A stretch of 64,000 nt of DNA from Halobacteriovoraceae bacterium (GTDB lineage: Bacteria; Bdellovibrionota; Bacteriovoracia; Bacteriovoracales; Bacteriovoracaceae): the NCBI GenBank assembly GCA_963719505.1, contig CAVRCF010000001.1:928001-992000 (forward strand). Reading direction: 5' to 3'. Position 1 is the first letter of the stretch. Every line of letters starts with the position of its first letter. A program made the translations under genes and the position numbers. The notes under the pieces are model-generated. The model saw only the letters and a list, made by a program, of their open reading frames with translations. It was not told the DNA's origin and searched no databases. Positions 1-64,000 of the stretch are shown here, in pieces.

Positions 1-924
1 CTCACGCTATTATTAGTCTTTCAAAAAGACTCTACAGAGGACATAAACTTAATTGATAATATTGTGGATATCATAACACCCCAAACTCCCAAAAGACTTT
101 TTGAAAACAAGATAAACCTTCTTACTGACCTTATAAAAGAGCGGCAGGTATTGAAGTCTCAGTTGATCACCATAAATAATGAGCTGACGGAAACGATGGG
201 AAATGTTGAAGTGGAGCTTTTGAAAATAAAAAAAATCTACGAGAAAAAAGCGCCAAAAAGATTTAATGATTTAAAGGGAATTCAAGTTTTCAGCAAGTAT
301 TCAGCCGGCGAAAATATTGGTGGAGAGTTCTTCGATATATTTGTTGACGGTAATCAGGCTTTTGTTGTGATGAGTTCAACTTCATCCTATCTTGCCTCTA
401 GCATGATCCTGAAACTTTTCGCCGACTTTAAAGCTGAAGGTGTCATCGGTAAGAAAGAGGTTCAGGATTTTATAGAGGATACCAAATCGAATATAAACGA
501 GTTGAATACCACGAAAAAGAAAGAGATTGAAATCCATCTTTTTACTGGAATTGTGGATTTTAACAAACACTCTATTGAGGGAAATATATTTGGGGATTTT
601 AAAATACTCAGTTCAAAAGTGAAACAAAACCCAAGGGAATCTATCCCACTACTCTCTGGAGATTTTGTTGCAAGTGCTTTTGCGAAAGATTTTCAAAGAG
701 AGGAGAGAATACTTCTGTGTTCTCCAGGTTTTTTAAAAAATTGGAAAAAACTAAATCCAGAATTTATGATGGAAGAACTAATGATGGATAAAAAAATAAA
801 GCCTATTGATGTATTAGATGAAGCATTTTTTCAATTAAAGAAAGATGCAACAGGTCCTTTCTTGTCATATGATGCATCGGCAATCTTCATGGAGGTTAGA
901 AAAAATGCAATGGTCGAAGTTTAG
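1..924 (+). CDS. SpoIIE/PP2C-like phosphatase-domain protein with N-terminal coiled coil (5' truncated by window edge)
   Basis: Frame is open from base 1. YSAGENIGGEFFDIF resembles the SpoIIE GGDFYD motif; ILLCSPG and YDASAI correspond to the (degenerate) TDG and DD motifs. Confidence 0.65.
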   Translation, partial: LTLLLVFQKDSTEDINLIDNIVDIITPQTPKRLFENKINLLTDLIKERQVLKSQLITINNELTETMGNVEVELLKIKKIYEKKAPKRFNDLKGIQVFSKYSAGENIGGEFFDIFVDGNQAFVVMSSTSSYLASSMILKLFADFKAEGVIGKKEVQDFIEDTKSNINELNTTKKKEIEIHLFTGIVDFNKHSIEGNIFGDFKILSSKVKQNPRESIPLLSGDFVASAFAKDFQREERILLCSPGFLKNWKKLNPEFMMEELMMDKKIKPIDVLDEAFFQLKKDATGPFLSYDASAIFMEVRKNAMVEV

Positions 925-1612
925 TGTTTTACTATTATTACTTTTCAGCCTTTCTGCTTTAGGACAGGAGCGGTTCACATCTGTTCAATGTTTAAACTCA
1001 AACTTTGAAACTTCAGTCAAAAATGAAGGGAAGTTCTTTGGACTAGTGAAAAATGACTTACTCATCAAAAAAGAAAAGTGCTTGGTTGAGGTTACATTCA
1101 AAGGAATTTTGGAGACTGTATGGGTTGTTGATATTTGTCGAGAGCCGATCCATATGAAGGTGAAAAGCAAAGGCAGCCAAAGTGTTTATAAAAGAAAAGC
1201 CATGTGCAATAAAGAAGATAAGTCAGATTACTGCTATTTTAGAGATGAATTAATTTTAAATCTTCAAGATCAGGGGCTTATTTTTGCAAAAGGGCTAAAA
1301 GAGAATCTCTCCGATGCTCATGGACAAGTTTACTGCTCTTATTTGTTGCTAAAAAAGTACTTGGATGAAGGCCATCTTTTTTCTCAGTACGATAAAGAAG
1401 TGGATCTTTATAAAAAGGGAAATGATAAAGGTTGCGAGGTTGTGAAGGATTCTAAACCAGAGTACTCAACTCAGGAGCCGGTCAAAGGATCCCTTCGAGA
1501 TCAATTAGATGACAAAAAGCGAAAGAAAAAGTCAGATTTAGACAAAAGTGTAGAAAACTACACAATTCCCGAGACAAAAGGTGATATAAAGAAAGATGAG
1601 CCTCGGTTCTAA
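905..1612 (+). CDS. Secreted hypothetical protein (Cys-containing, charged C-terminal tail)
   Basis: ATG at 905 gives signal peptide MQWSKFSVLLLLLFSLSALG; overlaps the upstream gene end. Confidence 0.7.
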   Translation: MQWSKFSVLLLLLFSLSALGQERFTSVQCLNSNFETSVKNEGKFFGLVKNDLLIKKEKCLVEVTFKGILETVWVVDICREPIHMKVKSKGSQSVYKRKAMCNKEDKSDYCYFRDELILNLQDQGLIFAKGLKENLSDAHGQVYCSYLLLKKYLDEGHLFSQYDKEVDLYKKGNDKGCEVVKDSKPEYSTQEPVKGSLRDQLDDKKRKKKSDLDKSVENYTIPETKGDIKKDEPRF

Positions 1613-1664
1613 TTAATGTCTAACTTTTTGGCGTTGATAAAACACCATAACTGTCGATAATAGG

Positions 1665-1952
1665 TTGATGATGATTAAACATTTTGTCACATTCTTCGTT
1701 GTTGCTTCGCTTTTTTTGTGGATGCCAACTGTTACTGTGAAGAAGGACCTTCGTGGGATGGCAAACACAATCGTCGAAATTGTAGAATTGGTTGAAGAGT
1801 ACCAAGGTAATTCAGATCTTGATGAGAAAATCGTTCTCGATTACTCTGATGAAGTTAGCATAGAAAAATTTTGTGATTACAAAGAAGATATCAAATTTAT
1901 ATCGTCTCAGACGGCCTTTGAGGTCTTCACACCACCTCCAGACAAAGCCTAA
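1665..1952 (+). CDS. Small hypothetical membrane-anchored protein
   Basis: 95 aa ORF with N-terminal hydrophobic stretch, same strand as neighbours. Confidence 0.55.
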   Translation: MMMIKHFVTFFVVASLFLWMPTVTVKKDLRGMANTIVEIVELVEEYQGNSDLDEKIVLDYSDEVSIEKFCDYKEDIKFISSQTAFEVFTPPPDKA

Positions 1953-2060
1953 AAACATTTTCAAACTGTTACTTTCAGTTCTTTAATAAGCGATTTGAAA
2001 ATAATTTCAATTGATTAAGTTTATACATTTACTAATAACTAATTTACCCAAGGAGTCGAA

Positions 2061-2645
2061 ATGACAGCTAACAAAGGTTACAACAACTACAAAACGAAAA
2101 CTCTTGCGTCCATCAAGGATTCAATCAATGGTATCAGTGCTGGTCAAAGTCCTGAAACTCTTTTTATTACGTGTTCAGACTCGAGAATCATGCCTAATCA
2201 ACTTACAGACACAAAACATGGAGAGCTTTTCGTTATTAGAAATGCTGGGAACTCTGTTCCATCTCAAAGAGAAGTAGAAGGAAGAGGGGACTCTGATGCT
2301 GCGACTGTTGAGTATGCTGTCAAAGCTCTTGGGGTAAAAGAAATTGTCGTGTGTGGACATAGTAACTGTGGGGCCATGGGAGCTTTATGCTCTGGAGTTG
2401 ACGCTTCATTGGTTAATATCAATACATACTTAAAAAGACTTGATCCTCTAAAGGCGACGTTTACTGAAAAGACAACTGTTGAAGAAGCTATTAACGAAAA
2501 TATCAAATATCAACTAAACAATCTTATGACATATGATTTCGTCAAAGAGGCAGTAGAGGCAGGTAAGTTATCTCTCTTGGGATGGATGTATAACCTCGAT
2601 AGTGGAGAAGCAGAAGAGATTCATTCAATCTCGAATAATAATTAG
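2061..2645 (+). CDS. Beta-class carbonic anhydrase
   Basis: CSDSR and HSNCG zinc-ligand motifs, GELFVIRNAGN; SD AGGAG upstream. Confidence 0.95.
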   Translation: MTANKGYNNYKTKTLASIKDSINGISAGQSPETLFITCSDSRIMPNQLTDTKHGELFVIRNAGNSVPSQREVEGRGDSDAATVEYAVKALGVKEIVVCGHSNCGAMGALCSGVDASLVNINTYLKRLDPLKATFTEKTTVEEAINENIKYQLNNLMTYDFVKEAVEAGKLSLLGWMYNLDSGEAEEIHSISNNN

Positions 2646-2730
2646 AAATTTAATGATTGAGATAAAAAGCTATCTTGTTTTACGGATAGCTTAATTTAGT
2701 CTTTGATTATTCTCATTCACTTGTTAAGTC

Positions 2731-2767
2731 AGCGCTTCCTGTTCTATAAAGGAGGCGCTTTTTTTTT
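2731..2767 (+). terminator. Rho-independent terminator
   Basis: AGCGCTTCCT...AGGAGGCGCT stem followed by a T-run. Confidence 0.75.
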
Positions 2768-2942
2768 CGTTTAAACAACTTCATTTTTTTATTGTCAGTT
2801 GAACTGTTGAGAAAGTAAGTTTTTTTAGATTGAGTTGATAGACTATTAAAATATGTCGCCTTAAACAAAGTCTTTTTGATTCAACTTGTCTATTTCGGTC
2901 AAAAGCTTATTTCGAAATTTTTCTTTCAGTAGTAACTATTCT

Positions 2943-3761
2943 TCACTCCAATCGACTGAAAATACTAAAAATTCCAAGACCAACTGTCAATAAGAAGACT
3001 AGCCCTAAGCACACCTGATAAAGATTGAGAACGGACCTGTGCTCATCGGTTTTACTCGTTAGAGAAAGCAATAGAAAAAAGAGGGACGACATAAATGGAA
3101 AGAGAAATGCATAGTGGCCGTTTGCAAGGAAAATGACTTGGGCAAAAACTCCACCAGTAATAAAGCTGAGTAAGATATTTATACGCATTTTTAAGTCTTT
3201 AAATTCTTTTGCTTGTCTCTTTTTATCTCTTACAAAGAAAAGGTAAAGATTTGTCCCTACATCAGTGGAAAGTCCTGTCATATGAGTAGGTTTTAAGAAT
3301 CCTCCTGTTGCGAGGGAAGATGAAGAGTTTTGAATACCACAGCAGAAAGAGAGGAGAAAAAGCATAAAGGTGTGGGAAAGTTTAATATACGTCTCTGAGT
3401 TCGTGATTAGATCAAGCTCTGATAGGGTTAGTACTATCCCGAAAAAAATAAACTTAACGAACATAACTAAAGAGAAATTTGTATTCTCTCCTTTTTCTTC
3501 TTTGTGTTTTATATGAAAACCTGAGAATCCAGCGCCAAGAATAAAAGACAAAAGTATAATAGTAAATGTAATGAAAATTTTAGGGTCTAATTCCGCCACA
3601 CCCATACCGATCATTGTGGAAGTTCCGGTGACATGTGATACAAAATACCCAGCTGAAATATTAAAAGCGGCAGCATTTATATATCCAGCCTGAAAAGGAG
3701 CCAACAAATACAAAAAATGGATATAGCTTTCACTGTATGCAGTTCTATCTAATTTAATCAT
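2943..3761 (-). CDS. YoaK/DUF1275 family membrane protein
   Basis: AGYINA, FVSHVTG, GIQN and PTHMTGLSTD motifs; multiple TM segments. Confidence 0.85.
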   Translation of the reverse strand: MIKLDRTAYSESYIHFLYLLAPFQAGYINAAAFNISAGYFVSHVTGTSTMIGMGVAELDPKIFITFTIILLSFILGAGFSGFHIKHKEEKGENTNFSLVMFVKFIFFGIVLTLSELDLITNSETYIKLSHTFMLFLLSFCCGIQNSSSSLATGGFLKPTHMTGLSTDVGTNLYLFFVRDKKRQAKEFKDLKMRINILLSFITGGVFAQVIFLANGHYAFLFPFMSSLFFLLLSLTSKTDEHRSVLNLYQVCLGLVFLLTVGLGIFSIFSRLE

Positions 3762-4241
3762 TTAGAGACCTCTTAATTTTACTACTTTCTTTGGAAAATA
3801 ACTTATTTTACATCTAAATAATTATATTGTCACATGAGGAAACTATGAAAACTAATAATTGTCTAATGGATAAAAGAGTTTAAGCCATGAAGCAGATTGT
3901 CAGAGGGGGCAAAAATATTAGGTCTGAAGAGATTTTTATAATTTAAGTCAAGGTGCTATATGTGCTTGATTTTAAATTTTGTAAGTGTTTTGATTTATGA
4001 TATTCATCAAAGAGAAATAAACAATTGATAACGTGGAAATTTGTTAGTAACGAGTAGCATTTTTTATATTCTCTCAGTTGGATTGAGTTGAGCTTTGTCC
4101 AACTGAGAGCTGCTCACAAATTGAAGTGGACAAAGCTCAAAAGTCATAAAAATCTAAAATTATAGGTTGGAGTATAATGTCTTTATTACTTATCCCACAA
4201 TAAAAAATCTTTAACTTCATCAATGTGATGGAGCCAAGCTT

Positions 4242-5375
4242 TTAAAAGGCTTTTTCTAAGTCTTCGATTAAATCTTCAACATCTTCAATCCCAACGCTTA
4301 GCCTAATGAGATTATCGTGTATCCCAATTTCTTCTCGAATATTCTTTGGTACTGATGCATGAGTCATAATTGCAGGGTGCTCAATGAGAGATTCCACGCC
4401 GCCTAAACTTTCGGCAAGAGCAAAAAGTGAGACCTTTTCTAAAAATCTTTTTGATTCTTTGAGGCCACCTTTTAAAAAGAACGTAATCATTCCACCAAAA
4501 CCACTCATCTGCTTTTTTGCAATGTTGTGTTGAGGGTGGGATTTAAGACCGGGGTAGATGACTGACTCAACCTTTGGGTGGGCCTCTAGATACTTGGCAA
4601 TTTTAATAGCATTCTTTTGATGAGCTTCCATTCTGATCGCAAGAGTCTTTATCCCTCTAAGAACAAGCCACGAGTCAAAAGGGGATTGGCTTGGACCAAT
4701 TGAGTTTTGAAGGGTCAACACCTTATCAAAGAAAGGCTTACTATTTGTCATTAAGGCGCCGCCGACAACATCGGAATGACCATTTATATATTTTGTCAAA
4801 GAGTGAACCACGACATCAGCTCCTAGCTCCAAAGGCTTTTGAAAGTAGGGAGACATAAAAGTATTATCGACGAATGTTTGAACTTTATAAGCTTTGGCCA
4901 AGTCACAAACTTTTGTTATATCCGTTATTTTCAACATGGGATTGGTCGGAGTTTCAAGCCAAATAATCGAGGGCTTGAATTCTTTCATTTGCTTTTCGAC
5001 GAGTTTTAAATCCGTTGTATCAATAAACTTTATATCGTGAATCTCATTAAAGACTGTGGTGAATAGTCTATAGGTTCCACCATAAACATCATCACCACAA
5101 AGCACGCGAGATCCCTTAGGGAGAGAATGCATGATAAGAGTCATGCAAGAGAGTCCAGAAGCCGTAACAAGGCAATGCTTAGCGCTTTCAAGGCTTGCTA
5201 AGTTTGTTTGAAGCCTCGTTCTGGTGGGATTATGGCTTCTTGTGTACTCGTACCCATTATGTTTTCCAGGACTTTTTTGCACATATGTTGAAGTTTGAAA
5301 GATCGGAGGCATTATTGCCCCTGTCTCCTTGTCGGGTTCACCACCAACATGAATAACTTTCGTTGAAAATTTCAT
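4242..5375 (-). CDS. Cystathionine gamma-lyase/synthase (PLP-dependent transsulfuration enzyme)
   Basis: YTRSHNPTR, ETPTNP, HSLTKYINGHSD (PLP lysine) and LAESLGGVESL motifs. Confidence 0.93.
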   Translation of the reverse strand: MKFSTKVIHVGGEPDKETGAIMPPIFQTSTYVQKSPGKHNGYEYTRSHNPTRTRLQTNLASLESAKHCLVTASGLSCMTLIMHSLPKGSRVLCGDDVYGGTYRLFTTVFNEIHDIKFIDTTDLKLVEKQMKEFKPSIIWLETPTNPMLKITDITKVCDLAKAYKVQTFVDNTFMSPYFQKPLELGADVVVHSLTKYINGHSDVVGGALMTNSKPFFDKVLTLQNSIGPSQSPFDSWLVLRGIKTLAIRMEAHQKNAIKIAKYLEAHPKVESVIYPGLKSHPQHNIAKKQMSGFGGMITFFLKGGLKESKRFLEKVSLFALAESLGGVESLIEHPAIMTHASVPKNIREEIGIHDNLIRLSVGIEDVEDLIEDLEKAF

Positions 5376-5389
5376 TTTCTCTATTTTTT

Positions 5390-6433
5390 TTATATGAGCT
5401 TCCCGTTATCACCAATGATATCTAAGATTTTGCTATCAAGATCATCTTTACTTGTTTCTAAAGTATAACCTTTCTCTCTCATCCAATCATCGTTAAAGAC
5501 TTTCCCAGCATATTTACTTCCGTGATCGTGAAGAAGAACAAGAATTCTCTCTGGCTTTTCAAGCTTTTCAGCATATCTAATTGCGGCCATTACAGCAGCT
5601 CCAGCTGATCCACCAGTATAGATACATTCCTCTTTAAGGAGCTTTCTAGTAAAGTGAAAAGATTCTTCATCTTCGACCATAAGAAATTGATCAATGACTT
5701 CCATTCTGACGTTTTTGGGAATGAAATCTTCTCCAATTCCCTCAAGGGCATAAGAGTGGGCTTCTCCCATTTTTCCCGTTTCATGATACTCTTTGAGAAT
5801 AGAGCCTTTACAGTCAACGCCAATGATCTTAACGTTCTCCATTTTTTCTTTTAAAAATTTACCAACTCCTGAAAGAGTTCCACCCGTACCAACGGGTGCG
5901 ATAAAAGTGTCAAACTGACCGCCCGTTTGATTATAGATTTCAGGACCTGTTTGTTGATAGTGACATTCTCTATTTGATTCATTGTCGTATTGATTGACGA
6001 AATAAGAATTGGGAAGCTTTGCCAGGCTTGCCGCAACTGAATAATAAGATCTTGGATCTTTTGGCTCAACATTTGTCGGGCACACGATAACCTTTGCACC
6101 ATAAGCTCTTAAAGCATCAATCTTTTCTTTAGACTGCTTGTCGGCCATAACAAAAACACACTTGTATCCATGCATATTTGCATAGAGAAGAATACCAATT
6201 CCAGTATTGCCTGATGTACATTCAACGATGGTTCCACCTGGTTTAAGATCACCTCTTTCAACAGCTTTCTCAATCATAAAAACACCCATGCGATCTTTTG
6301 TTGAGCCACCTGGGTTTAGCATTTCTAATTTTACATAAATTTCAGAATCTATATGTTTCGCTACATTTTGCAGACGAATTATTGGAGTGTTCCCAATTGC
6401 GCTGATGATGTTTGTGTTTTTAAACTTATCCAT
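5390..6433 (-). CDS. Cystathionine beta-synthase / cysteine synthase family PLP enzyme
   Basis: IGNTP, KLEMLNPGGSTKDR, TSGNTG and GTGGT motifs; adjacent to the gamma-lyase. Confidence 0.92.
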   Translation of the reverse strand: MDKFKNTNIISAIGNTPIIRLQNVAKHIDSEIYVKLEMLNPGGSTKDRMGVFMIEKAVERGDLKPGGTIVECTSGNTGIGILLYANMHGYKCVFVMADKQSKEKIDALRAYGAKVIVCPTNVEPKDPRSYYSVAASLAKLPNSYFVNQYDNESNRECHYQQTGPEIYNQTGGQFDTFIAPVGTGGTLSGVGKFLKEKMENVKIIGVDCKGSILKEYHETGKMGEAHSYALEGIGEDFIPKNVRMEVIDQFLMVEDEESFHFTRKLLKEECIYTGGSAGAAVMAAIRYAEKLEKPERILVLLHDHGSKYAGKVFNDDWMREKGYTLETSKDDLDSKILDIIGDNGKLI

Positions 6434-6448
6434 TTTTTCCCCTTATCA

Positions 6449-7513
6449 TTAATTTAAATTTTCTTGTGTTTTTATTTTCCAAAGTTGTATGAGTTCAACG
6501 ACCTGCTCAGCGGCTGAAATTTTTATGATTTCTGGAAACTCTATCATATGTTTAAAATGTTTTTTTAGATCACTTTTTAAATTGTTTTCACGCTTCAAAA
6601 AGTCTTCTTTTAATGCATATTCTAAACTTTCACCGGGAGCGACTTCCCATTCATCGAGTCTTTTTTGAAGACATTTATTTAAAACGACATAGCTTTTATC
6701 ATTAAGAAAGTCTTTTGCACTTGAACTAAGGCTAAGAGCTTCTTTAATTTTATTTTGATCCACACTTGTAACAAGAAACCAGTTGGCTTGTTCAGGGTCT
6801 TTTAAGTCTTCTTGGAGTTTCAAAGCAGAGATGAAGACATCTTTTGTTTCATATATTGCACCGATGGCCTTCATGAAATCTTCAATGAATTTTCCACCAG
6901 TTACTTTTTGAAGGTATCCTAAAAGTTTTTTTACTCCGCTTGAGACGACCATTGTAAAGATTTTTTTCCCAGCCTTCATCTTTTGTTTTTCACCGTCACC
7001 AATATAGTTGAAGATATCGATAAAGCTTTGGTCAAAAAATGTTTGAATCTTAGAAGTACTTTCAAGAAAGTCTAGAAAGTGACTCCCCGGAGGAGTATCT
7101 AAAACAATGGTTTGGTAGATATCTTTATCAAGGTTTAGCTGAAGTTCAACAATGGAGAATATCTCATTGAGCCCACCATAAGGTTTGCTTAAAATCGATA
7201 AGATTCTATTATTTAAAACCGTCGGAGATCCTGTTTTATCAGATATTTTTTTTAAGGTTTTTGCTGGGTTCATTAGGAGGGCATCAAGACTTATCTCTTG
7301 GCCTTGGCCTAAAGGATTATTGATGGTCGTAACTTCTCCCGCCTCTTCGTCTTTTAAGCCCAAAAGATCTTTTAAACGCTTGGCTGGATCAATCGTAATA
7401 AGGAGAACCTTTCTTCCCTCGGAGGCTAATTGAATCGCTCGACTTGTAGCCATTGTAGTCTTTCCAACTCCACCGGTACCGCTGAATATTTCAAATTTTT
7501 TAATCAGATTCAT
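6449..7513 (-). CDS. ArsA/Get3 family ATPase (subunit 2)
   Basis: GTGGVGKTT P-loop, TIDPA switch I, LDTPP switch II. Confidence 0.88.
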   Translation of the reverse strand: MNLIKKFEIFSGTGGVGKTTMATSRAIQLASEGRKVLLITIDPAKRLKDLLGLKDEEAGEVTTINNPLGQGQEISLDALLMNPAKTLKKISDKTGSPTVLNNRILSILSKPYGGLNEIFSIVELQLNLDKDIYQTIVLDTPPGSHFLDFLESTSKIQTFFDQSFIDIFNYIGDGEKQKMKAGKKIFTMVVSSGVKKLLGYLQKVTGGKFIEDFMKAIGAIYETKDVFISALKLQEDLKDPEQANWFLVTSVDQNKIKEALSLSSSAKDFLNDKSYVVLNKCLQKRLDEWEVAPGESLEYALKEDFLKRENNLKSDLKKHFKHMIEFPEIIKISAAEQVVELIQLWKIKTQENLN

Positions 7514-7521
7514 TGGGAATC

Positions 7522-8361
7522 TTATACTAAATTTTTCATTGAAGGTACAATGGAGTTTATAAGGCTTTGGCTTGTGGATTCAATAGAGTGGGCTATTGTT
7601 ATATCAATTTGTTTTTCGTGCTTTTTACAGAGCTCTTTTTCATTTTCAATTTTTTCTCGTAAAAAATCGGGGAGGGCTGCCCCCTCTATGTTATTGATAT
7701 CTTTATAGGTATTATTAACAATTAAGCTTGTCTCTATTTTTTGTATGGCTTGAAGCTTCGCTTCAAGCTCTATGCTTTCATTGATGGCCATTTGTGCGGG
7801 AAGAGCAACGATGTTTAGCTTCATGAAATTTTCTTTGTAGAGAAGGTCGATCATCTTTTTGGTATCTTCGAAAACGATACCAGCTTGGAAGATATCTCTG
7901 AAGTTATGCGTAGCTTCTAGCATCGTGAGAGCATGTCCAGAAGAGGGGGAGTCAAGCACGATAATCAGTGACGGGTCTTCATTAAGGAGCTCTAAAATTT
8001 GCCCGAGATAAATCAGATAATTGAATCCTGGAATCATATTAATTAAAGCTTTAAAGAATGGAGTTTTAATCACCCATTTCCCAAGTGTCTGGGACTTGAG
8101 CTTTTTGCCAATATAAATCTCTGCACTTTGGTTTAAGTTCAGAGGTAAGCAATCAATTCCAAGGCTTTGAGCCTCGTCTACAATAGCTTCCGATCGGGTG
8201 GGAGTATCACCAATTGAACTTGTTTGAAAGTAGGCGTATTTTGCTTTTTTATTTTGATCGCTTAGGTGTTTTACGAAAGCAAGAGATAGAGTTGTCTTAC
8301 CAACTCCACCTTTACCTGTAAAAATATAGAATCTTTTTAATTGGTTCAAGTCTTCAAACAA
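7522..8361 (-). CDS. ArsA/Get3 family ATPase (subunit 1)
   Basis: GKGGVGKTT P-loop, LDSPSSGHAL; TTG start abutting the upstream stop. Confidence 0.85.
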   Translation of the reverse strand: MFEDLNQLKRFYIFTGKGGVGKTTLSLAFVKHLSDQNKKAKYAYFQTSSIGDTPTRSEAIVDEAQSLGIDCLPLNLNQSAEIYIGKKLKSQTLGKWVIKTPFFKALINMIPGFNYLIYLGQILELLNEDPSLIIVLDSPSSGHALTMLEATHNFRDIFQAGIVFEDTKKMIDLLYKENFMKLNIVALPAQMAINESIELEAKLQAIQKIETSLIVNNTYKDINNIEGAALPDFLREKIENEKELCKKHEKQIDITIAHSIESTSQSLINSIVPSMKNLV

Positions 8362-8949
8362 TTAGATTTGGTACATTGCTGTAAGCAATAGCTTAAAGTA
8401 TGAGCCTCTGATGTCATCAGTTTCTTCTTGTTTAATTTCAAAAGGCTTGTGGTACTGAGTCATGATTCCAATGATAACTTTATCATTAAGTCTCAAGTCC
8501 ATTCCGGCACCCAGATTAAACCCAAATGTGTTTTTCATATCAGATTTTTCGTCATCCTCTTTATCTTCTATTTGAGGAGCATAAAAACCAAGTCCACCTA
8601 AAATGAAGGGACTAAAAGCATCAAACTCATAAGAGCGAGCTTTAATACTCATAACATAACCAGTTAAATTCACCTTTTTCTCTTTATATTCGTGAGTTGA
8701 ATAGTGAATATTAACTAACACATCAAAAGAATAGCTGGCAGTATAGCTATAAAGGAAATCTCCAGTGATCTGATCGGCACCGTAGTTTTCAAATTGTCCC
8801 AAAAGAAAAGTTTGACCAAGGCCAATTCCTATAGCGTGTTTGTGAATTTCACGTTCAACGCTTGTCTCTTCTTTGGCAAATGAGTTTGTACTTAAAACAA
8901 AAAAACTCATGATCAAAAGGACCATGAGTTTTGAGATATGATTAAACAT
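8362..8949 (-). CDS. Outer-membrane beta-barrel protein (OmpA/OmpW-like 8-strand)
   Basis: Signal peptide; alternating hydrophobic strands (PFILGGLGFY, FGFNLGAGMD); aromatic C-terminus. Confidence 0.75.
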   Translation of the reverse strand: MFNHISKLMVLLIMSFFVLSTNSFAKEETSVEREIHKHAIGIGLGQTFLLGQFENYGADQITGDFLYSYTASYSFDVLVNIHYSTHEYKEKKVNLTGYVMSIKARSYEFDAFSPFILGGLGFYAPQIEDKEDDEKSDMKNTFGFNLGAGMDLRLNDKVIIGIMTQYHKPFEIKQEETDDIRGSYFKLLLTAMYQI

Positions 8950-8972
8950 ATATTATTTCTCTTTTTTTATTA

Positions 8973-9383
8973 TTAGTTAAGAGTTGTAGGAGTTTCCATG
9001 TTGTTCATGTTGTTTGTGTTGTTCATGAAAACAGGAGCCATTTCTTCAACTGGCTTTTTCTCTTCAACGATTGCTTTAGGGAAGTCTAGACCCATTTCAG
9101 CTTCAAGACCTCTGATATAACCAGTAAGAGTTCCTTCTTCAGATCTAATAACTCTTTTAAGAAGTTCAGTGTCACCAGCTTTAAGTGACTTTCTTTCTTG
9201 GTCAGCTAGTAATTGAAGTTGAGTCGTATAAGTAATATCGTTTTTAGTTTTATTATCGATAACTTGGATTTCATTTCCTTCTCTAACGATTTGAGAAATC
9301 TCTTCTAAAGTTACGTAGCAAGATTGGAAAGTGTCATAAAGCTTTCTGTTTTGGTATCTTTTGATGATTCTAACGTCTTTCAT
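8973..9383 (-). CDS. PHA synthesis regulator (PhaR-like) DNA-binding domain protein
   Basis: IIKRYQNRKLYDT...YVTLEEI...IQVIDNKTKNDIT is the PhaR N-terminal domain signature. Confidence 0.88.
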   Translation of the reverse strand: MKDVRIIKRYQNRKLYDTFQSCYVTLEEISQIVREGNEIQVIDNKTKNDITYTTQLQLLADQERKSLKAGDTELLKRVIRSEEGTLTGYIRGLEAEMGLDFPKAIVEEKKPVEEMAPVFMNNTNNMNNMETPTTLN

Positions 9384-9680
9384 TTTAGTTATCCCCTATT
9401 TTATTTTTCCCTTAAGTTAGTTCCTTAAGGCAGTTTACGTTAATATTTTATAAGGCCAGTTAGCTATAAATAAGAATTATCTATAAATAACGCTAGCGCT
9501 AATAATCTTGAGTGAACATGTAGTACACGAAGATACCGAGGGAAGTCAACCCACTAAGTCAAATAAACGTCAATTTTTTGAAACTTTAACGCAAATAAGT
9601 ATTTTTTATACGGTGCATAGTGTTGTTTTTACATGCCAATAGGCAAATATGACCGTTTAGAGCCGATTCAAGCACTTTTC

Positions 9681-9707
9681 TAAAATCAGCTCCTGGTCAG
9701 CCGATAA
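9681..9707 (+). promoter_or_regulatory. Sigma28 (FliA)-type promoter
   Basis: TAAA-N15-GCCGATAA, exact consensus, upstream of the TPR gene. Confidence 0.75.
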
Positions 9708-9758
9708 GAGGATGTAGGCCTCTTTATGGTGAGGGGTAGAATTTTTAGGGATTATTTC

Positions 9759-11591
9759 ATGATGAAATTTGTACGATTTGGACTTTTACTATCAATTTTA
9801 ACGTTTGTGTTTTCATGCGCTACTCAAAGCGAGAAGAAACCAGAAGCTGCAAAAGTTGAAGAGAAGTTATCTTTTGAACAAATAGACAAAAATCTAGAGA
9901 AACTCGTATTAGAAGCAAAGAAAGCAGGTCCAAAAAAGGTTAAGTTCTTCTCAGGTGACCTTTTCCTTAAAGCCAATGCTGCATCTATGCAGGGAGATTA
10001 TAAAACGGCAAATCTTATTTATAAGCACCTAGTCGAACTTGTTCCAAATGATGATTTTGTAAATAAAAAATTCGCGGTCAGCCTCATTAGAACTGGTGAG
10101 CTTAAAAAATCAAAAAATCTTTTAACGACAGTCTTCAATAACTCTGAAGCCCTAGATTCGCAGACCGGTCTTCTTTTAGCTGGCGTTCACTCTAGCCTTG
10201 GAAACTCAAAAGAGGCGAAAACTATTTATAAGAGATTGCTAGCAAAAAATCCAAAAAATGAAGAGGCTTGTGTATTCCTTGGAAAAGCCTATGCACTAGA
10301 AGAGCAAACCAAAAGCGCTGTTAAAACACTGAAGAGTTGTGAAAAAAGAATGAAGGGACAAGGAATTTTCTCTTATTATATTGGAAAGTTATTTGTTGAT
10401 AAGGGTGATCTTAAGACTGCTATGAAGTATTTTAAAAGATCAGCTAAAATTGAGCCAAGTTTTAGCCAGTCAACAATGGCGATCGGTGTTGTCCACGAAG
10501 AAGAAAAAAGAAATGAACAGGCCGCAAAAGTTTATAAGAACTTTTTAACAAAATACCCAAATGATTCATTAATTTTAAATAGAATCGTTCAGCTTTACTT
10601 CTCAACGGAGCAGTTTAAAAAAGTTATCCCGTATGCTGAGAAACTCAGTGACCTAGAGCCTGAGAATTTAAATCTCAAGGTTAAGCTTGGCATTCTCTAT
10701 ACAGATGTAAAAAAATACGATCAAGCAATTTATACTTTTAAGTACCTTTTAAAAAGTGTGCCAAAAAATGATAAGATTCTCTACTATTTAGGAGCGATCT
10801 ACCAAGAAACGGCAGAATATGAAAACGCTATCGAGTACTTCACGTTGATTGGGCCAGACAGTGGCCTTTACCAAGACAGTTCAGTTCAAGTGGCTCAAAT
10901 GCTTTCAAGTCTTGCTAAAGCTGAATCGCAGACAAGTAAGAATGGACCAAACCACGAAAAGTTTGTGACGTTTATCGATAAAAAAATTGGCGAAGGTGAC
11001 CTTGTCGTAGAATTTAGCATTATTAAGGCAAGTTATATGGAAGCTGTTGAGGACCTTCAGCAATCTATAAAGTCTCTAGAGAATGTTGCACAGCTGGAAA
11101 ACTTTACTGACAATCACAAGTACTACTTGGCTTCTTTATACGATAAAGTTGAAGACTATCAGAACTCACAGAAACTTATTTTTAAAATATTAAAAGACGA
11201 TCCACAAAATGCACATGCTTGGAACTTTCTTGGATATTCATTGATTGAGAGAAATGTAGATATGGATAAAGCCTTTGAGTACATATCCAATGCTGTTGAA
11301 ATTGCACCTGAAGATGGTTTTATTAGAGACTCACTTGGATGGTACTACTTTAAGGTGGGAAAAATTGATAAGGCCCTTGATGAATTGCTTGCAGCAATAA
11401 AGGCTGAGCCTACTGATGTTTCTATTCAAAAGCATCTCGCCATCATTTATTCTGAAAAAAGAGACTTTAAAACGGCAAAGAAGCATATTGTTGAAGCGAT
11501 TCGCTACTCTCGAGAAGAGTCAGAGAAACAGGAGCTCAATAAGCTCTTTCAAAATATTGAATCAAAGAGGCTCCCAGCATCATTTAAATAG
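9759..11591 (+). CDS. Tetratricopeptide-repeat lipoprotein
   Basis: Lipobox VFSC, many TPRs, C-terminal NAHAWNFLGYSL...DSLGWYYFK motif. Start refined from 9726 to 9759/9762. Confidence 0.88.
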   Translation: MMKFVRFGLLLSILTFVFSCATQSEKKPEAAKVEEKLSFEQIDKNLEKLVLEAKKAGPKKVKFFSGDLFLKANAASMQGDYKTANLIYKHLVELVPNDDFVNKKFAVSLIRTGELKKSKNLLTTVFNNSEALDSQTGLLLAGVHSSLGNSKEAKTIYKRLLAKNPKNEEACVFLGKAYALEEQTKSAVKTLKSCEKRMKGQGIFSYYIGKLFVDKGDLKTAMKYFKRSAKIEPSFSQSTMAIGVVHEEEKRNEQAAKVYKNFLTKYPNDSLILNRIVQLYFSTEQFKKVIPYAEKLSDLEPENLNLKVKLGILYTDVKKYDQAIYTFKYLLKSVPKNDKILYYLGAIYQETAEYENAIEYFTLIGPDSGLYQDSSVQVAQMLSSLAKAESQTSKNGPNHEKFVTFIDKKIGEGDLVVEFSIIKASYMEAVEDLQQSIKSLENVAQLENFTDNHKYYLASLYDKVEDYQNSQKLIFKILKDDPQNAHAWNFLGYSLIERNVDMDKAFEYISNAVEIAPEDGFIRDSLGWYYFKVGKIDKALDELLAAIKAEPTDVSIQKHLAIIYSEKRDFKTAKKHIVEAIRYSREESEKQELNKLFQNIESKRLPASFK

Positions 11592-11633
11592 GTGCACCTT
11601 GATTTTTGATTAAGATGAGGTCATAGTTTTGAG

Positions 11634-12242
11634 ATGAAAATATTATCTCTATTATGTCTCTTTCTTGTCACTTCTTGCTCGCTTTTAGAGCAGAAGAAAG
11701 TAACCTCTAATATAGACAACGAAATCCCTAAAATTTGTTTAAGCGCAAGTGGTCGTGGACGATTAATTGTATCAGGACATAAATTTCTTTTTAAGTTCAG
11801 ATCAGCACTAGAGCAGGACACCAACGAATGGTTCATGTCTTTGGTCTTTCCCCTTTATGGAGAAGAGAGCTTCTCTATTGAGTGGGATGCACAAAAAGTC
11901 ATCAGCTATAACGCGACCTTTGAAAATAAAATTCTTCAGGACAAAAAGAAAGTTGATCCAGAGGCTTTGAACTCATTTCTTGAAAAATGGGCCGAATTGG
12001 TTTGGGAGATAACAAGGTTTAAGAACCAACAGAAGTTCGATCCAAATTTTGAGTGGAGCACCACTTCGAAAAAGCTTTCAGCATTTAAAAAGCTCTCTGA
12101 TAAATCTTCAATTAAACTTGAATTTAAAAATTTAACGGCCCAAGGATATTTTGGTCGATACGACGTTTTTATGCGCAGCGAGTTGGAAGATGCAGTTAAA
12201 CTCGAACTAATTGTAAGGAAATGTTTGGAAAAGCCCGAGTAA
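11634..12242 (+). CDS. Lipoprotein, possibly LolB-like fold
   Basis: Lipobox VTSC; GRGRL...W.MSL.FPLYG pattern; directly follows the TPR gene. Confidence 0.55.
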   Translation: MKILSLLCLFLVTSCSLLEQKKVTSNIDNEIPKICLSASGRGRLIVSGHKFLFKFRSALEQDTNEWFMSLVFPLYGEESFSIEWDAQKVISYNATFENKILQDKKKVDPEALNSFLEKWAELVWEITRFKNQQKFDPNFEWSTTSKKLSAFKKLSDKSSIKLEFKNLTAQGYFGRYDVFMRSELEDAVKLELIVRKCLEKPE

Positions 12243-12394
12243 AAGTGTCGGAATGGGGCTAAAATATTAAAATTATAAGTGTCAAATTGCACTTATTGTC
12301 ATGACCGGACACATTTAATAAAACACTTTTAAATATTTGTAGTAGTTTAATAACGTTTTTTTATAAATTTAATAAGTTAAAGGCGAGGATCAAA

Positions 12395-14155
12395 ATGATT
12401 AAGAACTTAATGGTAGTTTTAGGCGGAATTATGATTCTGAGTACAAGTTGTACGAAGAAAGTTAATTTAGATGAGAAGACTCTATTTGTGAATGTTGGAG
12501 CTAAAGTAAAAGGCTTTGACCCGGTAAATGCTGGTGATACCTATTCTAGCAATGAGATCTCCCGAATTTATGAAGGACTTCTTACGTATCATTACCTTAA
12601 AAGACCTTATCAGTTAATTCCAAGTCTTGCAGAGGCAATGCCAGAAGTAACAAACAATGGACTCACTTATACTTTTAAAATCAAAAAGGGAGTTTTCTTT
12701 CACGACAATAAATGTTTTCCAAAAGGGAAGGGACGCGAGCTAAAGGCAAAAGATTTTGTCTATGCTGTTATGAGAATGGCCGACACCAAAAATGTTTCAA
12801 CTGGTTGGTGGCTTCTCGATGGAAAGCTTAAAGGTCTCAATGACTGGAGAGACAAATATAAAACTAAAGATGCGAACTACGATGAGAAAGTTGAAGGTGT
12901 TAAAGCTCTCGATGATTATACAGTTCAGTTTAACTTAAGCCAGCAGTACCCTCAGTTCTTATACTCACTTGCGATGGTTTACACTTTTGCTACACCGAGA
13001 GAAGCTGTTGAATACTATGGAGATGACTTTATTAATAACCCGGTTGGAACAGGCGCTTTCATTACAGGTCCTTACACGCAAGCTTCAAGAATTGAGTACA
13101 CTAAAAATCCAAACTACAGGGATGTTTTCTACCCAACTGAAGGGACAGAGGAAGACAAAAAAGCAGGTCTTTTAGCAGACGCTGGAAAAAAACTTCCATT
13201 GGTAGATAAAATTGTTGTCTCAATTATGACTGAATCTCAGCCAGCGTGGCTTTCTTTTGAGAAAGGAAAACTGGACTTCAACAGCATCCCTAAAGACAAC
13301 TTCGACCAAGTTGTTAGTCCTGATAAAGGTGTTACTGATGCCTACGCAAAAAAGGGAATTGTTCTTGAGACCACTCCAGATTTAGATATAACTTATATCG
13401 CTTTTAACCACGAAGACCCTTTATTTAAAAATAATGCTAAGTTAAGACAAGCAATGTCGATGGCTTATGATGGTGAAGAAGCTAACAAACTTTTTTACAA
13501 TGATACTGCTATCTTGGCGCAAACAATCCTTCCTCCTGGAATCCCAGGCTATGATCCTGATTATAAAAATCCTTATAGACAATTTAATGTTGAAGGAGCA
13601 AAGAAACTTTTAGCAGAAGCTGGTTATAAAGATGGAAAAGGTCTTCCTGTTATACAGTATGACACAACAGCAACAACTGTTTCACGTCAGATGGCCGAGT
13701 ATCTAAAAAAACAAATGGAAAGAATAAACGTTAAGATTCAGATTAATACTAATACCTGGCCACAGCTGACAAAAAAAGTGAAAACGAAACAGTCACAAAT
13801 GTTTGGAATGGCATGGCTTGGAGATTATCCTGATGCTGAAAACTTTTTACAATTAACGTATGGACCGAACGCAGCTCCAGGTCCCAATGGTTCAAACTAT
13901 AACAATAAAAAGTTCAACGAAGGTCTAGCAAAAGCATCAAAGATGCAACCAAGTCCTGAAAGAGCAAAAATCTACGCTAAACTTGCTCAAGATTCAGCTG
14001 AAGATGTGGCTTATATTTACGGTGTTCACAGAACAAGTTTTGTAGTTAAACATTCTTGGTTAAAAAACTATAAATTTTCTACTTTCTCTGCTGGTAACTC
14101 TAGATACCTTAATCTTGATATGAAGAAAAAAGCTGAAATGATTAATAAGCTATAA
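12395..14155 (+). CDS. Oligopeptide/dipeptide ABC transporter substrate-binding lipoprotein (family 5)
   Basis: Lipobox STSC; GFDP, YEGLL, PSLAE, YTFKIKKGVFFHD and PVGTGAF motifs. Confidence 0.92.
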   Translation: MIKNLMVVLGGIMILSTSCTKKVNLDEKTLFVNVGAKVKGFDPVNAGDTYSSNEISRIYEGLLTYHYLKRPYQLIPSLAEAMPEVTNNGLTYTFKIKKGVFFHDNKCFPKGKGRELKAKDFVYAVMRMADTKNVSTGWWLLDGKLKGLNDWRDKYKTKDANYDEKVEGVKALDDYTVQFNLSQQYPQFLYSLAMVYTFATPREAVEYYGDDFINNPVGTGAFITGPYTQASRIEYTKNPNYRDVFYPTEGTEEDKKAGLLADAGKKLPLVDKIVVSIMTESQPAWLSFEKGKLDFNSIPKDNFDQVVSPDKGVTDAYAKKGIVLETTPDLDITYIAFNHEDPLFKNNAKLRQAMSMAYDGEEANKLFYNDTAILAQTILPPGIPGYDPDYKNPYRQFNVEGAKKLLAEAGYKDGKGLPVIQYDTTATTVSRQMAEYLKKQMERINVKIQINTNTWPQLTKKVKTKQSQMFGMAWLGDYPDAENFLQLTYGPNAAPGPNGSNYNNKKFNEGLAKASKMQPSPERAKIYAKLAQDSAEDVAYIYGVHRTSFVVKHSWLKNYKFSTFSAGNSRYLNLDMKKKAEMINKL

Positions 14156-14171
14156 GAAGTAGGACTTTTTA

Positions 14172-15116
14172 ATGAATGGAAATTGGAATTATATATTTAG
14201 AAGACTTCTCTACCTCATCCCGGTTTTGCTAGGGGTTTGTGGGCTGGTCTTTGTTCTTTTTAATGTGGTTGCAGGAGATCCGACAATGCTTCTTTTAGGA
14301 AAGCATGCGGATGCTCAGCAGATGGCAGACTTGAGAGCGCAACTTGGCCTTGATAAAAGCATGATTGCACAGTATTTTGATATTGTTCAGTCTGCTTTTA
14401 CTTTTGACTTTGGAAGAAGCTGGGCCACGAAACAACAAATAAGTGAGATGCTTGTTCAAGGTGCGATCCCTTCTTTGACACTTACGATCCCAGGGTTCTT
14501 CTTGTCTTTTGTGATTAGTCTTACACTCGCTATCGTGGTTGCATACTATAGAGGGAGAGGAATCGATCTCTTTATAAGATTTTTAGCTATCGCTCTCATG
14601 AGTATTTCATCCTTAGTTTACATCTTAGTCTTTCAAAAGTGGTTGGCTTTCGAGCTTGGTCTCTTTGAGATTTCTGGCTATGAATATGGCTTCCCAAATT
14701 TTATCCCTTACATAGCACTTCCCGTCATCATTTGGGTTGTTTTGAGTATTGGTCCCGATGTTAGATTTTACCGAACAATTATTTTAGATGAGATCTATCA
14801 AGACTATGTTCGTACAGCTAGAGCGAAGGGCTTAGGTGAGGGAACAATTCTTTTTAAGCACGTTTTGAGAAATGCTCTTATTCCTGTTATCACTTACACC
14901 GTCGTTCAGTTGCCTTTTTTAATTCTTGGAGCTCTCCTTTTAGAGAGTTTTTTCAGTATTCCAGGGCTCGGTGGTATGGTTTTATCAGCGGTCAACGCAT
15001 CAGATTTTCCAGTGATTAAAGCCATGGCAATCCTTTCAGCTATTGCCTATATCCTATTCACATTGGTGTCGGATATTTTATACACTTTGGTCGATCCAAG
15101 AGTTAAACTTAATTAG
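14172..15116 (+). CDS. Peptide ABC transporter permease (OppB/DppB type)
   Basis: EAA loop DYVRTARAKGL; ends LVDPRV. Confidence 0.93.
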   Translation: MNGNWNYIFRRLLYLIPVLLGVCGLVFVLFNVVAGDPTMLLLGKHADAQQMADLRAQLGLDKSMIAQYFDIVQSAFTFDFGRSWATKQQISEMLVQGAIPSLTLTIPGFFLSFVISLTLAIVVAYYRGRGIDLFIRFLAIALMSISSLVYILVFQKWLAFELGLFEISGYEYGFPNFIPYIALPVIIWVVLSIGPDVRFYRTIILDEIYQDYVRTARAKGLGEGTILFKHVLRNALIPVITYTVVQLPFLILGALLLESFFSIPGLGGMVLSAVNASDFPVIKAMAILSAIAYILFTLVSDILYTLVDPRVKLN

Positions 15117-15136
15117 AAATAGATAAGGTTAGATAA

Positions 15137-16051
15137 ATGAATACAGAAGTTTTATTAAAAGAAGCAGATCCACAAGCCGCTCTAGAAGTGACAGAGAGTC
15201 GCTCTTTATGGGCCGAGGCTTGGGTTCGAATTAAAAAAGATAAAATTGCCCTGACATGTCTTATTGTCGTCCTCCTTTATGGACTCGTTGGTATACTCTC
15301 ATCCTTAGGGTTAATAGCGGCAGATTGGGCGCGAGAAGTTGGACCAAGCTACGCGCCTCCTTTTGAGAACTGGGATTATATTCTAGGAACTGATATTTTT
15401 GGTCGCGATGTTTTAAAGAAAGTTATTCATGGTACTCAGGTTGCCATGAGTGTTGGACTTGTTTCTTCCTTGATAGCGATTCCAATTGGACTTACCTTAG
15501 GTGCTCTTGCAGGATATTTTGGTGGCTGGGTCGATGAAGTCATCGTTTGGTTTTATACAACAGTTTCAAGTATACCGAGTATCATTCTTCTTATGAGTAT
15601 CGCCTTTGTTTTAGGTAAAGGGCTTACGACTGTCTATATCGCTCTTGGTTTAACGAGTTGGGTAGGGCTTTGTCGCCTTATTCGTGGTGAAGTTATTAAG
15701 CATAAAAATAGAGAATATGTTCAAGCTGCATCTGCACTAGGTGCAGGACATGGAAGAAAGCTCTTTAAGCATATTGTTCCCAATGTTACTCATATCGTGA
15801 TTATTTTTACATCACTTCAATTTCAAGTGGCCATAAAATCTGAAGTTATTCTCTCTTATATCGGACTTGGAGTTTCTGGACAACCAAGCTGGGGGACAAT
15901 GATTGATGATGCAAAAATGGAACTTGCCAGAGACGTATGGTGGCAGCTGTTTGGAGCAACAATTGCTATGTTCTTTGTTGTTTTAGCATTTAATATTCTA
16001 GGGGACGCACTACGTGATGCTCTCGATCCAAAACTTAAAGGAAAAGGTTAA
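15137..16051 (+). CDS. Peptide ABC transporter permease (OppC/DppC type)
   Basis: LGTDIFGRD, EYVQAASALGA, GDALRDALDPK. Confidence 0.93.
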   Translation: MNTEVLLKEADPQAALEVTESRSLWAEAWVRIKKDKIALTCLIVVLLYGLVGILSSLGLIAADWAREVGPSYAPPFENWDYILGTDIFGRDVLKKVIHGTQVAMSVGLVSSLIAIPIGLTLGALAGYFGGWVDEVIVWFYTTVSSIPSIILLMSIAFVLGKGLTTVYIALGLTSWVGLCRLIRGEVIKHKNREYVQAASALGAGHGRKLFKHIVPNVTHIVIIFTSLQFQVAIKSEVILSYIGLGVSGQPSWGTMIDDAKMELARDVWWQLFGATIAMFFVVLAFNILGDALRDALDPKLKGKG

Positions 16052-16056
16052 TATCA

Positions 16057-17787
16057 ATGAGTGATTTATTAAGTATTAAAGATCTATGTGTTGATTTCAA
16101 TACTGGCGACGGAATAGTTCGTGCCGTTAATAATGTTTCGTTTGATGTACCAAAAGGTAAGACGATCGGTCTTGTTGGTGAATCAGGTTCAGGAAAGTCA
16201 GTCACAAGTATGGCCGCAATGAGACTTATTCCAAATCCTCCAGGGAAAATTACTGGCGGACAAATAATGTTCCAAGGAAAAGATTTAGTTAAAGCGTCTG
16301 AGGATGAAATGAGAAAGATTAGAGGAAAAGAGATCTCTATGATTTTTCAAGAGCCTATGACTTCTTTGAATCCAGTGTTTAGAGTCGGAGATCAGGTCGC
16401 TGAAATTCTGATTCTTCATATGAATATGACAAAAAAGCAGGCTTGGAATAGAGCTGTGGAACTTCTAGATCAGGTTGGAATTCCAGATCCGAAAAGAAGT
16501 GCTCTTAAATATCCACATGAGATGAGTGGGGGACAAAAGCAAAGAGTTGTTATCGCTATCGCTATCGCTTGTGAACCAAAACTACTTATTGCTGATGAGC
16601 CAACGACAGCTCTTGATGTAACGATTCAGAAACAAGTTTTAGATCTCATGTTTGATCTTCAACAGAAATATAAAATGGGTCTTCTTTTTATTACCCATGA
16701 TTTAGGTGTTATTGCTGATATTGCTGACGAAGTTGTTGTTATGTACAGAAGTAACCTTGTTGAGTCTGGTGGTACAAAAAAGATTTTTACAGCGGCGGGA
16801 CATCCTTATACGAAAGGGCTTTTGGCTTGTCGACCAGCTCTTGATAGAAATCCAGAGAGACTTTTAACTGTCAGTGACTTCATGAATGAAAAGGGAGAGG
16901 AAATCCTTCTTGATGAATCAAAAGTTAAAAAGATCGATAAAAAGTTTGAATTCACCGAGCAAAAAAATCCTGTTCTTTTAGAGGTAAATAACCTTCATGT
17001 TGATTTTCCCATTAAAGGTGGGATTTTTGGTAGAACTGTAAATCATTTCAAAGCTGTAAACTCTGTTTCTTTTAAGCTGAGAAAAGGAATGACTCTGGGA
17101 CTTGTTGGAGAGTCTGGTTGTGGAAAGACGACCCTAGGAAGAGCGATCCTTCGCCTTATCGAGCCAAGTGAAGGTCAAGTTCTCTATAACGGAATTGATG
17201 TAACAAAATTAGATAAGAAACAATTAAGAGAGATGAGAAGTAAAATTCAAATCATTTTTCAAGACCCGTATTCATCTTTAAATCCAAGAATGACTATTCA
17301 AGAGATTTTACTAGAGCCAATGGATCTTCATAAGATTGGAGCTAATAAAGCGGAGAAAATTGAAAAAGCGAAATGGTTAATGGAAAAAGTTGGATTGAAA
17401 TCAAATCAACTCTCTCGTTATCCTCATGAGTTCTCAGGTGGGCAGAGACAAAGAATTTGTATCGCTCGTGCCTTAGCAGTTAATCCTGAATTCATTATCT
17501 GTGATGAGTCTGTTTCAGCTCTTGATGTTTCAGTTCAAGCCCAAGTTTTGAATCTTCTTTTAGATCTTCAAGAAGAATTTGGACTGACTTATGTCTTCAT
17601 TTCTCATGATCTGTCTGTTGTAAACTTTATTTCAGATGAAGTGGCCGTTATGAATAGTGGAGTAATTGTCGAGCATGATCATGCAAATGAAGTTTATTTG
17701 CGTCCTAAAAAGGATTACACAAAAGCTCTGCTTTCAGCCATCCCAAAAGGGATACCAAAAGAGCTTTTAGCGGAACAAAATAGTTAA
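16057..17787 (+). CDS. Peptide ABC transporter ATP-binding protein, fused OppD/OppF type
   Basis: Two ABC domains: GESGSGKS and GESGCGKT, each with an SGGQ signature. Confidence 0.95.
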   Translation: MSDLLSIKDLCVDFNTGDGIVRAVNNVSFDVPKGKTIGLVGESGSGKSVTSMAAMRLIPNPPGKITGGQIMFQGKDLVKASEDEMRKIRGKEISMIFQEPMTSLNPVFRVGDQVAEILILHMNMTKKQAWNRAVELLDQVGIPDPKRSALKYPHEMSGGQKQRVVIAIAIACEPKLLIADEPTTALDVTIQKQVLDLMFDLQQKYKMGLLFITHDLGVIADIADEVVVMYRSNLVESGGTKKIFTAAGHPYTKGLLACRPALDRNPERLLTVSDFMNEKGEEILLDESKVKKIDKKFEFTEQKNPVLLEVNNLHVDFPIKGGIFGRTVNHFKAVNSVSFKLRKGMTLGLVGESGCGKTTLGRAILRLIEPSEGQVLYNGIDVTKLDKKQLREMRSKIQIIFQDPYSSLNPRMTIQEILLEPMDLHKIGANKAEKIEKAKWLMEKVGLKSNQLSRYPHEFSGGQRQRICIARALAVNPEFIICDESVSALDVSVQAQVLNLLLDLQEEFGLTYVFISHDLSVVNFISDEVAVMNSGVIVEHDHANEVYLRPKKDYTKALLSAIPKGIPKELLAEQNS

Positions 17788-17803
17788 ATTCGAGGGTCTA
17801 GAT

Positions 17804-19252
17804 TTAGACCCTTTTTTTATCAAAAATTTGACCTTTCAAAATAAGAAAAAGAGTGGATATCCCAAAGCCCCAATAGACATTCCATTGCCATGGCCACTCA
17901 AGAAGACTGGTGTTGATATAAACGGCTATCGCTCCAAGAATATATGATCCAAAAACACTTTTGGCATCTAAGTTAACCAAAGTCATTGCAGGCCAAATAA
18001 CACTAGCGAAGAAAAGGGCCAGTAGTGATCCTGCAGTCCAAGAGGTGATTTGAAGTCCCAAGATAAGAAGTCCATCTGACTTTGAAGCGACAAAGGCTAC
18101 AATAAGGAGTAGGGCAGTGATGACCAGTGTATCCCTTTTATAGAAGAAGCTTATTTTATCTCTATCATGTGTCGTGTGATGGGCTATATCATTATAGAAA
18201 CAAGAAGAAAGGGCATTTATAGTTGAGTCAAGAGTACTCATTGTCGCCGCTAAAACACCTGCAACCATAAGACCTTTTAAGCCCGAGGGAAAGTATTCAG
18301 TAATGAAAAAAGCAAAGAGCTTGTCGTTAGAAATATCTGGGGGCGTGTGAGTTTGATAATAGCTCCAAAGCAATGCTCCTATGCTTAAAAATAAAAATCC
18401 AACAGCAATCGATAGAAAGGTTGATGTTATTATTGCCTTTTGAGCAGTTTTCATCGAGCGATTTGCCGTAAGTCTTTGCGCAAAGTCTTGATCTACACCA
18501 TGAGTTGCCATGTCAAAGAGAATTCCCCCTACGACACCTGTAACAAAAGGCCAAGGATTTGAAAAATTAAAGAAGCTTGTTTTATCGTTATCAAAAGCGG
18601 TCGTCATTAAATTCATCCAAGAGTCACCAGCTAAATCGGGAATGAGATAATGGGCCACGAGTCCCCCTAAAATAAAGAGACCCATCTGTACCATATCCGT
18701 TCTAACAACAGCTTTTAGTCCACCAATCAAAGTATAAAAGAAAGTGATAATACAAATGAGAGCTACAGCGAGATAAATACTGACGTTGAAAAATTCAGCC
18801 ACTAAGATGGAACCAGAAAAGAGCCTTACTCCCACCGCAAGTAATTTATTCAAAAAATAAAAACTTGCCACAGTTCTTTGGCCATTTTTATTTCCTCTCT
18901 TGGCCATAACAGAATAGATCGTGATGCCTTGGTCATAAACTTTTGGAAGGATGACAACGGCAATAAGGATTCTTCCAAATAGAGCACCCATGTATATTTG
19001 AATAAAGGAGAAGTCTGCACCATAAGCAAAAGCGGGTATTCCTAAAAATGTTAAAGCTGAAACTTCAGTTGCGATGATTGAAAAAAGACTTTCTGAAAAA
19101 GTCAGGCTTTTATTGGCCAGGTATTGTTCCTCAATAAGGTTATCACCATTTTGACTGGCCATCTTGCCAGACTTAAAAGCTAGAATAAAGATTCCAACTA
19201 GATAGAGGAGTATGACAGTATAATCAAGCGCGGAAATTTCAATATTTTTCAT
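17804..19252 (-). CDS. Sodium:solute symporter (SSS) family transporter
   Basis: SIIATEVSALTFLGIP, GGLKAVVRTD and AATMSTLDS motifs; many TM helices. Confidence 0.9.
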   Translation of the reverse strand: MKNIEISALDYTVILLYLVGIFILAFKSGKMASQNGDNLIEEQYLANKSLTFSESLFSIIATEVSALTFLGIPAFAYGADFSFIQIYMGALFGRILIAVVILPKVYDQGITIYSVMAKRGNKNGQRTVASFYFLNKLLAVGVRLFSGSILVAEFFNVSIYLAVALICIITFFYTLIGGLKAVVRTDMVQMGLFILGGLVAHYLIPDLAGDSWMNLMTTAFDNDKTSFFNFSNPWPFVTGVVGGILFDMATHGVDQDFAQRLTANRSMKTAQKAIITSTFLSIAVGFLFLSIGALLWSYYQTHTPPDISNDKLFAFFITEYFPSGLKGLMVAGVLAATMSTLDSTINALSSCFYNDIAHHTTHDRDKISFFYKRDTLVITALLLIVAFVASKSDGLLILGLQITSWTAGSLLALFFASVIWPAMTLVNLDAKSVFGSYILGAIAVYINTSLLEWPWQWNVYWGFGISTLFLILKGQIFDKKRV

Positions 19253-19308
19253 GCTTTTTGATACCTGAGTAGAATACTTTTAGCAATGAGAAAAAGAGTA
19301 TAAACCTT

Positions 19309-19335
19309 TAACAAATCTTAATATTCTTCCGATAA
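19309..19335 (+). promoter_or_regulatory. Probable sigma28-type promoter
   Basis: TAAC-N15-TCCGATAA upstream of 19373. Confidence 0.5.
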
Positions 19336-19372
19336 GCCCATAAGGGATTTAAGGATAAGTCCCAGAGGATTT

Positions 19373-20317
19373 ATGGAATATAAAGTTGATGGACTAACAT
19401 TCACAGACAAAGATCTGGACGCAAATTTTGTGGTGCCAAAAATTGGTGGAATCTCCAGTGCTTTTTATTTCTTTATTCCTAAACATTCTTCAAAAGCATT
19501 TACCCTTTTAAAACCAGGTCAATATATCTCAAAAGAAATAGGAAGTAGACTTGGCGCAAAGCAAACCTATAGTTTTACTTTTTGCGATAATCAATTCTGT
19601 AAAGAGCTAGAAGAGGCTCTTCACGCTTTAAAAAATTCAACAAATCAGATCGAGAGAATTCGTACAGGGCTTTTTCTAGAAAAAACGATTATGGAAAGCT
19701 TTGATGGCTCTTTAAAAATAGGTCTCTCTCTTCTTAAAACTTTCTTTGAAGAGTTTTATGAAATGAATCCAAAAATCGCTTATCTTCTAGATCAAAAAAG
19801 TGAAGTTCTTTTTCAACGATCTCTTTGTGTTGCAAGCTTCTCCATCATTTATTCTCTTCGCTGCGGGATTGTGGATTTTAATTTTTTAAAGAAAACCTTC
19901 AATGTTTTAATATGTCTTGATATCGGACTCGTCCTTGATGAGGAACTGACTTCCAATACCCTTGTTGCCTGTGAATTAGAGCGTAAGATAAGCGGACAAG
20001 GCCAAGAATTTATAAAACATCTTTCAATAAAAGAGCAAGATTTATTCCTTTCTCATCCTCAAAAAGGGGTGGATTTTCTTTCGAGGGTCCTTGATCAAGA
20101 CGAGTATGACTCTGTTGTCGAGCTAGTAGGGGGGCATCATCAGTACGGAAGTTCTAGCGGCTTTCCAAAGTCTTTTTCGTCAGCAGAACTTACAAACTTT
20201 GAGCAGATAGTTTTGTTTTGTGATTCAAAAATTCCTTTCATAGATGATCTTCTTGAATCTCAAAAAATATTTAAAACTATTTTAAATTTTCTAATGAATG
20301 AAAAGGAGGCTGCTTGA
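19373..20317 (+). CDS. Degenerate HD-GYP-like domain protein
   Basis: CLDIG in place of HDIG; HPQKG; HHQYGSSSGFPK resembles HHE..DGSGYP. Confidence 0.65.
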   Translation: MEYKVDGLTFTDKDLDANFVVPKIGGISSAFYFFIPKHSSKAFTLLKPGQYISKEIGSRLGAKQTYSFTFCDNQFCKELEEALHALKNSTNQIERIRTGLFLEKTIMESFDGSLKIGLSLLKTFFEEFYEMNPKIAYLLDQKSEVLFQRSLCVASFSIIYSLRCGIVDFNFLKKTFNVLICLDIGLVLDEELTSNTLVACELERKISGQGQEFIKHLSIKEQDLFLSHPQKGVDFLSRVLDQDEYDSVVELVGGHHQYGSSSGFPKSFSSAELTNFEQIVLFCDSKIPFIDDLLESQKIFKTILNFLMNEKEAA

Positions 20318-23300
20318 AAACTGTCCTTCTTTATGACATAGAACTAGATAAAATGGTTGTGAAGACTCTAGAGTCTTTTGGCCTTACTTTAACGACTCAG
20401 ACAGATGATCCCAATTATATTATTTACTCAGGTTCTGAAAAAATTGATGAGATTGAGCAAACATACGACTTGAGTCAAGGTGAAATAAAACTAATTCATA
20501 TTGGAGAAGTCAATCATAAGGACAAGTTCTTTATGAACGGTGGCTCTTTGATTATATCAGAAGATAAATTGGATAAAGAAGAATCGTTCAACATTCTTGA
20601 ACAATTCTTCAGTGGTGATAATGCTCTAAGACTAGCTCAAAGGACTTCATTTGAGCCTGAACAAGAGCCAATAATTATTACGAATCATCTTCAAACAGGT
20701 TTGTCTTTTGACACGATCGTCACCTCAGCTTTTGATCATGATTTTGATCCCTTACTAGTGAGGGGATATCTCGATCACACGATTGGCTTTTTTGCCCACC
20801 TTGTTCAAAGTGGGCTTGGTGCAGTTCCATTTGAGCTTGAGTGGTGCTTTAAGGATAATATTTTTGTTTTAAATACTTACCTCAAGGTTAGAAATTTCTC
20901 AAAAGAGTTTATCGTAGATAGTCTTTCTGAAGTTGGTGGTTCAAAACCTTTAAATTACCTTCTCTCAGTGGCTTCAAAAAGCTGTGAACATCTAGATATA
21001 TCCTATTTTGAAAAAAGCGATAAACTGTGCTTTACAGCTTATTGGGATAGATCTGCTCCCTCCTTTTTGCCATCGATCTCAGTGAAAAATATTTACTCAG
21101 TAGTACAGAAAAAAAATATTTTGGCCAAAAAGATGAAAACTCTTGAGGATCAATTGGCATCCTCTGAAAAAAGTTTTGCCACTCAAGAAAACTTAAAAAA
21201 GAAAGAAATACCAAACGGCTTTCTTATAAAAGCTCAGTTTGAGAGTAAAGAGTTAATTGAAAACCCAGACAAGACAAAGAATATCCTTGAGACACTGGTC
21301 AAAGAAACTGTTGGGGCAGGTGAATCCGTAGGAGAACTAACAGAGAAGAGATTAAAACAAATAATAGACGCAATGGATTCAAAAGACAAAATAGAGGGGC
21401 TTTCTGAAAGTGGTCTCCTAGAATTAAAAAATGCTGTAAAAAGCTCAAGATCTACTGAAGCCCTTCAAAAAGAAGTCGCTACAGCATCAGTGGATGATGA
21501 TGAAGATGTCTCTACAGTTGTTAGCGAAAGACTTGTTGAGGAAGTTACTTCTCGAGCTTCGAAAAATCTCAGTAAAGATAAGGTTAAAGCACTCCTTGAA
21601 GACGAGACATCCACAGTCTTGAAGGGGCAAAAAGAAAAAGAAGAATTCAAGCGAGTCATAAGGAGCGAGAAAGAAAAGCCAGAAACGATAAATCGCATTA
21701 AGGGTGAGTTTGCAGATCTAGGAGATAACTTTAAAACTGTTATTCGCTCTTCTTCTGCTGAAGAGAGTAAAAAAGGTCTCTTTCGAAACCTAATCGATTC
21801 AAAGGTCTCAGCACTATCGTCAAAGCTTCCTGGTCTTGACCAAGGAGGACTAGATAAATTTGTTGAATCGATCCTTCCTAGAGAATTAGAACTTGGCTTA
21901 GAAGAATTTGCACTTGGAAAAGGTAAAGATCTTAGTGATCTCAGTGATGACGAAATTAATGAGTTTCAGGATCAAAAGATTCCTAATATCATCTCGAATC
22001 TTTTAGAAAGTGAGTCATTACAAGAAGAATATAGTGAATCCATAGAGACAAATGAGCCATGGGATATTGACTTCAAGTTCAGAGACAAACTGCGGGAAAA
22101 ATTCATAGATTCAAATAGCATAGACGACTTAGAAGACGAAGAATTTCTAGCGGTTGTCAAATCAACACTAGAGGACTCTATTGCCTCGGATATCGTAAAA
22201 ATCGATTCAGAGAATCATAGTCAACAGGACAAAGAAAAAATGCTTTCTAAAGTCCTTGGAGGCTTCGTTACTGATAAAGAGGAAGTACAAAGAATTACAA
22301 GTAGCTCTATTGATTCAGCACAAGAGATAAGAAATGAAATCATTCATCAGTCGTTCAAGGAGTCACAGGACTCTTTGCCAACTGAAACCTCTAGTCCTGT
22401 CGAAAAAGAGCTCTTTAATAGTTTAAAAGCTGAAAAAGCTTTGAGAAAGAAAATTGAAAATGAATTGGCGGTGGCCAAAGGACAAGTTGAGGCTTTTAAA
22501 AATACAGCAAAGAGAATTGAAGAGACTCAAAGAAAAGTCGCTGAAACGATTGTTAAAGATCAAAGCGATTTAACAGAAGATAATCAAAACCCTGAAGATA
22601 AAGTGAAGATGCTAGAACTTGAATCAAGGCAAAAGGATGCTCTTTTTGGTACAGAGATAGCTAAGTTAGAAAGAACAATCAAAGGCAAAGAGATTATTCT
22701 AGAAAAAACCAAAGCGGCATTTGAGACGAGATTGCAAAGCTTTGCTGAAGAAAATAAAGAATTAAAACAGGCAGTTCAAAAGCTTGAAGAGAATGGATCG
22801 AAAGAGGTGGTAAGTTCTCTCAAGCAGCAACTTATAAGTCTGAAAAAAGAGAATGACCTTCTTGCTAAGAGTTCATCTTTAGTTAAAGAGAGGCTTGATG
22901 CCGTTTCTAAAGGTCAGGAGTCCCAGGCACGCGTTGATCGTGTCGATGATATTATTGAAGAAAATAAAAAAATGAAAAATATAAACACTGAGCTCTACAA
23001 TAAATCTCAGGTTTTAGAAAAAGATAAAAAAGCTCTTGAGTCACGCTTGGCTTCCTTAGAGCTTCGAGAGAGTAATTTAAGAGAAGAGGCCATTAAAGCA
23101 AAGCAAAGAAGTATTGATGCAGAAGCAGAGATGAGACTTTTTAAGCAAACCGAATCGAGTAGAATGAATGATGCAGTTGCTGCTCAAGCGAAGGATCACG
23201 ATTCGATGATTTCTAAAGAATATAACGCCTTAAAATCTCAAAATTTGCAATTGCAAAAGAAGATCAAGGATTTAACCGACAGAGCGACTGGCGGAGGGGC

Positions 23301-23544
23301 CGGATCAAATGGAAAACCGAACTTATCAGCTAAAGAGAGGCATCTTGAGAAAGATAAGAAGAGACTTCAGACAGAGCTATCAAAGAACAGAGCAGACCTG
23401 GATGATGCTAAAAAAGTGATGATGAAGTTTAAAGGTGAAAATATTAAGATGAAGAACGAGCTTGAAAAAGCAAAAAGAGATAACGATAGGATGGAGCGGA
23501 AGCTTAGAAGCTTAGCATCAAAAACAGACAAAAAAGCCGCTTAA
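20314..23544 (+). CDS. Large acidic coiled-coil hypothetical protein (1076 aa)
   Basis: Long ORF overlapping the upstream stop (TTGA); E/K-rich heptad-like C-terminal half. Confidence 0.8.
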   Translation: MKTVLLYDIELDKMVVKTLESFGLTLTTQTDDPNYIIYSGSEKIDEIEQTYDLSQGEIKLIHIGEVNHKDKFFMNGGSLIISEDKLDKEESFNILEQFFSGDNALRLAQRTSFEPEQEPIIITNHLQTGLSFDTIVTSAFDHDFDPLLVRGYLDHTIGFFAHLVQSGLGAVPFELEWCFKDNIFVLNTYLKVRNFSKEFIVDSLSEVGGSKPLNYLLSVASKSCEHLDISYFEKSDKLCFTAYWDRSAPSFLPSISVKNIYSVVQKKNILAKKMKTLEDQLASSEKSFATQENLKKKEIPNGFLIKAQFESKELIENPDKTKNILETLVKETVGAGESVGELTEKRLKQIIDAMDSKDKIEGLSESGLLELKNAVKSSRSTEALQKEVATASVDDDEDVSTVVSERLVEEVTSRASKNLSKDKVKALLEDETSTVLKGQKEKEEFKRVIRSEKEKPETINRIKGEFADLGDNFKTVIRSSSAEESKKGLFRNLIDSKVSALSSKLPGLDQGGLDKFVESILPRELELGLEEFALGKGKDLSDLSDDEINEFQDQKIPNIISNLLESESLQEEYSESIETNEPWDIDFKFRDKLREKFIDSNSIDDLEDEEFLAVVKSTLEDSIASDIVKIDSENHSQQDKEKMLSKVLGGFVTDKEEVQRITSSSIDSAQEIRNEIIHQSFKESQDSLPTETSSPVEKELFNSLKAEKALRKKIENELAVAKGQVEAFKNTAKRIEETQRKVAETIVKDQSDLTEDNQNPEDKVKMLELESRQKDALFGTEIAKLERTIKGKEIILEKTKAAFETRLQSFAEENKELKQAVQKLEENGSKEVVSSLKQQLISLKKENDLLAKSSSLVKERLDAVSKGQESQARVDRVDDIIEENKKMKNINTELYNKSQVLEKDKKALESRLASLELRESNLREEAIKAKQRSIDAEAEMRLFKQTESSRMNDAVAAQAKDHDSMISKEYNALKSQNLQLQKKIKDLTDRATGGGAGSNGKPNLSAKERHLEKDKKRLQTELSKNRADLDDAKKVMMKFKGENIKMKNELEKAKRDNDRMERKLRSLASKTDKKAA

Positions 23545-23602
23545 TTCCCTTGTCAAAATGACCAAAAATATTTATAACTTATAACTACTCTTTCGAATTT
23601 AT

Positions 23603-23687
23603 GCTCGAGTGGTGGAATTGGTAGACACGCCAGACTTAGGATCTGGTGCCGTAAGGTGTGAAGGTTCAAGTCCTTTCTCGAGCACCA
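23603..23687 (+). tRNA. tRNA-Leu (anticodon TAG)
   Basis: GCTCGAG/CTCGAGC acceptor stem, CCAGA-CTTAGGA-TCTGG anticodon arm, long variable arm, GGTTCAAGTCC T-arm, encoded CCA. Confidence 0.97.
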
Positions 23688-23703
23688 TAAATTTAAGAAA
23701 GAT

Positions 23704-23737
23704 AAAAAGCCCTGTCTAACCCACAGGGCTTTTTTTT
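23704..23737. terminator. Bidirectional intrinsic terminator after tRNA-Leu
   Basis: AAAAAGCCCTGT...ACAGGGCTTTTTTT. Confidence 0.85.
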
Positions 23738-23748
23738 CCCTTTATTTT

Positions 23749-24159
23749 CTACAAAGATAATGAACAAGTCCCTTCAGTTCCTTCCTCATTGTTGAGAGAT
23801 GCTTTAAACTCGATTAAGCCGTCTACCACTGCAACAGGCTCTTTCAGGTCAATCGAAACTACGTACTTCATGTACTCAATTCCATCAGACTCATCATAGT
23901 TAAAAAATGAAACTGATAAAGTTTGTGAAGGAGTCTCATCCACAACTGCGAGGTCATCACCAGGTCCAGCCTCTACTGAACCATATTTGTAGCTCGTTTT
24001 GTAGACTGTAGATTCACCGGCACTAATTGTCGCTGTGAGAGCAGCTGATGGAGTAAAGTTAATCTCTGATACTCCAAACTGACAGTGACTTAATTGAACT
24101 TCGGTTGCAAAAGCTGTAATTGCTCCCATTGAAAGTAAAACACATAATAATTTTTTCAT
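23749..24159 (-). CDS. Secreted hypothetical protein
   Basis: Signal peptide MKKLLCVLLSMGAITAFA; SD GAGGAG. Confidence 0.75.
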   Translation of the reverse strand: MKKLLCVLLSMGAITAFATEVQLSHCQFGVSEINFTPSAALTATISAGESTVYKTSYKYGSVEAGPGDDLAVVDETPSQTLSVSFFNYDESDGIEYMKYVVSIDLKEPVAVVDGLIEFKASLNNEEGTEGTCSLSL

Positions 24160-24587
24160 TTGTTCTCCTCGAGCTTTAAGCCCATTTAAGAAATTTATTT
24201 TCCTATTACACTTGTATGTTTAGCAGTGCGTAAAGCGGAGAAAAAGTTGTGACAATCTATGCATTTGGAAAATTTTATTTGTTAAGATAAAAATAATGAG
24301 AATAGGTGAGATCGGCTAGTTTTAGAACGATTAACAAATTGTCAGTGTTTGGTGATATTTATTTACTTTTTATGCCGTATTGTATTAACGCAAGCAACTT
24401 GAAGTTAACCTTATCAATTATCGAAAATCGATTAGTGTAAGTACTTGCTCTGTGCGAGGAGATGATAGTTATTTTATATGAGCCAATGACTTTGGTATGC
24501 GTTTTAATATCTATTGGTTATTGGTATAAGCATTGGAAGTTAATCGTAAAAATAAAGTCTTTTATGAGTCATGGTTGTTAATTCCAG

Positions 24588-24622
24588 TCTAGGCTTGATA
24601 AAAAAAAGCTATCGAGCCTAGA
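24588..24622 (-). terminator. Stem-loop, probable terminator of the 24641-25125 gene
   Basis: TCTAGGCTTGATA / TATCGAGCCTAGA 13-bp stem with one imperfect pair. Confidence 0.5.
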
Positions 24623-24640
24623 AGGCAACATCTTACTCAA

Positions 24641-25125
24641 CTAATTTTGATAGGCATTTTGCGTTGCAGACTTTCTTTTTTGGCTGTCTGTTTCGTCACC
24701 ACATTTATCAATACACTCACCCTTTAGATTTGTTCGGTGGTCTACAATACTCAACTTATCCACTTCTTTTGTCGAGCAAACATATGAAAAATCGGAGCTA
24801 TCATTTGTAAAAATGGGGCTTGATTTAGATATCGACAATGTTAATTGTTTATCCTTAAGGCTTTTTATTTTGAGCTTATATTTTTCACTTTGCTTAAAAT
24901 AGTAGTCTTCTGAAGAAATTTTAACAGACTTGATTCCATTGGTTGACTTTACAATTACTTCTTGGGGAGCACCCGCAAGTAAATCCATCGTATAAGACCT
25001 TAGACTATCAAAACTTTTAACCCTACGAGATTGAAGATTCGAGACGTTTTACTTTTGCACTCCAATTCAAAATTTTGTGAGAACGCTGAAAGCGATATTA
25101 AACCAATAATTATAATTTTATACAT
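24641..25125 (-). pseudogene. Frameshifted secreted hypothetical protein
   Basis: ATG at 25125 gives signal peptide MYKIIIIGLISLSAFSQ. That frame stops soon after; the downstream frame (ORF 24641-24988) is open from ~25048, implying one frameshift near AAAAGTAAAAC. Confidence 0.55.
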
Positions 25126-25181
25126 TTATTAATCCCTATCCTAAATTAATTACTCTTTATTGGATTGGACCCCGTTTTAGG

Positions 25182-25985
25182 CTACCTTTGATTTTCTAAT
25201 AAATACTCTTTCGGGCTCAACATGCCAAGCCCTGAATGAGGTGCTATTTCATTATAATCTTTCATCCAACCCTTGATCATCTTCAGCACTACATCCGCAC
25301 TGTAACAGTCGCTGTTGTAGACATAGTCTCGCTTGATCGTTTTCACAAAAGCTTCACTCATTCCATTTGATTCTGGGCTATAGGCAGCTGTATAACAGCT
25401 TTTTAAACCAAGATGGTTCGCCAAATTCTTAACAGAATGGGCTCGATAAATACTTCCTCTATCCGATAAAAATTCTATCGTTCTCAAAGTTTTGTAATCT
25501 TTAAACCTGTATTTAACTGCTTTCAGCATCAGACTCTCAATATCAGTCGCAAGCAGTGGTGATTTTGAAGCTACAAATGAGAGAACCTCTCTGTCACATG
25601 TATCTAAAACAAAAGAAACAAAAACTTTTTCTCCGTTAAAGCACTTAATCTCAAAACAATCACTGCACCACCTTGTATTTGAATGCAGAGTCATTACTTT
25701 GCCAGTTGGAGTGTGAGTTCTCGTCACAGCAGACTTTGGAAGAAGAAGTCCATTCACTCTCATGATCCTGTAGATACGCTTCTTATTAAGCCTTGGATGC
25801 CCCAGAGTAAGTCGAAGACGATTGACCATGGCCGTAACTCGTTTATAACCATAAGTTGGTCGTAAGGAAACAATTGACCTAATCTGGCTTAGTATTTCTC
25901 CATCTTCAGCTTTAAAGTAAAATTTCTTTGAGCTAGTCGTTTTATAAATTGATTTTGAGTGGACTCCAAACATTTCACAGATCAT
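25182..25985 (-). CDS. IS3-family transposase OrfB (DDE integrase core)
   Basis: YGYKRV, RWCSDCFE, LSDRGSIY, PESNGMSEAFVKTIKRD, PHSGLGMLSP; IS2-like. Confidence 0.93.
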   Translation of the reverse strand: MICEMFGVHSKSIYKTTSSKKFYFKAEDGEILSQIRSIVSLRPTYGYKRVTAMVNRLRLTLGHPRLNKKRIYRIMRVNGLLLPKSAVTRTHTPTGKVMTLHSNTRWCSDCFEIKCFNGEKVFVSFVLDTCDREVLSFVASKSPLLATDIESLMLKAVKYRFKDYKTLRTIEFLSDRGSIYRAHSVKNLANHLGLKSCYTAAYSPESNGMSEAFVKTIKRDYVYNSDCYSADVVLKMIKGWMKDYNEIAPHSGLGMLSPKEYLLENQR

Positions 25986-26347
25986 TTTTTTTGATCCTTT
26001 CTTTTTGAGTTTGATGAATTCTTTTGCTCGATCAACTCCTGTTCCAAGATCTTTTTTTTATAAAAATCGATGATATCCTGAGCGACCTCTTCTCTGAGGG
26101 TAGATTCACCAACTTTCTTGAGTAGTTTATCTTTGTCTTTTTTAAGTTGATCAATTTGTTTCAAAAGGTCAGCAACATCGATATTAGTATCAGGTTTGTC
26201 TTTCATAGCTCTTTTCCATTGGTATAAAGTTACTGCATTTATATCATGGACTCGTGCTAAAACTGAAATTGGAACACCTTTTGAACGATGTTCCTGTAGA
26301 ATTTGGATTTTTTGATCTTCGGTAAATCTTCTTCTTTTTCTTTCCAT
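25982..26347 (-). CDS. IS3-family transposase OrfA (HTH)
   Basis: RRRFTEDQKIQIL...LARVHDINAVTLYQWKR; A8 slippery run at the orfA/orfB junction (AAAAAAAATGAT). Confidence 0.9.
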   Translation of the reverse strand: MERKRRRFTEDQKIQILQEHRSKGVPISVLARVHDINAVTLYQWKRAMKDKPDTNIDVADLLKQIDQLKKDKDKLLKKVGESTLREEVAQDIIDFYKKKILEQELIEQKNSSNSKRKDQKK

Positions 26348-26591
26348 TTTTTCCTCCGTTAAGAGGTAGCCGTCAAAAGGGGGTCACGAACATTATCTAT
26401 TCGTCAAACTTTAAAAAAAACTTTAAAATTTTCTTTAATATTAATGAATATTTATTTGATGCTCACTTATTGAGCTATTCCGATAGTGCGGTAATCACAT
26501 TCAAATGTTAAAGGTGTGACCATTGCTTCACCAGATATACTAAAGCTCTTTGAATAGTCGCTATAGCTATCAGTTTTTATATAGTCCAGTC

Positions 26592-26916
26592 TCAGCGTCG
26601 GATATTCACTGATGCCTTCAAGAGAAACTGGTCGAACCATTGTTTTCTTATACCTCTAGAAATATGTACAACCTTCCCGAGCTTTGGTTTGATAAAATTA
26701 AACCAATCAATTATGATCTTCTTATCGCAGTCTTCGTAAAAAGTTACTGTAATGCCCGATAAGTAATTTGTAACTTCGAGCTCCACTACCAGTTAAATGC
26801 GAATATACTTCGATCGTTTTACCTTGATAATCAGGAGAAGTACATTTCATCTCATCGGCATAAGATGAAATTGAAAGCGCGAAAGTCAATAAAATCAATT
26901 GTTTTGTATTTTTCAT
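26592..26916 (-). pseudogene. Frameshifted small secreted protein
   Basis: Signal-peptide ORF 26722-26916 overlaps ORF 26592-26786 in another frame. Confidence 0.45.
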
Positions 26917-27156
26917 TTGTTACCCTTTTTTTTATTAAAATTTTTTAAAAATATTTAGTTAAACTATATAATTATTGATCAGTGCCAGTTTTAATCCTCG
27001 AATTCCTTGTCTATACTTGTGTATATTATGGAGCTTCTTCCTAAAAAGTTTACAATAAGTAACCTTCCACAGATCTGACTCATCAAAAAAGCTACATTAA
27101 AAATATCTAAAGTTTATTCAAGAAAATTTCTATTGAATAAACTTTGAGTTTCGCTA

Positions 27157-27582
27157 TTATCTTTTCACTGCAGATATTTTTGACTTGTGCTTCTTGTATT
27201 TCTTGAATTCAATGTCGCGATACATGGTATCATGTACTAATTCACATTTTCCTTTTGCAAATAAGGAATAGTATTCAAATCTAGATTCACGCTGAGAGTT
27301 TTTACAAACAACTAAACTTTTAGAGTTTCTTCTATCTGTAAAAAAATTTCGAGTAATCCCATGACTGATTAATTCGCAAGAGTGAATCATGTCGTCGCTG
27401 TAGTCCTCAAGTTTCTGTTTTATAATTGTTTCGTTTTGTTCGAGGCAGTTAATTATAGCACGAACTTCTACTGACGGTGTGTGTGGCCCCCGTGTGGCTC
27501 TGGGACTTTGTCTAAACCTTGGAACCTGAGCAATAGCTTCTGCACTAAAAGTGAAAAATATTAATAATTGAAGAAAATTCAT
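27157..27582 (-). CDS. Secreted hypothetical protein
   Basis: Start refined to MNFLQLLIFFTFSAEAIA (signal peptide); 4 Cys. Confidence 0.6.
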   Translation of the reverse strand: MNFLQLLIFFTFSAEAIAQVPRFRQSPRATRGPHTPSVEVRAIINCLEQNETIIKQKLEDYSDDMIHSCELISHGITRNFFTDRRNSKSLVVCKNSQRESRFEYYSLFAKGKCELVHDTMYRDIEFKKYKKHKSKISAVKR

Positions 27583-27660
27583 TTTAAATCCTTTCGCCCA
27601 TCTAGAGGAGGCATGTAAAAGTTGTCTTGTCTTTATATCTATTAACAAATTAAGTTTTTT

Positions 27661-27987
27661 TTAAAAATTAATACAGCTTCCTTCACCTAAGCGAATAGTT
27701 GTATCATTTAATTCTTGAACTTTAAGTGTACCGTCATTGCGAAAACTTAATTCACCAATTGCTCGACTGCCATTTGAAATTTTATCACAGTGAGCGTTGG
27801 CTTCTGTTGCAATAACTTTCATGATATTATTCTCCTCACTGCTTAATAAAGTTGATGTGATATCTACAACTTTTGGATCTTCTAAAGGTGCAGATAACGT
27901 TTTCACACAGAAAAAGTTACATAAAGTACCCGCGTAAGAAGTTAAACTTCCTAAAACTAAAATTCCTAGCAATAATTTTTTCATCAT
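27661..27987 (-). CDS. Secreted small Cys-containing hypothetical protein
   Basis: MMKKLLLGILVLGSLTSYA signal peptide; SD AAGGAG. Confidence 0.7.
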   Translation of the reverse strand: MMKKLLLGILVLGSLTSYAGTLCNFFCVKTLSAPLEDPKVVDITSTLLSSEENNIMKVIATEANAHCDKISNGSRAIGELSFRNDGTLKVQELNDTTIRLGEGSCINF

Positions 27988-28497
27988 AAACTCCTTGAAC
28001 ATTACGTCCATTTAAAATTTAGATACAACATAAAGGCCAAGTAAAACACCTATGGACTATTTTTCGTCATAATCCTTCGTTACCAACACAATAGCGGAGA
28101 AAGTAAATTGATTTGAATAAAAATTGTGACATCTTTATAAACGACATAGATGCTCCTTGTTTTAACCTTTATATTAATATTCGGGGCAAAGTAGCCATTC
28201 AGTAATTGGCATGTTGAATTGAAAATATTACTTATTTAAAAATTAAGCTTAGACTAAATGGGGTCCAATCTAAACTTGAGGTCTATTTAATTTAAATATA
28301 ATTAGAGAGAAGTATTATTCAAGTGTCACAATTTTTTTTTATATCTACTCTCTTCCTAGGCTAGTTTTCGGATAGAAAATATATGCTGACTCCTACATTC
28401 CTTCTATACATAGCTGTTCTGGTACGTGCAGTTTAATGTGTGCGTTCACGGTAATGGAGTAATCAATCGGCTTGCTTAACAAATTAAAGAACTTTTT

Positions 28498-28896
28498 ATG
28501 AAATCCGAGCCTAGCGTTTATAACTATAGAAGTTTTAGGAAATACTTAAATGACTGGATTCTCTATGGGAGAGGTAATCCATACTTTTCCTTGGGAGTTG
28601 TTACAAGGGACATTGAGCTAAGTTCGATAGCGGAATTTTCGAACATTTTAAATGGAAGAAGAACTGTAAGTTCAAGGCTTTTACATAAAGTTATAAATTA
28701 CCTTAACCTCAGTCCTAAAGAATCATCTTTTTTAGAGCTTATAGGCGGGATTGATAGAAATAAAAAAGACATATTTATTTGTGATGTACTTGTAATGTGC
28801 GCTGATTTTCTTGTCTCTGTTGAAAAAGGGAATTTAGAGAGATCGGTTTCTTGTATCTATTGTAATTCTAGTTTTACTAAAACTAAAAAAGATTAA
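28498..28896 (+). CDS. HTH protein resembling the N-terminus of the TIGR02147 family (short form)
   Basis: YRSFRKYL...FSL...FSNILNGRRTVS...LNLSPKESSFL, similar to the N-terminus of 49956-50747. Confidence 0.65.
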   Translation: MKSEPSVYNYRSFRKYLNDWILYGRGNPYFSLGVVTRDIELSSIAEFSNILNGRRTVSSRLLHKVINYLNLSPKESSFLELIGGIDRNKKDIFICDVLVMCADFLVSVEKGNLERSVSCIYCNSSFTKTKKD

Positions 28897-28949
28897 AGGC
28901 TTTTATATATAAAAGAGATTCCAAGTGGATCGTTTTCGGAGGAAAAGTT

Positions 28950-29360
28950 TTGAAGGTAACTAAGGGCCGCGTTCTATCGGTGTTGCTGGTTGAGGATGAG
29001 TGTGAATTAAGATCTGTTATAGCATTACTTATACATTCACTAGAGATTTTTTCATTCGTTGTTGAGGCACGCGATGGAAAAGAGGCAATACAAAAAATGA
29101 CTAATCAAAAGTTTGATTTAATAATTATAGACTTGAATATGCCGAAGTTAGGTGGATTAGAACTTTCAAGGTATATAAAACAGGATCAGAAATTAGCTGG
29201 CACAAGTATTATCATTATGTCAGGAATGATTTCAGGTAAAGACGTCCAAGAATTGAAAAATATTGGCGTAACATCGATTTTGACTAAGCCTGTAGGACTT
29301 ATAAAGCTAAGAGAAACGATAAGCAAAGCCTTGAAGCCAGCTCTTTTAGCTCAATTTTGA
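28950..29360 (+). CDS. Stand-alone response regulator receiver (CheY-like)
   Basis: LLVEDE, DLIIIDLNMPKLGG, LTKP. Confidence 0.88.
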   Translation: MKVTKGRVLSVLLVEDECELRSVIALLIHSLEIFSFVVEARDGKEAIQKMTNQKFDLIIIDLNMPKLGGLELSRYIKQDQKLAGTSIIIMSGMISGKDVQELKNIGVTSILTKPVGLIKLRETISKALKPALLAQF

Positions 29361-29545
29361 ACTATCCTATATTTAAGGGAGCTAAAAGCATTCTTCAAAT
29401 TACTGATATTACGTATAGATATGTTATATGACTTGAATTTTTTGATCTTAAACCCTTACCAAGAAATGCGTCACAATTTTTGCTCCGCGTTATTATGTAT
29501 TTATTTAAAATTAATAAGACAAACTAACCAAGGGAGAACATTATT

Positions 29546-30670
29546 ATGAAAAAATTATTAACAGGAGTTTCATTTTTAGTATGTATTTTAAATTTTACTT
29601 CTCAAAAGACAATCACAAGTACTTTTCAATCTAATCTCAGTTTTTTAAGGTCACCATCTTCAGTCGAAGACGTTGGTATTATAGGCCCTGAAGGCGATGT
29701 CATTTTATTTTAAAAAGACAAGGATCGCATCATTGTAAAGAACTGTGGAACCAACACAATTCTTGGACACACTCCTGCTGAGGCAAGAAAAAACTGTGAT
29801 GGGCCTGTAAATAAGGTTCCTATAGAATCTTTTAAAAATGCTTTAAGAAGTTTAGTTTCTACTGATCGTTTGAATGTGCTTAAACCACTTACACCAGAAG
29901 AAGTTGATGCTTATAATAAAAATGAGCCAAGTTTAGATCAGATTGAGAAAATGGGTATTGAACTTGATCGTATTAATGCTTTTATAACGGCTTATGGTGC
30001 AGAGAACGCCAACCTTGTACGAAAAGAGGAATTAGTAAAAGCACTTAGATCATCTTCGACTCGTGTTGATGCAATTAAAAAAATTAATGTAGAGATTAAA
30101 AATACATTTACACTAATAACAAGCCAAACAAAACTAACTCTTGCAAAATTTAATACAGATAAAGACAAGTTTCTTTATACTGTTTTGAAAAACTTTGATC
30201 CAACTCAGAAATTTCCATGTGGACTTAAAGGTTCTGTGGATGAAAGAATTAAAGACTGCTCTTATCAATTAACTTCTGAGAAAGAAGGCTTTGTTCTGGT
30301 GACAAGATCAAAAGACTTTAAAGAAGTTCATAAAGAAGTTTCAACAGGTCTTTTTTGGAGTGATAGACTTCCAAAAACTATGAATCATTACAGCGCAGAA
30401 AAAGCTTGTAATTCAAGCTTAAAAGAAGTTGCAGGTATTTCAGGCGTTACTTGGAGACTTCCATCAAAAGAAGAATACGAACAAGCCGAGAAAAATGGTA
30501 TCCGCAAGGCACTACCAAATATGAGCTACTGGTTCTGGTCTTCTTCGGTGCACCGTAACAACTCTGACTACGCGTGGCTGTTCAACGGCTACGACGGCTT
30601 CGTTGACTACTACTACCGCAGCGACGGCAACGACTACGACTACTACTCGGTTCGGTGCGTAGCGCGCTAG
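29546..30670 (+). pseudogene. DGR target-like secreted protein with C-terminal DUF1566/C-type-lectin-fold domain; one in-frame TAA at 29711-29713
   Basis: SD + ATG 29546 (MKKLLTGVSFLVCIL), same frame as ORF 29870-30670. TGLFWS, WRLPSKEE, FWSSS, AWLF and VRCV motifs; terminal variable-region-like segment. Confidence 0.8.
30524..30670 (+). repeat. DGR variable region (VR) candidate with GC-rich IMH-like end
   Basis: Abrupt GC-rich shift; 31 of the 48 codons after ATG 30521 end in C (AAC/TAC/GAC/GGC/TTC etc.) and only one ends in A; ends TCGGTTCGGTGCGTAGCGCGCTAG. Confidence 0.8.
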
Positions 30671-30705
30671 GCGTGGAAAAGTATGATTTGATTATTTTAT
30701 AATTT

Positions 30706-30724
30706 GGACCGCGACTAGCGGTCC
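30706..30724 (+). promoter_or_regulatory. Stem-loop downstream of VR (DGR target-recognition hairpin candidate)
   Basis: GGACCGC-GACTA-GCGGTCC perfect 7-bp GC stem, 35 nt after the target stop codon. Confidence 0.7.
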
Positions 30725-30755
30725 TTTAACTTTTTATGAACATGGAATTATTTGA

Positions 30756-31139
30756 GTGGCAAGATTTCAACATTTACCATTGTATAAAGCAACTTATAGT
30801 CTGTGCTTGAATGCCCATAGACTCAAATTAAAAATGCCAAAACGTCTAAAGCATGATGCTGGGGAAGCATTTGTAAGCAATTGCTTGAAATGTGTGAAAA
30901 TAATAATTATTGCAAATCAAATACAAGAAAAATATAACGAGACGACTTTTTCCCAACTTTTCAGGACCGGGCGACGAGCTGGTCCAAATTCTAATATCAT
31001 AGCCTGGAAGCATTCGGGCTTTTGTATCCAAACTTTGAATAGAGTTTATATTCTCGTTAATAACCTTCATAGATCCATTTTAAGCAACACAAAAAATGGA
31101 TTTTATCGTTTTGTATACGTGCTCGTATTTATCATTTAG
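30756..31139 (+). pseudogene. avd: Truncated Avd-like (DGR accessory variability determinant, four-helix bundle) protein
   Basis: First ~60 aa (MARFQHLPLYKATYSL...MPKRLKHDAGE...IIIANQIQEK) follow the Avd/four-helix-bundle pattern; the remainder looks unrelated. Confidence 0.65.
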
Positions 31140-31220
31140 AAAATGGAATATTTTGCAAAATGGGGAGGGGGGACTATAAGTAAATATTCAATGTGTCGAT
31201 AAAGCATTAAGGGAGATTTT

Positions 31221-31868
31221 ATGAAATTTATTTTTTTATTTTTGTCGATTACTTTTACTTTTTCATCGTTTGCACAATTAAATGAGAAACATATAAGACC
31301 TTACAGTGACTTTCCCGAAGAAGGTTATCCAGAATTTGAAAAAATTGGAATTCCAATAGGAACAACTTTTAATTTTCAAAAGCCAAAAAAATCCGAACTT
31401 GACTGTGAGCCTGGTATTGCAAAGGGGGGGAGCGAAAGGTTAAATGAACAGGATGCAGCGGTGTAAAAGTTCTATACTTCTTCTGGTGAGCAGGTCTGTA
31501 ATAAAACATGGGAATTTTTAAAGCTACTTGCTTTAGGGGGTGATGCTTGTTCACTTTTTTACTTTAAAAATTCACCTTCTAATATGAGCTGCACTTTAAG
31601 AACTATTTTACCTGATTGGGATACTTTAACTTATATCTTTCAAGAGAAAAACTGCCCTATACTTTCGTGTAGAGCAGCTCTTGCCCCTAGGTACAGAAAC
31701 TTCACCAGGGAAATAAATGATAGTTTAGGGAAATATGTCTCATTTGAAGTTAACAGAGCTTCTACTGACGAGGCACAATTGGTCAATTCTAATAGAGAAA
31801 ATGGCAAAAACTTTGAAACTGAGTCTAAGCCCAATAAAGTTAGACATCACAATGCAACTGAACAGTAG
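31221..31868 (+). pseudogene. Secreted Cys-containing protein with a single in-frame TAA (31464-31466)
   Basis: ORFs 31221-31466 and 31584-31868 share a frame with no other stop between them; signal peptide MKFIFLFLSITFTFSSFA. Confidence 0.65.
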
Positions 31869-32309
31869 ATACACCATTTCAAATATGATGTTTACGGTAG
31901 GTTGTAGCCCAATTATCAAATATACACTTTCTCCATCTTCAAAGAAGTCAGAAATGACAAGGGGTAAAGGCGAGATACACAACAAATAGAACCTAGAGGA
32001 TTTTTGAGTTGCTAAATCGATAAAGGGTATGCCAGCAAAAGCTGTGTTGACGAAAAGAGAGTTTGAGATATGAAAGGTAAATATCCTAGGACTCATTGGT
32101 TATCAAAAAGAGGAAAAATTTATCGATCAATAGCTTAGACTAGGGCCCTCCCACAAGATAAATAGTAGGTTCATAGCTATTTATTCTTTTCGCTTCGTTC
32201 TCCCGAGAAGGTGTTGTAAATACTCAGTTTTAAGCCGGATTAACAAGAATACCAAACCATGTTATCATGTAGAATTGATAGTCATCAAAATGAAAATATT
32301 ATTTTGGAC

Positions 32310-33308
32310 TCATATCATTGTATGCTGCTGAAGTGGAGATTTAATATTTCTCACTTGATCTTTTTTTAGCTTTGGTGGTGTTGTTAGTCTACTCATAAAG
32401 GTAAGATAAATTTTTTCAGGTAAATTAAATTTCACCCATGAAAAAACGTTTGCATCGTATGTACCTTTAATTCTTAGAGGTAAAGTAGGTCGGTCAATTA
32501 AATTAACAATCTTATCTGCAATAATATCTGGAGTGAATTTAGTTAGCCTTAAGTGGAGGCGAATAAGTTTTTCTAAAAATAGAAAACGTTCATTTTCGAG
32601 AGTATCCATATTGTGAGTCTCATTGGGCAATATCATTTTGTCGTATGCATTTGATGCTACCACTCCAGATTCAAATAGAGAAACCTGTATACCATCTTTT
32701 TTAAGTTCGTAATAAATAGACTCTACCTCACCATCTAGAGCGTGCTTAGAGGCAGCGTATGCGCCTTTAAAGGGGCATGATACGAATGCTATTGCAGATG
32801 AGTGAAAGATTAGCTTTCCTTTCGATTTTTTTAGATGGGGAAGGGCTAGTTTTGTAAGCTCAATTGGCCCAATGTAGTTAACGGCCATTAACAGTTCTCT
32901 TGTTTGTCGTGTTATTGAGTGAAATGGTGATCTCGCTGAAATTCCAGCGTTATGAATCAGAGTGTCTATACGTCCAAAGTGATGTATTGCTTTATTTATG
33001 GCATCTTTTCTCTCTTGTTCATTAGAAATATCAAGAGGGAGAATCAATACACTTCCTTCTTTGCTCTTAATGCCTGCTTTTAGAAGAGAGCTTAATGAAC
33101 CTTTTCGCCCTGTTAACACAATCTTATTTCCACTTAAAACTAATTTTTTAGCAATACTTAAGCCTATTCCTGAGGTGGCGCCGGTGAGAAATATAACTTT
33201 TTGGTCATTAAGTCCTTTTTTGACAGTGGCAGATCTATCGCCTGATGTTGTAATTTGAGTCAATAGTGATAAAAGTCTTGATACTTCCGTAAAGTAATTT
33301 CTTTTCAT
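32310..33308 (-). CDS. Short-chain dehydrogenase/reductase (SDR)
   Basis: TGATSGIG, HNAG, YAASK. Confidence 0.92.
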   Translation of the reverse strand: MKRNYFTEVSRLLSLLTQITTSGDRSATVKKGLNDQKVIFLTGATSGIGLSIAKKLVLSGNKIVLTGRKGSLSSLLKAGIKSKEGSVLILPLDISNEQERKDAINKAIHHFGRIDTLIHNAGISARSPFHSITRQTRELLMAVNYIGPIELTKLALPHLKKSKGKLIFHSSAIAFVSCPFKGAYAASKHALDGEVESIYYELKKDGIQVSLFESGVVASNAYDKMILPNETHNMDTLENERFLFLEKLIRLHLRLTKFTPDIIADKIVNLIDRPTLPLRIKGTYDANVFSWVKFNLPEKIYLTFMSRLTTPPKLKKDQVRNIKSPLQQHTMI

Positions 33309-33440
33309 GTGATCCCTCTCTGAGCCTATTTAGATTTCTTAAGCTTTATTTTATGCAAGGTCTTATTAGAAAGTGGAAAAAGATTGTGACTCCTTGAATA
33401 CTGCGTTGTTTTGAATGGTAATTTAAGATAAAATAAAAAA

Positions 33441-33467
33441 TAAAGAAAAAATTTATATTACCGATAG
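33441..33467 (+). promoter_or_regulatory. Probable sigma28-type promoter
   Basis: TAAA-N15-ACCGATAG immediately before ATG 33474. Confidence 0.55.
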
Positions 33468-33473
33468 GAAATT

Positions 33474-33929
33474 ATGAAAAGCTTCAAGAGGGTTGTTTTA
33501 TTTACTTTTTTCATTAGTTTCAATACTCTTTCTCAGACTCACACTACTGGTGGGACGGGACCTGATCCTACTGTGACTAATGCTGAGACAGATCGTATTT
33601 GTTTCTTATTTGATCAAAAAGTAGACAAGATTGAAGATAAGCTCTTGGGAAAAACCTTGGTTTGGAGCGAGAGAAAAGTCGCTATTGTTAGATACATTGA
33701 CGAAGCTGTAGTTAGGGCTCGGGTTAACAGAACCCAAGGCTCTCTTAAGGTTGATGGGGATTTTTCTAGTCCTTGTCAGTGTGATAATGTAGCGGACTTA
33801 CACTCTCAGCTATTAGGCCTTTATACCCAGTTGAAAGACTGTCCAGCTCAAAAAAATCGATATCAATTCATTCAAAAGAACAATTTGATCAAGAAGTTAT
33901 TTGAAATAACAAGGGAATTGAGTTTGTGA
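33474..33929 (+). CDS. Secreted hypothetical protein
   Basis: Signal peptide, GGTGP motif, 4 Cys. Confidence 0.7.
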   Translation: MKSFKRVVLFTFFISFNTLSQTHTTGGTGPDPTVTNAETDRICFLFDQKVDKIEDKLLGKTLVWSERKVAIVRYIDEAVVRARVNRTQGSLKVDGDFSSPCQCDNVADLHSQLLGLYTQLKDCPAQKNRYQFIQKNNLIKKLFEITRELSL

Positions 33930-35104
33930 AGGAAAGTCGTGAAACGAGATTTTTATCTGTTTTTAACTTAGCAAGATCAAACTATGCACAGTTCAAGACG
34001 AGAATCACTAAAAAGGATCTCTCTCAAGTAGAAAAAAAACTTCTAACGGCTTATCTACTCTATACAAAAAAAAATAAAACAGAATGCCTAGATCTTCTTA
34101 AGTCTACCTCCACTGACTCTAATTATTTCTTTGAAGGTGTTCGCCTTTATTTTATAGGGTTAGCCTTGAATCATTTTGGTACCTATCGTTTTGCGATGGA
34201 GCATCTCTTGCAGTCTGTTTCGACTTTAGAACAAGTGGGTAATAGGGACTTTATTATTAACCCTCTAGCCCTAATTATTGTTACTTTGGCAAATCAAAAA
34301 AAGAGGAAAGAGCTTTTGATTTATAACGCCATTTTAGAAAATCAACAACCTTATGATGATTACACCACTATCATGAAATACCATGCTCAGTCTGTTGCCT
34401 ATTTAGAACTAGGGGAATTACAAAGAGCGGAGCAGCTAGCTCTAAGTGGCTTAGAAGGGAAGAAAAAGGCATCAAAGTATTTTGGGTCAGGTTTTTTATT
34501 AGTTCTTTTCTCTATCTATATAAAGCAAAAGAAGTTTTCAAAATGTTGGCTAATCTTAGACCAGTATAAAGCCTCAAGAGGTTTTATGGTAAAAGAGAAC
34601 TACAAGTATATGAAGATCCTTTTGGGATTTATCAGTAAAAGTGCTCCTCTGTATGTTTATGCAAATGACTTTAAAGAGATTCCAGAGCTTTTAGATCAAC
34701 TTGAGGTTATTAAGTTTCTCTCTGTTGGAAATATTAAGGGTGCTGAAGATTCTTGGAAAAGGCTCTCGATGAATAATAAAAGCCTTTATAAAAAGAATTT
34801 TACCTACAATGGAGAAGTAAGTCTGTTTTCTCTGTCACTCGATAAATTAATGAACGATAAAAAGTTAAGTTTTGAATTATCAGATGTCGAAACTGATGGT
34901 AAAAAGCCAATTGAGATTATCCATGAAGTTATTGTCATTCATAATGTTACGATCTCTAAGAATGATCTAGTCTCTCTCATTTGGGGAGAAGATCCCGATG
35001 AAAAAAATCTAGCTCGCCTTAGAAAAATAATTTCCCGTTATAATAGTAAGAGAGGAGAAAGAGAGATCATATCTTTTCAAGATACCTACAAGAAAGCGAG
35101 CTAA
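33926..35104 (+). CDS. TPR-like helical protein with C-terminal winged-helix DNA-binding domain
   Basis: C-terminal ISKNDLVSLIWGE...RLRKIISR resembles OmpR-type wHTH; GTGA overlap with the upstream gene. Confidence 0.65.
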   Translation: MKESRETRFLSVFNLARSNYAQFKTRITKKDLSQVEKKLLTAYLLYTKKNKTECLDLLKSTSTDSNYFFEGVRLYFIGLALNHFGTYRFAMEHLLQSVSTLEQVGNRDFIINPLALIIVTLANQKKRKELLIYNAILENQQPYDDYTTIMKYHAQSVAYLELGELQRAEQLALSGLEGKKKASKYFGSGFLLVLFSIYIKQKKFSKCWLILDQYKASRGFMVKENYKYMKILLGFISKSAPLYVYANDFKEIPELLDQLEVIKFLSVGNIKGAEDSWKRLSMNNKSLYKKNFTYNGEVSLFSLSLDKLMNDKKLSFELSDVETDGKKPIEIIHEVIVIHNVTISKNDLVSLIWGEDPDEKNLARLRKIISRYNSKRGEREIISFQDTYKKAS

Positions 35105-35274
35105 GCTTTTCTTTAGCAGCATCGAGCAAAGTTAAAGGTAATGACTGCCTCTTTAGTAGGTAGAGTCGGTTCCCAGATAGGCAAGAAACTCCACAAATTC
35201 TTTAGAAAACTTTATATTTTTAGAACTCGAGTCTTTTTGTCGATAGAGAGGAGTAGTAAAGAATAGGGATTTTT

Positions 35275-36261
35275 ATGTTTAAAATTGTGATATTCATTCT
35301 TTCATTATCAGCTTTAAGCCAAAGTTTGCCTAAACCTCAATGTGTTCCCTTTAAAAAAGAGAAAATTAATGATCTTTTTGGAAGGGATAAAGTTTCATTT
35401 CTAGAGTTTATGAAAGTTATGAGCTCAAGAAAAATGAAATTGAAAGCCGGCAGAAGCTTGGACTCAATTATTCAACAAGATCAATACTCCTATGGAAGCC
35501 AAAAACAAGCCTTAAAACTGTATAAGATGGCCAACGGCTTAAGAAAAAATAAATATAAAAATGAACAGACAATTGTTCTTCCTTTTTGTTTTGATGAAAC
35601 TTTTAGAGAGTTAGCATCTGTTGGAAATATTGAAACCAGTATAAAAGAGGAAACTAGACGAAAAATAGAAAAGTTTTCGTTAAACGTTTCAGCTCAATAC
35701 GGTAATCTAGATGTTGAGAGCAATGATGGTGACATCTCCATGCAATTTTTGAAAGCCTCTTTAGGAGCTAACTATAATATCAATAGCGACTATTTTCTAA
35801 CTTCAATTGTCTCAGCCGTTCAGTTCCGAAATATCGAACACACTGAAACAGATAGAACTGTAGAGGCTTCAGACCTTTTTCCTGAGGTTGGTATTAGTGG
35901 CTTTAGAAGACTCGATAGATTTAATGTTGGTGTTGGATATGATTTTCTCCAATACTTTGTAAGAGATACAAGTATTTCTGGAGTAAGCCTGAGTCCATCT
36001 TCAACTCATAGGGTGTCTGGAAAACTCTCATACTCTTTTAGCTCAAGCCTATTGGCTTTCGCAAACTTAGGATATTTAAAAAGTTTTGAAGAGAATAATA
36101 TTTCGGGAATTGATTCATCTTTGGGTGTTAACTATTCATTTGGAAATAATAAAAAGTATTCAATCGCGCCAATTTACTATAGAGGATCAGTGGAAAGAGA
36201 TTCAAGTTCTGATGCTGACTCTTCTAGCGTTCTCGCAGTGAAGCTTGGATATCGGTTCTAG
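35275..36261 (+). CDS. Outer-membrane beta-barrel protein with possible N-terminal LysM-like domain
   Basis: Signal peptide; SLDSII...ANGL...IVLP LysM-like segment; amphipathic strands; C-terminal LGYRF. Confidence 0.65.
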   Translation: MFKIVIFILSLSALSQSLPKPQCVPFKKEKINDLFGRDKVSFLEFMKVMSSRKMKLKAGRSLDSIIQQDQYSYGSQKQALKLYKMANGLRKNKYKNEQTIVLPFCFDETFRELASVGNIETSIKEETRRKIEKFSLNVSAQYGNLDVESNDGDISMQFLKASLGANYNINSDYFLTSIVSAVQFRNIEHTETDRTVEASDLFPEVGISGFRRLDRFNVGVGYDFLQYFVRDTSISGVSLSPSSTHRVSGKLSYSFSSSLLAFANLGYLKSFEENNISGIDSSLGVNYSFGNNKKYSIAPIYYRGSVERDSSSDADSSSVLAVKLGYRF

Positions 36262-36863
36262 TTAACCTGATGTGTTCTTGTTTCCATAACTTTATCATTC
36301 ATGACTTTTAAAATGCGTAAGAGTTCCTCTCCTGAACTTTTTTCATTGAGCCCAATTAGAGCATAAGCTATTGCCTCTATAGTACAGACTCCCTCGTCAA
36401 ATTTCTGCTTTCTAAGCTCGTAGATGCTTTTGAACTTACCGCTCAGTTTTAAGTGAGGAATACCTTTCAGGGCCTGTTCTCTTTTATGAAACTTTTTTGT
36501 TTGTCGCCAAGTAGCATCTGGAACGATGAGGTTAAGGGGCTTCGTTTGTTTCGATAAAAAATCATCGTCTAGAACTTGGGCATCAGCAGATGGATAAAGA
36601 TAGTAAGGAGAATACTTTCCATCTAGGCTGTAGTCTTCAGTTATTGGTTCGTCTTTTAGTCCGCGGATAGTATAAGATGAATTCGAAAGGGCTAGGTTGG
36701 CAATCTTTCCCGTGTTTGATGTTAAAAAGTACTCTTTGATATGAAAAATAAGAGAGACGCGATTAAGCGTCTCTATTTTTGTAAGTGAATCGCAAAAGCA
36801 CATGGCCATATTAATTGAGCACCTTGGGCATCGGCGCTCAATTGTCTCTCTTCTTTTACTCAT
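36258..36863 (-). CDS. DTW-domain tRNA-uridine aminocarboxypropyltransferase (TapT-like)
   Basis: RCPRC...CFC, SNTG, DATW and CTIEA motifs. Confidence 0.88.
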   Translation of the reverse strand: MSKRRETIERRCPRCSINMAMCFCDSLTKIETLNRVSLIFHIKEYFLTSNTGKIANLALSNSSYTIRGLKDEPITEDYSLDGKYSPYYLYPSADAQVLDDDFLSKQTKPLNLIVPDATWRQTKKFHKREQALKGIPHLKLSGKFKSIYELRKQKFDEGVCTIEAIAYALIGLNEKSSGEELLRILKVMNDKVMETRTHQVN

Positions 36864-36865
36864 TT

Positions 36866-37837
36866 CTATTTAAAGAATTTTAAAAATTCACTATCAATCG
36901 AAAGAATCATTTTGGAGTCTGGCTTGATCGCTTTCTTGTACGCTTCCATTGATTGGATGAAGTCGTAGAACTGAGGATCTTGCTTTAAAGACTGGGCGTA
37001 TATAGCAGCGGACTTAGCTTCTGCCTGTCCTTTGATTGTCTGTGCTTTTCTATAGGCTTCTGACTCAATTCTTTGAAGGTCTTTTGTGAGCCTTCCTTCT
37101 ATAACTGCTTTTTCACCTTTACCAATTGATCTAATCTTTTGGGCAATTCTCTCTCTCTCCGAAATCATTCTTTCGTAAACTTTCTTCTCTACACTTTTTT
37201 CGTAAGAAATTCTTCTAAGTTGAACGTCGATAAGATTAATCCCGAGAGCGTTACATTCATCTTGAGCTTTTTCAACAATAAGTTGAGAGAGTTTTTCTCT
37301 TCCCACTTGAATTTCGTCAATTTCACCAGCAATTTCTTCTTCTAAAATAGCTTCGCCTTTATCTTTACGGCTTTTGATTGAGTCCTTTCTGTCTTGAAGA
37401 TTTTTAACAATATCGTTGGAGTTTCTTACGGCTTCAACGAGATTGTGGTTGGAGATAATGTCACGGGTATGGCCGTCGAGAATAGTATCCAGTCTCGCTT
37501 TTGCACCTTGTTCATTTTGCACCGTTTGAATAAATTTTAGAGCATCAACAATCCTCCATCTAGCGGTTGTATCTACTTTTATATACTTTTTATCTTTTGT
37601 TGGAATCTGATTCGGTTCCCCGTCCCAAGAAAGAATTCTTTTGTCTACATATCGAACATCTTGTGTGATCGGATTTTTAAAAAACATTCCAGCCTCAGTC
37701 TTTGGATCACCAACGGGCTTTCCAAATTGGGTGACTATAGCTTGCTGTCCCTCTGTCAGAATGAAAAAAGATCGAGAGAAGCCGATAACGGCAATAAAGA
37801 GAACGATTATTAGGACTGTTTGTTTCGCTTGGCTCAT
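36866..37837 (-). CDS. hflC: FtsH protease modulator HflC
   Basis: SPFH domain, QAIVTQFGKP, RMISERERIA; paired with hflK. Confidence 0.93.
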   Translation of the reverse strand: MSQAKQTVLIIVLFIAVIGFSRSFFILTEGQQAIVTQFGKPVGDPKTEAGMFFKNPITQDVRYVDKRILSWDGEPNQIPTKDKKYIKVDTTARWRIVDALKFIQTVQNEQGAKARLDTILDGHTRDIISNHNLVEAVRNSNDIVKNLQDRKDSIKSRKDKGEAILEEEIAGEIDEIQVGREKLSQLIVEKAQDECNALGINLIDVQLRRISYEKSVEKKVYERMISERERIAQKIRSIGKGEKAVIEGRLTKDLQRIESEAYRKAQTIKGQAEAKSAAIYAQSLKQDPQFYDFIQSMEAYKKAIKPDSKMILSIDSEFLKFFK

Positions 37838-38835
37838 TTCGCTACTCCTTGAGGTGATGAGTAGATTGGTAGGAGACCTTTCACTTTTGGGTCTATAATA
37901 GTTATGTTATCCAGTTTTGAATAAAGCTCTTCCATTGTCTGTAAGAAAATTCGTTTACGAGTGATAGATGGGGCTTTTCTGTATTCTTTGTAAAAAGCTG
38001 TAAATCTTACGGCGTCACCGTAGGCGCGGTTTATTTTTGCTTCAGCAAAACCCTCTGCCTCAGCTATAAGTTTGTCCGCTTTCCCTCTCGCCTCTGGAAT
38101 GATCTTGTTATAAGACTCCTCCGCTTGGTTAACCATTTTTTCTTGATCTTGCTTTGCAGAGTTTACTTCATTAAAAGAATCTTGAACAAGTTTAGGGGGG
38201 TTAACATCTTGAAGCTTTATACTTCTAATATTAACTCCAAGGTCGTACTTATCAAGGACATCTTGCATTAGTACTTTTGCTGTTGAGGCAATCTCTACTC
38301 TTCCAGTCGTAAGAACGTCAGTGACAAGCTTGTCTCCAACGACACGCCTAATGATAGACTCTGAAACATCACGAATATTTCTTATCGGCTCGCTTGTTTG
38401 GAATAAATATTTAAAGGGATCTGATATCTGATACTGAACAACCCATTGCACTTCTGCAACATTTAGGTCACCTGTGAGCATAAGAGATTCATTTTCAAAG
38501 TTTCCTGAAGAGTATGTGGTTCTTCTCGTGGCGGTGTTTGATGTTCTAAATCCAAACTCTTCTTGATGAACAATCTTAGTTTTTACTTTTATCACTTTCT
38601 CAACTCCAAAAGGGAGCTTGAAGTGAAGACCTGGTTGGGAGGTTTTAATATAGCGCCCAAATCTTATAAGAACAGCTTCTTCGTCAGGCTCAACAGTATA
38701 GTAGGAGGTCCAACCCACAATGATGACCAAAAGAACAAGGAAAAGGCTTGAGAATGTACCTTTAAACTTTTTTAAAGTTGCTTTTAGTTGTTGCAGTTCG
38801 TAATTAATATCAGGCTGTTGCTGATTAAAACTCAT
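37834..38835 (-). CDS. hflK: FtsH protease modulator HflK
   Basis: PGLHFKLPFGVE, MLTGDLN, YNKIIPEARG; start refined to the ATG after SD AGGAG. Confidence 0.93.
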   Translation of the reverse strand: MSFNQQQPDINYELQQLKATLKKFKGTFSSLFLVLLVIIVGWTSYYTVEPDEEAVLIRFGRYIKTSQPGLHFKLPFGVEKVIKVKTKIVHQEEFGFRTSNTATRRTTYSSGNFENESLMLTGDLNVAEVQWVVQYQISDPFKYLFQTSEPIRNIRDVSESIIRRVVGDKLVTDVLTTGRVEIASTAKVLMQDVLDKYDLGVNIRSIKLQDVNPPKLVQDSFNEVNSAKQDQEKMVNQAEESYNKIIPEARGKADKLIAEAEGFAEAKINRAYGDAVRFTAFYKEYRKAPSITRKRIFLQTMEELYSKLDNITIIDPKVKGLLPIYSSPQGVAK

Positions 38836-38978
38836 AAAATCTCCTCGTTTAAGGGTCACTCTATCGAGTATTTCTCGTTATAAAAAGGATAATCAAATAG
38901 TATTCAACATATTATTAACTTTGTGTTAGATATAAAGAAATTTGCATTGCTTTTGTGCATCGCTCGAGGGAAACGTTT

Positions 38979-39440
38979 ATGTTCACAGACCACCTTAAGG
39001 TCGGCAATTTTTATTTAGAGTTTAGAGCAAGTGATAGTGGCTTAAAAAGTGTGAGTCTTAAAGAAGAACTTGAATTAAGAAAACCTAATTCAATTACAGA
39101 TAACTTCAAAATCGAGTTATCAGAATATTTTTCTGGAAGGCAAAAAGAATTTAAGACCCCTGTTGATATTGAAGGAACAACATTCCAAAAACAGGTCTGG
39201 CAAAGTTTAAGAGATATCCCTTATGGTGAAACAAAATCATATAAGGAAATCGCCCTAAGGGTTGGGGGAGAGAACTACGCCAGAGCCGTGGGGATGGCCA
39301 ATAACAAAAACCCTTTGCCGATCATCATTCCCTGTCATCGAGTGGTTGGAAGTAATGGAAGTCTCGTGGGTTATGCCCTAGGGCTCGAATTAAAGCGTAA
39401 GCTTATTGAATTAGAAAGCAGCAAAAGGATCGGCCAGTGA
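38979..39440 (+). CDS. ogt: Methylated-DNA-protein-cysteine methyltransferase
   Basis: GTTFQKQVW, IPYGET, RAVG, PCHRV active site. Confidence 0.93.
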   Translation: MFTDHLKVGNFYLEFRASDSGLKSVSLKEELELRKPNSITDNFKIELSEYFSGRQKEFKTPVDIEGTTFQKQVWQSLRDIPYGETKSYKEIALRVGGENYARAVGMANNKNPLPIIIPCHRVVGSNGSLVGYALGLELKRKLIELESSKRIGQ

Positions 39441-39835
39441 ATTACCGTTTAGATAAATACATAAAATTGAAATTTTTAAAGATTTCTGAAGATCTCGTGA
39501 AAAATCCCGGAGGGCTTAAAGTTCGCTTGAGTAAAGCCAAAGAGAAAATGAACAAAGAAAGTGTGAAGGATGCACTTGGCTCATACGTAGATGATCTAAA
39601 ACTTTTTATGAGAATGATCTCTTGTTGGATAACGAGAAAATATACTAATATTTCTAATGAAGCTCTCGTTTATACAGTGTTGGCCATTATATACTTTGTG
39701 ACGCCAACAGACTTTGTTCCTGATTTTATATTAGGTTTAGGTTTCGTTGACGATATTACAGTGATTGCTTGGGTGATGGAAAAAATAAAAACAGATATAG
39801 AGGAGTTTAAAAAATGGGAATCAGAAGTTCATTAA
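39437..39835 (+). CDS. YkvA/DUF1232 family membrane protein
   Basis: YFVTPTDFVPDFILGLGFVDD motif. Confidence 0.9.
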   Translation: MNYRLDKYIKLKFLKISEDLVKNPGGLKVRLSKAKEKMNKESVKDALGSYVDDLKLFMRMISCWITRKYTNISNEALVYTVLAIIYFVTPTDFVPDFILGLGFVDDITVIAWVMEKIKTDIEEFKKWESEVH

Positions 39836-40410
39836 TTATTTTAAGTACAGCAGCGCTTTTCGTTTCATGTGCAACAGCTAATTTATCATTAGATCAAAAA
39901 GAGTTTAAGCCATTCAAAGAGTATGAAGCCAAGACTGAATTTCCAAGCGGTAGTAATGTTCTGGATGTGAAAGTCATCGATGGTAGAGAGTCGAAGCAAT
40001 TTTTAGGGATGGGGAAAACGGGAGCGAGCTATACAGATACGCCACTATCAACTCCACAAGGAGCCTCCGCTTTTATTACAAATTACTTTTCAGAAAACTT
40101 AAAAGCCAGAGGGTTAAATTTGTCAGATGAATCAAACGTAGAGCTTGAGGTTATCGTAAACAAGCTTTGGGTCGATGAGCTTATCGTTAAGTACAAAGGA
40201 GAAAGAGCGAAGTGCCATGTCGAGTTTGAAGTGTATGGAAAAAAAGATCTTGAGACTTTTAAAGGTTCTTATTGGACTAAAATAACTTCTGGTGGAGACT
40301 TAAGTGATGGAACAGATTTACTTTCTCCAACGCTTGCATCTTGTTTGAATGACTCCATCGAAAAAATTGTTAACGACCAAAAGCTGGTTGATTTTATTAG
40401 TACTAAATAA
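39814..40410 (+). CDS. Lipoprotein (YajG-like)
   Basis: Lipobox FVSC; VKVIDGR motif. Confidence 0.6.
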   Translation: MGIRSSLIILSTAALFVSCATANLSLDQKEFKPFKEYEAKTEFPSGSNVLDVKVIDGRESKQFLGMGKTGASYTDTPLSTPQGASAFITNYFSENLKARGLNLSDESNVELEVIVNKLWVDELIVKYKGERAKCHVEFEVYGKKDLETFKGSYWTKITSGGDLSDGTDLLSPTLASCLNDSIEKIVNDQKLVDFISTK

Positions 40411-40433
40411 GAATAAAGAGAAAGGAATAAAAG

Positions 40434-41063
40434 ATGAGTGATTTGATTGAAAGTTTAAAGTGGCGCTATGCCTGTAAAGAGTTTGATAAAACAAAAAAGA
40501 TTCCGAAAGACCAACTCGACAATATATTAGAAGGCCTTGTTCTAACAGCGAGCTCTTATGGCGCTCAACCTTGGGAGTTTGTTGTTGTTAAGAATGAACA
40601 GCTTAGGGAAAAGCTTGTCGGAGCTTGTTATAATCAAGCGCAAGTTAAAGATGCCTCTGATCTTATTGTTATGTGTCGCCCAAAAGTTATCGATGAAGCT
40701 TTCTTAGATGGCTATATAGCAAATATCTGTCAAGTTAGAGATCAACAGCCAAGTGAACTGGCTGGCTTAAAGGGCATGATCATGCACACAATTAATAAAA
40801 CTGAAGATCAGAAAGCTCACTGGGCAAAAAACCAGATTTATATTGCTCTTGGAAACCTTTTAACTCTTTGCGCCTCCATGAAAATTGACTCTTGTCCAAT
40901 GGAAGGTTTCGTTCCATCAAAGGTTGATGAGATTTTAGGTTTGGAGCAGATGGGACTCAAATCAGTTGTTATCTGTCCAATTGGATATCGAGCAGACAGC
41001 GATAAGTATTCTGGCCTCAAGAAGGTTCGTCAAAGTCTCGATAAAGTTGTTAAAATTATCTAG
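40434..41063 (+). CDS. NAD(P)H nitroreductase family protein (NfsB-like)
   Basis: WRYACKEFD, SSYGAQPWEF, IDSCPMEGF. Confidence 0.92.
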   Translation: MSDLIESLKWRYACKEFDKTKKIPKDQLDNILEGLVLTASSYGAQPWEFVVVKNEQLREKLVGACYNQAQVKDASDLIVMCRPKVIDEAFLDGYIANICQVRDQQPSELAGLKGMIMHTINKTEDQKAHWAKNQIYIALGNLLTLCASMKIDSCPMEGFVPSKVDEILGLEQMGLKSVVICPIGYRADSDKYSGLKKVRQSLDKVVKII

Positions 41064-41144
41064 GAGTTCCGAAGCCTCCTAACAAAAACTTAACAGGTCT
41101 TCTCCAGCTCGATAGTTTACTATTGATCTATCGGAGGAGACTTT

Positions 41145-41933
41145 ATGAAGATTGAAGTTGATATTGTTAAGTACCCAGGAAAAACTCTTTCCCCACAAAA
41201 GCTAAAAGAATTTGTTCAAGACCTCAGAAAAGTCGCATCCACGTGTTTTACACAGATACCTGACTACCAGATTCTCTCCGGAAATAAAGACGATTGTGAC
41301 CGTGCTATAGTCTCTGTAGCAAGAAATAAAAAAGGAGAAATCCTGGGCTTTTGTTCCGCTTTAATCCTCCCATTAAGCGATAAGGAAAATTTCTTTCACA
41401 CAGGTTTAACATGCGTAAAGCCAAGTGCCAGAGGCCTCAAGCTTACTCACAAATTAACGAGTAAGGTTCTCATCTCCTACATCTTAAGAGAGTCATTCTT
41501 CAAGAAGATCTGGGTTTCAAACTGTGCATGTGTTATTTCAAGTATTGGCAATATTGCTAAGCACTTCGACGAAGTTTATCCCTCTCCATATTTCAATGAT
41601 GTACCGACTGCCAAGCATAAAGCTATCGCGACAAAGATTTCTCAGTGTTATAGAGAGCAAATTGCTATCAACGATAGTGCCGTTTACAATCCCCAATCTT
41701 TTGTCTTTGAAGGGTCTGTAAACAACTCAGAATTCCAAAAAGAAGCATCGGATACTCGCTTTCATCATAGGGATGAGAGACTGACTGAATACTACAAATC
41801 TCTTCTTAATTTTGATCGAGGTGATGAAATTATTCAGGTGGCTAGTTGTAGCCTATTAACATTTCCTCGCTACTTTATGGGAAAATTAAAATTCAAAAAG
41901 AAAAAGAAACCTCTAAGGATTATTCATGCTTGA
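41145..41933 (+). CDS. GNAT-fold acyltransferase-like protein
   Basis: ILGFCS and GLTCVKPSARGLKLTHKL resemble GNAT motif A. Confidence 0.6.
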   Translation: MKIEVDIVKYPGKTLSPQKLKEFVQDLRKVASTCFTQIPDYQILSGNKDDCDRAIVSVARNKKGEILGFCSALILPLSDKENFFHTGLTCVKPSARGLKLTHKLTSKVLISYILRESFFKKIWVSNCACVISSIGNIAKHFDEVYPSPYFNDVPTAKHKAIATKISQCYREQIAINDSAVYNPQSFVFEGSVNNSEFQKEASDTRFHHRDERLTEYYKSLLNFDRGDEIIQVASCSLLTFPRYFMGKLKFKKKKKPLRIIHA

Positions 41934-43098
41934 ATCAATACAATCTTCAGATATTGAGTTGAGCTCTCTGTTTGACTTTGAGTCTTTAGAGAAGTTGGTG
42001 AATCAAAATAGTCAAAGTGCCAATAGTGCAGGTGTGAATTTTGTTCAACTCCATCTTGCAAATCTTCTTTCGAATATCGGATTTGAAAATCAATTTTTTG
42101 AAAATGAATTCTTTAATTCAGGAGAGCTTCTTGTTGGAAGTCTAAAGGGCACAACGGATTTTACAATTAGTACTATTGGTCACGCCGATACTATTATTGG
42201 GCCGGAAAACAACACCTTTAGAGAAAAAGATCATCGTCTCTATGGTGCAGGGATTGCGGACAATAAATCAGGTCAACTCATAGCTATGGGTGGCATTAAG
42301 TATTACTTAGGAAAGGTAAAGACACCCAAAATTTCTTTCAATTTTATTTCATCTCCAAACGAAGAAGTTGGCTCTCCTGGCTTTCAGGAAAAACTCGGAC
42401 AACTTGGAGCTTTGAGTGATCTTTGTATCGGCTTTGAGCCCTCGCTACCAGATGGGAGTATTATTAGCTCAAGAAAAGGAAATTATTGGGCAGAGATATC
42501 AGTTGAGGGAGAGAGTTTTCACTCTGGACGAGCAGCTAAGGGGCATATGAATAGCGCCATGGATCTTTGTCGAGCCCTTGTTAGACTTGAAGAAGATTTT
42601 CAACGTATCGACGATATTACAATGAATATTGGAATGATAAGTGGGGGAAGTTCTATTAATACAATTTGTGAAAGTGCCAAAGCGACAGTGGATTTTCGAT
42701 TTTCCTCCTTTGAGAGTCTCGAGCTTATCAAAAGTAAATTAGATAAAATTGAGGAGACCTTTGAAGTTTGCCGTGTTCACCAAAAGAGAGCGAACCTCAA
42801 CATCGGTGTTCTCGATTTATGTCCTCCTATGGATAGAAATCCCCAAGGTGAGGGCTTAATAAATCTCTATAAAGATATTGCGGGTATAAAAAATGACGTC
42901 CACTGTGGTGGAGCTGCGGATATCAATCACATGAGCTCAAAGAACTCAATATGCTTTGATGGTTTTGGAGCTGTCGCAGACTTTATGCATCTCAAAGAAG
43001 AATACGTGGAGACTGAAAGTCTCACTTTAAAAACTAAAGCTTTTGGAGACTTCCTAGTCGTCATTGATCAAAGCTTGGGCCAGGAGAAATTTCAATGA
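41926..43098 (+). CDS. M20 family metallopeptidase/amidohydrolase
   Basis: GHADT, GIADNK, PNEEVGS, FEP and MHLKEE metal ligands. Confidence 0.88.
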   Translation: MLESIQSSDIELSSLFDFESLEKLVNQNSQSANSAGVNFVQLHLANLLSNIGFENQFFENEFFNSGELLVGSLKGTTDFTISTIGHADTIIGPENNTFREKDHRLYGAGIADNKSGQLIAMGGIKYYLGKVKTPKISFNFISSPNEEVGSPGFQEKLGQLGALSDLCIGFEPSLPDGSIISSRKGNYWAEISVEGESFHSGRAAKGHMNSAMDLCRALVRLEEDFQRIDDITMNIGMISGGSSINTICESAKATVDFRFSSFESLELIKSKLDKIEETFEVCRVHQKRANLNIGVLDLCPPMDRNPQGEGLINLYKDIAGIKNDVHCGGAADINHMSSKNSICFDGFGAVADFMHLKEEYVETESLTLKTKAFGDFLVVIDQSLGQEKFQ

Positions 43099-43910
43099 TG
43101 GGGATTATCAAGTTTTTTTTTGCTTGTTTTGGAGTCTTACTGTTCTTGGTTTGCTCTTTGCCCTCTCTTATTTTTATCAACTTCTTTCCAAAGCTGACTC
43201 AGATTTGGATTTCAAAAACAGTTTCGACTTTTTCGACAATTTTACTCTTTATTCTGAGAGTGAGGGTTAGGGCGATAGGTGACTTCAACTCCCAAAAAGC
43301 CTACTTTATTGTTTCAAACCATTTGTCCTATATTGATATTTTAATTATCAGTAAATTTATGCCCTGCCTTTTCGTGACTAGTATGGAGATGAAGAAAACT
43401 CCTGTGCTTGGGCAGATTGTAACTCTCGCAGGCTGTCTTTTCGTTGAAAGAAGATCAAAAGCGAATATAAAAAATGAGATCCTCTCTATTCAAGAATCAA
43501 TGCAACAAGGGATAAACATCACTGTCTTTCCAGAAGCGACAAGTTCCAATGCTGATTCAGTACTCCCTTTTAAACGATCTTTGTTTGAAGCAGCAACACT
43601 CGCTGGTGTTGATGTGAAACCTGTGGTCATAAACTATACTCATATCTCTGGGGAAGTACTGAGTGAAAAAAATAGAGATACTATATGTTGGTATGGAGAG
43701 ATGGAGTTTGCTTCTCATCTTTTTAAACTGAGTTTTGAAAAGGGTATTGATGCGACAATCACATTTGGCGACTCTATTCAGGTTCAAAACAGTGGAGATC
43801 TTAGAGATCAATCCTTTCAATATATTAAAAAGCACTTCCAAGGCTTAGAAAAACAATTTGTACCCGAGATAAAAGAAAATCGAAATCAATGCACCGTAGA
43901 TCAAATTTAA
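43095..43910 (+). CDS. Lysophospholipid acyltransferase (PlsC/OlsA-like)
   Basis: NHLSYID (HX4D), FVER, FPEATS, WYGEMEF. Confidence 0.9.
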   Translation: MMGIIKFFFACFGVLLFLVCSLPSLIFINFFPKLTQIWISKTVSTFSTILLFILRVRVRAIGDFNSQKAYFIVSNHLSYIDILIISKFMPCLFVTSMEMKKTPVLGQIVTLAGCLFVERRSKANIKNEILSIQESMQQGINITVFPEATSSNADSVLPFKRSLFEAATLAGVDVKPVVINYTHISGEVLSEKNRDTICWYGEMEFASHLFKLSFEKGIDATITFGDSIQVQNSGDLRDQSFQYIKKHFQGLEKQFVPEIKENRNQCTVDQI

Positions 43911-45281
43911 TTTAAACCCAAGTTTCATCATATCTTTCATTTCTACTAATTCACTTCCATAGACGATAGCATTCGGAGGTGTCGCTACCGGCAGCATAAA
44001 AGCCAGACTACAGGCCAAAGAGATGGCAATGGCAAAGATCTGAGGTGGCTCACCTAGATTGAGGCTCATGGCTATGATAATAGGAATCAAAATACTTGCC
44101 GTAGCCGTGTTTGAAGCAACCTCAGTTGAGAAGATGGTAAAAAAGACCAGAGCTGTGAGTAAGACAAAAACACCGCTAGAGCTAAACATATTGAGTATTC
44201 CAGACCCCATGATATCGGCAAGTCCGGTATCAAAAAGTACTTTTCCAAGACTCAATCCGGTTCCAAAAAGAAGCAACGAAGGCCAGTCAATATTTTTTAT
44301 ATCATTTTGTTGAAGTGTTTTTCTCTCTTGTCCAAACGGGAAGATAAAGAGGAAACTGCTAAAGAAAAGCGCTACAATTCCAGCATCAAATCGCTCTTTC
44401 GCAAATATGGTAATGAGGTGGCTTTGCCCTAAAATTAGCTTACACAAGCTTGGAAAAAACCAAAAGAAGATTGTCAGGAGAAAAAAGACTCCAATAATTT
44501 TTTCTTTTTGAGAAAAACGGGGAAGTTCCTTGTATTGGGTAAGGATGAAACTGTTGTCAAAGTGATCAAGCGAAGATGGTATGTATTTAAAAATATATTT
44601 GACGAGAATAAAGAGAAAAACGATCACGAGTGGGAAACCGAACATAACCCATTCAAAGAAACTGATATCAATTTGGGCTGTCTCACTCAATAATCCTACT
44701 GCGATAATATTCGGAATAGATCCAATAGGAGTCGCCAGTCCCCCAATACTTGCCGAGTAGGCAATGCCCAGAAGTATCACCGTGGTTATCTTTCGATCCG
44801 TAACTTTAAGGCTAGAGAGGATTCCGATAGTTATTGGCAACATCATAGCAGCGGTCGCAGTATTAGAGACCCACATTGAGAAAAATGCAGTAAGCCCTAT
44901 AAGAGCCATGACGATTCTTTTAAAGGATCCCTTTAAGAATTTTCTGGAAAGGATATAGAGCGAAATTCTCTGATCGAGCCCATTTTCGTGCATGGCTTTC
45001 GCAAAGAGAAATCCTCCAAGGAAGAGGAATATAATACTGTGAGCAAATGGAGCGAGAGCCTCCTGTGCGGTGGTAACACCCATAAAAACACTTGCACCAA
45101 CACCAATAAATCCCGAAATAAACAGAGGAAAGGAGCTTAAGAGCCAATTGGCGACAACAAAAGAGAAGATGGCGAGAAATTTCTTTTGCGTTGGCAAAAG
45201 ATCTATTGGCAAAAGTAGAATAGTAAAAAAAAGAATTGGCCCAACAAGATGGGCCAAGGCTTTCATTATAGATTTATCCAT
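43845..45281 (-). CDS. DASS/SLC13 family sodium-coupled anion symporter
   Basis: SMWVSNTAT, TPIGSIPN, ASNTAT, AFMLPVATPPNAIVYG. Confidence 0.92.
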   Translation of the reverse strand: MDKSIMKALAHLVGPILFFTILLLPIDLLPTQKKFLAIFSFVVANWLLSSFPLFISGFIGVGASVFMGVTTAQEALAPFAHSIIFLFLGGFLFAKAMHENGLDQRISLYILSRKFLKGSFKRIVMALIGLTAFFSMWVSNTATAAMMLPITIGILSSLKVTDRKITTVILLGIAYSASIGGLATPIGSIPNIIAVGLLSETAQIDISFFEWVMFGFPLVIVFLFILVKYIFKYIPSSLDHFDNSFILTQYKELPRFSQKEKIIGVFFLLTIFFWFFPSLCKLILGQSHLITIFAKERFDAGIVALFFSSFLFIFPFGQERKTLQQNDIKNIDWPSLLLFGTGLSLGKVLFDTGLADIMGSGILNMFSSSGVFVLLTALVFFTIFSTEVASNTATASILIPIIIAMSLNLGEPPQIFAIAISLACSLAFMLPVATPPNAIVYGSELVEMKDMMKLGFKLNLIYGALISIFFYLGYKLFF

Positions 45282-46848
45282 TAAATGTTGGGGCACCTTT
45301 TATGTTTTCGTCATAAAATGAGCCAAACTTTTTCATTTGCTTGTGATAAGAAGAGGCAAGATCTTTTGCTTTGGCAATATAAGCACTTTGATCCTTCCAG
45401 GTTTTTTGAGGCTGCAACATTTCTGAGTCAACACCATTGATCGCCAAAGGAATGTTAAGACCAAAAATTGGATCCGCTTCTGTTTGGATATCGTTTAAAT
45501 TATTAGCCTGAACCTGTCTAATAATTTGTCTCGTTACCTTGATAGGAAATCTCTTTCCTTCACCGTAAGCCCCACCAGTCCAACCTGTATTAACAAGCCA
45601 AACATTGATATTATTTTTATCCAAATACTCACCTAAAAGTTTCGCATAGACACTAGGATGCCTTAGCATAAAAGGTGCTCCAAAACACGGAGAGAATGTT
45701 GCTTGTGGTTCAGTGACTCCAATTTCGGTCCCTGCTAACTTCGCTGTGTAGCCAAGAACAAAATAAAACATGGCTTGCTCTTTAGTTAGACTACTTACTG
45801 GTGGAACAACACCAAAAGCATCAGCTGTTAAAAAGAAAATATGCTTTGGAATATCACCTTTACTCGAAGGCTCAAGGTCTTTGATAAAGTCTAACGGGTA
45901 AGCACTTCGTCCATTCTCTGTAAGACTTGTATCGTCAAAATTTATTTCTCCCGTTGCTTCATCTAAAACTACGTTTTCGACCATGGCTCCAAAGCGATTG
46001 GTCGCTGCATAGATCTCAGGTTCATCTTCTTTAGAGAGGTTAATCGTTTTTGCGTAACATCCACCTTCAAAATTAAAAACACCCTCATTACTGAGGCCAT
46101 GCTCATCATCCCCAATAATAAGACAACCTTCATCTGTTGAAAGAGTAGTCTTACCAGTTCCTGAGAGCCCAAAAAAGACTGATGTTTCATTGTTCTTCAT
46201 TTTTGATGCACCAGCATGCATAGGCAAAATGCCAACTTCTGGTAATCGGTAGTTCATCGCTGCAAACATTGATTTTTTTATCTCTCCTGCGTAGCGAGTT
46301 CCACATATTATCGTTGTATTGGTGTCAAAACATGTTGTGATAACAGTACCAGTTTTTGTTTCAAATTCATTGGGATCAACAGTCAAGTTTGGAGCATGAA
46401 GAATAGTAAAGTCGCTTTCATTAAATTCTCTTAGCTGATCTCTAAAGAGGTGGTTTGTAAAAAGGCAATACTGGGGGCTAGGTGTAACGAGTCTTGCTCC
46501 GATATTTTGAGTTTTATGAGCACCAACACTTCTTTCATTTATATAAACAGTGTCAAATGAATTTAGATGCTCAATGACTTTGGCTTTGAGTTTTGAAAAG
46601 ATTTCTGGGCTCATTGGCTTGAGGTTATTTTCCCACCAGACGGTATTTTCAGTTGTTGGCGATTTAACGATGTACCTGTCATTGGCAGAGCGACCAGTGT
46701 GTTTTCCGGTTTCAACAACACAGGCACCATCTTTGGATAGTTTTCCATTTCCTGTTCTAACAGTCTCTTGAATATAGAAACTTGTCGGCTTGTTTTGATG
46801 GTAATTTTTCTTTGGCGAAAGCCCAAGATCTTTGTAAAACTTGTCCAT
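45274..46848 (-). CDS. pckA: Phosphoenolpyruvate carboxykinase (ATP)
   Basis: TGKHTGRS, YAGEIKK, GLSGTGKTTLS, IIGDDEHG, NFEGGCYAK. Confidence 0.97.
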   Translation of the reverse strand: MDKFYKDLGLSPKKNYHQNKPTSFYIQETVRTGNGKLSKDGACVVETGKHTGRSANDRYIVKSPTTENTVWWENNLKPMSPEIFSKLKAKVIEHLNSFDTVYINERSVGAHKTQNIGARLVTPSPQYCLFTNHLFRDQLREFNESDFTILHAPNLTVDPNEFETKTGTVITTCFDTNTTIICGTRYAGEIKKSMFAAMNYRLPEVGILPMHAGASKMKNNETSVFFGLSGTGKTTLSTDEGCLIIGDDEHGLSNEGVFNFEGGCYAKTINLSKEDEPEIYAATNRFGAMVENVVLDEATGEINFDDTSLTENGRSAYPLDFIKDLEPSSKGDIPKHIFFLTADAFGVVPPVSSLTKEQAMFYFVLGYTAKLAGTEIGVTEPQATFSPCFGAPFMLRHPSVYAKLLGEYLDKNNINVWLVNTGWTGGAYGEGKRFPIKVTRQIIRQVQANNLNDIQTEADPIFGLNIPLAINGVDSEMLQPQKTWKDQSAYIAKAKDLASSYHKQMKKFGSFYDENIKGAPTFNG

Positions 46849-46979
46849 GATTTCTCCTCATTTTATCTATTGTCCCATAGTAAGCTCTACGGCATGGCAA
46901 AGCTAGGGGTGAAAAAATTTCAAAAATGATGCAATTAATATGTGTCTTTGATATGCTGCGCAAAAAATAAGGAGTTTAT

Positions 46980-47351
46980 ATGAAAAGGTTTGTGGTCCTC
47001 GTGGGTCTTTTGATGAGTTTTATCAGTGTTGCTGACTCTAAGCCCCAAGTTGTGGATATTGAACAGTTTGATAAAATGATGTCAGTAGAGACTGGCTCTG
47101 AAAAGGCTATTTACCCGTGGCAATACAGTGCTACAACATGCCAAGCTTATACTCGTTGTCCAAATGGTTATGTAGCGAGATGTCAGACGTTTGGATATGC
47201 TTATTCTACTATTCCTGCTCAAATGAGAAATACATGTTCATACTTCGTTCTTCCAGGTCGAGGAGTTAGATGTACAGGTTATGCTCAGGTAAGAGATTTC
47301 TACGGTCGATCTATTTGGACATACGTCGATGTACCAGTTTCTTGCTATTAG
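46980..47351 (+). CDS. Secreted Cys-rich hypothetical protein
   Basis: SD AGGAG, signal peptide, six Cys in the C-terminal ~70 aa. Confidence 0.75.
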   Translation: MKRFVVLVGLLMSFISVADSKPQVVDIEQFDKMMSVETGSEKAIYPWQYSATTCQAYTRCPNGYVARCQTFGYAYSTIPAQMRNTCSYFVLPGRGVRCTGYAQVRDFYGRSIWTYVDVPVSCY

Positions 47352-47967
47352 TTTCGCTGTTTTGACGGTGAGCTCAGCTTATTCTAAACATATTGTTCTT
47401 TCGGGCTTTGATACCTTTCACGGTGGAACAGGTAACAACTCGAGTGTTGTGGCTGAAAAACTTGTTAAAAGGTTTGCCTCTACTGATATAAAAATAACAT
47501 TTTGTCCTTTGAGAACTGTCTACTTTAAGGCGGCTGAAAGTCTAAAAGATTGTATTGCTTCAGCTGAAACTAAGCCTGATTTCATCCTAAGTTTGGGAGA
47601 GGCATTTTGCAAAGATGTAAAATTTGAAACCTCGGCCATAAACATAATGAGTGACTACGGTGGAGATAATGATGGAGTTCATTACACCGGAGAAGAAATT
47701 ATTCCCGGAGCTAATAAATACGTTCCAATGAGCTTAAATCTGAGACCTCTTAAGCGGATGCTACCACGGTCAATGAAAAAATACATTAAGGTGTCTTCAG
47801 ATGCTGGGACATTTGTTTGTAATAATACAGCTTATCTCATGGCCCGAGAAAGTGATATTCCTTTTGCTTTTATTCATGTGCCGGCTCACAAATGTGCTCA
47901 AAGTACAATGCTTGTCGAGAGGTCCACTCAGATTCTTGAAGCGACAATTAAAAATCTTTATCGATAA
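47329..47967 (+). CDS. Pyroglutamyl-peptidase I family (C15) protein with signal peptide
   Basis: LSGFDTF...NNS, FETSAIN, DAGTFVCN and FIHVP (Glu-Cys-His triad). Confidence 0.85.
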   Translation: MYQFLAISFAVLTVSSAYSKHIVLSGFDTFHGGTGNNSSVVAEKLVKRFASTDIKITFCPLRTVYFKAAESLKDCIASAETKPDFILSLGEAFCKDVKFETSAINIMSDYGGDNDGVHYTGEEIIPGANKYVPMSLNLRPLKRMLPRSMKKYIKVSSDAGTFVCNNTAYLMARESDIPFAFIHVPAHKCAQSTMLVERSTQILEATIKNLYR

Positions 47968-47970
47968 AGA

Positions 47971-48939
47971 TCACATGATGACTCTGTGCCTTCCAGACTT
48001 TAAATAGTTCCGTGTAAGGACTTCTAACTCCCTTTCAAGACTCTTGCGTCTCTTTATCACGAGGTTTACACCTTGAGGAGATGGCTCTACATGAGTGAGC
48101 TCTCTGATGAGTTTGTCGGTGACAAACTGATTGCCTGTAAGTGATTTAATAATTTTTTTAGAATCATTTTTATAGGTTTGAATAAAAGCACAAAGGTCAG
48201 AGTGGCTTTTATCAAAAGCAGGTGAGCGATTGAGCCTTAGCTCTTTTTTACGATCATGATAATACTCATCTAATGTTCTATGATCATTTGTTATGCACTC
48301 GACATATCTCACACGTTTTAATTTCGGAGAAAGATGTTTGATTTTTTTCATGACTGAATCAAGGTAGGTGAGCTTCTCTATTGCTCCCCAGTTTTTGTAT
48401 TTTGATTGCCAGTCAACCTTAGGGTTGAGCCAAGTGGCAAAGGTCTCTGCCCAGTCTTCATCGGGATGAGATTGAGCATAGTACTCGTCTAGGTTTATGA
48501 CATAATCTCTACTTTTTGGATCTGGAAGGTAATCATTTGGGTATTTCGTCTGGGAAATTCCAAAAAGTTTTTGGCGCACCTTGAGCTTTCTCAGGAGGAA
48601 GACGTTATCTAGCGCATGAGCTGTCTCATGACGAAGAAGTTTCATTATTCCTTGGTAAGTATGTCCCTCCAAGCGTTTCGTATTCTCTTTTTCAAGCTTT
48701 ATAAGCCTAGGATGAAGCAGGTAGAAAGGAAGAGCGAACCCACCTATCCCGTCGGGCGAGAACCAGTCAGTTGACACCCATGTACTGGGTAAAAAATTAA
48801 TCCCTTTAGCATTTAATTCAAACTTCAAATCGTTTAAAGGCCTCATAAGAGGAGATGCTTTAAGATCAAAGTTTATAGAAGACAGAGGTGTATTGAGGAG
48901 TGATTTTTTATCTAGTGAATTGAGATGGTCTAAGTTCAT
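47971..48939 (-). CDS. Putative zinc-binding metallopeptidase
   Basis: LRHETAHA (HExxH), YAQSHPDEDWAETFA. Confidence 0.82.
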   Translation of the reverse strand: MNLDHLNSLDKKSLLNTPLSSINFDLKASPLMRPLNDLKFELNAKGINFLPSTWVSTDWFSPDGIGGFALPFYLLHPRLIKLEKENTKRLEGHTYQGIMKLLRHETAHALDNVFLLRKLKVRQKLFGISQTKYPNDYLPDPKSRDYVINLDEYYAQSHPDEDWAETFATWLNPKVDWQSKYKNWGAIEKLTYLDSVMKKIKHLSPKLKRVRYVECITNDHRTLDEYYHDRKKELRLNRSPAFDKSHSDLCAFIQTYKNDSKKIIKSLTGNQFVTDKLIRELTHVEPSPQGVNLVIKRRKSLERELEVLTRNYLKSGRHRVIM

Positions 48940-48963
48940 TGGAGGTCCGTTTCAATTTTTAGT

Positions 48964-49003
48964 AAAAAAAAAGGGATATCTGAACGAATCGAAATATCCC
49001 TTT
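48964..49003 (-). terminator. Intrinsic terminator
   Basis: AAAGGGATAT...ATATCCCTTT stem with an A-run on the plus strand (U-tract on minus). Confidence 0.7.
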
Positions 49004-49126
49004 AAAACTTTTTTCTTACCCCTAAGAAAAACTTATGGGTCTTTCTAACAGGGGTTTGTATTTTACACAAGTGGGCTTCAATTAAATGTGTTTCACTTTT
49101 ACTCTTTTCTTTGGAACAGATACTTC

Positions 49127-49972
49127 TTACATATTACAGGTATTGATATTATCCATTATCTTGCCTTTCATCTGGGTAAAAAGCTTGTGAGCTCTCTTTC
49201 TAATCCCCGAGGCTACTTGCATATCTGTAAAAACATTCTTATTGGTGTAATTGTCTTTGAGTTGTGAGTACACTCCACAAGTCACAGAAAGAGTCCCTCT
49301 ATTACAAGTCGTCGCGATGTTGAGTTCATAGCGAGTTGTCTCTACAGAGTTCTTTAAAGAGTATCTCTTCTTTTCAAGGTCGTTAACAATAAGGCTTTTT
49401 ACGTTTTGCTCATCTGAGTTTTCACTAATTTTTATACTGCACGGTAGAGGAAGAGCTTCATGTTTTGACAACTTTGAAAGATCGATGCCTTTGTGCTTCA
49501 ACATGCTATACACTTTCATAGAGTATTGATAGTGATCGCTACTGTCGAGTTCAAGAACAGAAAAAATCTCATGAAGAACAAGGTTAATTAAACTAGCATC
49601 ATCATTGATATCTCTCCAAGCATTGGCATTGATGACGATGAGGTTCTTACCGTCATTGCACGCTTGTCGGACACTATCGTCAATCTGGCAGCTGTGGGGA
49701 GCTTCAGTGGTTAGCTCTTCGGCTTTAACTTTTACATAACGTGAAGAGTCCTTATCGAGAGTGTTTTTAAAATCCGGAAGGTAGGCACAAAATGCGTCTG
49801 TATCCTTTTTATTTTTACAAGTGTCTTCCCAGACTAAGGCGATATTACTTGCAATTGTGGTAAAGTGAGAAGCCACACTATGGCCACCATTTCCAACTCT
49901 GTGACCAGCGACAGCGAATTGAGAGACAGTTCCTAACATGATACCGAGAGTGAGCTTACTGATAACTTTCAT
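49127..49972 (-). CDS. Secreted hypothetical protein with GHRVGNGG motif and HE(xx)-like segment
   Basis: Start refined to MKVISKL (overlaps upstream gene end); signal peptide; LVLHEIFS. Confidence 0.72.
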   Translation of the reverse strand: MKVISKLTLGIMLGTVSQFAVAGHRVGNGGHSVASHFTTIASNIALVWEDTCKNKKDTDAFCAYLPDFKNTLDKDSSRYVKVKAEELTTEAPHSCQIDDSVRQACNDGKNLIVINANAWRDINDDASLINLVLHEIFSVLELDSSDHYQYSMKVYSMLKHKGIDLSKLSKHEALPLPCSIKISENSDEQNVKSLIVNDLEKKRYSLKNSVETTRYELNIATTCNRGTLSVTCGVYSQLKDNYTNKNVFTDMQVASGIRKRAHKLFTQMKGKIMDNINTCNM

Positions 49973-50747
49973 AGACTTTATCCTTTTGAACATTTGAACG
50001 TGGGAATATTTGCATACTAACTTCATAGACTTCTTTTTTTTCTCCAGACTCAAGAAAGGCGATAAGCTGATCTTGAAAATCTCTAATCATCTTCTTTGCA
50101 GCGGGGAGTTTTTTTGGGTCAATAGCTATAGTTGCGCTACTCATATCTCTAAGAAGAACATCATCTGTATAGAGTGATTCCTTTGCAGCTTCAAGAGTTT
50201 CAGCGTGGCGCTTTTTTATTGATGTATTTGGAACATCTTCAGATGTTACGATTTCGACATCTTGATACTTTAAATAACCATCTTTATCGTATTCAAGAAG
50301 ACCAATTCTTAGCAATCTTTCTAAGGCATCAGAAACCTTACTTTTACTCGTTTTGAGTCTATCTGCAATCCATCCGGAGTCACTTTTAAAGTCTTTTGTC
50401 TCGGCCAAACATAGGATTGCATAGTAGTGCCAGTCAGCGATGAGAAAGTATTGATCATTTTGGATTTGAATTTTCTTATTGGAGACATTTGTCTCAATGC
50501 CATTTTTGTCTCTCGTCAGTTTATCGCTTAAGGTTGTGAATTCATCTGGAGAGAGGCAGAGCCTGTCGGCCATTTTTAGGATCATTTTTTGTGAAAGAAC
50601 TCTTTTACCGTTGAGAAACTCTGATAGGGAAGCTGGAGAGACTCCAAGCAGACGAGAGAAAGCGCGCAAAGAAAAACTATTGTTCTTTGTCTTTAACTCG
50701 TCTAATCGCTCACGCAAAGTTTTTTGCAGATATATTTGTGCTTCCAT
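49956..50747 (-). CDS. TIGR02147/DUF4423-type HTH protein
   Basis: FSLRAFSRLLGVSPASLSEFLNGKR HTH; WHYYAI; second wHTH; VYEVSMQIFP. Confidence 0.88.
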   Translation of the reverse strand: MEAQIYLQKTLRERLDELKTKNNSFSLRAFSRLLGVSPASLSEFLNGKRVLSQKMILKMADRLCLSPDEFTTLSDKLTRDKNGIETNVSNKKIQIQNDQYFLIADWHYYAILCLAETKDFKSDSGWIADRLKTSKSKVSDALERLLRIGLLEYDKDGYLKYQDVEIVTSEDVPNTSIKKRHAETLEAAKESLYTDDVLLRDMSSATIAIDPKKLPAAKKMIRDFQDQLIAFLESGEKKEVYEVSMQIFPRSNVQKDKVYESYQ

Positions 50748-50817
50748 AGTGGAAAGAGTCTATCTAATTAATTGACGCGCCGCTATATATTCACAGGAAC
50801 CCTGTAAAAAGGATAGG

Positions 50818-51528
50818 CTACATCATCCAGTTATACTCATAGTGGTCATGTTTTGGGTTTTTTAGAATAGAGTAAATCGTATCTTTATCGTGATTTTGAG
50901 GGTTTAGCCATTGATCTAAGCTTCTTTCATCAAGAGAGATAGGTGTTCTATCGTGGCCCATTTCAAGCACTTCTGGACGAGGATCATCGGTGATGATGGC
51001 GAAAGACTGGATGATCTTGGACTTGTCACTCGAGAACCAATTGTCATAGAGACAGGGGGCCAATAGGTAGTCGTTGTTTTGAGGTTTAAAACTGATCATT
51101 GATTTATGACCATTTTTTGGGACCCACTCATAAAACTGCTTGATGGGAAGAACGGCATGAAAGTTCATAAATGGTTTCTTCCAAGCGTGTGCCGTCTCGA
51201 GTGAATCGATTCTTGCGTTGAAGGTATTTTTAACTTCAACCTCACGTTTTGTTTCTGGATTTACTCTTTTGTAAATTTCATCTTCACAGAAATGAGGCAA
51301 AAGTTGGTAGCGCATTGGTCTTATTTGGCGCTCTCCTTTAACCATACAGATGACTGGAGCCCATATTTTTGAAAATATTCTATCATCCTCATCAAAGACA
51401 TATTTATACTTACCTGGGTCACTATTTTCTAAAGCCTTTAAATTATCAAAGGCTTTCTCATTAACCACAGCATCAAAGCGTTGTGATAGGTTTTTTAAAT
51501 CTTTATCAACTTTTACGGAAAAACACAT
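50818..51528 (-). CDS. SOS response-associated peptidase (SRAP/YedK-like abasic-site crosslinker)
   Basis: N-terminal MC, TFNARIDS, FYEW, HDRTP. Confidence 0.88.
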   Translation of the reverse strand: MCFSVKVDKDLKNLSQRFDAVVNEKAFDNLKALENSDPGKYKYVFDEDDRIFSKIWAPVICMVKGERQIRPMRYQLLPHFCEDEIYKRVNPETKREVEVKNTFNARIDSLETAHAWKKPFMNFHAVLPIKQFYEWVPKNGHKSMISFKPQNNDYLLAPCLYDNWFSSDKSKIIQSFAIITDDPRPEVLEMGHDRTPISLDERSLDQWLNPQNHDKDTIYSILKNPKHDHYEYNWMM

Positions 51529-51601
51529 AGATAAAGCTTATAGGAGCATAAGCTGTTTGCAAATAGATCTTTTAAAAAGTCTAAAATTTGTTAAAGTATA
51601 G

Positions 51602-52153
51602 GTGATGAAAAAGACGATCCTCTTACTTCTTATTTCCACTTGTTTGTTTGCTAAAATTAGGAATCCTAAAAAACTATATAAAAAAGTTTTTCCCGCGTTT
51701 AGTGATTCTAAAAGCTATACCGTTGAGGATAATATTTCAGAGGAGCCTGTGAACACCACACTTTTAAAGGCCCTAGATAGTGACAATAAAACGTTGGGAT
51801 TCATTAGAGAGTTGGCAACGACAACAGGTTGTAATAGCCAGTGCCTGCCAATTATAGTGACATTATTTTACGACAAAGATAAAAACTTCTTAACTCTCAA
51901 AAGTCGTCCCGGTCTGACTAAAAAGGATCATGTTCCTTTCACAGAGTCCGATTATAAAGAACTCGAATTTATTCTTGTCCAAAACCCCAAGCCTTTTAAA
52001 AGTGTTGTTCATCCAAAGATGATGGTGGATGCCATCACAAGTGAAACTCTCAAGGTTTATAAGCCCTTTGTGGTAGAGAATGCTGCCTACACAAGTCTGC
52101 GTTTAAATCTTTATAATCAAGACACTCTTAAACAGCTTCAAGATATTAACTAA
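51602..52153 (+). CDS. Secreted hypothetical protein (possible FMN-binding-like)
   Basis: Signal peptide; CNSQC; VDAITSET resembles the DAxSGAT motif. Confidence 0.6.
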   Translation: MMKKTILLLLISTCLFAKIRNPKKLYKKVFPAFSDSKSYTVEDNISEEPVNTTLLKALDSDNKTLGFIRELATTTGCNSQCLPIIVTLFYDKDKNFLTLKSRPGLTKKDHVPFTESDYKELEFILVQNPKPFKSVVHPKMMVDAITSETLKVYKPFVVENAAYTSLRLNLYNQDTLKQLQDIN

Positions 52154-52154
52154 T

Positions 52155-52706
52155 TTAATAAAATCTATTTTGGTATTGCTGTATAAACTTTAGCGGATTC
52201 AATGACTCTTGATAAATTTCATTTTGATCTATCTCAATAGCATATAAAGCTGCTTCAAAAGTAGAGAGATAATTGTCTTTGGGCTCTTTCCTTAAAAAGT
52301 ACTGTGACTTGATTTCACTCGTAAAACTTACTTTTGGCAAAGAATGCAAAAACTGATTCTCAAAATATATTCGGTTTGCCTTTTTCCAAGTAGCATCGAT
52401 AAAGACAAAGGTATCAAAGTCTTGGTGTGAACTCTCAAAGCTTTTGGCGTCGAGGTGGGGCTTGAAAAGGCAGGCACGGGAAGACTCTATTTGTTCCTTC
52501 AAGTCTCCCGAGATATTAAAGTCTTCTTCTTGATATAAAGAGATATTGTTAAAGGTCAGTTTGGCCATAATTCCAGTATTGAGAATATGTTTAGACTCAT
52601 CTTTACTTTGTAAAATAATAATTTTTTTCTTATTGCTGATGGGAACAATACATTGGCAAAAGCATGCTGCAGTAAGCTTCAGGCATTCGCCACATCTATC
52701 TCTCAT
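52155..52706 (-). CDS. Second DTW-domain protein (TapT-like)
   Basis: RCGEC...CFC, NTG, DATWKKA, YFLRK, LSTFEA. Confidence 0.85.
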   Translation of the reverse strand: MRDRCGECLKLTAACFCQCIVPISNKKKIIILQSKDESKHILNTGIMAKLTFNNISLYQEEDFNISGDLKEQIESSRACLFKPHLDAKSFESSHQDFDTFVFIDATWKKANRIYFENQFLHSLPKVSFTSEIKSQYFLRKEPKDNYLSTFEAALYAIEIDQNEIYQESLNPLKFIQQYQNRFY

Positions 52707-52712
52707 GGTTGT

Positions 52713-53384
52713 TTAGAATGGCAGAGAGTTTGTCGAAGAGACTTGATATGCTGGATTTATAAAAGCATGAGGGGCAAAAATTCTATTTTGAATCGTGCTA
52801 AGAAGATTATAGAAAGCATTCATATCTGTGCCACTACTAATATGACCAGCATTATATTTTGATGGCTCTACGAAAAGATCATGCATAGGTTTCACTTGCG
52901 AGTTAAACTGAGCAATAACACCCTCTTTCGTTCTTCCTCTTTCAACAACATCTCTTTCTAGCCTTCGTTGAAATCGGATATCCTCAGGAGTTTCTATAAA
53001 GATTGTTTCATCACAGATTTCTAAAATTTGTGGTTGGTTAAGAATTAAGATTCCATCAATGATGACAACTTTTTTTGCTTTTTGGAATTTTGTTCTGTGG
53101 AGCCTTTTGTGAGTAGAAAAATCGTAAAGTGGAATTTCAATATCAAAGCCCAGCTTTAAATCTTGAAGCTGATTGGCCATTAAATCAAAGTCTAAAGAGT
53201 CAGGGTGATCAAAATTAACGGAGCCTCCGTCGTGATCAAACTTCGCAGACTGGTCTATATAGTAATTGTCTTGGTAGAGAACAAATGAAATCTCTGGCCC
53301 TAGCTTTTTTGCTAAAGACTCAGCAAAGAATGTTTTTCCCGAACCACTTCCACCGCCAACACCGAGGATAAATACATCATTCAT
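52713..53384 (-). CDS. udk: Uridine kinase
   Basis: GGGSGSGKT, QDNYY, NFDHPDS, RRLERDVVERGR. Confidence 0.93.
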   Translation of the reverse strand: MNDVFILGVGGGSGSGKTFFAESLAKKLGPEISFVLYQDNYYIDQSAKFDHDGGSVNFDHPDSLDFDLMANQLQDLKLGFDIEIPLYDFSTHKRLHRTKFQKAKKVVIIDGILILNQPQILEICDETIFIETPEDIRFQRRLERDVVERGRTKEGVIAQFNSQVKPMHDLFVEPSKYNAGHISSGTDMNAFYNLLSTIQNRIFAPHAFINPAYQVSSTNSLPF

Positions 53385-53531
53385 AATTTCACCTAGTTTG
53401 ATTTTTGTCATTGTTATGCAAACTCAATATTTTTGCAAGGCAATATAAAAAGGTGTGTAATATTTATCTTTTGAATATTAGATACTTAGAGGTTTTGAAT
53501 TTAGATTCTCTCTGAGCTAAGATAATCCATT

Positions 53532-54467
53532 ATGCTAAGAAGACTTTTTAACAACCGACATTTTGCTACAATTGTTCCTTCTCTTTTTAGAAAAGTAGAG
53601 CCTTTGGATTTTCAAAGGGTTGAGTTTAAAACATGGGATAATGATTTTATTCATTTGGATGAGATCAGAAAAAATAACAAACGAGTTGTGATCATTCTCC
53701 ATGGACTGGAAGGTTCAGCGAAACAGCATTACGTTTTATCTCAGGCGCGATCTTTGTCAGCAGAGAATTTTGATATTATCGCCGTTAACTTTAGAACCTG
53801 CAGTGGAGTGATGAATAAAACAACAACACTTTACCATTCTGGTGAAACAAAAGATCTGGCAAGTGTTGTCGAGTACGCAAAAGAAACATACAAAGAGCTT
53901 CACCTCATCGGCTTTAGCCTAGGGGGGAATGTACTTTTAAAGTACTTGGGAGAGACTAAGACCAAGGCTATAAAGTCAGCCGCCGCTTTCTCAGCTCCAA
54001 TTAGTTTGGAAAGTTGTGCCGAAGAACTCGACCTAGGTTTTAATAAGGTTTATGCTAGGCACTTCATGTTTACACTTTCAAAAAAAGTCTCTTATATTCA
54101 AAAGACCTATCAAGATAACAAGATAAGATCAGTAAATCCAAAAGAGCTCAAGTCGTTCTTTGATTTTGACCATCTCGTAACGGCACCTCTTCACGGTTTT
54201 GAAAGTGCAAAAGACTACTGGGATAAATCCAGCTCACTCCAGTTTTTAAAAGACATAGAGATTCCCACTCTTTTGATGAATGCAAAAGATGATCCTTTTT
54301 TGGGGCGAAAGTGCTATCCAAAACCACAGGCTATTGGCAATCCAAATATGTTTTTTGAGTACCCAAAAGTAGGTGGCCACGTGGGATTTACCAACGGATC
54401 TTTGCACGGCGAAAATCTTATGGATATGAAGGCAAAATCTTTTCTGATGAAACACTCAAGTTATTGA
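53532..54467 (+). CDS. YheT-family alpha/beta hydrolase
   Basis: LHGLEGS, YHSGET, GFSLGG, NAKDDPF, GGHVGF. Confidence 0.92.
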   Translation: MLRRLFNNRHFATIVPSLFRKVEPLDFQRVEFKTWDNDFIHLDEIRKNNKRVVIILHGLEGSAKQHYVLSQARSLSAENFDIIAVNFRTCSGVMNKTTTLYHSGETKDLASVVEYAKETYKELHLIGFSLGGNVLLKYLGETKTKAIKSAAAFSAPISLESCAEELDLGFNKVYARHFMFTLSKKVSYIQKTYQDNKIRSVNPKELKSFFDFDHLVTAPLHGFESAKDYWDKSSSLQFLKDIEIPTLLMNAKDDPFLGRKCYPKPQAIGNPNMFFEYPKVGGHVGFTNGSLHGENLMDMKAKSFLMKHSSY

Positions 54468-54569
54468 AATGACAAAAGCCATTTCCACTGAGTTGATTTA
54501 CAGAATCACAGCTTTTTGAGATACTCAAATCTTTCACACACCAGTTTTTAAGAGGCATCGAGGCAATTA

Positions 54570-57500
54570 ATGAAGAATCCTTTGCAGTATCCAGAGCACT
54601 CGGTTGAGAAATCCCATCCAGACAGCTTTGTTCACCTACATTTGCACACTCAGTATTCTCTTCTCGATGGAGCTCTAAGACTTGATGATCTGTTTGAGAC
54701 GGCCAAGCAACAAGGTGTGCCTGCGATAGCGATGACCGATCATGGAAATATGTTTGGGGCGATTGACTTTTATAAGAAGGCTTTAAAAGCTGGTATCAAA
54801 CCCATTCTTGGATCTGAGGTTTATTTTACACCTGGTTCCAGATTTGACAGGCGTGCTCCAAAAAATACTAAAACGATTGACTCTCAAGATGAAGTCGAGG
54901 GTAAGACATCAGATTCACCACTTGGTTATTCTTTGTAAAAACTATAAGGGATATCAAAATCTCTGTAAGCTTCTGTCTCAAGCTTATCTTGAAGGTTTTT
55001 ATTATAAACCAAGAATTGATATTGAACTTCTTAAAGAGTATTGCGAAGGTCTTATCGCCACAACAGCGTGTTTGAAAGGAGAGGTGGCGTATAACTTTTT
55101 TACCGGACAGCGATGATAAAGCGCACAAGCAATTCAAAAGCTTCACGATGTTTTCCAAGACGATTTTTATTTAGAAATCCAAAGACATGGTCTCGAGGAA
55201 GAAGCCGTTTACGATCAAATAATTGATTACTCTAAAGAAACATAATATAAAACTTGTCGCCACTAACGACTGCCATTATTTGACTAAAGAAGATGCAGCG
55301 GCTCAAGAAGTCCTTCTTTGTGTCCAGACGGGTAAAACATTTGTAGACGAAAAACGGATGAGCTTAACGACGGATGAGTTTTATTTTAAATCTCCTGAAC
55401 AAATGCGCGAAGCTTTTAAAGATATTCCAGAAGCTTGTGACATACTTTAGAAATTGCTGACAAATGTAATATCGAAATTACTTGGCAGGATGATGATGGA
55501 AATCAAATTTATCACCTTCCAGACTTTGATCGTTTTATTGATACAGGTGAGACGACAGAGCCTTACTTTATTCGTACCTCAAAAGAGGGGCTTGAGAAAA
55601 GATTTAAAGGTCCCCACTTTAGAGACATCGTCTCTCAAGATAATTGGGAGAGTGAACTCAAGCAGGTTTATTACGATAGGTTGCAAGTTGAGCTTGATAC
55701 TATCCTACAGATGGGGTTTCCAGGCTACTTTCTGTATCGTTGCGGACTTTATTCAGTGGTCAAAGGATAATGATATTCCGGTAGGTCCTGGTCGTGGTTC
55801 TGGAGCTGGTTCACTTGTGGCTTATTCTCTTCATATTACCAACATGAATCCGCTTCCTTATAACCTTCTCTTTGAGCGATTTATAAATCTTGAACGTATT
55901 TCTATGCCAGACTTTGATATTGATTTCTGCCAAGATAGAAGGCCTGAAGTTATTGAGTATGTGACACAAAAATATGGTGCAAGAGAAAGTCGGACAAATT
56001 ATTACCTTTGGAAAGCTGCAACCAAAAGCTGTTATTCGAGATGTATCAAGGGTTTACGGTCTTCCTTATGCAGAGACTGATGCTCTCGCTAAACTTAGTT
56101 CCGGATGAACTTGGGATGACTTTGACTAAAGCTCTTGAGATGGAGCCAAGTTTCAAGTGAGCTCGACAGAAAAAGATCCAAAGATCAGACGAATTATTCA
56201 AATTTCTAAAAGGCTAGAAGGACTCCTAAGGCATGCCTCAATTCACGCAGCCGGGGTTATCATTACTAATGAGCCACTTGTTAACTACTGTCCACTTTAT
56301 AAAGGAAGAGAAGGGGAGCAGGTTGTTCAGTTTGATAAAGATTTCTCTGAAGAGATTGGACTCGTTAAAGTTTGACTTTTTAGGACTTAAAACTCTGACC
56401 GTTATTCAAAATGCACAGAAATTTATTAAAAGAGATCATGATAAAAGACTTTGATATTGAATCTATTGATATGGAAGATCAAAAGTGTCTATGACTATAT
56501 TTCAAAAGGTAACACTACTGGTGTCTTCCAACTAGAGTCTTCTGGAATGAAAGATCTGTGCTCGAGACTTCAGCCGGGAACGATTGACGATATTACCGCT
56601 ATCAATGCTCTCTACCGACCAGGTCCTATGGGTCTTGGAATGCACGATGAGTTTATTGAAAGAAAATTTGGAAGAAAAGAAGTTGATTATTTCTTTGAAG
56701 GTGAAAAAAGTTTAGAGCCTGTTCTCTATGACACTTACGGGATTATTGTTTATCAAGAGCAGGTTATGAACATTGCTCGAACAGTTGGTGGATACTCCCT
56801 TGGTGAAGCTGATATGCTCAGACGTGCCATGGGGAAAAAGAAAGAAGAAGAGATGGCCAGCCATCGAGAAATTTTTCTTAAAGGTGCAAAAGAGCGAGGC
56901 TATGACCTTAAAAAAGCGGAAGAGATTTATGACCTTATGGCCGAGTTTGCTAAATATGGATTTAATAAGTCCCATGCTGTGGCCTACGCTGTTATTGCCT
57001 ATCAAACGGCTTTTCTAAAACTTTATTACCCAGCTTCTTTCTACGCAGCACTGCTTGGAACAGAGATGAACAATATGGACAAGGTCACGATGTATATCAA
57101 CGATGCTAGAGTCATGATATTGAAATTCTTCCACCAGATGTCAATGAATCTCTCTATCTGTTTAACGTTATTGGTAATGATGTAAGATTCGGTATGGGTG
57201 CCATTAAAAACGTTGGAGCCTAGTCCGGTTGCAGCTATCATTGCTGAAAGAGATAAGAACGGACCATTTAAAGGCTTTATTGATTTCTGTGATCGAGTGA
57301 GCATGAGAATCAATCAATAAGAGAACAATTGAATCTTGATTAAAGTAGGGGCTTTTGATGAGTGTGAAAAACTGAATCGAAAAACCTTACTTGAAAACGT
57401 TGAGACAATCGTTGCTTTTGCGAAGAAAAAACAAGATGAAAAAGCTCAACGGTCAGGTGAATCTTTTTGATATGGGGGATGACTTTGGTGAAACTAAAGA

Positions 57501-58260
57501 AGAGATGCTTGGATATCAATGAAGTCACGACTTTGATGAAAAAGAAAAACTTGGTTATGAACAAGAGCTTTTAGGTATTTATGTTTCGGGCCATCCTCTA
57601 GATAAGTTCGGAGATATTTTAACAGAAGCTTGTTTCAATGCCAATATCTGAAATTCACGAGTTGCCAAAAATGGCAAGCTCCACCATTTGATTTTAGAAA
57701 TAAGGATGCAAGGAAAAATGATCCATCCAAAAGAAACCTTACCATCGCAGGTTTGATCAGTGAGAAGAAAGCCATTATCACCAAAAAAGGTGACAGGATG
57801 GCTTTTGTCACAATTGAAGATCTGTCGGGAAAAATTGAGTGTTTAGTTTTTCCAAAAACATATGCGGAGTATTTTGAAGTTTCTTGAAAGTGATGAACCT
57901 TTGGTCATTGAAGGTTATGTAAGACTTTCAGAAGATAGAAGAAGTTTCTTCGTCAATAAGATCAGGCTCGTAGACGATGAAGCGGATGCACGAGTGACGG
58001 CAGTTGTAGTGAAACTTGAAACAGCAAATCTAAACGATTATACGCTACCAAAGCTCAAGCAGGTTCTCTTAAGTTATAGAGGCTCTGTGCCAGCTCACCT
58101 TGTCTTTGAATCAGTTGAGGGTAAAGCTAAGATGAATCTTGGGGAAAACTTTCTTGTAAACCCAACACCTCAGTTAGCGGCGAAAATAAACGAGATTACA
58201 AATACAAGTTCAGTTAGTTTTTTTACTGATGGTAAAATGGAAGAAATTACGCCACAATAA
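54570..58260 (+). pseudogene. dnaE: DNA polymerase III alpha subunit, broken by many frameshifts (probably sequence errors)
   Basis: Collinear fragments: [17 protein letters not shown] (PHP), [38 protein letters not shown] fold MAFVTIED; nine ORF pieces. Confidence 0.9.
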
Positions 58261-58285
58261 GATTGAAAATAGATAAAGGATTATT

Positions 58286-59602
58286 ATGTTTAAGTACCTT
58301 GTTATAGGACTTCTTTCACTCTCGGTTTTTGCTGCCTCAGACTTTATTAAGGGTGAAGGTCGATTTTACGCCTCGAGCAGTGATTCTTTAACATTTATAA
58401 AAGAACAAGTTATTCATAATGGCTTTCTTGACGTTATTTCCAAAGAGCTTGAATCGATGGGATTATCAAAGGAAGTTTTTTGGAAAAAGATTGATGAGAA
58501 GTTTGACGCCTCTTTTGCTTCAGTAGAAGCGAGTTTGAAAGAAAGATACTCCATCGATTCTAAGGATGGAAAAGCTGACCGAGCAGGATATAATAAAGCG
58601 CTTAGAGAGAAAAAATTAATCGCAAAGAAAAACTTTGCAAATTTAAAACGAGTTATTCAGTCTTTTAGTATACAAAGATATACTCGTTCTCAGCAAGACC
58701 CCAATGCTCGTTATGTTAAGCTGCAGGCCAGGGTAAACAGAACGCTGCTAAGAGAAATCTATTATATTTATACTAGGGGAAAGAGATCCTCGGACTATGG
58801 AAGCCTTTTTATCGATGTTGACTATAAGCTTGTTGATGCAGACTACACTGATTTGGGAGTAGAGCAAGGTGAAGACTTTACAAGTGTCGTAAATGAAAAT
58901 TGGCTTAAGTGGTTTAGTGAAAACAAACCTGGAAATATTGCTAATATTCAGATTCTTTCTCAAGATAAAAAATCAAGGCTTGATGAGTTTTTTAAACTTC
59001 CATATGAGCAGATGATAATAGATATTCCGGAGATGTTTGTCAATTCTCTTTATTTGAAAATTGAAATTGTGATTGAAAAAGTTTCTGCAAATCCAAAACT
59101 TAAAGAGTATAGTTATATTTTCTCTGGTGGAGGTTATCTCCTTGATCTGCAATCAAATAATATTATCGGGTCGATGACTTTTGAAAAAGAAGAAAAGAAG
59201 TATAGAAAGCTAGAGTTTTCTAAACTTTCAACTGTCTTGGCAAACTATGTTTACAGAATGCCTTTTGGAAAGTTTGAAAAATTAAAAAGAAGAATTAAAA
59301 ATATTCCACCTATTAATAGTATTCAGCGTATCTCACTTTTTGATTTTTCCAATATGGATGTCGTAGACGATTTCCTCGAACTTCTTAAAGGAAGGGGCAT
59401 AAAGTATTCACTTAATGCAAGACTTGAGTCAATTGGTTCAAACAGGGCTGAGATTGTTGTTTTCATGGATGGCGAAACAGCTGACTTAAAGACTCTCTTA
59501 TCTGAGCTTCAAGCGGCAAAAAGTGATCTAAAATTCGACTTTATTGATACAGATAACACTCTTGGGGTAAAATTTATTAAGGCAGAGCCCGTTAAAAAAT
59601 AA
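58286..59602 (+). CDS. Secreted hypothetical protein (N-terminus FlgT_N-like)
   Basis: Signal peptide; IKGEGRFY...KEQVI..GF.DVI pattern. Confidence 0.65.
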   Translation: MFKYLVIGLLSLSVFAASDFIKGEGRFYASSSDSLTFIKEQVIHNGFLDVISKELESMGLSKEVFWKKIDEKFDASFASVEASLKERYSIDSKDGKADRAGYNKALREKKLIAKKNFANLKRVIQSFSIQRYTRSQQDPNARYVKLQARVNRTLLREIYYIYTRGKRSSDYGSLFIDVDYKLVDADYTDLGVEQGEDFTSVVNENWLKWFSENKPGNIANIQILSQDKKSRLDEFFKLPYEQMIIDIPEMFVNSLYLKIEIVIEKVSANPKLKEYSYIFSGGGYLLDLQSNNIIGSMTFEKEEKKYRKLEFSKLSTVLANYVYRMPFGKFEKLKRRIKNIPPINSIQRISLFDFSNMDVVDDFLELLKGRGIKYSLNARLESIGSNRAEIVVFMDGETADLKTLLSELQAAKSDLKFDFIDTDNTLGVKFIKAEPVKK

Positions 59603-59623
59603 ATTTAAACCTAAGGTTTTCAA

Positions 59624-60556
59624 ATGGTTAGATCAGCTTCATTACTCATTTTAGTATTTCTATTTCAGTCATGTGCGGCCCTTTTTCCAAAGCCCGAAAG
59701 ACCTAGGTATCCGCGATACAATCAAGCTTATAAAAAGCCACCTCGTGGCTTCGATTCTATTAAAAAGAAAGTTGCTCTGTTGCCTTTTTTCAATGAGTCT
59801 CCTTTTGGAAAAGAAGATCTGGCAGTCACAGCGAGCGAGGAGTTTAGAAAAGAACTCTCTCGTGCTCGCGATTATATTTTTGATGATGAGGGCGCAAGTA
59901 TTTTTGGTGAAAGTCGCGATATCTATGCTGGTGGGGGAATGAAGCTTGCCACGTTAGCAAGGAAAGCAAAGATCTCTGGAATAAATTTAGTTATCTACGG
60001 CCGTATTGTCGATGCGAAAGTAACTCAAAAAGCTGATGAGATCGGGCTTGTAAGAAAGACTCGCTCATATGCTGAATCCATTTTGGAAGTTAAAGTCTTT
60101 GATGTTCAAGCAAATAAAGAAGTTTACTCAAATAAAAAAGATGGGAATGTTAATGACTCCTCTTATAGGCTTTTTAATGCTGAAAGGGAGCAAGCCATTG
60201 AATATCAAAGAGGACTTTTAAGGTACTCCATAAAGGTTGCTGCAAGAAGGTTCGTCCCTGACGTTGCAAAGCTGGGGGCAAAGCTTGATTGGACAGGTAG
60301 AGTCGCAAAGATCATTGGATCTAAAATTTATATCAATGCAGGAAGGATTTCAGGAATTAACAAAGGTGATATTTTAAGAGTTCTAACTGAAGGCTCAGAT
60401 GTCTTTGATCCCGAAACAGGAGCTATGCTTGGTGTAAGTAAGGGACAAGTGAAAGGAACCCTTGAAGTTATAGATTACTTTGGTGAAGATGGCTCTGTGG
60501 CCGTTCTTCACTCCGGAGGAAGCGTCACTGAAGGTGACTTCGTGCAATTGTATTAA
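59624..60556 (+). CDS. Lipoprotein with CsgG-like domain and FlgT C-terminal-like domain
   Basis: Lipobox FQSC; KKKVALLPFFN; GRVAKI.GSKIYINAG..SGINKGD...DPETG..LG. Confidence 0.72.
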   Translation: MVRSASLLILVFLFQSCAALFPKPERPRYPRYNQAYKKPPRGFDSIKKKVALLPFFNESPFGKEDLAVTASEEFRKELSRARDYIFDDEGASIFGESRDIYAGGGMKLATLARKAKISGINLVIYGRIVDAKVTQKADEIGLVRKTRSYAESILEVKVFDVQANKEVYSNKKDGNVNDSSYRLFNAEREQAIEYQRGLLRYSIKVAARRFVPDVAKLGAKLDWTGRVAKIIGSKIYINAGRISGINKGDILRVLTEGSDVFDPETGAMLGVSKGQVKGTLEVIDYFGEDGSVAVLHSGGSVTEGDFVQLY

Positions 60557-60681
60557 ATTGCTTGTGCTGACCGACTTCTCGGACCTCTTTAATTCCCATG
60601 CCTTGTAAAATATTCTAATGCCTTTCATGAAATGCTCTTAGGTGGTAAAAAGCTATAACTAAGAACTCAAAGGTTTTATTT

Positions 60682-61062
60682 ATGAAAAAGATTCTATTTC
60701 TTTCACTCTTATTAGTGAGCTCATATTCATTTGCAAATCAACTTTGTACCATTCATATCGATGCCAAGGGCTTTAGCTCTGCTCAAGTATCAAGAGTTGC
60801 AAAACTATTGGATAGATTAAATTATGATGTTGTAAGCAGATCTGAAAAAGCAAACTACAAAGTGAAGCTTGAAAAAAAGAAATACTTTAATATATATGGA
60901 TACCCTTCTTTTTTCATGAGAGAGATTAGTTTAGATTTTTATAGTAATGGGGTTAAGCTTTACGAAACATTTTCAAGTGATGGCTTTCCTGTTTATCAAG
61001 CTTTAGGTGAAGTGCTAGATGATCTTGAAGTAAATGAAAAATTCTGTTCAAAATACTATTAA
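60682..61062 (+). CDS. Secreted hypothetical protein
   Basis: MKKILFLSLLLVSSYSFA signal peptide. Confidence 0.7.
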   Translation: MKKILFLSLLLVSSYSFANQLCTIHIDAKGFSSAQVSRVAKLLDRLNYDVVSRSEKANYKVKLEKKKYFNIYGYPSFFMREISLDFYSNGVKLYETFSSDGFPVYQALGEVLDDLEVNEKFCSKYY

Positions 61063-61121
61063 TTTAAAATTGTTTGGTTGTTTTAGTTCCTCATTCATTT
61101 ATCTTGTACGGATTAAGACTT

Positions 61122-61150
61122 AAAAAAAAAGCCCACTAAATAAGCGGGCT
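61122..61150 (-). terminator. Intrinsic terminator
   Basis: A9-GCCC...GGGCTT hairpin between convergent genes. Confidence 0.65.
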
Positions 61151-61177
61151 TCAAAAACTCTTTATTATATCTTTTTT

Positions 61178-61897
61178 CTATAATTCATCTATAAGGTCGC
61201 CAATGATACTCCCTATGGCGTAGGGAACGGTGTAGGGCCTGTCTGAGTTATTGCCAGAAGTGTGTCCAAATCCAATTTTGTGGGTCCATTCATGAACCAC
61301 ATTACGAGCAACATCTGCGTAATCATAGTTTCTAAAAAATTTATTATTGACCCAAGTTCTAGTTGTATTTGGGTAAGTGTATCCCACAGTTGAATTATTC
61401 TTGTAGTACATTGTAACGTCGACATCGAGTTCATAATCTACTTCAGGAAGAAGGTCTTCTGCCCCTAACATGATTTTATTATATATTTCCTCATTTGTGA
61501 GACCTTCGTTCCAGTTGAACTGTCTCTCGCCCCTCCAAGTATGAGCTAGGACTCTGTCCTTGAATTCCATACTGTTGATAACAATTTTTATCCTCTCGAC
61601 AGCCTCAAGCATTTTCGCTTGCTGATCATCATCAAAGTTTGTCATCTTTATATTTACCGTTAGAGGGTTATCTTCTTGTCCTGGGTCGACTGTAAGAGCA
61701 TTACACTCTCTTGGTTGTTCCGTGGCTGGGTCAATTGATCCATCCGCAATTCCCTGATCGTACTCAAGCATGGCTTCTTCTATATTTAATACACAAGCGG
61801 TTTGATCACCTGTTCCAATTCCTATCGTTCCATCACCTGGTGCTTGTTCACAGGCCACTACTGCTACCAAACTTAATATCATCCCTAATCGTTTCAT
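61178..61897 (-). CDS. Lipoprotein zinc metalloprotease (HExxHxxGxxH)
   Basis: Lipobox VVAC; VHEWTHKIGFGH; start refined to MKRLG after SD AAGGAG. Confidence 0.8.
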   Translation of the reverse strand: MKRLGMILSLVAVVACEQAPGDGTIGIGTGDQTACVLNIEEAMLEYDQGIADGSIDPATEQPRECNALTVDPGQEDNPLTVNIKMTNFDDDQQAKMLEAVERIKIVINSMEFKDRVLAHTWRGERQFNWNEGLTNEEIYNKIMLGAEDLLPEVDYELDVDVTMYYKNNSTVGYTYPNTTRTWVNNKFFRNYDYADVARNVVHEWTHKIGFGHTSGNNSDRPYTVPYAIGSIIGDLIDEL

Positions 61898-61946
61898 CCC
61901 GCTCTCCTTAGCTATTGAACTTTCAGTTTTGCATTGCATAAACTCT

Positions 61947-61973
61947 ATATCGAAAAGTATAGTGGGATGTTTA
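61947..61973 (-). promoter_or_regulatory. Probable sigma28-type promoter
   Basis: Minus strand TAAA-N15-TTCGATAT, ~50 nt before the protease start. Confidence 0.45.
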
Positions 61974-62221
61974 GTGGTGCGTCATGGGACGGAAATATAT
62001 TCCTAAAAAAGAAATAATTTTGTGTTTTAATCTACACATGAGATAGGGGCAGTTCTACGTGACATAAAGCTGAATGATTTCAGTGCCTTGTAAAGACAGT
62101 GAGAGCTAGAAAAAGAAGAGAATTTAAAGAAGTGTAGTGTGAGGTTAAACTTATTCAAGTGTAACCGTAAGGTGGGGTAGTGGAAGAGAAAAGATCCTTT
62201 CTCTAGCTCTACCCTATATAA

Positions 62222-62237
62222 AGCAAGTGATATGCCA
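62222..62237 (-). promoter_or_regulatory. Sigma54 -24/-12 promoter
   Basis: Minus strand TGGCATATCACTTGCT: GG-N10-GC with TTGC. Confidence 0.6.
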
Positions 62238-62331
62238 ATTTAAAAGTACCTAAAGCACTAATTTTATTAGAGTTGAAACCAGTCATTCTGAAACCAGGGC
62301 CGTCGGGGCACTGGAGTGGTCCTACAATGAT

Positions 62332-62634
62332 TTATTTTGCGTACTTTTTAATAATATCTACTTTTGATGAGATAAGCGTGGCTTTCTGCTCTGGGGTGAG
62401 GGTGATGGTTCCAAGTTTATTGCTTTGTTTTTCAATAAATGCAAGTTGTTGCTTGTAGTTAGTGCAGCACAAACATAAAAAAGTATGGAGCTTAATTTTA
62501 TACTTTAAAGAGCCAGTTAATTGGTTTTCGTTGGCAAGATAGAGGGCTGCCTGCTCACAATTGATCATTCTTTTAGACATAAAAGGAGGAATGAAGCTTG
62601 TGAGAAAATGGATTATTCTTCTTAATAAGTTCAT
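62332..62634 (-). CDS. Zinc-finger (ZAS, zf-HC2) anti-sigma factor
   Basis: MINCEQA...HTFLCLCC (HxxxCxxC); overlaps the ECF sigma stop. Confidence 0.8.
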   Translation of the reverse strand: MNLLRRIIHFLTSFIPPFMSKRMINCEQAALYLANENQLTGSLKYKIKLHTFLCLCCTNYKQQLAFIEKQSNKLGTITLTPEQKATLISSKVDIIKKYAK

Positions 62635-63200
62635 CTTTCTAATTCATCCTTGAGGGCCAAGCGAAGATTATTTTTTGCTCTGTAAATGAGAACCCCTAAA
62701 TTAGTGCTTGTTATGTTCAATATCTTACATATATCTTCCGTCTTTTCACCTTCGATTTCTTTTAAAATAAAAGCCATTCTTTGGTTTTCTGGAAGTTTGT
62801 TAATCTCAATGGATAGAATCTCAGCAGTCTCTTTTGAGTCTAGCCAAGAGTGAGGACTAACTGGAACCTTGTAGTGCCCATCATCAGCAAATAAGTTACT
62901 TAGCTTAGATTCGTCATAATCAGCAGTGTATTTCTTATTCTCTCTGAAGGTTTCTTTGGCTTTATTATACATGATGCCAAAAAGGTATGTTCTTATATGA
63001 CTTCGACCTTCAAAATTTTCTATGCTTTCAAAAAAACTTCCCCAGGTATTTTGTACGACGACCTCGGCTTGATCCGCAGCCAATCCTTGTTTTATAGCCC
63101 CTCTAAAAAGAGCATCATGATACAAATTAACTAAATAGCTTACAGTCTCATGATCTCTATTCTTGAGAGATTTTAAAAATTGGGGTGAACTCAAATTCAT
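62631..63200 (-). CDS. ECF-type RNA polymerase sigma factor
   Basis: AEVVVQNTW, FEGRSHIRTYLFGI, LPENQRMAFILKEIEG, VLIYRAK. Confidence 0.92.
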   Translation of the reverse strand: MNLSSPQFLKSLKNRDHETVSYLVNLYHDALFRGAIKQGLAADQAEVVVQNTWGSFFESIENFEGRSHIRTYLFGIMYNKAKETFRENKKYTADYDESKLSNLFADDGHYKVPVSPHSWLDSKETAEILSIEINKLPENQRMAFILKEIEGEKTEDICKILNITSTNLGVLIYRAKNNLRLALKDELER

Positions 63201-63265
63201 CTAAACCTTTATTTTAAATTTAAGTATAGGGTTAGAAACTGAAAAGACAATCCGAATAAATTTAA

Positions 63266-63293
63266 ATTGGAAGGTAAATTCTTACCTTCCAAT
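63266..63293 (-). terminator. Perfect 12-bp hairpin, probable terminator of the lexA transcript
   Basis: ATTGGAAGGTAA-ATTC-TTACCTTCCAAT. Confidence 0.55.
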
Positions 63294-63378
63294 ATAAAAA
63301 TGTGTGTTTATTTCGATGGGAGTATTTTAGAAATAAAAAGTAGTAGTGTTGTGATAATAAATAAGCTCTCGAACATAT

Positions 63379-63570
63379 TTAATTATTATTTATATAGTAT
63401 TTGTTAAGAATGGCTATATTTGAATCTGAAAGTGTCAGTAGCTCTAGTATTTCTAGTGCGATATCATTTGCCGCAAAATTATCTAGTGAAAAATTTGTTT
63501 GTAGATTGTTTTTAACTTTAATTAAGAATTCGTCTTCGCAATAAAATGGTGTCTCATAAAAATTTGGCAT
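63379..63570 (-). CDS. Small hypothetical protein downstream of lexA
   Basis: 63 aa with strong SD AAGGAGG. Confidence 0.55.
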   Translation of the reverse strand: MPNFYETPFYCEDEFLIKVKNNLQTNFSLDNFAANDIALEILELLTLSDSNIAILNKYYINNN

Positions 63571-63628
63571 AGTGTGTCCTCCTTGACATTGGTCAATGCT
63601 AAAAAAAATAAATGTTTGTGTTGTTTCC

Positions 63629-64000
63629 TTAGTAAGCTCGGATTAAGCCGACTAAAACCCCTTTAATCTGAAAGTTCCCATCTTTGACAATTATTGGTTT
63701 CATAGAACTATTTGCAGGATGTAATTCTATTTGTTTTGTATGCTGATAAAATCTTTTTACTGTGGCTTCGTTATCGATAACTGCAACTACAGTATCTCCG
63801 TTTTTAGCCGTATTCTGCTCTTTGACGACGATTAAGTCTCCATCAAGAATTCCATCCTCGATCATAGATTCACCAGAGATCGTTAGAGCGTAATGATTTC
63901 CATATCCAATCATTGAGCTTGGTACACTTATAGTCTCAGTGCCCTCCATTGCTTCAATAGGGCTACCCGCTGCAACCTTTCCGTGGAGAGGGATGTCGAT
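63629..64000 (-). CDS. lexA: LexA repressor, C-terminal peptidase S24 domain (5' end beyond window)
   Basis: GKVAAGSP cleavage site, GESMIEDGI (Ser), ATVKR (Lys). Confidence 0.9.
   Translation of the reverse strand: MDIPLHGKVAAGSPIEAMEGTETISVPSSMIGYGNHYALTISGESMIEDGILDGDLIVVKEQNTAKNGDTVVAVIDNEATVKRFYQHTKQIELHPANSSMKPIIVKDGNFQIKGVLVGLIRAY

Follow-up and report, generated by a model that had tools for sequence, protein, structure and literature searches.

The described systems closest to the locus reported here are DGRs with DUF1566-type target proteins. In their account of target classes, Wu et al. (2018, PMC5758913) group targets with DUF1566, DUF823 or Fib_succ_major motifs and variable regions (VRs) of the CLec2 type as 'category d', which made up 14% of the surveyed set and includes the Legionella lipoprotein LdtA; DUF1566 targets are also named in the target descriptions of several other DGR surveys. 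The DGR of Bordetella phage BPP-1 (mtd-avd-TR-brt) serves in the same account as the reference for the IMH and for the inverted repeat downstream of it, and an inverted repeat of this kind is described there as required for efficient DGR homing (PMC5758913). In Bdellovibrio bacteriovorus, fibre proteins carry C-type-lectin-like domains at their tips, such as the C-terminal domain of Bd2740 (8oks), and the description of these fibres reports no DGR for them, the term appearing there in a cited reference only (Caulton et al. 2024, PMC10769870). A search of the full-text literature on DGRs and Bdellovibrio returned nothing on DGRs in predatory Bacteriovoracaceae; the supplementary tables of the surveys may list some.

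We analysed a stretch of 64,000 nucleotides (the window) from the genome of a Halobacteriovoraceae bacterium (G000). The locus within it very probably represents the target end of a chromosomal DGR that has decayed: the VR is frozen, the machinery is deleted and the target gene is interrupted. Because DUF1566-type targets are already known, we regard it as a decayed case of a described class. Its features, with window coordinates, are as follows.

29546–30670, + strand: DGR target gene encoding an Lcl_C/DUF1566 protein, 374 codons, a pseudogene as assembled
29711–29713, + strand: in-frame TAA at codon 56 of the target gene, from translation
30335–30661, + strand: Lcl_C domain (PF07603, formerly DUF1566) of C-type-lectin fold, from Pfam
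30533–30667, + strand: VR, from NNC codon bias; hypervariable codons at about 30551–30646
30647–30679, + strand: GC-rich conserved end of the VR spanning the stop codon (IMH-like), from conservation against the orthologue L050
30680–30705, + strand: AT-rich spacer containing GATTTGAT..ATT, a motif conserved in G000, L050, L031, G021 and G057
30706–30724, + strand: GC hairpin with a 7-bp stem and a 5-nt loop, from sequence and folding
30756–30935, + strand: 5' part of avd, a DGR accessory gene, from its GTG start to about codon 60
about 30929–30936, + strand: deletion or rearrangement junction, the avd break point
30936–31139, + strand: 67 codons, up to the stop, that continue the frame of the avd fragment but bear no relation to avd

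With the Legionella pneumophila DGR and its target LdtA the locus has in common an Lcl_C/DUF1566 target with a C-terminal VR in a C-type-lectin fold, orthologues with a lipoprotein signal, and a chromosomal cassette that includes avd; in contrast to it, G000 has no TR and no RT at the locus, its avd is truncated and its target carries a stop codon. With BPP-1 it shares the order target-VR-avd, the GC-rich end of the VR and the GC-rich inverted repeat past the VR (the BPP-1 layout being that outlined in PMC5758913). Unlike the phage-borne BPP-1 element, the G000 locus is chromosomal: no phage genes were seen in the window around it and no relatives of the target were found in viral contigs, in keeping with the description of the element as chromosomal and non-phage in an earlier note on this DNA. 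The BPP-1 hairpin differs in its distance and loop from that of G000, whose 5-nt loop hairpin lies 35 nt past the stop and is preceded by a conserved spacer rich in AT.

The end of the target gene shows the codon signature of a VR. In the last 48 sense codons (30524–30667), the third letter is C in 31, G in 10, T in 6 and A in 1, and C-ending codons make up 31/48 of this tail and 33/326 of the rest of the frame (Fisher p = 7e-16). The GC content is 56.9% in the tail, 33.3% in the rest of the gene and 36.8% in the genome. Lysine, glutamate, glutamine, methionine and tryptophan, which no substitution of A in an AAC codon can produce, account for 24% of the protein body and for 0 of the 26 residues in the variable stretch; the stretch is likewise free of these five residues in 14 of 61 aligned sequences. 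The start of the VR was set where the TR/VR homology begins in the comparable intact element of genome G224, described below. The earlier note had reported an abrupt switch to NNC codons at the C-terminus and a terminal peptide YWFWSSSVH..AWLF.G..G.V....R...VRCVAR, and our counts and translation agree with it on both. The metagenome contigs of one relative break at 30532 and restart at 30627, which are the VR edges, at a depth of 2.5–5 that is no proof of heterogeneity. Many short contigs from the metagenome runs X2 and X5 over 30606–30647 match a simple GACTAC-type repeat and are uninformative about this organism.

To characterize the protein, we read it from 29714 onward as 318 residues. Residues 208–316 of this reading matched the Lcl_C family with 44.3 bits (cut-off 34.9, E = 2.5e-11), and Fib_succ_major matched weakly, below its cut-off. 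The N-terminal ~200 residues belong to no Pfam family and are mostly helical in the AlphaFold2 model. Mean pLDDT in this model, built from an alignment of 19 sequences, is 79, and most of the C-terminal domain reaches 85–97. A Foldseek search with it gave no match at E ≤ 0.001; the top row was the C-terminal domain of Legionella Lcl (8q4e_A, E = 2.8e-3, TM 0.61 on the target, rmsd 2.6 over 110 columns), followed by snake-venom and human C-type lectin-like domains and then by the C-terminal domain of Bd2740 (8oks_B, E = 1.2e-2, TM 0.60 on the target). A profile search of the PDB sequences also matched 8q4e (E = 3.4e-4). From these model matches and the profile match we conclude that the VR sits in a C-type-lectin fold, so that the profile and structure checks proposed for the protein (PF07603 and AlphaFold) both came out in favour of that fold. 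Bd2740 and the target are both lectin-like surface domains in predatory bacteria, with a sequence identity of 15%.

The reading frame runs from the ATG at 29546 to the TAG at 30668–30670, as sequence and translation show, and is broken by the TAA at 29711–29713, so the target gene is not intact as assembled; 318 codons remain open after this stop. In the four full-length orthologues (L031, L008 in genome G021, L032 and L050) the same column holds TAC (Tyr) throughout. The TAA is probably real but could be an assembly error. The first ~34 codons (29546–29647) are not homologous in the alignment to the lipoprotein signal of the orthologues, and tblastx similarity to them begins at 29648. Lipoprotein signals are recognized by their lipobox; the lipoprotein-type signal of each of the four orthologues ends in L-x-G-C-S-H, and the N-terminus in G000 has no canonical L-x-G-C. 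The alignment thus suggests that the 5' end of the gene may have been replaced too, and the earlier description of a secreted or exported protein is doubtful for the G000 copy, with its different N-terminus. We also looked for the stretch in sequencing runs: none contains it (best share, 0.13 of the sampled words), and assemblies from four metagenome runs over the target locus yielded contigs of relatives only.

The region from the end of the VR through the hairpin is 89% identical (70/79) between G000 and its metagenome orthologue L050; in the gene body, 151 of 294 third codon positions differ between the same two sequences. The end of the VR is putatively IMH-like, an IMH being definable solely against the IMH* of a TR. 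The spacer motif recurs in genome G224 as well as in the sequences listed above. As the earlier note had stated, a perfect stem-loop, GGACCGC-GACTA-GCGGTCC, stands 35 nt past the stop codon; we located it at 30706–30724 and found that it folds at −9.1 kcal/mol (z = −5.6; none of 200 shuffles as stable). Hairpins at the equivalent position fold in all five relatives tested (z −3.9 to −5.6), and L031 (G:C to T:A) and G021 (C:G to A:T) have compensatory changes that leave the stem paired. The hairpin of genomes G057 and G224 has a wholly different stem, GGGTGGC and GCCACCC around a 4-nt loop. Since the G000 hairpin also satisfies a simple intrinsic-terminator pattern, it does not by itself point to a DGR; its position and conservation suggest that it is the target-recognition repeat of one. 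An Rfam scan of 28000–34000 gave no family at E ≤ 0.1.

Directly downstream lies an avd fragment which, like the in-frame TAA, is absent from the earlier note. The ORF of 127 residues at 30756–31139 matched phrog_3206, 'Avd protein of DGR' (E = 8.8e-6), over residues 4–64 only. NF033474 scored 15.6 bits, far under its cut-off of 80, and Pfam matched neither the whole ORF nor its first 60 residues. Among 5.8 billion proteins the ORF had 9 non-self matches, seven of them 126 aa long; the six closest 126-aa Avd proteins are 81–88% identical to it, over only 46% of its length. These 126-aa matches carry PF22296 (bAvd), which scored 41.8 bits in P0004, above the cut-off of 40, and 34.8 bits in P0002, below it. 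In the alignment, identity ends after ..ANQIQEK, and the rest of the G000 ORF is unrelated to the conserved second half; the Avd of G057 likewise matches residues 1–59 of the fragment only. Contigs of close relatives in two metagenome runs (X1 and X3), 92–96% identical over the parts that align, depart from G000 after 30928 and encode the Avd consensus past that point. From the alignment break and these contigs we conclude that avd is cut at about 30929–30936 and fused to foreign sequence. The G000 ORF therefore holds the first ~60 codons of the gene and not a full-length Avd.

No homologue covering 30936–31139 was found in the search of 5.8 billion proteins. We estimate that 67 codons would stay open past the break with a chance of about 1 in 100 at that composition, which counts against the decay reading. 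The same 67 codons were considered as the C-terminus of an RT joined by in-frame deletion and rejected: in local alignments to six DGR RTs, between 81 and 204 of 300 shuffles reached the score of the real sequence. Just past the junction, at 30964–30985, lies an imperfect inverted repeat rich in GC (GGACC .. GGTCC). The following ~1.1 kb (31140–32300) holds no convincing gene and gave no Pfam or Rfam match; it contains a small ORF with a signal-like start (31221–31466) and overlapping short ORFs in different frames (31584–31989), and it may be further decayed DNA. Nothing in 30900–32300 is repeated in the genome, so there is no insertion-sequence end at the avd break. Elsewhere in the window, at 25160–26392, there is an IS3-type insertion sequence (an HTH_Tnp_1 ORF and an rve integrase ORF), of which at least 7 further near-identical copies occur across contigs C1, C2, C3 and C5.

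The missing parts of the cassette were sought in the whole G000 assembly (3.69 Mb in 5 contigs, 83.5% complete by marker genes). In blastn the VR matched itself only, all other matches being ≤ 24 nt with E ≥ 0.4. A scan in which mismatches were forgiven wherever the genome has A reached no more than 43–51 true matches over 151 positions, and these top sites were all tracts rich in A. RVT_1 had no match in the assembly (3 candidates scored), with the control positive in 4 of 14 genomes, and the DGR RT of G057 had none either (4 candidates scored). The best E value of an HMM from six DGR RTs of the family was 1.8 over the 53,722 six-frame ORFs of ≥ 30 aa, and an Avd HMM over the ORFs of G000 found the local ORF only and no second piece of avd. 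Comparison of the G057 cassette by tblastx and tblastn with 29500–33500 and with the whole window revealed no 3' half of avd and no remnant of a TR or RT, in line with the earlier statement that neither is in the window; the search for a TR copy and a DGR-clade RT genome-wide, which that note had proposed, found neither in the assembly. Because the assembly is only 83.5% complete, we treat this absence as strong evidence and not as proof.

The layout of the G000 locus is the same as that of two intact cassettes in family genomes, on contig C59 of G057 (L049) and contig C3 of G224 (L081). Both run in the order Lcl_C lipoprotein target, stop, AT-rich spacer, GC hairpin, avd of 124 aa, TR and RT, with the spacer motif GATTT..ATTATT and the RT motif GIPIGNLTSQ; in G224, all 19 mismatches of the 129-nt TR/VR core fall on adenines of the TR. 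G000 shares with them the layout, the spacer motif, the position of the hairpin and the VR scaffold FWSSS..AW.F.G..G......SVRCVA, and their avd is 39% identical to the G000 fragment over its 59 retained residues. Outside Lcl_C, their targets are no more than distantly homologous to the G000 protein. The G224 TR was tried as the template of the G000 VR and rejected, as mismatches occurred at 14 of 33 A sites and at 31 of 93 other sites without enrichment; more generally, with the TRs of G224 and G057 as templates of the VRs of G000, L050 and L031 the mismatches were not enriched at adenines, and these TRs are non-cognate. Two further observations concern the intact cassettes themselves. The G224 cassette contains two small ORFs (107 and 156 aa) on the opposite strand between avd and TR (L081, 2545–3313), an unusual insertion, and the VR of L049 has an 'nn' gap at about 3550, as is expected of a hypervariable region in a population assembly.

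Other DGRs occur in the family. Avd-family matches were present in 11 of 81 sampled family genomes, and G023 has another intact DGR with an FGE-sulfatase-type target. Genomes G099 and G100 (L045, L046 and L047) harbour a second DGR type, consisting of an HTH protein, an avd of 114–118 aa and a 333-aa RT; there the TR follows the RT, is of another type and encodes GGNWNNG...IGFRCV. No target of this second DGR was located.

Homologues of the target at E ≤ 1e-20 were found in 41 of 237 family genomes, and in none of the three genomes of the same genus; the neighbouring SDR gene had no match at E ≤ 1e-30 in these three either. Most homologues are ordinary Lcl_C proteins free of VR-like codon bias. 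The full-length orthologues share 68–75% identity with the G000 protein: that of G021 (L008), those of a Bacteriovoracaceae MAG contig (L031) and a Bacteriovoracia MAG contig (L032), and that of the metagenome contig L050. The flanks of L031, L032 and L008 have nothing in common with the window outside the gene.

The comparison of G000 with L050 gave the following differences at codon positions 1, 2 and 3.

Gene body, 294 codons: 55, 33 and 151
VR, 42 codons: 11, 8 and 4

At third positions, then, the VR is much better conserved than the body (p = 9e-8), whereas its first two positions vary, and the same VR pattern was obtained when G000 was compared with L031 and L031 with L050. The protein sequences vary accordingly: over 61 sequences, comprising 60 full-length members of 102 proteins at E ≤ 1e-40 plus G000 (three partials among P0012–P0074, P0075–P0112 and the window's own product as a hit were left out), column entropy rises from a mean of 1.06 bits in the body to one of 2.48 bits in the VR. 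The variable positions of the VR reach 3.1–3.6 bits, with almost no variation at W, SSS, S, AW, F, G, G, R and SVRCVA. Judged against orthologous VRs and not against a TR, the substitutions in the VR fit the pattern of adenine mutagenesis.

At none of the 18 homologue loci examined does the adjoining 1.5 kb contain more of avd than a fragment of its start. Among the orthologues, successive stages of decay can be seen. L050 has the VR, the hairpin and the start of avd, after which the contig ends. In L031, 10 avd codons are followed by an ORF of 396 aa that looks transposase-like by eye. In G021 a multi-copy repeat begins directly past the hairpin and the contig ends there; the ~83 nt of post-hairpin sequence (L008 on contig C39, about 2597–2679) occur at 13 other places in G021, mostly contig ends, and are probably an insertion-sequence end that landed in the place of avd. 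In L032, part of the middle of the gene itself has been duplicated in place of the stop, hairpin and avd: the duplicate past its VR (4568–4729) is 59% identical at the protein level to the window at 30158–30319. G021 contains a distant RT only, and no second VR-like copy was found in G021, G099 or G100, the other searched genomes with an orthologue. The cognate TR and RT were thus found in none of the four genomes with an orthologue that were searched as a whole (G000, G021, G099 and G100).

The following course of events most probably produced the locus. In its ancestral order, the element would have consisted of a target lipoprotein of Lcl_C fold, the VR with its GC-rich end, the spacer, the hairpin, avd, TR and RT; the missing TR and RT would have stood downstream of avd. 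Error-prone copying of TR adenines by the RT would have yielded a cDNA that took the place of the VR, as the substitution pattern suggests; in this way ~25 codons on the ligand-binding face would have become NNC. A deletion or rearrangement would then have removed everything past about codon 60 of avd, TR and RT included, and the target would have acquired a TAC to TAA nonsense change at codon 56. The VR would be the frozen last version, which the element in G000 could no longer diversify. Since the VR is still pure NNC and has 57% GC in a genome of 37% GC, the loss of the machinery was probably recent.

That a DGR was involved at all is hardly open to doubt. The reading of the gene as an ordinary Lcl_C protein, with a tail rich in Tyr, Asp, Asn and Gly, a local codon bias and a plain terminator behind it, could appeal to the many Lcl_C homologues of the family that have neither a VR-like bias nor avd within 1.5 kb, and to the terminator pattern of the hairpin. 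We nevertheless consider it scarcely credible, as an avd fragment follows immediately downstream, the layout is identical to that of two intact DGRs, and variation at codon positions 1 and 2 goes together with conservation of position 3 and of the non-coding 3' flank, which ordinary protein evolution would not produce. The interpretation of the gene as a DGR target, with an NNC-type VR in an Lcl_C fold, a hairpin and an avd fragment laid out as in the intact cassettes, therefore stands.

The earlier note had left it open whether this target is served in trans or is a relic. The avd gene cut after about codon 60, the nonsense codon in the target and the failure to find a TR or RT favour the relic, and they speak against a supply in trans. 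DGRs with remote targets have been described, and the VR could still be diversified by a TR and RT located on an extrachromosomal element or in genomic sequence missing from the assembly; the incompleteness of the assembly (83.5%) leaves room for them, and the VR has not decayed toward the AT-rich composition of the genome. We think this highly improbable, because the local avd is cut, no other avd, RT or TR was found in 3.69 Mb, a premature stop interrupts the target, and the related genomes G021, G099 and G100 have no second VR-like copy, the DGR of the last two having a TR of another type. It is also unlikely, if less so, that only the machinery was lost and that the target remains intact and functional with a fixed VR, the TAA being an error of assembly or consensus. 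The 318 open codons past the TAA and its single C-to-A difference from the TAC of all four orthologues would agree with this, and the low completeness of a 5-contig assembly could itself reflect consensus errors; the aberrant N-terminus, with 34 non-homologous residues and no L-x-G-C lipobox, instead fits a decaying gene. We therefore favour a chromosomal DGR whose target end has decayed, with its machinery deleted and its target interrupted.

For annotation this means that the locus should be described as a DGR remnant, made up of a target pseudogene and an avd fragment, and not as an active, secreted hypervariable protein. The family to which the window's organism belongs does have DGRs that target lipoproteins of DUF1566 type, the nearest named orthologues being from Bacteriovoracaceae MAGs, and the cassettes turn over rapidly: they are intact in G057 and G224 and broken in G000, L031, L032 and G021. 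Full-length avd genes of the G000 lineage are present in metagenomes. We tentatively raise a broader idea, which we regard as doubtful: these elements would form a DGR lineage, absent from the literature searched and native to predatory Bacteriovoracaceae, that diversifies the lectin tip of a surface lipoprotein and is repeatedly lost by deletion or insertion sequences, leaving a frozen VR (an episodic 'diversify, then freeze' use). The surface lipoprotein family has ~100 homologue clusters in public data and may, speculatively, take part in the recognition of prey surfaces; if it does bind them, the VRs would constitute a natural library of prey-recognition variants.
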